From Sminthopsis crassicaudata (taxonomy: Eukaryota): 43,172 nucleotides of DNA. Below are positions 1 to 43,172 of this stretch, one piece after another (positions within the stretch are counted from its first letter, which is position 1; every line of letters starts with the position of its first letter). The notes beneath the pieces are model-generated. The model did no database searches and was not told where the DNA came from. It saw nothing but the letters and a program-made list of their open reading frames with translations. The stretch is taken from assembly GCF_048593235.1 (NCBI RefSeq), contig NC_133621.1, positions 38,865,148-38,908,319 on the forward strand, given 5' to 3'. The translations under genes and the position numbers were made by a program.

Positions 1-1084
1 ATCTAATTCTACTCCCTTCTCTGCTGATCACACTTATTGCTTCTCCATGCAAAATGGAAGAAAGAGATTTTTCTCAAGAGCTTAAGAGGTTTGAAATCAA
101 TACCCAGCAGCAAATAATCATACTTGTGTGTTGTTCCCTAACCTTAAAATGGGATTCTGCAGGTATTGAAAGCAAGAATTGCCAGTGTTAAAGTGAATTC
201 ATCCTCTCAGTTTCTTTTCACCATAACATTATTGGATAGGTAATGGTCAGTCAAGTGACAAACATTTATTAAACACTTGCTATGTGCCAGGCCCCATCCT
301 AGGCTCGGGCATCATTATCCATGTTTTAGAGATGAAGAAACTGAAACTTGGGAGAAGTTATGAGATTCATCATAGTAAAATGGCTAGTAAGTGTTTAAGG
401 AAGAATTTGATTTCAAGTCTATAAACTCTAAGGCCAGTTTCTTTCTTCTACACCGCTTCTTTCTAGTTGCTGACTTCCCCAAAGCTTTTGGTCCCCCCAC
501 ACATACTGGATTTCATTTTTCAATTGCAGTTCCAAGGTTACAGCTCTGAAACTTATATTTTAAGAAAGTACTCCATTCATTTTGATTTACTAAGTGATTT
601 CTTGATTATGGAACATTAAAGACATGAATGGCTAAATAGGGAGGAGGAGATGAAAAATGCATTGAAGGATGTTGGTTGGAGAAAAGAATTGCTTTGCATA
701 TACACGTGAGTAGGAGACCTAGAGTGTTTTAACTTTTAGGCTGTTCATTCAATGTACAGTCAATCCCAAACATATTTCCCATTTGCAACCAGTTACCTAT
801 CATATGTATACATGTATGTATGTATATATACATATACATACATATATATGTGTGTATAGTACATATATACATACATACACAAGACACATGTGTATTATAT
901 GATATTATATTTATTAAAACATATATTTACTTCTTATGTGAAATTTAATATGTAAATATTTGGGTCATATCCAAACTGGTTTTATGCATTTCTAAAATAG
1001 TAAGACACGAGGACTAAAAGGGCTGGAATTTTTTATTGATTCTAGAGCTAAGCTTTATCTGCTAGGAAAAGGCCAGCACAATAG

Positions 1085-1098
1085 ATATCCATGGCAAC
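1085..1098. promoter_or_regulatory. RFX X-box-like motif ATATCCATGGCAAC
   Basis: Perfect CCATGGCAAC arm with a degenerate other half. Motif only. Confidence 0.35.
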
Positions 1099-1493
1099 GG
1101 AGATGTCAACTTTTAACTTTTAGATGCAGAGAGGAAATTATTATTATTTTTGTCTATAATTTTAGAGATGTGTTTCATGATTGTAGGAACAACCTTTGAC
1201 AGCTGTTTTTCTGTCAGTTTCATAGACATCCAGGTCAAAGGGCTGATGCCTTCTCAATGTGTCACTCTCTTTTTATTTAGAAAAGGGAGAAAGGCTGTGT
1301 TTAGACTGGGCAGAAAATCATTTTTATGCTTAAACTCCCTGTCACTCAGAAGAGACCTATGTCTTAGAGAATAAGGGAGAAATGAATAGAATGGAAAATG
1401 TTGAACCCTGGGGTCAGGAGAACTGGCTTCAATCTCTGCCACTAACCAACTTTGTAACATTGGGCAAATCACTTTACCTGAGTGCTAGACTTC

Positions 1494-1648
1494 CACCCCA
1501 AATGTTCAAATGGACTATTTGTGTATGACCTGTGGCAGAGAATTCTGAGCTCACATTGGTCTGATCAGCCACAGTTGCACACACCATAACTCAACTATAA
1601 CACAATGATATAATTTTGGTTCTCTTTGAGAATGGACAACAACCAACC
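1494..1648 (+). mobile_element. Short RTE 3' fragment
   Basis: Homologous to 18375-18512; ends with the tail ttctctttgagaatggacaacaaccaacc. Confidence 0.8.
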
Positions 1649-2480
1649 AGACTTCAAATAAGATGATGGGGGCTTAAGTTAGGCACTTAATAGCTGTGTA
1701 ATCATAAATCACTTGAACTAGTTATAACACACTCATTTTTCCATGAGAAAATGCTTTGTAAGTCTTAAAGGACCAAACAAATGTGATTTATTATTATCAT
1801 TTACCCTTTTAAGCCTTGGTTTCCCATCTTTAAAAAAGGTGAGAACTTGAAACCTTCCTTCAACTCTAAAATTCTATTAAGAAATAAATTTCTAGTTTGT
1901 CCAGATGATACAGAACAGATGTCAACACATCTACAACTTAATAAATAAATCTTAGTTATCTGAGGCTCAGGAATTATGTGACTTATATCTGTTCACACAA
2001 GTAATAAGTATTAGAGGTAAGATTTGAATTTAGGCTTTCCTGGCTCTAAATAAAACACACTCTCTTTGTTCCACAGCTGCCTCTTGCCCAACTGAAAACA
2101 TCTTCCTAGGACTCTTGCTCATCTGCCTAGTCATTCCATATATGCTCTGTTGCCATTAACCTTTTCAGAACCCTAGCTGGACAGCTCCTTGAGAAAGGAG
2201 TCATGAGTACACTGTGACCTAGCAAGAATAAGCCTTCTCAGAGTGCTAAGAAGAAATACTGATTTGTCAAAAACACATAGGTTGCAACAGATGTCACAAG
2301 TTCTTTCCCTTCTAGTAAGCAAACAAGATTTCTTTCTTTTGAAGAATGGAAAGACAATAGAAGATAATCAAATCTATTGAGCCCATGTCTATCTGTTTCT
2401 CTGTGTCTCTCTGTGTGTCTGTCTTCCTTTCTCTTCTTTGTCTCTGCTTCTTTGTGTTTGTCTCTCTAATACTCTCTCTG

Positions 2481-2482
<2 letters not shown>

Positions 2483-2516
<34 letters not shown>
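2483..2516. repeat. (TG)17 microsatellite in a pyrimidine-rich low-complexity tract
   Basis: Read directly from the sequence. Confidence 0.97.
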
Positions 2517-2518
<2 letters not shown>

Positions 2519-3908
2519 TATCTCTGCCTGTCTTTCCCATCCTGCTTTCCTCCTTCTCTTTTCCTCCCTCTCCTAAGGAAGAACAAAGAGAATTGGTAGG
2601 TTGCAATACATGACTCAATGCCTAACTAATATTTGAGATGACATGGATCTTGAACAGGCAGCTTTTAATAGCCAATATCCTTTAGAGTTGTAACAAAGAT
2701 GCTGGAAGGTTGACAGCACTAGTGCTTTATAAAAGCACTAGTAGACCAATCTGTTTCATTTTTATGGATAATGATCTGATAAAAGTAAATAGATAATTAA
2801 TTCATTTAAAATTAATTGATGGTAGTGGGAGAATATGTTTCTGGATGATACAGTTGCTGAGAAACTGAACTGATGAGGCTAAAAAGGCTAATACGGTGAA
2901 GAGAGAATTCAAGTTTTTTCTTTAAGAAAAAAGAAGCATGTAGAAAGTAGATATTCACTATAAATGGACTGGAATCCCTGCTTTACCCTGGGTGTTTAGC
3001 TGATTTCCCATCTTTTCACTCTTTGTTTAGAGAGTAAGTTTTTATCTCCTAGAATTCCTTAAAACAATTAAGTTATAGTTAGGCCGCTGGGTGATCTAGT
3101 AGGGTGAATGCTGGAATTGGAATCAGAAAAAAGTCAAACTTAACCTGGATTTGCTTCTTGTTTTAGGAAGGGCTTGGTTTAATTCTGAAGCCCCTTCCAA
3201 TTCTCAGATCCAGTGATTGTGGCAGCTTAACTTCAGTCTTTCTTGGAAATTTAAAACACCCAAAGGCATCTAGGTAAAAGTATCTGGCCCCAGTAATTTG
3301 GGGCTTCAAGGCAGCATGGCCTGAAGCCCTTACAAGCAGCTCTTATTTAAACTTTGGATTCTGTAGGGAAGAATAGAATGCCTACTTATAGCTTCTCTTT
3401 GGAAAGACCTCATTTGCCCTTTTCCTTTCCTTGTTTCTTTTTTTTCCTTTGTGACAAAGCAGAGAGAGAAAATCTTGTCACAGCTTGATATCTTGTATAA
3501 AAACCCTGTGATGGTCAGGTACCCTACCAGCAGCCTGCCTGTAAAACCCTTTCAAAGCCATTCACTTCTATCAGGTAGGATTCTCAGTTATGCTGACTAA
3601 CTGATTTGTATTAAATATTTACCTATTGTCCATGACTTAAATATAGGAAGGCATTTCCTCTTTTTATAAGTTTCATCTTAAAGGGACTTAGAGTTTTTAA
3701 AAATTCCAGGCTATTTCCAAACCTACCATTCTAAACAGAACATAAGATTTTTTAACCAGCAATATGCAGTGATTTTTTCCAGAAAGTTTCCAACAAGTAG
3801 AATGGATATGATGCTCAATTTTGAGTCAGAAAGGCTAGAAATGATATTGCACTGGAGATGCTTTGTTGTTGGGGGTCATAAGAGAAATCACTTAATCTCT
3901 TGTATTTT

Positions 3909-3911
<3 letters not shown>

Positions 3912-3968
<57 letters not shown>

Positions 3969-3986
3969 TATAGATAGATAGATAGA
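3912..3986. repeat. (TA)~27 microsatellite followed by (TAGA)4
   Basis: TA run at 3912-3966 and TAGA run at 3971-3986. Confidence 0.97.
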
Positions 3987-4574
3987 TTTAGGATTATATA
4001 TTTAGAAGTGAAAGTAACTTTAGAAGACAGTGAATCCAATTGCCTCATTTTACAGATGAGGAAACTGAGGCAAGGAGAAGTTTTTCTATATGGAGATAGA
4101 TGTTTTTATATATATATATATATGTATATGTTTGTACATATACATATGTGTGTAAACACATGCAAATACACACATGTTTTATATATATATATGTATATAT
4201 ATATATGTGTGTGTATGTATATGTTAAAGGAACAGAGAATAAAAAATTAATCATAAAAAAATAGAATTGACCAGAGAAGAACTTTTTTTGGGGGGGAGGT
4301 AAATTGTAATTTGAATTTTGGAGGAAGCTGGATTGTTCAAGAGAACCTCCAGATAGGAGGTCACCATTAACAATGGCAAGTTGACAGGAAAGAGCAAGAT
4401 AGCTTGAAGCTAAGTGGGAATGGATATGTAGCACAGTTAAGGTCTTAGCCTGGTAAGAATCTAGAGGTATATTGAAAGAGCATATAAAATCAGGAGCAGA
4501 TGAATCAATTCAGTTTTACCAAAATATCCCTTCATTTTCCTGTAAATTTTGATAATGTTTTAAAAATGTGTGCC

Positions 4575-4789
4575 CTTTAAAACTGGAGTCCTTAACTATA
4601 GATAGATTTCAGGCATTCCCTGAAATTGTATGGGGGAAAAAATGCAGCTTTATTTTCACTAACCTTTGGTTTTCATTGTAAAGCCATGTATTTTATTTTT
4701 ATGCACTTAAGAACATTATTCTGAGAAGTCTATCAGTTTCACCAGACTGTCAAAGGGATGTAGGAAACACAATAGGTTCAGAAACCCTG
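4575..4789 (+). mobile_element. Charlie4-like hAT non-autonomous element
   Basis: aacattattctgagaag...ttcaccagactgtcaaaggg...ggttcagaaaccctg matches the recalled Charlie4 end. Confidence 0.65.
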
Positions 4790-4846
4790 CTTTAAAAGAA
4801 GGAAGCTTTATATCAGTGAAGCAGATTTGTATCCAATATTCTGATG

Positions 4847-4860
4847 GTTGCTACGGAAAC
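4847..4860. promoter_or_regulatory. RFX X-box-like motif GTTGCTACGGAAAC
   Basis: Matches the consensus GTHNYY-AT-RRNAAC except at one central base. Motif only. Confidence 0.4.
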
Positions 4861-6616
4861 AGTTGAGTACAGATTATATTTCACACTTTACACAGCCAGG
4901 GAGTTTGAAAACTAAAAGCAATTTAGTTTGGTGGCTAAGGAATTTCCTTCTGATTGGAAAATGCCAGTTATGCTAGCAAACATCCTGAAGTATTTTAGAG
5001 TGAATTTCTTTTCTTCTCCCATTTCCCTGGAATGAATAGAGACAGGATCTCTTTGCACATAGGAAAAGCACAAGGGAGTACTAAAGAGAGAACTTAGTGT
5101 CTTTTATTTGATGAGTTGGAAGCAGACAGATCTTTCTTACTTGAGAGCAATAGAAACTAGGAGGAAAACTGCTGCCAAAGGAGGCTAGAAGGGTTTTTCA
5201 TGAAAATTGGTCAGAAGTGTTAAAGCTATGAACATGTTCTTGCAAGAATTTGAGAAAAGTTCCAGGTGAGTTGATTTTATTCAAACTTAAGATGTAAGAC
5301 ACTTATCCTCCTGAATAGCCCTTTATGCTTTTAGATAACTTTAATCATTAGGAAGTTTTTTTTCTATATTAAGCCATCTGCTTCCTCTCAATTTAATATT
5401 CCATGAGAAGTCTGGATCTTTGGATCATAAGTCCATAGCCAAGTCCTTCTTCACGGAGGGTTTTTTATGACTCTTTCAGACAAAGTAACTATGAGAAAAC
5501 AACTTCTTAAGTGTTGGTCTCATAAACCCTACTCTATAAAGTAAGGACAGAAAACACCACACAGGCTTTTAATAGATAACTTCTGATTCTCTGACTTTTC
5601 TCTGAAGATATATTTCTTTTGGTCTGTTACAAAGCATTAAAGAAGAAAACCTTTTTTCTTTGATTTTGCAGAGTTTGGGGTTTTATGTGTATGTGTAAGC
5701 TAGCAGGTAAAAGCATTTATGTTCAAAAGCCTTCTTTTTTTGATTTAAACACAAAATATCACTCTTTCTATAACTTTTTACCAAAGAGGATTTATGGCAC
5801 ATACTTTTTCTCCTTCTGTCATAAGATATGAAACCTCATTCTGCCAAGTCTTCCTTAAACCTTCATTGGAGCACTCTCTTTCATTCTAGACTCTAGAAGG
5901 CACTCTGTCCCGCCTCTCAAATTGCAGTCTCATTTTCATATAATCTTATGCTCAGACTGATGTCATCTCTTCACTTTCTCGTCTTATATGATTCATATTC
6001 CTGTTTATCCATACATAAGGTCTCCCAAAATGATCTACCAGATTTATCAGTGACTTTTCTCCTTTTCTTTTTCTCTTCCCCAAGACCACTGATCTCTGAA
6101 ATCACAGATGTACTTTCTGGTCCCATTGAATTATTTGTAACTTTTATCTATTTGAGGTCATGGTATTCTCATATAGGAATACCAAGAGAATATTGGTGTT
6201 CAAAGGAGGGACAACTTTGGACCATGAAAAGCCACTATGCTTTTTCATACATGCTAGCTAGCCTAATTTCATGTTGTATCCTCTTAGGTGGCCAAATGAA
6301 CCTCCTGGAAGTTGATAATTAATTTTCCTTGATGTCCTTTTCTCTACTAAGTAGCAGTCTTGGACCTTTTAAAAATACCCCCTTTCTGCAACATATAGCC
6401 TTACAGAGTTGCCTTAGAAATATTAAGAGGTTCAATGACTTGCCCAGAGTCACTACATGCCAAAATCAAGACTTGAACTAGGATTTCTTAACTATGAGAT
6501 CAACTCTTCTCACTAAACCATGATGCTTCTTATGTTTTACATATAACAGGTGCTGCATAAATCCTTTTTAGAATAAATTGTATTTCCTTCTCCTATTCCC
6601 TCCTGTTTATCCATAA

Positions 6617-6622
6617 GGTCTA
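6617..6622. repeat. Left 6-bp target-site duplication GGTCTA (right copy at 10463-10468)
   Basis: Identical hexamer directly outside both LTR ends; 6-bp TSDs are typical of class II ERV integrases. Confidence 0.93.
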
Positions 6623-7198
6623 TGTAACGTGCTCTCCTGGCAGTTACAATTACTAGTCTGTCCTAGACCCACCAGAGTACCTTTGACCACTGTCCTTTGC
6701 AGTGTGAGCTCTACCCGGCTCGCCTCCTCTGAGGCCTTCTAAGGTCTCTGGCCACAATCTCTTGAATCTATAGCTTAATAACCGGTAGCGCACTCAAGAA
6801 CAACCACGTGTAATCTTAAAAGCCTTTATTATACCTACTCACATAATGCCCTAGCTGATGCCCTGACTTGTTGGTTCCCGAGTGAACACCTGGTCAGAAG
6901 ACCCACGTGTTCACTACCAAAATCCTTACCTCTTTCGGCTACCCATCTTGGCTTGGCCACCCAGGCTAGGAGCCAGGGTGAACAGCACGAGGTTAAAGAG
7001 GGCGGTTGCTGCCTGCAGTGGGCTTACATAGGGCCTGTGAGGTCACACACACAGCCAATCAGCGAGAGAGTCACCCATTACAAAACTATCTCAATATGGC
7101 CAGGATCCCGCCCAAGGGCAGTCCTAATATCCACAGAAATTACTTCCGGGCCTCAATCTCCCGATGCACTGTGTCCGCCCATTTAAAGGGCCCTTACA
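6623..7198 (-). repeat. 3' LTR (576 bp)
   Basis: Differs from the other LTR only at ctaggag vs ctggggag (1 substitution plus 1 indel) and ttccggg vs ttctggg. Adjacent to the PPT. AATAAA on - at 6825-6830. Confidence 0.96.
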
Positions 7199-7199
7199 A

Positions 7200-7217
7200 T
7201 TCCCTTTCTCTTGTTTT
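7200..7217 (-). promoter_or_regulatory. 3' polypurine tract
   Basis: AAAACAAGAGAAAGGGAA on - immediately precedes T and then the TG start of the 3' LTR. Confidence 0.88.
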
Positions 7218-7445
7218 GCGGGAACCGCACATCTCACCAAGCTAAACTTTTAGCACCAGCTATAGTTCACTTGATCCATGAGATGACAGTGTTATGCCCA
7301 AGGAGGTACAAAGCAGCAGATCAGTAAACAGAAGTATGACAATGAGAACCAGGCTCAACAGTGGCCCAAGTGTTCAACCCATTCATCAAAGTCATACTCG
7401 AGATAATAAGCCAAAGAGGTTGGATGCCAATGAGGTAGGATGTCA
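7218..7445 (-). pseudogene. Possible env TM-subunit C-terminal remnant
   Basis: Frameshifted ...NGLNTW... is followed by hydrophobic LLSLVLIVILLFTDLLLC and runs towards the PPT, the expected position and pattern for a betaretroviral TM anchor. Confidence 0.45.
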
Positions 7446-7575
7446 ACACTGAGGTGGGAAGTCAACAAGGTAAAACATCACAATTCTAGTTAACAAATAT
7501 CAGTAGGTAGGTTGTCACAATTCTAGTTACATTTATCACAGTTCTAGACCAATTCTAGTTTCTTACAATTTTCTG

Positions 7576-7860
7576 TTGCACTTTTCACACTCCTAGAACA
7601 ATTCTAGCTTATCACAATTCTCAATTGCACTTGTCACAATCCTAGAGCAATTCTAGCTTATCACAATTCTCAATTGCACTTTTCACAATTCTAGAACAAT
7701 TCTAGCTTATCACAATTCTCTATTGCACTTTTCACAATCCTAGAACAATTCTAGCTTATCACAATTCTCTATTGCACTTTTCACAATTCTAGAGCAATTC
7801 TAGCTTATCACAATTCTCTATTGCACTTTTCACAATTCTAGAACAATTCTAGTTTCACAG
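7576..7860. repeat. 49-bp tandem repeat, about 5.7 copies, inside the provirus (degenerate subunits extend back to about 7480)
   Basis: Units start at 7576, 7625, 7674, 7723, 7772 and 7821. Consensus TTGCACTTTTCACAATTCTAGAACAATTCTAGCTTATCACAATTCTCTA. Confidence 0.95.
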
Positions 7861-8081
7861 GTGCACATAAGCAAAGTCATGTCCAGTAACATTGTCTCAA
7901 TAACAATGGCAGGTGGGTGCATTGGTTTTCACCCACTAATTTAAAAGCATAGTCCTTCAATAGAAAGCATAGGGCAAAGCCTCTTCCCAGGCCACCATAT
8001 GGCAAGTGGCCACGGGAGAAGCAAGCAGGCCCATTGTCCATTTACAGTCTTTATATTGCATATCACCCAAAACAGTCCATT

Positions 8082-8660
8082 TCAGCTGCAACACTGGAAC
8101 TGTGTCTGGTGTCTCTGGTCACGGTCAGGAGGGGCATTGCTGCCATCAGCGTCTGAAGGGCTGCGGACATCTGGCTGGTCTCTCTGGACTGTTGTCTGGT
8201 CCTTCTCTTGGATCCCCAGGTTACAAATGTCTCTGGTGGGGATGAACTCTACTGCTGGATCTGCACCTAGGAAGGAATGTCCCCGGGGCCCAACTTGGGC
8301 CTTTCCAAATGCCATCCAGGCCTTTCCACATCACAGTGGAAACAAAGTTGTTGTCAAAAAGATTAACAAGTCAGACAAAAGTCAGTCTGTCACTTAGCTG
8401 CACTTTCTGTGTATGCCTGAAGTGCATTGCTAAGGTAAAAGGCAAAGAATTTAAAAATGTAAAACCAAAATAATTTAAAAGTGTAAAACCGAAATAGATT
8501 AAAAATATAAAACCAAAATAACTTTAAAATGTAAAATCAAAAATGTTTAAAAATGTAAAATCAAAATTTAAAAATTGTAAGCAATCACATATCCCAAAAT
8601 TCCCTTCTCTTGTTTAGAAGAGAAGATCTTGGGGATAGTCTGTGCAGTAATGACTTTACT
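8082..8660 (-). pseudogene. Degenerate betaretrovirus-type integrase C-terminal remnant
   Basis: Manual translation gives VMWKGLDGIWKGP (8334-8296; compare MMTV VMWKDLLTGSWKGP). After a frameshift comes PRGHSF...EFIPTRDI (compare HERV-K GRGFACV...WIPTRHL). Weaker KQEKG and LQFLNFD motifs lie upstream. Confidence 0.8.
8443..8580. repeat. 24-bp AT-rich tandem repeat, 5 copies plus a partial copy, inside the integrase remnant
   Basis: Units start at 8443, 8467, 8491, 8515 and 8539; consensus on + is approximately AAAATAATTTAAAAATGTAAAACC. Confidence 0.9.
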
Positions 8661-8746
8661 AGAACACTCGGCTATATCCCTGAATTCTTTTGCCTAAAAA
8701 TCAAAGTTTGAGTTTCTGATACCGAATTGTACTTCAGGAGTGTGAA

Positions 8747-9571
8747 TCAATAAATCTGATATTTTCCTCCTGGGTCAAAGATCACACACTGTCTATTTAT
8801 TCTAGTGATTAAAATAGCAATTTTCCAACCCATTCTAAACATAAACACTGTTTTATAAGTACCCGTAGGGGGTTGGGAAATCAAGCTCACCTGTGGAAGT
8901 GGAAAATCCACGAGGTAAGAAAAGAGGAGTTCCAACTCTCCAAAGACGATCCTAGCAGTTTTACAAGGATAAAACTCCACTCTCTCTAACTGCAAGGTCT
9001 TATCCCTGTAAGGTTTCTTAGAAATTAACTGAACTGTATTTTTAAAACTTTTCTGATTATACTCAATACCCCACAATTCCTTTTTGCCTTGGGGCATAAA
9101 GCCTACTCCTGTCTTTTGAAATGAAGACACAGGAGTTTTGAATGGATTAATGGGCAGTGCTGATGGTATTATCGCCCTTCCTTTTCCTCCTCCCCCTTCT
9201 CCCTTGGCCCAAGAAGGTGAGGCAGAGGGAAGAAGAATTGGAAAATTCCCCAAAGGCTGATTTAAAATCAAATCTGAGCTTTGCACATAAAAAGAACTAA
9301 ACTTCTTCTCAATGGAAGAGTAATGGATAAATTCCTTAAAACAACAATGCAGGAGGTAAACCAACAAAATGCTAAGAAGAATTTCTACAACTTTAGTCCA
9401 TGTGGTTCGTTTATTTCCTTCCTTAGTTTCAGCCACTGGTTTGAACTCTTCCTGTTCTATCTGTATTAACCTAGCTTTTTCTTCTTTCTCTATCTCCATC
9501 TGTAGTTTAACCTGCAATTCCAGCAACTCTTGCTGTGGCATTTTATACTCTATACTGTCATACATACGCAC
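8747..9571 (-). CDS. 274-aa ORF of unknown function in the gag position of the provirus (probably gag-derived, with one predicted membrane helix)
   Basis: Longest ORF in the window. E/K/Q-rich helical N-part, hydrophobic VVEILLSILLVYLLHCCF, and PSAS/PSAL..NPF motifs resembling late domains. No MHR or CCHC motif. The same frame continues upstream to 9799 past one TAG at 9655-9653. Confidence 0.6.
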   Translation of the reverse strand: MRMYDSIEYKMPQQELLELQVKLQMEIEKEEKARLIQIEQEEFKPVAETKEGNKRTTWTKVVEILLSILLVYLLHCCFKEFIHYSSIEKKFSSFYVQSSDLILNQPLGNFPILLPSASPSWAKGEGGGGKGRAIIPSALPINPFKTPVSSFQKTGVGFMPQGKKELWGIEYNQKSFKNTVQLISKKPYRDKTLQLERVEFYPCKTARIVFGELELLFSYLVDFPLPQVSLISQPPTGTYKTVFMFRMGWKIAILITRINRQCVIFDPGGKYQIY

Positions 9572-9865
9572 TAGCTCTAGGTTGCTCCCTCTCCGAGCTA
9601 TATCTAATAGGTGTGGGGATAGCCTTCTCGGAGCTTGATTACAAGCTTCCTGCTATTCTTCAGTGGTGATCTTTGTTAAAAGATCTTCCATCTGGCTCTT
9701 TAACCTCTTGATATAAGCATTATGTTCAGCTGTGTCCTTGAGTCTGATCCCAGATATGGGTCCATATTGCTTCTCTGTCTTCCCTCTTAAGTGGCGTTTC
9801 TACCGGATCTTTCAGAATCTTAATTCTGAATATTAAATACTTTTAAAACCTGATAATTCCTGATG

Positions 9866-9883
9866 CGTCCACGTTGAGCGCCA
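9866..9883 (-). promoter_or_regulatory. Primer-binding site, tRNA-Lys1,2 (CUU)-like
   Basis: TGGCGCTCAACGTGGACG lies 2 nt after the 5' LTR. The canonical Lys1,2 PBS is TGGCGCCCAACGTGGGGC; 14 of the first 15 positions match. Confidence 0.85.
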
Positions 9884-9885
9884 TT

Positions 9886-10462
9886 TGTAACGTGCTCTCC
9901 TGGCAGTTACAATTACTAGTCTGTCCTAGACCCACCAGAGTACCTTTGACCACTGTCCTTTGCAGTGTGAGCTCTACCCGGCTCGCCTCCTCTGAGGCCT
10001 TCTAAGGTCTCTGGCCACAATCTCTTGAATCTATAGCTTAATAACCGGTAGCGCACTCAAGAACAACCACGTGTAATCTTAAAAGCCTTTATTATACCTA
10101 CTCACATAATGCCCTAGCTGATGCCCTGACTTGTTGGTTCCCGAGTGAACACCTGGTCAGAAGACCCACGTGTTCACTACCAAAATCCTTACCTCTTTCG
10201 GCTACCCATCTTGGCTTGGCCACCCAGGCTGGGGAGCCAGGGTGAACAGCACGAGGTTAAAGAGGGCGGTTGCTGCCTGCAGTGGGCTTACATAGGGCCT
10301 GTGAGGTCACACACACAGCCAATCAGCGAGAGAGTCACCCATTACAAAACTATCTCAATATGGCCAGGATCCCGCCCAAGGGCAGTCCTAATATCCACAG
10401 AAATTACTTCTGGGCCTCAATCTCCCGATGCACTGTGTCCGCCCATTTAAAGGGCCCTTACA
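9886..10462 (-). repeat. 5' LTR (577 bp)
   Basis: TGTAAC...CTTACA on +, adjacent to the PBS. On the - strand: two GGGCGG boxes, ATTGG, TATGTAA, donor GAG|GTAAGG, and AATAAA (10088-10093). Confidence 0.96.
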
Positions 10463-10829
10463 GGTCTACAAAAATTATCCACCAAATATGGTGGTGACAT
10501 GCTCAGGGAGAAAAAACACGCCTGGTATGAGGACTTCCTGAGCCTTTTCTGGGCTGGTCATCTGCCTTTAGCATCACCCAATTTTCATCTGTAGCTCCAA
10601 GAAGCCGTAGCATGTGTATCAGCCATAACTTGATAAAACTATATTGGCAGACAGTTTAAACCAGGTTGAGGATAACTGAAAAGCCTAAAATCTCACAATG
10701 AGTTAAGAGGATGTCTGTTCCAAGCTGTGAAGATTTCTCCTGGAGGAATGAACAGATGAGAACAGCTTGTTTCAAAGGCCATGAAAGTGTCTGACACAAG
10801 TGCATAGAGGTGGTCAGACATCAAAGATG

Positions 10830-11015
10830 CTTCTGTTGCATCCAGGCCAGTTGTCTTGATTTTGTCTTGCCACTGGATTTTGATGACTTAGGAAGAAAAA
10901 GTGAGACTGATGACTTAGTGCAGCTTTGCTTCACTTAAATCCAATTTCAAGCACGAGTCAAGACATCACCTCATGATATCATTGGTCCTCTTCAAACTGA
11001 AGAATAAACAACAAC
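10830..11015 (+). mobile_element. RTE-tailed marsupial SINE (WALLSI/RTESINE-like)
   Basis: Ends in the RTE-type tail ggtcctcttcaaactgaagaataaacaacaac; the body resembles recalled RTE-SINE consensus. Confidence 0.65.
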
Positions 11016-11959
11016 TTGGAATGTATTTTAGATCTTTTGAACTTCAGCAGTCCATCAGCCTAGTAGCCCTTAGTAGCAAGGATTACAGATATGTGACACC
11101 ATGTTCCAGCTAAAAATCTTTGTGTTACATAGAATTCTTTATTTGTCAAAGAACCCTTCTGATCACTGAGGTATCTTTCCTCTCTAAAATGCCATGTTGA
11201 TGTTATTTTAAAGGAGCTTATTGAGCTTATTGTCAAATATTTCTATAAAGTATTTACAGAATACTTATTTGGATGTACCTGCAGTGTAATATTCCATATA
11301 GTAATAATACTACCTATGAGTTTGTAGTGAGAACTAAAATGGCCTCAGGGATAGAGCCCTCTAGGATTAAGTAAGAACCATGTTCAAGTCTGTAACTTGA
11401 GTACATGACCCTGGGCAAGTCACTTAATCTTTTAATTGTATGAGTAATTCTCACAGAACTATAACTTGGAGATGGGTTTCCATGTGTGGTAGACTGATAT
11501 GGGAGAGGAGAGACCCACCCCTTCTATTGAATTGTGTATGTGTCTCAGACTCACAGGCCTTATTGTGACATACATAATAGAGGGGGTTGTCTCACCCTGA
11601 AATTCTTTATGCTAATAAAGTAACACATCTAGTCCCTATCTCTTTTAGTCTATATTATATTACTAATGATTGAATGCATTTTAGATGAATAAACTACAAG
11701 TGATAGTGTCTGTTTCTTGTTAGATTGGTGTTCAGTAGACAGCTGTTCCCCTTAAAAGTGTGTAATGTCTTCTTCCTTGAGCTACTTCATGTGTTTATTT
11801 ATCATATGAGAACACCAATTCATGAGACTCAATTCAGTAAATCTGTATGAAGCCTCTATAATATAGAGGGCATTGTGGTCTGATCTTTAAGGTTTTTTTC
11901 AGCTCTAAAATTCTACAGTGCTGTTATTCTAAGTGAGGTTTGTTGAGGACATCAATAGA

Positions 11960-14147
11960 TATCTTTATAAAATATTACTTCATCATACCTTTCAGATGAT
12001 AAATAAAGATTGTATTCAATAAAGGGCAGTGGACATATAGATTAAAAATTAATTGGAAACTAAATAATCTAAACCTAAAAATAAATGGGTCCAAAAACAA
12101 ATCATAGATATGGTCAATATTTTCATTAAAGAGAATGAAAACTATAATACAACTTACCAAAATTTATGGGATGCAGCCAAAGCAATACTTAATTTTTATT
12201 AAATTAAATTAGTTAATTAATTTATTTTATTCTGAACTTAAGAAACAAAACAAGCATTTTCATAACATAATGGAATGGGAGGGAAAGATGATTACATATG
12301 AAACTGCAAGTTTATTATATACAACTTGATCTTCCTTTTAAATATATAACATAGATATCTATCTGCATCTAGAGGAAAGAAACTAATAAATATTAGTATG
12401 TATAGAATGATTACATATACACATTTGTGTCTAATGGTAGCCATCTACAGGATGGAATGAAGTGGCAAGAAAGAGGGGGGAAAGGGAGAGAATAAAGAAA
12501 GTTAATGTAATGAAATAGTACTTAAAAGAAAATTTATATCTCTAAGTGTTTATATCAATAAAATAAAGAGATCAATGAATTAGAAATTGAAATTAGAAAA
12601 TTAGAAAAAAACAAATTAAAAATCTACAATTAGACACCAAATTACAAAATCTGAAAATCAAAGAAGAGATAAATAAAATTGAAAGTAAGAAAACCATTGA
12701 GCTAACAAATCCACCAAGTCAGTATCAGACTTTTGATGAACTAATTTTATATTACAACCTGAGATCTGGTATGTCTAGGCCACATTCCTTAACTTTTTTA
12801 TTGATTTTATATTTTTTAAAAATAAAATTAACCAATAGTTAATCTATTTTATTGGGGTATTTTTAAAAGGTCCAAGACTGCTACTTAGTAGAGAAAAGGA
12901 CATCAAGAAAAATTAAATTACCAGTTAAATTAAAAATTAGTTAAAATAATGTAATAATTAAATAATTTGTTATATTACAAATCTCACACAAATCAGATCC
13001 AATGAAAAAAATATTAATTGTTCATAGGTAGGCTGAGAAAATATAATGAAGATGACAATTCTACCTAAATTAACTTGTTTATTTGGCTCCATGCCAATCA
13101 AACTACCAAAAAATTTATAAAGCTAGAAAAAATAATAAAATTTATCTGGAAGAAAAATGTTATATAATAGACAAATATATGAATGAGGAAAGAGTTTAGA
13201 GAGCATTATGAAAACTAAATGGCTCATTTTTATTATATAACATTAAGCAGTATTTGCACAAGTAAGACCAATGTAATAATAATTAGAAGAAATGCAGAAA
13301 ACTGGGGAAAAATGTTTACAGTGGGTATCTCTGATAAAGACCCCATTTCTTAACAATGTAGAGAACTGAGTTAAATTTATGAGAACACAAGTCATTCCCT
13401 AATTGACAAATACTTAAAGGATATGAATAGACAGTTTTCAATCAAAGAAACCAAACCTATCTATAGTCATATGGAAAAAAATTTCTTAATCACTATTGAT
13501 TAGAGTAATGAAAATTAAAACAATTCAGAGGTACTACCTCACATCAATCGGATGGACTAATATGACAAAAAAAGTTTGGATATTGATGGAATTGTAGGAA
13601 AACTGGGACACCAGTGTCCCATTGGTAGAGCTATGAACTTCTGTAGCCATTCTGGAAAACAATTTGGAACTATACCCAAAGGGGTATAAAACTCTGCGTA
13701 CCCATTGATCCAGCAATAGTGGGGCAAAATCAATATCCCCAAGAGTATTTTTAGAAAGGGAGAGAGAAAAAATCTATCTGTACAAAAAAAGTATATCAGC
13801 TCTTTTTGTAGTAGCTAAGAATTGAAAATTGAGGGGATAGAATTTGGAACTCAAAATTTTTTTTAAATTTTAAAAATTGGGGAATGACTGAAGAAATTGT
13901 AGTCTATAATTGCAATAGAATAGTATTATTCTGTAAGACAACGAGCAAAATTATTTCAGAAAAACCTAGAAAGACTTATATGAACTGATATAAATGAACT
14001 TAGCAGAACCAGAAGAACAGTGAATACAGTAATAGCAATATTATATGACAGGTTGTAAATGACTTGGCTATTCTCAAATAAACAATGGTCCAAAACAATC
14101 CCAACGGATTTTGAAAAATGCTTTCCCCATGTAGAGAAAGACTGAAA
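11960..14147 (+). mobile_element. Older fragmented L1 ORF2/3' region, running into an assembly gap
   Basis: TTYQNLWDAAKA-encoding segment near 12140-12185 and ORF2 C-terminal and 3'UTR-like sequence at 13000-14147, with interruptions. Boundaries approximate. Confidence 0.8.
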
Positions 14148-14402
14148 NNNNNNNNNNNNNNNNNNNNNNNNNNNNNNNNNNNNNNNNNNNNNNNNNNNNN
14201 NNNNNNNNNNNNNNNNNNNNNNNNNNNNNNNNNNNNNNNNNNNNNNNNNNNNNNNNNNNNNNNNNNNNNNNNNNNNNNNNNNNNNNNNNNNNNNNNNNNN
14301 NNNNNNNNNNNNNNNNNNNNNNNNNNNNNNNNNNNNNNNNNNNNNNNNNNNNNNNNNNNNNNNNNNNNNNNNNNNNNNNNNNNNNNNNNNNNNNNNNNNN
14401 NN
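14148..14402. other. Assembly gap (N)
   Basis: Run of N. Confidence 1.
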
Positions 14403-16289
14403 TTTCTTCCTTGCTTACTTCTTTCCTTCTTTCCTTTTAGTGTCCTTTTAGGAGATAGAGAGCACTTCTAACTGGGTAAAAACAGGAATTATAAAAGATG
14501 GCTTTACCTCTGCTTTATAGGAAGCTAGAGGTTCAAAGACAGAAGTAAGGGGACAAGTTGCCAACTGATCAGGAGAAGCAGCTCTGGCTACAATAGAGGG
14601 TCAGGAGATGCAGTTGCCTGCACAGGAAAGTCCAGGCCCGTGTGGCTGGAGCAGAGAGAACAGGACGGGGCTTGATATTAACTAACCCAAGAAAGTATGG
14701 AAAAGGAACTAGTTTATGGAAGGCTTAAACGGGAAGCTGAGGATTTGGTGTTTTATTTTTCAGATGATTGGAAAACAGCAGTTGTGGTTGAGTCAGGATT
14801 GGGGAGAGCATGTGGCCTGAGAGATCCCATAAATTTTTGCTGAAGGCATAAGAAATTAAAGAGAGCAATGGTGCCTTGTCTGGTGGACCTTTTACATCTC
14901 AGAGCAATGCACAAAATGGTGCAAAAACTAGATGCAAGATGATAATGGCTGTGGGATTCAGATCCTGAGTGCTCAATGAGCTGTGATGAATACACCTTTT
15001 GGCTCAGGTCTTCTTCATCATTGTTTCTATTTCCCTTTTTAATTGTCTGCTGGTAGTCTGACAGGTGCATGACAGCTTTGGGACAATACACTGGCTGGTA
15101 AGAATTTCCAAACATTTGTCATCTATTATCTTCCATTTCTCCTTTAACTCATGAGTGTTTTAGAATTTCTTATTCCCCCACTCCTTTCCAGGCCAACTTA
15201 TGATTCAGCTGTTCACTGTACTGTCAGCTCGGCCATTCAGCCAGGTCTCTATTATATTCTCATCATTTTGTCTTTATTATCTTTAATATAGGTAGGGCAC
15301 CTGGGCAATCATTTGGAAGGTGGACTTGCTAGCTGCACCAGCAATGCCAGCCTGCTCTGAAAATTCAACCTGGGCATGCAGTAATGTGTGTTACATTTTT
15401 TTCTGTGGGGGCAGGAGAACAACACTAGACTCTCAAAGTCTTGTTTTTGTAAAATACTTGTCTCATAGTGAGAACTACACATAGAAACCATCAAATGGAA
15501 TCAGCTTTCTTCTTTGTCCATGTCAGCTGCGGTGCACGGGAAGCCATTTGGAAGAGAAACCTTCCAGGCAACAGTTCTAACAATAGCATTTAAAAATCCC
15601 TTTATTAAAGTCTAAAAATGACAGGTACTATTGTCTGGTGAGATAATGGATGTAAAATGCTTCCTGTTCTAGAAAACACTGTATAACATTCTCAGTCATT
15701 ACTATATTGATTTTATTCATATTTATATTAATAGTATGCTATATATTATTGAATATATTTATGTTATATTAATATTGCTACTCTCAGTCAGATGTATCCT
15801 ATTCTCATTGAAATTAAAACAAGCCACTTCCTATCTAGTTAACAGTAACAAAATGGATTGTTACCCCCACACAAAGATATGAAGAATAATATCTATGCCT
15901 AGAGCCTTGGACTCCTCAGAGAAAAATGTTATATAATAGACAAAATAGATAAGGATTTTCCTACCTCCCCCCCAAGAAGTTAAGTGATTTTTCCATCACA
16001 TAGGTAGTAAATTTCAGAGACAAAATTTGGACCCAGATCACCAGACTTTGTAGGATTTTAGAGTTTGAACTGAAAAGGACTTTAGAAGTTATATCAAAGC
16101 TCTTTATATTGTACCGTACTGCCTGCCAATCTCAGATATGTAGTTTTGTTTTTTTAATTAATAACACATTTTTACTGAACATTTTAGTAATTCCAGAGAG
16201 CCATGTATTTTCAGAGCAGTGAGTATCTAGGAGCTTGGAAAAAGAATAATGATATTAATATATTTTAAGGTTTTGAAAGTCCTTTTACA

Positions 16290-16437
16290 TTTTTTTTGGC
16301 TGAGGCAGTTGGGGTTAAGTGACTTGCCCAAGGTCACATAGTTAGGAAGTGTTAAGTGTCTGAGGCCAGATTTGAACTCAGGTCCTCCTGACTTCAGAAT
16401 TAATGCTCTATATACTACTACACCAACTAGCTGCCCC
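16290..16437 (-). mobile_element. Full-length marsupial CORE-SINE (WSINE1/SINE1-like)
   Basis: On -: ggggcagctag head, B-box gagttcaaat, core gtgaccttgggcaagtcacttaac, A tail. Degenerate TSD gtcc(t/c)ttacat. Confidence 0.88.
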
Positions 16438-16455
16438 TGTCCCTTACATTCTTTA

Positions 16456-16499
16456 TGAATGAATGAATGAATGAATGAATGAATGAATGAATGAATGAA
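16456..16499. repeat. (TGAA)11 microsatellite expanded from an L2 3' tail
   Basis: Followed directly by atttattaagcacttact, the antisense L2 end. Confidence 0.9.
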
Positions 16500-18081
16500 T
16501 ATTTATTAAGCACTTACTTGCTATGTTCTTAAAAAAAACAACAACAACAGAAAAAGGAGAGGAATTTTCACTCTGGTTGGAGAAGACAAAAATCAGCTGT
16601 GGGGTGGATGGAAAAGCCCACAATTCCTAAAGGAGCAGCTATCAGGGCTAATGGCAAGTCTTTGCAGTCTTTGAGATATATGTAGAGAGATAGGAATGAC
16701 CTACCACCATTGGGAAGAAAGGAGTTGTTCTAAAGGTAAAAGAGATGGTTCTTGGTCCCCTCTAATATGAGTTGAGACAGGATTTGTGATGGGGAGAGAA
16801 CATGGCAAGGAAAGTATGGGGTCAACTTTGGGAAGGAAGGAGATAGTAGAATCCCACTGGGCACCACATCTGAGACCCTGTAGGAGCTTTTGATGTCTGG
16901 CACGGCTTGTTGGCAGAGGGACCCATTTATTCTTGGGCAAAACTTTCACAGAACATTAGTCTCACAGTGAGACCTGTAAGCCTGGAAACATACATAGGAC
17001 ATCAGATGGGACAGGTTGTCTTCTTTGTTCATGGCAGCAAACCTGTGAAATAGAGTCATATGGGTATTGATTTATTTTCATTTTGCAGATTAGGCAACTG
17101 AGGTTATTTATGTTAAATGACTAAATATCAGTTGTGTGACATGGACATCCATCTAATAAGCATCAAGGTGCGATTCAAATCCAACTCTAATCTAACTCTC
17201 CATCTATAATACCATAGATATATAGCAGCAGGGGCAATAGACAAATTTTCATTCCTTTAAAGAATTTTATGAGCCCCCAAACTGATTTTTTCTAGGTTTA
17301 GCCTAAGTCTTTTCAAGTCCTGGACTGCTGGCTGAAGAGCAATTTGCATGGCAGTGGAATGCTGCAGGTGTGACTTACCTTTCAATGTTTGCTGTCAGAG
17401 TTAAGTGATTCAGGTTCTGAGTGAAAGGTTTATTTGAAAGTCACTGTTTGAGGATTTAATCGTTTAAACCAATCTTCCCCATATGTGTGTCTAGAATTTC
17501 AATTCATTGCATTGTCTAGTTCTTGGTCATCATGTCTGGCCGTGATGGGAGCAAGAAATGCATGATGATATATTCTACAATTTCTCTACCTCACCACTCT
17601 CCTCAAACAATGCCCATATTTCAGGTTTGTGTCAAGATTTTATGGATAATATATATTCAGTATAATAGTAATAGGACATGAAGTAAGGCCATGGCAACTG
17701 AATAACATTTCAGATATCCCATTACAATTCTAGTCTACAATACAAGATGAAGAATTTAGAACTCAATTCTTATATCCTATTCTGAATTAAAGAATTTTAA
17801 ACAATTTCTTCCTTAATAAGCTTACAAATGCTTTAGAATTTCACCCTTTGTATACAAATTGAATATCAGAGAGGAATCATAAAATATTAGAGCTAGAAAA
17901 ACTTCTGGAGTCCAATGCTTTTAACAGTATAGATGAGGAAAGGCAGGCATAAAATCATTGCCTGAAACTCTAAAACTGTCTGTGTGACCTTGGACAAGTC
18001 ACTTGAATGAGTGAAATAGTGAGTGAGTGAGTGAATGAATAAAAGCATTTAAGGGTTTATTATATGCTGAGCTACTGCAAA

Positions 18082-18512
18082 CTCTGCTATAGAGAGCCCA
18101 ACTGCAATGGGCTGACCACATTGTTTGAATGTCAAATGTAAATTTGCCTAAAAGACTATTTTACCTAGGACTCTTCAAGGAAGGCACACAAGTGGTAGTC
18201 AGAGGAAGTAGTAGGACGGACTCAAGGTCTCTCTGAAGAACTTCAGAATTGGTTGCATGTCTTGGGAGACACTGGCACAGCATGGCGTGCCCTCATCAAA
18301 GAAGGCGCCGTGTTCTATGAACAAGTAGAATTGTAGTATGTCAAAAGAAACAAATGTACAGATTTAGAGACATCTCTACCCCAAATGTTCATATGAACTC
18401 TGTGTGCCCAAACTATAATAGAGCATTCCGGGTCATAATATCTCATCAGCCACAGTTGGACACACTGTATTTTGATTCCAACATAGTGATTTCATTTTAG
18501 TTCTCTTTGAGC
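18082..18512 (+). mobile_element. RTE-clade LINE 3' end (marsupial RTE)
   Basis: Translates to QWADHIV*MSNVNLPKRLFY (RTE RWAGHVVRM..RLPK.LFY) and ends in the RTE tail catagtgatttcattttagttctctttgag. Confidence 0.85.
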
Positions 18513-19698
18513 ACTATATGCTACACTCACAGATAGAAATACAAAAACTAGACTTCTGAAAAGTGGGAACAATACATACTGGGGAACAGTAACAAGGGAG
18601 TGTTTTGCTTCAAGAAGTTATAAAAGAGTAGAGACATAGGGGAGTTGATTGAACTGCTTCTTTGGCAATTTTGTAGGTATTAATTTGATTACACTTTATA
18701 GATGGAAGGAGGAGGAAGGAAGAAGATAGAGGTAAAGTGGGACAGTGTGGCAGATGGCAAGAAATTGGCAGGCTGAAATATAAGTGGTAGCAGGACTGGC
18801 TATTGTCCATGTGATGTTCATTAATTGAGAAAATCTGTCCCCTTCCCAAGTAGATGCTCTCAGATCTCAATGGCTTCAATCCCCTGGGCCTCAACTTTCC
18901 CATTTGTAAAAAAGGAGGAAATTAGTGTGCTTTTAAAGCCATGAGACTAAGAAAGTAGTTTATGGCAGAGAGCCAAGACTCAAACCTAGTTCTCCTGACT
19001 CTTAAATCAACAACCAAGTACCACTCCAACAATAATAATATCCGATATTAATATGGCACTTTAAGTTCATTACATGAATTAAATAAGTGTTCTTTGCAAG
19101 ATGCTCATGCTGCTTGTTCTCAAAGTAATCACCAGCACTTCAAAAAGTACTTTGTTAACCACAGAACACTACATAGACATAGGTGATTTATTGATTTCTT
19201 TAGATAGGTTTTAGTTTTGTGGGGAGCTATGTCTTTGAAATCAGGATTAGAAACCAAATACTCCTCCTGGTTCAGATGCCGCCTTTGAGCCTCTAGCAGG
19301 AGTCATTACCCTATTTGATACACTCACTACTGGCCTAAGATTTTTTGACCTTGCTGGCCTTGGGAACTTTTCTCTAGCATTTATGAGCCAGAAACAGTGG
19401 GATGTTTTGTTTTGTTTCCCTGGAGATCGGTGTTCTCCTGGTGCATCAGTCCTTCAGCTCTGGGTAAATAGGATCCCAGCAGGCATTTCAGCCAGTATAT
19501 TGGATAGCTTCAAATTAATTGGTTAAGATGTTGTGAACATTAGAATTCTTCTTTCAGATCCCTAGTCAGTACATCTTCAAGTGTTACCTAGGAGGTTTTT
19601 GGGTCTTTTTCCCCAATGGAAAATGATAGGAACTAATATCACTCATCTACTCAGAACCATTCATTAGAACCCAACTATTTACTGAACTATATTTAGAG

Positions 19699-19845
19699 CA
19701 GTGGTGTCCAACTCTCTAAATCAGATTAAATCATAATTGGGAATTATTTAACAAATTAAATAAAAATACAATAGAACATAGACAATGCTAATGGTTTTCT
19801 AAGTCAAAATGTGGCCAGCAGGGATCTTTATGTAGGTTTTAGTAG
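19699..19845 (+). mobile_element. hAT-type MITE fragment, family not identified (related copy at about 38470-38592)
   Basis: Starts CAGTGGTGTCCAACT. The core aaatcagattaaa...aattgggaa...ttaacaaa...ttttcta is shared between the two copies. Confidence 0.55.
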
Positions 19846-20344
19846 GCCTGTTTTTTTTACTTTGATGCCAGAATGCAGGGGAAAGAATTCTGGATTTTGT
19901 GCTGGAAAAACTAGGTTCAAATCCCAGTTCAGCTGCTTACTATTTGTGGGATGTTTTATCTTTCGCAGAGTCAATTGCCCCATTCCTAAAAATGAAGGAG
20001 TTGATACTTTTGAAAACCTAATGTATTCTTTCTAGAATTAAGTGCAAAATAATCAGGATGGTGGGGGTTAGAAGTAGAAGGGACTTTGGATCTAAAATGA
20101 GAGTGAGAAGAAAGCAGAATTTAGAGTCAGAAGGACCTGGAGTCAGAAGCTGATTACCTGAATGTCTTTAACATAGCATTTAACATCTCTGGGTCTCAGT
20201 TTCCTCTCCTATAAAATGGGAGGATTGAACTAGAGGACTTCTGAGGTACCTTTTATTTATAAGAAGTAGGGGTACAAAGCGTCAAGGGAGCAAAACCAGG
20301 AAAATATTTATGTAAAAATAACATTTTTTTAAAAAAAGTAACTT

Positions 20345-20902
20345 TGAAGGATGGGATAGCCAAGGAAACAGCTCCATTTTATCTGTAGTTCCTTTGTTTT
20401 GTCTCTGGCCCTTGCTTGTCTATCTGTCGCCAACCCCTAGGGGTGTCCCCTCCTCTCCTGTCTGTTCATATCTGATCCACACATGTGCATTTCCCTTCTT
20501 TTGGGTCCTAGCTCCACGGGTTCTTGTTTCAGCTCTTGCTTCCCCATCTTCCAGTCCCCCACGTGTCCTGGAATGCAGTGATAGCCCCTTCCTTCTGTGG
20601 GTGAGCAGCTTCCTCCTGCCTCCCTCCTCACCTCCCTTTTCCACATTCCCAAGAGCAAATTTACATAAGCAAAAATCAATTTACAAAGAGATCTAAAGTA
20701 TGTCCACTTAGGTAAAACAAGAACTTCTGTATAAGCTTTGTTCTTTTGTTCTTCGTGTGTATCTGACTGCACCTGTGAATCAGACCCCCTTGCTGGTGAA
20801 TTTAATATACCCTAGTTTGGGTTCCTAAATTTCTGGTTCTGATTCTGGTTCTATTTCTATTTTTTGTGTGGTGTGGGTAGTTTTATCTACAAGGACTTAA
20901 CA
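20345..20902. mobile_element. Candidate solo LTR (ERV1-like)
   Basis: TGAAGG...TTAACA ends with an imperfect 4-bp flank ACTT/ACTC; a more GC-rich block set within L1-like AT-rich sequence. Confidence 0.4.
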
Positions 20903-21758
20903 ACTCCGAGGTGAATGTATAAACCTGTTTTGCTTGATTATGCATTTTTGTAATGGTTTTATTTTTCTTGCCTTCTCAATGAATAAAGAAAGGACAGGTG
21001 GAAAGGAGAGAATTCAGAACTGAAACTATAAATGAATTTTTTAAAAATTGTACTTAAAAACATTTGCCAATGCAGTTATTGATCACAATTCTAGAGGATC
21101 AATGGTAATGCCTTCACTCACCTCCTAACAGAGAGAGGATGGATCCAAAGTACAAAGATGGACATACATTTTTGGATGTAACCATTGCAAGAATTTGTTT
21201 TTCTTGGCTAGACATTTTTGTTAAAAGGCATTTTTAAATTTTTAATTTAGTTAATTTAATTTAGTTGGGGGAAAGAGATCAGAGAGTTGAAAATGATCTA
21301 AACAAAAATATTTATAGCAGCTATTTTGCAAGGACAAGGTATTAGAAATTAAGGAGGTACCCATTAACTAAAGAATGACTGAACAAGTTATAGATATAGG
21401 AATGCTGATGGGGATGATTTCAGATAAACCTTCAGAGTAAAGAGAGCAGAACCAGGAGAACACTCTGTAGTCCAACAACAATATTGTAAAGACAGCCCAC
21501 TTTTAAAATCTTAGGAATGCTGATCAACATATTAATGGACCATGCTTTTGGGGAACTCTTGATGAAGTACGCTACCCACTTCCTGAGAGAGAGATGATGG
21601 ACTCAGTGTACAAACTGAGATATTTTTGGGACATGGTTGTTGTGGGAATGTGTTTGGTGTGACTGTCCATGTGATTTTTCCCCTTGTTTTCTCAATCCAA
21701 GGATGGAAAGTAGGAAGAAAAGAATGCAGATGTTTGGGAGGAGAACCTAAAGAAAAAT
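20903..21758 (+). mobile_element. Old marsupial L1 3'-end fragments
   Basis: Recurrent L1 3'UTR-type motifs (tgttttgcttgattatgcat; aaaatatttatagcagct). Boundaries approximate. Confidence 0.6.
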
Positions 21759-21894
21759 NNNNNNNNNNNNNNNNNNNNNNNNNNNNNNNNNNNNNNNNNN
21801 NNNNNNNNNNNNNNNNNNNNNNNNNNNNNNNNNNNNNNNNNNNNNNNNNNNNNNNNNNNNNNNNNNNNNNNNNNNNNNNNNNNNNNNNNNNNNN
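21759..21894. other. Assembly gap (N)
   Basis: Run of N. Confidence 1.
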
Positions 21895-22586
21895 AATAAC
21901 AAAGCTATAATTCAAATCCATGTTCTCTAATTCTATATGCTGTCCCTCCTCCATCATCTCACTTGAAAATTTTACCAAGCCAATATATTTTGCTCCTGTT
22001 ATCATCTCCTTACTAAATCATGTCAAGGTTCTGAGAGAAGTGAAAAGTCCCCCAAAAGGTTGGGTTCTCCTGCGTTAGAGGTTAGTGACATTTTTACCTC
22101 TGAGTCAGTTCCCAAGCTCATGCGCAATCTCCTGCCATCTGTTCCTTTTCTTCCCACTGTCTCAGGTCTTCGATTTCTAATTGACAATTACAACATAGGG
22201 CCATATGTGGTGATACTTTGCCTTTCCACAGGTCCTTTCTTTTAGGGAGCTGAATTTACTGCACCAACACCATCTCATTAATCATCCTGACATTCCCATG
22301 AGCTAAGTAGCAGGTAAAGTGTGAAGTTGATTAAAGAAAGAAAAGATGAGAAATATCTTGTGTTGCTTAAAGCTTGGCTTGGAAGCACAACTTTAGATCT
22401 AAATATTTGAGCAACATGAGCTCCTTTTCCATTTTTTAAACATAATTCATAATTGTGGATTAACTTGTCACCCCACAGATAGTCTCCACAAAAACAGTTT
22501 TAATAAAGAGAACAGAACTGTAACTAGGAAAGAGCAACTTAGCCCTCATATATCAAAACTTAAAGGGCCCAAAAGTGTAAAATAAT

Positions 22587-22682
22587 GAGGCAGCCAAGTG
22601 GTGTGGTGGATAGAGCACCAGCCTTGGAGTCAGGAGAACCTGAATTCAAATTCAGCCTCAGACATTTAATATTTACTAGCTA
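22587..22682 (+). mobile_element. 5' half of a marsupial CORE-SINE (WSINE1/SINE1-like), split by the L1 insertion
   Basis: gaggcagcc...gagtcaggagaacctgaattcaaattcagcctcagacatttaatatttACTAGCTA; the sequence resumes at 27352. Confidence 0.85.
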
Positions 22683-22695
22683 AGAAGAATCTTTT

Positions 22696-25600
22696 GGAGT
22701 AATTCCAGGAATGGAGCCAAGATGCCAGAATAAAGTCAGGGAGCTGCTCAAGCTCTCCCAGTTTCCTTTGACATCCCAGTTTCCTTCCACATTAAGCCAA
22801 GCCTGTGAGCAAAATCTGATGGAAGGAACCCACTCAAGTTAGACTGAAAAAACTTCAAGAAAGGTCAGTCTCACTGAGATGAAAAGGGTGTCAGGTCACA
22901 TAGACTCTAGGAAAGACTGTGAGAGGGTCTTAATCATAGTAAATCAGCAACTAAGACCCTCATCCTGGCTCAGTAGAGGAACAAATCAATGGTGCAGTTT
23001 CCAGTCCCAGCTCAGAAGACAAACTTTGGGAAACCAGGCTGTTTCCTGAACAGAGCTGGCAAAGCTACCCTCTTTAAACACAAGAGGCTCCTGTGCTCAA
23101 AGCCAAAGCTCAGAGTGGCACAGGAAGCTTGGGATAGTGCCCTCTTTACTCCACGAGTAGAGCTCCTACTTAAAAGTAAAAAGAGATAAATATCAAAAGA
23201 AAAGGAAAGAAAATGAGCAAGAAACAGCAAAAAACAAAACAAACAAACAAACAAACATAAAAACCTTGACCATAGAAGGCCCACAGAATAAATCTCAAAG
23301 AGTGAGATAAATTGGTGTCAACCCCAAAATGGCTTCTTGGAAATGCTCATAAAAGACTTCAAAAGGCAAATAAGAGAGGTAGAAGAAAAAGTGAGAAAAG
23401 AAATGAGAGGTATGCATGAATGAGTCAACATTTTGGAAAAGGAAGGAAAGGAACTGTCTGAAGAAAACAACTACTTAAATAGTAAAATAAACCAAATGGA
23501 AAAAGAGACAAAAAAGATAACTGAAGAAAATCACACATTAAAAACTAGAACAGAGCAAATAGAAGGTAGTGATTTTATGAGATAGCAAGAATCAGTCAAA
23601 AAAAAAAAAGGTAAAAAGAATGAAAAAATTGAAGAAAATGGGAAATACCTCATTGGCAAAACAGCCGACATGGAAAATAGATCCAGAAGAAACAATTTAA
23701 AAGTTATTGGCCTACCTGAAGGCCATGATCAAAAAAGAGCCTAGATAGCATTGTACAAGAATTATTAAGGAAAACTGCCCCAATATTCTAGAAACAGGAG
23801 AGGAAGTACTCATTGAAAGAATCCATTGATCACCTCTGGAAAAAGATCCCACAAGGAAAGTCTCAAGGAACATTGTTGTAAAACTCCAAAACTATAATCT
23901 CAAGAGAAAAAAACTGTAAACTGACCAACAAAAACAATTCAAATATCAAGGAGCAACAATCGGGATTACCCAGGATCTGGCAGGTTCAACAACAAAAGAC
24001 TGGAGAGCCTGGAATAACATTCAGGAAGGCAGAGGACCTGAGGTTATAACCAAGAATTAGCTATTCAGTAAGATTCAGCATCATCAGGGGTCCATTGTGA
24101 ACTAATTGTCCCATCAGCAGGGGTAGCAATTCTGATTCCAGATAAAGCAAAAGTAAAAATAGATCCTATTAAAAGAGATGAGGGGAAGTACATCTTGATA
24201 AAGGGTACAATAAATAATGAAGTAGTGTACCACGTGATAGAGCCTGCAAATTCCTAGAGAAGATTTTAAACCAGGAAGAAATAGACAGCAAAACTATTCT
24301 CATGGGAGGCTTCAATCTTCCCCTCTGAGAATCAGACAACTCTAACCACAAAATAAACAAGAAAGAAACTAGGGATACTAATAGGATCCTGAAAAACTTA
24401 GATATGATAGAACCCTGGAGAAAATTCAATAGGAATGCACCTTTTTCTTGGCAGTACATGGCACTTACCCAAAAACTTACCATGCATTAGGGCATTAAAA
24501 ACTTCACAATAAAATGCAAAAAGTCAGACCACAATGTGATAAAAATTATATTCAATAAATGGCCAGGGAAAGATAGATTAAAAACCAGTTGGAAATTAAA
24601 TAATCTAATTCTAAAGAATGAAGGAGTCAAACAACAAATCACGGAAACAATCCATAATTTCATGCAAGAAAATGACAATAATGAGACAACATACCAAAAC
24701 CTATGGGATGCAACTAAAGCAGTTCTTAGGGGAAATTTTATATTTCTAAATAAAATAAAATAGAGAAAGAGGATATCAATGAATTAGGCATGCAATTAAA
24801 AAGGCTAGAAAAAGCCAACAGAAATTATATGATAATTTCAATGCATGCAGAAAAAGCTTTTGAGAAACAACAGCACCTATTCCTAATAAAAATACTAGAG
24901 AACATAGGGATAAGGGTAGCTTTCCTTAAAATAATAAACAGTATCTATCTAAAACTTATATCAAGCATTATTCGAAATGGAGAAGCTAGACACGTTCTCA
25001 ATAAGATTAGGAGTGAAACAAGGATGCCCATTATTACCACTATTATTCAACATTGTACTGGAAATGTTGGCTTTAGCAATAAGAAAAGAAAAAGAAATTA
25101 AAGTTATTAGAATAGGCAATGAGGAAATAAAACTTTCACTCCTTGCAGATGATATGATGGTATACTTAGAGCAGTTCTCAAACTAGGGCCTCGGGCCAGA
25201 TGCAGGGGGGCAGGGGAGGCTGAGGATTTTATGCAGCAACTGGGTTATGGCAAATGGGCTGAGGGGCGGAGACAGAGTGTGAGCTTTTGTTTTTTGCTAT
25301 AGTTCCACCCTCCCACAGTCTGAGGGACAGTGAACTGGCCCCCTATTTAAAAAGTTTGAGGACCACTGACTTAGAGAATCAAATAAAATTGTCCAAAATC
25401 TCAAAACCTGGAAACAGTTCACAGCTTTAACAAAGTTTCAAGATATAAAATAAATCTACACAAATCATCAGCATTTCTATATATTTCTGACAAAGTCCAT
25501 CAGTAAGAGATAGAAAGAGAAATTACATTTAAAATTTCTGTTAAAAAAAATTAAATTGTTGGGGGTCTACCTGCCAAGATAACTTCAAGAACTATGTGAA

Positions 25601-27049
25601 CACAATTACAAAACACTTTTCATACAAATAAAATCAGATCTAAACAGTTGGAACAATATCAATTATTCATGGGTAGGCCAAGCTAATATAATAAAAATGA
25701 TAATTCTGCCTAAAATAATCTTCTTATTCAGTGCTGTACCAATCCAACTGCCAAAACATTATTTTATATAACTAGAAAAAATAATAACAAAATTCATCTG
25801 GAAGGCCAAAAGGTCAAGGATATCAAGGGAATTAATGAAAAAATAATATAAAGGATGGTGGCTTAGCAGTACCAAACTTAAAACTATATTATAAAGCACC
25901 ATTGATCAAAACCATTTGATACTGACTAAGAAATAGAGTGGTGGATCAGTGGAATAGTGTAGATACACACAACATAATAATCAAGGCCTATAGCAATCTA
26001 GTATTTGATAAATCCCCAAACTCCAGCTTCTGGAGTAAGAACTAACTATTTGACAAAAATTGCTGGGAAAAACTGTAAAATAATATGTCAGAAAATCAGC
26101 ACATCTCACACCTCAATCCAAAATAAGATCAAAATGGACCCATGATTTGGGTATAAAGGATGATACCAAACAAATTAGCAGAACAAGGGATAATTTACCT
26201 ATTAGATCTTTGGAGAAGGGAGAAATTTATGACCAAAGAAGAACTAGAGAATATTATGAAAGGCAAAATGGACAACTTTGATTACATTAAATTAAAAAGT
26301 TTTTGTGCAAACAAAACCAATAGAAACAAGATTTAAAAGGGAAGTATAAAACTGAAAATATCTTTACAGCCAGTATTTCTAATAAAGATTTAATTTCTAA
26401 AATATATAAAGAACTGTGTCAAATTTATAAGAATACAAGTAATTCCCCAATTGATAAATGGTCAAAGGATATAAACAGATAATTTTCAGATGATTAAAGT
26501 AAAGCCATTTATAATTATATGAAAAAATGCTGTACTATTGATTAGAGAAATGCAAATTAAAACAACTCTGAGGTACTATCTCATACCTTTCACATTGGCT
26601 AAGATAGCAGGAAAAGATAATGACAAATATTGGAGGGGATGTGGGAAAACTGGTACACTAATGCATTTCTGGTGAAGTTGTACAATGATTCAACCATTCT
26701 GGAGAGCAATCTGGAACAATGTCCAAAGGCTATAAAACTGTACATATCTTTGACCCAGCTGTGGTACAGGAAGGTAATGGAATATTATTCTTCTATTAAA
26801 AATGATGAACAAGCTGATTTTAGAAAGGCTTGAAAAGATTTACATGAACTGTTGCTGAATGAAACAAACAGAATCATCTGCATCCAGAAAAAGATTTAAG
26901 GAGACTTAATGTAAATCAACACATGCTATGTTCACTTATTTTTTCTGATTTTTTTTTCTCTCACATAGTTTTTTCCCTTTTGATCTGATTTTTTCTCTCC
27001 TAACATGACTGATAAAGCAATGTGTATTTAAAAACTTGCTACATTAAAA
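22696..27049 (+). mobile_element. Marsupial L1 with both ends retained but internally deleted and disrupted (5'UTR, ORF1 from ATG 23213, ORF2 fragments, 3'UTR)
   Basis: 5' start ggagccaagatg. ORF2 motifs [37 protein letters not shown] and [10 protein letters not shown]. Flanked by AAGAATCTTTT at 22685-22695 and 27050-27060. Confidence 0.93.
25172..25368 (+). mobile_element. 197-bp hAT MITE, OposCharlie1/OC1-like, inserted into the L1 RT domain
   Basis: Perfect 8-bp TSD ACTTAGAG (25164-25171 and 25369-25376). Ends CAGTTCTCAAACT and AGTTTGAGGACCACTG. The subterminal GGCCCCCTATTTAAAAAG matches the OC1 end as I recall it. Confidence 0.88.
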
Positions 27050-27060
27050 AAGAATCTTTT

Positions 27061-27351
27061 ATTATTTTCCCTTAGCCCTCCTCTTTTACCTTCTCCCTTC
27101 TAGAATTTAGCTCCTTTGGGGCAGGGACTGTTTAGGTAATGAGGGGGTGGATATCCATGACTTGTAACTTCTATAACATCCAATTAGTGGGGAATCAGGG
27201 AAGGAACTTGTGCTTCGGGATAGGAAATAAAATGTTGTCTTTGGAGTTTCAAAGGTGTATCTACTTAGCTAGGCACCTATTCTTGCAAGAATGCAAAATA
27301 AATATTTCCAGCATTCAAAACAACCTTCAAAAAGCAGCAACAACAAAAACC
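27061..27351 (+). other. Non-L1 segment with AATAAA and a decayed A-rich tail, probable L1 3' transduction
   Basis: Lies between the L1 3' end and the second ACTAGCTA copy. AATAAA at 27297-27302 and an A-rich tail from about 27317. Confidence 0.6.
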
Positions 27352-27405
27352 ACTAGCTATGTGATCCTGAATAAGTCACTTAACCCAATGGTCTCATAAA
27401 AAAAG
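27352..27405 (+). mobile_element. 3' half of the same SINE
   Basis: ACTAGCTAtgtgatcctgaataagtcacttaacccaatggtctcataaaaaaa joins the 5' half seamlessly, as judged against the intact copy at 16290-16437. Confidence 0.85.
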
Positions 27406-28554
27406 ATGCAAAGTAATAATTTTAGATTGACTAGAATTATAATTTGTTGTGTTTATGCTATACTCCAGCAAAACTCCTCCTTATCTTGCCCCACACACCA
27501 TTCTTTGACCTATGGCCTCCCCAGCAATGATCTTGGAGAGTCCTGGGGTGTCTGTCTCTTCTCTTATATTGAATTTGTCCTGATTACAACTTGTATCATT
27601 TTCAAATTGTGAATTACAAATCTGAGTTGAAGGTATGTGTTGTACTGTTTCATCCAGTTCCCAGAATGCTCCTTGGGCTCTGAAAAACTACATGAAACCA
27701 ATTATTTTTACCACTACTTTGGCCTGGTGTTCAGTCAAGAAGGAAGACTTTGTATGTCCTATGAATTGTGTGATCCCAAACACAATGTTGCACTGCTGGA
27801 CTTCAGTGTCTCCATACACAGAATTCCTTCATTCATTTTGTCATTTGTCATTTCTGACAAATCAAGAGTGTAAGACTGATCTTAGTGGTCGGATGCAGTC
27901 AGAACCATGAGAGGAAGCCTCATTTTGGAGGATGGAAAGTAGAATGAAGATCAGGCAATCAGAGATCTTTAGTAGAACATCTTCATTTTACTGAGTACTG
28001 AGGGGACATCACGGAGGCAAGATTCAAATTAAGTTCCTGTGACTGCAGGTTCATCCATCTTTCCACTTCATCACTCTGACTCTGAAGTATTTCCCTTTCT
28101 GGCTTCCATTGCTTCCTTCAAAATTCATCTTATATCTCACCTTCGTACCTTCCTTCTAAGATTACCTTATTTTCATACTCTATATAACAATAGTTACATG
28201 TTCACTCCACTATCAGGCTTGAAATTCCTTGAGTGCAGGGACCATGTTCTTGCCTTTCTTTCTATCTCCAGCATTTTGCACAGTGTTTAGCTTTAATAAG
28301 TGCTTAATGAATGCTTATTGATTTAATTGACCCCATTACCTTTCATTGGTAACTAATCAGAAATTCCTCTGGTTCTATTAAATATAATAAGAAGTTAAGA
28401 GTTTTGCTTCATATCACAAGGAAAGTCAAGTGTCTGGACTTGGATCTTCCACTATATAAACTTCAGCCAGTGGTTCCCAGTTTTCTCTCTGGGGCTATTC
28501 AAAACAATAATAATAATTATTATCATCTGTATAGCTAACATGTATATAGCTAGG

Positions 28555-29081
28555 CATTGTACTAAGCTGTTATGTTCCCATTTCCACTTAAGGTTTTTCT
28601 TCTCTAAGCTAATCATCTCCTTTCCTTCAACAAGTCTTCATCTGTTTTGGTCTCAGGTCCCCTCAACATTTCAGCCTTCCTCATCTGCATATTCTCCAGA
28701 TTGTCAATGCCTTTTTCTAAAATCTAGCACTTAGAACTGAATGAATGTATTACTCCAGATGTGAACTGACCAGAACAAACTACAATGACACTGTTATCAT
28801 CTGAGTACTCCTAAATCTATTTTCAGTCATCCTAAGATCCTATTTGCTTTTTGGTGCCTAAACTACTCTTATAACTCCTAGTGAGCTTACTGTGGTTCAT
28901 TAAAATCTCTAATTTTTCCCCACATTAATTCTTTTCGAGCCCATTCAAATGTGACTTTACTTTTATCCCCATAGATTTCATCTTCTTGGATCTAACTCAT
29001 CATTCTAGTCTGTTGAGATCCTTTTGAATTCTGACACTGTCATCCAAAACATTAACTATCCTACCTTCATCCAAATCATTT
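28555..29081 (-). mobile_element. Ancient L3/CR1-like LINE fragment, interrupted by the L1 at 29092
   Basis: cttcatccaaatcatttaaaaatg and tattctccagat...actgacc segments typical of antisense CR1/L3. Confidence 0.55.
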
Positions 29082-29091
29082 AAAAATGCTA

Positions 29092-29662
29092 GAACAATCT
29101 GGAACTATATCCAAAGGGCTATAAAACTGTGCGTACCCTTTGACCTAGCAGTGCCAATACTGGGTCTGTATCCCAAAGGAATCACAAAAGAGGGAAAAGG
29201 ACCCACATGTACAAAAATGCTTGTAGCAGCTTTTTTATGTTAGCAAAGAATTGGAAAAGGAGTGAATGTCCATCAATTGGGGAATAGCTGAACAAATTAA
29301 GTAATGGAATATTATTGTTCTACAAAAAATAATGAACAAGCTAATTTTAGAAAGGCCTGGAAAGATTTACATGAACTGATGCTGAGCGAAACCAGGAATA
29401 CATCGTATTCAATAATAGCAAGAATGTGCAATGATCAACTGTGATAGGCTTGTTTCTTTTCAGCTTATCCAAAGCAATCCCAATAGACTTTGGACAGAAA
29501 ATGCCATCTGCCAGAAAAAGAACTAAGGAGGCTTAATGTAAATCAATACAATGCTATGTTCTCTTATTTTTTCTGTTTTTTATACTTCCCATGGTTTTTG
29601 CTCTTATTTTTCTTCCCATAGGTGATTCCTAAAGCAATGTGTGTTAAAAATAATTTTTTTTC
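29092..29662 (+). mobile_element. 5'-truncated L1 (ORF2 end plus 3'UTR)
   Basis: Similar to the 3' end of the L1 at 26700-27049. 10-bp TSD AAAAATGCTA at 29082-29091 and 29663-29672. Confidence 0.9.
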
Positions 29663-32600
29663 AAAAATGCTATAGAGTATTCTGAAGTCAGAGGAACTTA
29701 ATTATTTGATTCATTTCTCCTGCACCTTAAGAATTTGGAGAGCATTTTTTGATGTTCAATAAATCTTGGCATATCATTAGCTTTTAGTAGTGCAGAGATT
29801 ATCCCCATTGGTGTGACAGCTGACTTTTAATCTAGGTTTCCAGGTGTTTGGGGTCCATGGTATATTCTAACCTATTCTTTTTTATCCTATATAGTTATCC
29901 ATTCCATTTTCATTCCTTTTCAACTATCTATTCACATCAACATAATCGGTCTGCCCTAGTAGGGCTGCTTAACTTCTGAACAAAATCCATTATATGACAG
30001 GCTTTGAAGATTAAACCAGAACCATGATTTGAAATTGATTCACACCAGCCAGCAATTTTTGAATCTGTGTACTTTTTCTTCTCTGGACCTTTGTCTTAAG
30101 GTGGGTTTTTAAAAAGAGAAAGAAAAAGACCTCACATAAGTTGAATTTGAAAGATTCAAACTGTAGCTGACTCCTAAGCTTTGAAATGCTATAATGATTT
30201 GCATTTCCCAAAACCCTTATAAAGGAGCTAAATGTCAATCCCATGTTTAAAGCAACCTGATAAAGTTTTGGGAACTTCATATGGCCTCTTGTTCTCAATT
30301 TACCCTAAGAAAGCAACACTCTTTTCAGAACATCTGTCCTGCTACCTGAAGGCAAAACACCTTCCTTCAGGTTTCTGATTCTAATTTCAGAAGATGTTTT
30401 TCAGGCATTGTTTTTTTAAAAAGGGGGGGGAAAGAAAGGGGAAAAGGAAAAGGAAAATAATAAGAAGAATGGGTTTTCCTTAGACAAGAAATTATCTTTT
30501 ACATGAGCACTTTAGGCACTATGATAAAGCATCCCCCTTTCATATTTGGCATCTAAGCAATATCATTTAATCCCTTGACCTCACTCTTCAATGTTTAACA
30601 TTAAAACTATAAAAAGGGAGGATTTTAGACGGATTCCTTGGCCAGTACAAGCTCTTTCCTGTATACTTCAATGAGATAAATGATCTTAATACTCTTACAT
30701 GCCATAAGAACCAGCCTTGAATTTTTGTAACAAGCACAGACCATCATTGATTGTTGTTCTATTTATAGCCAGTTGCTGACTTCAGGACCTGGGACAGCAA
30801 TATGCCACATTGCAAACAAATGCAAATAACGTCCAGCAGAAAGTCAGGAGCCCATGAAATTACTATCCCAGTCCCCAACAGTATTCATCAGTAATTGGTA
30901 TACTCAACACCGATTTCTTTTTAGTTGAGGAGCAGAGTTTCTCCTTTGTTTGAAATTCTTCTTTTCCTGGTGGCTCTGTTGACCTCCTCCTTTTATGTTA
31001 TTGGAAATCAATCAGATCAGGAAATTAGGAAGGAAAGTAGCAATGCTGGAGATAACTTTTGCCTTCATGGATTATAGGCACCCCCCCATTTGGTCATTGC
31101 CTACCAAAGTTTCAAATGTCCTGTGGTCAGGTGGTCAAGACTTAGGAGTAAGTGGCTTTCATTGAATATTCCCAGAACTGGGGTGGTCCCAGAAGTCCAA
31201 GATCTTAACAAAAATGAAGGCTATAAGGGATATCTCCAGTGCTTTGAATAATGATTTTTAAAGGTTTTTCCTTTCCCCCTTTTATTCTTTCCCTTTTCTT
31301 TCATTTTCCTTTTTCCATTGTTTTCTTTCTTTTTCTTTTCTATTTTTTTTTTGACTGAACCTGTGATTTCATTGGTATAAAGAGGTCCCAGTGAAAGGCC
31401 TCTCTCTATGACTGTAGATTCTTAGCCATTGGATAATGTTCTTAGAGAATTGTCTGGGCCACTGAAAAAGTAACTGGGATAGGGTCACACAGCTAAGAGG
31501 GGTTAGAAGGATGACTTGAACCCAGGTCTACCTGACTTCCAGATAAGGTTTCTATGTACTATACATGTTATTTTGCTGCCTTTAATGACCACAAATATGA
31601 GAAAACCAATATTTTTGACACATTTCTTGGATTAAAATCTCAGTTTCACCATTTTATGATTGAAAGTAAGTAATTGTACCTGTACTGTCTCAGTTTCCTC
31701 ATCAGAAATGAGGGAATTAAATGAAATCAATTAGGTTTCTTAACATTCTGTGATTCTGGGGGTGTCAGGAGTATAGGTAAAGATATGGGGATGAGGATGA
31801 AAAAAAATGCTCAACTCATTCAGAGTTTCCAGTGGATAGGTGGTACCTGGATAATAGAGCCAATTCTATCCTTTATGGGTTTTTTTTTCTTTTTGCTTTA
31901 CTAGAAGCATCACCTTCCCAGTTTTCAGTAGGGGTAGGGAAATAGTTGTCATGAATCCATAGCCAGGTGAATAACTAGATCTGCCTATCTAGGAAAAAGT
32001 GAAATTTTTGGAGAGGAAAAACAGTAGTAAGAATGGAAAGAGAAGATTTATTTTGAAAGGACTGATTTTTTTAAGCAAGGGAAATCAGGGTGCTGGTATG
32101 AAGTGTGTCTTTAATGTTCTAGAATGCTGTGGGTAATAACAATGGCACTTCTTTTGTATGGCTTAGTCAATAGTCTTGCCAGTCCTTTGGGACTTCCCAA
32201 GCAGAGGACAAACATGCTTTCCGCCTTCATTCACAGGGGTATTTGATCAGCAGAGAGGAGCTGTTTGTTGGTTTGTCTCACACGCCTAATGTGTTCAAGA
32301 GCCCTTAAGTAAATCACTGGGAAAAATGCCATGCATTGGCAAATGCAGTGCATTGCAGGGAGGGCAGTGATTTCTTTATACAGGTATTTGAAAGCAGTTG
32401 GTAAGAGGCTGTGTTCTGGAATAAGAAGTGAATCAGACAGCAGTACTCTCCGGGAACCAGGTGTTTGACAGGGTCCAGGACACTCCTCCTTCCTGGTCTA
32501 AAGTCAGTTAGTAGACATTTATTAAATGCCTACTCTGTGCTAGGCACTATGCTAAGTGCTGGGGATGCAAAGAAAGTCAAAAGAGAATTCCTCAAGAAGT

Positions 32601-34339
32601 TCATAGTCTGATGAGACAGACAATATGCAAACAACCATGTACAAATTAGCTATCTACAGTGCCTTAACTGGAAAATGGATAGGTAAACGGCCTCTAAGAA
32701 CTCTTCCATTTCATGTTTGGAATTCTTTTACTTTACTTTCCCCCAAATTTCCCATAACTTGAGTAATATTCATCATTTCATTCCCAAATGTTTCAATAAG
32801 AATCATAAATTCAGATTGAGAAGAAGACTCAATTATTAGATAAGATATGTTCTATAAATGAGGAAATAGACCTAAAGGGGACACATCAAATAGTTCTTTC
32901 CAGAACTAAAATCCAAGTTTTGTTCCTAAAATCCCAAAAGTTGATTCCAATGGCCCCCATATGCATTTGGAGGTAGGGGGAAAATTTTGATGCTGATGAT
33001 TACATCTTGGTAACAAGTACAAAACTGATTACAGATATTTTAATGGGTTTAATTGGGAAGATGTTCATGCTGAGTAATAATTTGCTTCATAAACTCGTAG
33101 AGTAATTCATTTGATTCAATGAACACTGGTTGATCGAGGTCAGCCAATGTTTCTTAAGCTTCTAAGAGGTAGTAGGGTATTTTGGAGCCAAAAGGAGCTG
33201 GGTTCTAGTTCTTCTTACACATAATGATGTGGCAAGCTGCTTCAACTTTAAATGGTCCCATACAATTCCTCTAGATTGGTTCTGTCAAGTTCAAATAGAA
33301 ACATATCCCCACTGCTTCTGTATTGACTTAGAAAACTACAAATTCACCTTATTTAGGTTGTATTTTAATTTATTGGTTCAGACTGTGGCTAGGGGTCTGA
33401 GTTGGGCATCTCTGTAAACTAGACTAGAAGATGCAGACTACTTGCTAATCAGCATTGTTAGAGGGCACTAGGCAGAGGAATTTTCCTCACTAGAAGTTGT
33501 ATAGAACTTTAAAGTGACCAGATCTGGTTTGGCCCACCATGTGTATCACATATGAGACTATTTGACGGTTTTTCTGAAGGAAATTATTCCCTTTCTCCTT
33601 TAATTTACAGCATCCTAGATTTGTATGTAGAGGATACCTTAAAGATACTCTCCTGTTTGCCAATCTTACAGAGGAGAAAACTACAACTCAGAAGGGGAAA
33701 GGACTCCTGTGAGGTCATAGCTAAGGATTGATAGAGCCAGGACTTTTCCCTAAGTCATAGGAGGGAGCATTCTAATGAAAGAAAAAAACAGACTGGGAAG
33801 ACCCCAGACACCAAGGGAAAAAGGATGGGAAGCAAACTCTGAACTTCATAGCCTTTTCACTGAGTCATAAAATTGATGTGCTCTTCTCAGATTGATTTGA
33901 AATAGCAAAGGAGGGAAATCAGCTATTCGCTGACATTTGGCTCTCTTTCACTCAAACATATAGGGCCATTAGATTGAAGAGTATTTCATCCAGGGAGCTA
34001 CCATAAATAGAATTGTCCCAGAAGAAGCACAAAATAAATATTCTTTTGGTTTAATAGAAAATGGAGTTCTGCTCCTCTTAGAGTCTGGCCTGATCATTTT
34101 AATCCCACTTGGAGGAAAGATGCTTTCTACTGTGCTGATAATTAGCAAAAACACCCTATCTCCTTTCTTATTCCTGATGTTGGTCAATGTTTTCATTATC
34201 ACCTTCTCCCCCTTTCCCTTCCTTTGGGTTATACTATGAATTCTGTATTTTATTAAAGTCTTAGGCCAGATATTAGTTATCATTCTTGGAATTATATATT
34301 AATACTATGTAAACTCTATAGAAAAGAGACATAACTGGT

Positions 34340-35420
34340 CGCCTGATGTTTTATCAGTGTCCCCTCTCCTTAATCATTCTGCAGAAATTGATGCTTTTGA
34401 CCACCATTTTGACTTCCATGACCGTTCTCCACAGGATCTTCAGCCAGCATCTAATTCTGTCATCTTTGTGGGTTCGTCTTCCTCCTCTTGATCTCTAAGT
34501 GTGGATGTTCCTCAAAGCTCTGTCCTTAGAATGTGAATTTTCTTCTCTTCCTCTCTATCTATACTCGCTCTTCTGTTCATCCATTCCCATGCAGATAATG
34601 CTCCAAACTATATAAAACTGTATACTAACTCCTGAAGTCTACTCCCATGTTGTCCATCACTTGCTTCAAAGTTAAAATACATATGTGAAAAGCTGAAACT
34701 ATTACTTTCTCCAAAAACCCTAACTCTCCTCCCATCTTCCTTGTTTGCCTTGATGGTACCACTATTCCCTCCCAGTAACCCAAACTAAAAACCTGAAACA
34801 TCTTTGACTCTTCCCTCTTACACATTCACAAATAAATCATCAAGGTGACATTAGTAAGGTATCATATCAGTGTCCTTCTTTCCATTTATATATAATACCA
34901 TATATAATACCACCAACTAATTCAGGTAGGAATTAACTCTCACTTAAACCATTCAAATAGTCTCCTGATGGGTCTCCCAGACCCCAGACTCTTCTTTTTT
35001 AACATGTCCTTTTTCACTATAGAACCACCTAAATAATGTTCCTAAAGCACAGGTCTGAACATGGTCATTGTCATACAAATCCTCAGTGGTCCACTCCTGC
35101 AAAACAAACAAAACAACTCCTCAGCTTGCCATTCAACTCTCTTCACTTTGTGACTACCCTAACTCTCCAGTCTTATTTCATTTGTACATTCAAATCAAAC
35201 TAGGTTACCTGCCACTGTTTGATTCTATCCTTTCCTCTCCTGCCATAAACATTTACAAGTCTATCCTCCAATCTAAAATGTCCTTCTTCCACATCTTTGT
35301 CTGTTTAAAGTCTTTTAAACTTCAGCTAAGGCATTACTTCTTCACAGAAGCCTGGTCCCAGCTGAAAACACTCTGACTTTCCCCAAATTTCTTATTGTCC
35401 ATCATCTGGGCTTATCTGAG
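34340..35420 (+). mobile_element. Ancient L2 LINE RT/3' region
   Basis: Degenerate AFD..DH and DVPQSSVL (GVPQGSVL) coding traces, followed by an L2-type pyrimidine-rich 3' part. Confidence 0.7.

Positions 35421-43172: not shown

What the first reader, a model, noticed from the sequence alone, without database searches (positions are those of the whole stretch)
8747..9799. Orphan membrane-protein-like ORF replacing gag in a non-autonomous ERV
Seen: 274 codons are open in AT-rich DNA while all other viral genes in the element are broken. The layout is a coiled-coil-like LLELQVKLQMEIEKEEKARLIQIEQEE, a basic KRTTWTK, an 18-residue hydrophobic helix ending in CC, a Pro/Gly linker with PSAS and PSAL..NPF, and a beta-rich C-domain. 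There is no MG start, MHR, CCHC knuckle or N-glycosylation sequon. The frame extends upstream past one TAG (9655-9653) through EHNAYIKRLKSQM, which resembles the first helix of MPMV matrix (QHERYVEQLKQAL). A strong-Kozak ATG (aatATGg, 9765) about 100 nt after the PBS is one frameshift away, so the ancestral product would be about 340 aa. Inference: a Gag-derived protein that lost capsid and gained a membrane anchor. It could be an accessory, interference or restriction-type factor (Fv1 and glyco-Gag are analogies only). The C-terminal half has only faint echoes of dUTPase (TGVGFMPQG) or protease.
Basis: partly seen in the sequence, partly recalled or inferred. Interest (0 to 1): 0.8.

Follow-up and report, generated by a model that had tools for sequence, protein, structure and literature searches.

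The report
Defective retrovirus keeping one chimeric gene
This is one broken copy of a family of about 800 helper-dependent retroviral elements in a marsupial genome whose single patchwork gene stays open in the lineages that keep copying themselves, which suggests each element needs to translate that gene to get its own RNA copied.

Summary
The ORF is real, but this copy is a damaged member of a young, ~800-copy non-autonomous betaretrovirus-like family. Its frameshift and stop were seen in no other copy; 52 of 59 young copies, sampled without regard to the ORF, encode 335-360 aa. The protein is not wholly orphan. Residues ~177-231 are the gag segment before capsid, and ~247-359 are the dUTPase relic of the pro frame, joined by loss of capsid and nucleocapsid. 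Only residues 1-176 (helical/coil part plus hydrophobic stretch) have no traceable source. The frame is strongly selected: 11 of 14 inherited indels are in-frame, against 13 of 57 outside (p=2e-4). Amino-acid constraint is modest in codons 1-232 (omega 0.67 by likelihood; not significant by allele counts) and absent in the relic. Broken frames are almost never inherited across dispersed copies, so the ORF most likely acts in cis on the element's own RNA, as reported for mouse IAP 1-delta-1. It does not look like an Fv1-type host factor. Membrane insertion, translation and mechanism are inferred, not shown. New variant of a known kind.

The parts
9886..10462 (-). 5' LTR (577 nt, TG...CA)
   Evidence: Local alignment to the 3' LTR: 2 substitutions and 1 indel (repeats D3/D4)
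10463..10468 (.). 6-bp target-site duplication; other copy at 6617-6622
   Evidence: Flanks printed
9866..9883 (-). Primer-binding site, tRNA-Lys type (assignment recalled, not from a tool); similar PBS in the gag-pro-pol proviruses of this genome
9656..9765 (-). ORF codons ~1-38 from the family start ATG (9765; A at -3, G at +4). In this copy it is cut off from the rest by a frameshift near 9757
   Evidence: the break was seen in 0 of 134 other fetched loci, some overlapping
9653..9655 (-). Premature stop of this copy (codon 39)
   Evidence: seen in 0 of 134 other fetched loci
9440..9535 (-). Glu/Gln/Lys/Leu-rich helical, coil-like segment (codons ~79-110); 13 codons longer in many older copies; source unknown
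   Evidence: codons 61-121 omega 0.50 against 0.95 and 0.81 in the other frames
9338..9391 (-). Hydrophobic stretch (codons 127-144), candidate signal-anchor; T-rich DNA; source unknown
   Evidence: Hydropathy; composition; omega 0.82, not significant
9077..9241 (-). Gag relic: Pro/Gly segment before capsid and the first capsid residues (codons ~177-231)
   Evidence: tblastn to gag of same-genome proviruses, best E 9e-5 (L069); 65-67% nucleotide identity over 91-105 nt
8697..9031 (-). Pro-frame dUTPase relic (codons ~247-359). This copy has the short-tail form that leaves the relic near codon 337 and stops at 8747
   Evidence: tblastn 38-40% identity, E 7e-10; 40%, E 7e-12 for the window copy; alignment A2; Pfam dUTPase below cut-off in 7 of 10 members, not in the family member
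8435..8580 (-). 24-bp tandem repeat, U-rich in the RNA sense, 170-310 nt after the stop; role unknown
8281..8334 (-). Trace of the integrase C-terminal domain. Older copies keep more protease, RNase H and integrase remains upstream of it
   Evidence: Weak tblastn, E 0.047; clearer relics in older copies
7508..7859 (-). 49-bp tandem repeat, 7.2 copies, in the 3' untranslated region
   Evidence: folding z -1.6, not significant
7199..7217 (-). Polypurine tract
6623..7198 (-). 3' LTR with AATAAA at 6830, about 1.9 kb after the ORF stop

Best explanation
The window holds one damaged copy of a ~3.8-kb non-autonomous class II (betaretrovirus-like) LTR element. The family has no capsid, nucleocapsid, RT or intact integrase, so it must borrow them from env-less gag-pro-pol proviruses in the same genome. 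Its one ORF is a deletion fusion: 176 residues of unknown source, then gag pre-capsid, then the dUTPase relic of pro. SHOWN: the frame is kept in lineages that go on copying and is lost only privately. INFERRED (about 0.8): selection acts in cis, so an element whose RNA is not translated through this ORF is rarely copied. INFERRED, less firm: two things are selected. The N-terminal two-thirds works as a nascent-chain tether: the hydrophobic stretch anchors ribosome and RNA at a membrane, and the coil may bind itself or helper Gag, favouring packaging of that RNA. The dUTPase relic is only a spacer that keeps the stop codon late, so the unspliced RNA escapes nonsense-mediated decay.
For: Element anatomy. 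Counts of 816 and 807 exact internal 20-21-mers and 5190 LTR 21-mers. Gag and pro homology in native frames. Frame retention: 52 of 59 young copies encode 335 aa or more. Shared indels in-frame 11 of 14 in codons 1-335 against 13 of 57 outside, Fisher p=1.8e-4. Frameshift-length indels per substitution 0.005 against 0.178. Among 25 copies with LTR pairs at least 99.75% alike: 119 variable ORF sites, 0 stop sites against 8 and 7 in the other frames, and all 9 distinct ORF indels in-frame against 4 of 23 non-coding rows. Older copies: in-frame shared indels have 69 carriers against 13. Protein constraint: omega 0.54 (codons 1-121) and 0.73 (122-232) against 0.90-1.03 in shifted frames, and 1.12 in the relic; variants with 5 or more carriers show 34 synonymous against 23 expected in codons 1-232. 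Co-packaging hint: L093 joins a helper LTR, the family's PBS-to-codon-211 piece and a helper gag-pro-pol. Precedent: the IAP 1-delta-1 fusion acts in cis (passages of PMC6466679 and PMC7411935). Premature stops in RSV gag trigger Upf1-dependent decay (PMC2925335 Background).
Against: Counting all shared alleles gives no significant amino-acid constraint (omega about 0.83, 1.0 and 1.4 by region; 0.93 overall). Among the 25 youngest copies whole-ORF omega is 0.93, not different from 1. The 5-carrier threshold was chosen after the fact, and recombination between copies can inflate the tree-based test. The hydrophobic stretch shows no significant constraint, contains Glu and His, and is weaker in older copies. 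One frameshift near codon 337 is widely inherited (20 of 59 young copies), and I set the codon-335 boundary after seeing it. Both structure predictions failed (pLDDT 33). No run on record as RNA and no ribosome data. Where the helper assembles is unknown. L093 is a single copy.
Confidence: 0.5

Rival explanations
1. Translation-only model: the protein is junk. The frame is kept solely because a premature stop destabilises the unspliced RNA (nonsense-mediated decay or a similar ribosome-linked step).
For: Frame and stop depletion are strong while allele-count omega is near 1. The relic is free in sequence yet in frame. Late frameshifts are tolerated. Younger copies have shortened the stretch behind the stop: about 400-700 nt to the integrase motif against 850-1050 nt in the five older copies measured. 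RSV precedent.
Against: Likelihood omega 0.54-0.73 in codons 1-232, with controls near 1. Strong codon-position bias in the coil. The hydrophobic stretch persists in old and young copies.
Confidence: 0.28
2. No selection: the family is young and came from a few source copies that happened to be open.
For: Many LTR pairs are 99-100% alike; all 12 older copies in the genome-order sample are broken.
Against: Copies with near-identical LTRs differ at 119 ORF sites with no stop and only in-frame indels, while their non-coding parts carry many frameshift-length indels. The frame also spans older subfamilies about 8-10% away.
Confidence: 0.07
3. Trans-acting accessory, interference or restriction protein (Fv1-like or glyco-Gag-like).
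For: Membrane-protein-like layout; modest constraint in the N-terminal part; RefSeq has predicted models for eight family proteins.
Against: A protein supplied in trans would let broken copies spread, yet breaks before codon ~335 are almost never inherited. No single domesticated locus was seen among the copies examined. No capsid domain and no glycosylation sequon.
Confidence: 0.08
4. Residues 1-231 are simply the diverged matrix-to-capsid region of an unsampled autonomous parent, and the constraint is left over from a membrane-targeting Gag N-terminus.
For: It sits where matrix sits and has about the same length (about 190 codons to the EGGG motif against about 180 in helper gag). A W-x-x-VG motif in older copies resembles helper matrix (seen by eye).
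Against: Matrix profile: no hit in six frames of 12 copies. DNA and protein alignments to 43 gag 5' regions are no better than antisense controls. None of 17 extra coil-bearing loci has capsid downstream. No longer homolog in the protein database.
Confidence: 0.3

Closest known systems
Mouse IAP 1-delta-1 (PMC6466679, PMC7411935; passages seen. The primary paper, Saito 2008, was not held)
   Same: Non-autonomous class II element; internal deletion makes one in-frame fusion ORF; needs a helper in trans; the fusion is reported to help its own element in cis.
   Different: 1-delta-1 is a gag-pol fusion of an otherwise ordinary IAP. This family fuses gag pre-capsid to the pro dUTPase relic, has 176 residues of unknown source with a hydrophobic stretch, has its own LTR and is only ~60-70% identical to the helpers in shared parts. 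Cis action here is inferred from copy variation, not assayed.
MEBrv 3 env-less betaretrovirus-like ERVs of dasyurids (PMC11334065; passages and section 10 seen)
   Same: Likely helper and nearest relative. Intact gag-pro-pol proviruses with near-identical LTRs and no env ORF occur in this genome (2589 exact matches of an RT 21-mer) and share the dUTPase relic and PBS type.
   Different: That these loci are MEBrv 3 is inferred from the description (they are 6.3-6.9 kb, the paper says ~7.3 kb), not from sequence comparison. The paper's main text has no hit for non-autonomous, dUTPase or accessory; its supplements were not read.
ETn/MusD, recKoRV/KoRV, bovine ERVK D/C types (PMC10924933; passages and section 20 seen)
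   Same: Defective elements trans-complemented by competent ones, recombining in shared particles.
   Different: The bovine D type lacks intact viral ORFs; none is described in what I read as keeping a novel selected ORF.
Betaretroviral dUTPase (PMC4531489; passages seen)
   Same: Position at the 5' end of pro; collinear weak profile match to FIV dUTPase (E=1).
   Different: Already degenerate in the helpers (Pfam below cut-off), no Pfam hit in the family, omega about 1.1: a relic, not an enzyme.
Fv1 and glyco-Gag (features recalled, no call)
   Same: Gag-related origin; glyco-Gag has a membrane anchor.
   Different: Fv1 is a single capsid-derived host gene; glyco-Gag is a glycosylated extension of a complete Gag. 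This family is multicopy, mobile, has no capsid and has no sequon.

Membership tests
Non-autonomous class II (beta-like) ERV | Paired TG...CA LTRs, PBS, polypurine tract, 6-bp target duplication | tested here: met
   (Lys-type PBS assignment recalled)
Non-autonomous class II (beta-like) ERV | Beta-type gag/pro/pol relics, no intact capsid, RT or integrase | tested here: met
Non-autonomous class II (beta-like) ERV | Mobilised by a helper in trans | tested here: inconclusive
   Intact candidate helpers exist; one recombinant (L093) and one older copy with a helper-like 5' LTR (L133); no direct test
IAP 1-delta-1-type cis-acting fusion ORF | Single in-frame ORF made by internal deletion | tested here: met
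   Gag frame joined to pro frame between codons ~231 and ~247
IAP 1-delta-1-type cis-acting fusion ORF | Gag-pol fusion within the IAP family | tested here: not met
   The fusion partner is pro, and the host is a marsupial; it works like 1-delta-1 but is not a member
IAP 1-delta-1-type cis-acting fusion ORF | ORF needed in cis for retrotransposition | not testable with these tools
   Supported indirectly by the lack of inherited frame breaks
Retroviral Gag | Matrix domain (Pfam Gag_p10, MG start) | tested here: not met
Retroviral Gag | Capsid and zinc knuckles | tested here: not met
   only the first capsid residues align
dUTPase | Pfam dUTPase above cut-off, five motifs, purifying selection | tested here: not met
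   No Pfam hit in the family member; omega 1.12; fold prediction uninformative
Fv1-type domesticated restriction gene | Single fixed host locus derived from capsid | tested here: not met
   About 800 LTR-flanked copies, no capsid; orthologous loci in other species could not be searched
Glyco-Gag | Glycosylated N-terminal extension in frame with a full Gag | tested here: not met
   No sequon in a 360-aa copy; no full Gag
Single-pass membrane protein | A true transmembrane helix | tested here: inconclusive
   Kyte-Doolittle peak 2.1-2.25 in young copies, 1.5-2.0 in older ones; no topology predictor available; no charge asymmetry across the stretch

The most novel reading that the evidence does not exclude
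A retroviral parasite has evolved its own new membrane protein, an orphan coil plus signal-anchor grafted on gag and pro scraps, that tethers its RNA co-translationally at the helper's assembly site and wins packaging in cis. It would be a purpose-built accessory gene of a non-autonomous ERV, with about 800 natural alleles to study.
Probability: 0.3. Interest if true: 0.78.

Novelty: new variant of a known kind. Interest (0 to 1): 0.5.

Why it matters
Non-autonomous ERVs are usually treated as non-coding passengers. The cis effect of an in-frame fusion ORF is reported from one mouse family, IAP 1-delta-1. This looks like an independent case in a marsupial, visible in natural variation: strong selection on the frame, a gradient of protein constraint, and an orphan N-terminal part. 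The mix of intact and broken endogenous copies makes it possible to test, by observation alone, whether translation or the protein itself favours copying. The family also appears to be a recently active mutagen (about 5,200 LTR matches) that gene-based ERV surveys would tend to miss.

Tried and rejected
Homolog searches found only same-family proteins: near lengths, 1 cluster of 2476 candidates; 1.84 billion representatives, 1 hit; longer, 0 of 1674; shorter, 0 of 174; viral contigs, none; ESM Atlas, two blanks; PDB by sequence, nothing under E 1.7. Pfam gave only a sub-threshold herpes UL73 match on the hydrophobic stretch. AlphaFold on shallow alignments failed twice, so no fold search was run. 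Matrix origin of codons 1-176: not supported. Out-of-frame or inverted gag origin of the hydrophobic stretch: no hit in tblastx or six-frame alignments. LINE-1 origin: weak blastn hits (E 0.002-0.005) and a protein match reached by 6 of 500 shuffles vanished with LINE-1 ORF1 and ORF2 DNA profiles (best E 3.5 and 0.91); rejected. Parent with capsid: 0 of 17 coil-bearing loci. Uncorrected Nei-Gojobori dN/dS (0.57-0.65) equalled its frame-shifted controls and was discarded. The stop at codon 244 in 8 of 22 older copies covering it is a recurrent hotspot, not a lineage. Rfam: three chance-level matches. Expression: no RNA holder listed; contigs of four small runs, three guessed to be RNA, cover the element and hardly its flanks, which is not evidence of transcription. 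Earlier findings of the scan: nothing returned. Literature: no description of this family; three primary papers were not held.

Full report
OBSERVATION. The minus-strand frame 9652-8750 is open for 301 codons, 272 from its first ATG and 274 from a GTG just upstream. An open stretch of this length is far beyond chance at this composition (about 3e-9). It lies in a 3.84-kb element, 10462-6623, with LTRs that differ by two substitutions and one indel, a 6-bp target duplication, a Lys-type primer site (assignment recalled) and a polypurine tract.

A HIGH-COPY FAMILY. A DNA search of the own genome gave 1229 candidates; the 40 scored were 97-100% identical. Exact short motifs count 816 (integrase relic), 807 (coil) and 5190 (LTR). 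All 29 other top-hit copies have one open frame of 340-360 aa from the same ATG. Top hits are biased, so I took the first 83 places in genome order, skipped 3 tandem duplicates and fetched 80. Nine lacked the ORF region in the stretch fetched and were dropped, leaving 71: 59 young (at least 95% to reference copy L115) and 12 older (90-94%). Of the 59 young copies, 32 encode 354 aa or more, 20 encode 335-347 aa and 7 are shorter. All 12 older ones are broken. The window copy's two breaks were found in 0 of 134 other loci, some overlapping. The only database homologs are eight predicted RefSeq proteins of the fat-tailed dunnart, about 91-96% identical except one truncated form at 86%.

WHAT THE ORF IS MADE OF. 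The genome holds intact env-less gag-pro-pol proviruses of two types, which fit the description of MEBrv 3 in PMC11334065 (section 10 read; identity inferred). Against these, residues ~177-231 align with the Pro/Gly segment before capsid and the first capsid residues (best E 9e-5). Residues 257-334 align with the 5' part of pro at 38-40% identity, E 7e-10, and the long form follows that frame to residue 359. That part of pro is where betaretroviruses encode dUTPase (PMC4531489 passages). Pfam dUTPase appears below cut-off in 7 of 10 aligned members, not in the family member, and the best PDB profile hits are FIV dUTPase, collinear but at E=1. So capsid and nucleocapsid were deleted in frame and gag was joined to a dead dUTPase. 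Older copies keep more protease, RNase H and integrase scraps downstream. Residues 1-176 have no source that I could find: not matrix, not shifted or inverted gag, not LINE-1, and nothing in the protein libraries. None of 17 further coil-bearing loci has capsid behind it.

SELECTION ON THE FRAME. In codons 1-335, 11 of 14 indels shared by two or more copies are in-frame, against 13 of 57 in non-coding internal sequence and LTR (p=1.8e-4); private ones are 16 of 41 against 16 of 92 (70 copies, the partly deleted L178 left out). I placed the boundary at codon 335 after seeing the one common frameshift near codon 337, which yields the 340-aa and 359-aa forms. Frameshift-length indels per substitution are 0.005 in the ORF and 0.178 outside; minor stop alleles have 4 young carriers in frame against 56 and 152 in the other frames. 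The cleanest set is 25 copies with LTR pairs at least 99.75% alike, whose differences must mostly have passed through successful copying: 119 variable sites, no stop (8 and 7 sites in the other frames) and nine distinct indels, all in-frame. Among older copies, in-frame shared indels have 69 carriers against 13, and a stop seen in 8 of 22 is a recurrent hotspot, not a lineage.

SELECTION ON THE PROTEIN. This is weaker and depends on method. A codon model on 67 copies with a fixed tree gives omega 0.54 for codons 1-121, 0.73 for 122-232 and 1.12 for 233-335; shifted-frame controls are 0.90-1.03 for the first two regions and 0.72-0.78 for the third. Counting shared alleles in 88 copies gives about 0.83, 1.0 and 1.4, none significant. 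Only variants with five or more carriers show a synonymous excess in codons 1-232 (34 against 23; threshold chosen afterwards). Among the 25 youngest copies the whole ORF has omega 0.93. For scale, helper pol gives 0.17-0.26 and helper gag 0.41 between types, but 0.51 and 1.11 among a few young copies. The hydrophobic stretch peaks at 2.1-2.25 in young copies and 1.5-2.0 in older ones, without significant constraint.

HOW IT MOST LIKELY WORKS. A protein acting in trans, or a host restriction factor, would let broken copies spread. They almost never do, so the benefit goes to the RNA that is being translated. This is the behaviour reported for mouse IAP 1-delta-1, whose deletion-made gag-pol fusion helps its own element in cis while Gag and Pol come from full-length copies (passages of PMC6466679 and PMC7411935; the primary paper was not held). 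I put cis selection at about 0.8. For the mechanism I favour two layers, at about 0.5 jointly. The N-terminal part is a nascent-chain tether that holds ribosome and RNA at a membrane near helper Gag. The relic keeps the stop late on an RNA with a ~1.9-kb 3' UTR, as premature stops in RSV gag cause Upf1-dependent decay (PMC2925335 Background). The main rival is translation alone with a junk product (about 0.28). Locus L093, a helper LTR followed by the family's primer site to codon 211 and then a helper gag-pro-pol, is what template switching in a shared particle would leave, but it is a single copy. Translation, membrane insertion and helper use are all inferred. Both folds failed and no run is on record as RNA.

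NOVELTY AND VERDICT. Searches for this family in print found nothing; the dasyurid ERV survey's main text has no hit for non-autonomous, dUTPase or accessory, and its supplements were not read. Dfam and Repbase could not be checked. The element type and the cis-acting fusion principle are known. The gag-pro(dUTPase) architecture with a 176-residue orphan front end, its persistence across subfamilies, and the evidence from natural variation appear new. Observation confirmed, interpretation partly supported, new variant of a known kind, interest 0.5.

Noticed in passing
L093 (G000:C4:159872600-159882599): Single-copy recombinant: helper-type LTRs around the family's PBS-to-codon-211 piece followed by an open helper gag-pro-pol.
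   Followed up: partly
L095-L098, L110: One type of intact env-less provirus has gag and pro in a single 795-797-codon frame, while the other type (L091, L092, L109) keeps separate 617-618 and 292-codon frames.
   Followed up: no
L109:3519-3920 and relatives: The dUTPase region of the helper proviruses is itself degenerate (Pfam below cut-off) yet shows omega about 0.5 among helpers.
   Followed up: partly
G000, (e.g. C1:60369516, C5:493280): Another young beta-like ERV group with identical matrix scores and open frames of about 730-740 codons (some 858-999); not examined.
   Followed up: no
window 7508-7859; L109:6922-7267: Both the family (49-bp unit) and the helper (56-bp unit) carry unrelated tandem arrays in the 3' untranslated region at a similar place; possible export or stability elements.
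   Followed up: partly
window 8435-8580: U-rich 24-bp tandem repeat shortly after the stop; deletions in younger subfamilies removed protease, RNase H and integrase scraps between the stop and this region.
   Followed up: partly
G000:C1:12870413-12880749 and C1:75478310-75483961: Head-to-tail tandem arrays of the element sharing LTRs (spacing about 3.23 kb).
   Followed up: no
L133:1-293: Older family copy whose 5' LTR is helper-like (69-78% to helper LTRs) rather than family-like.
   Followed up: partly
window 23250-24400: Decayed LINE-1 ORF1 and start of ORF2 on the plus strand.
   Followed up: partly
one search runs X13, X16: Near-identical family sequence occurs in runs labelled as two other organisms (B and C), so the family may be shared with close relatives.
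   Followed up: no
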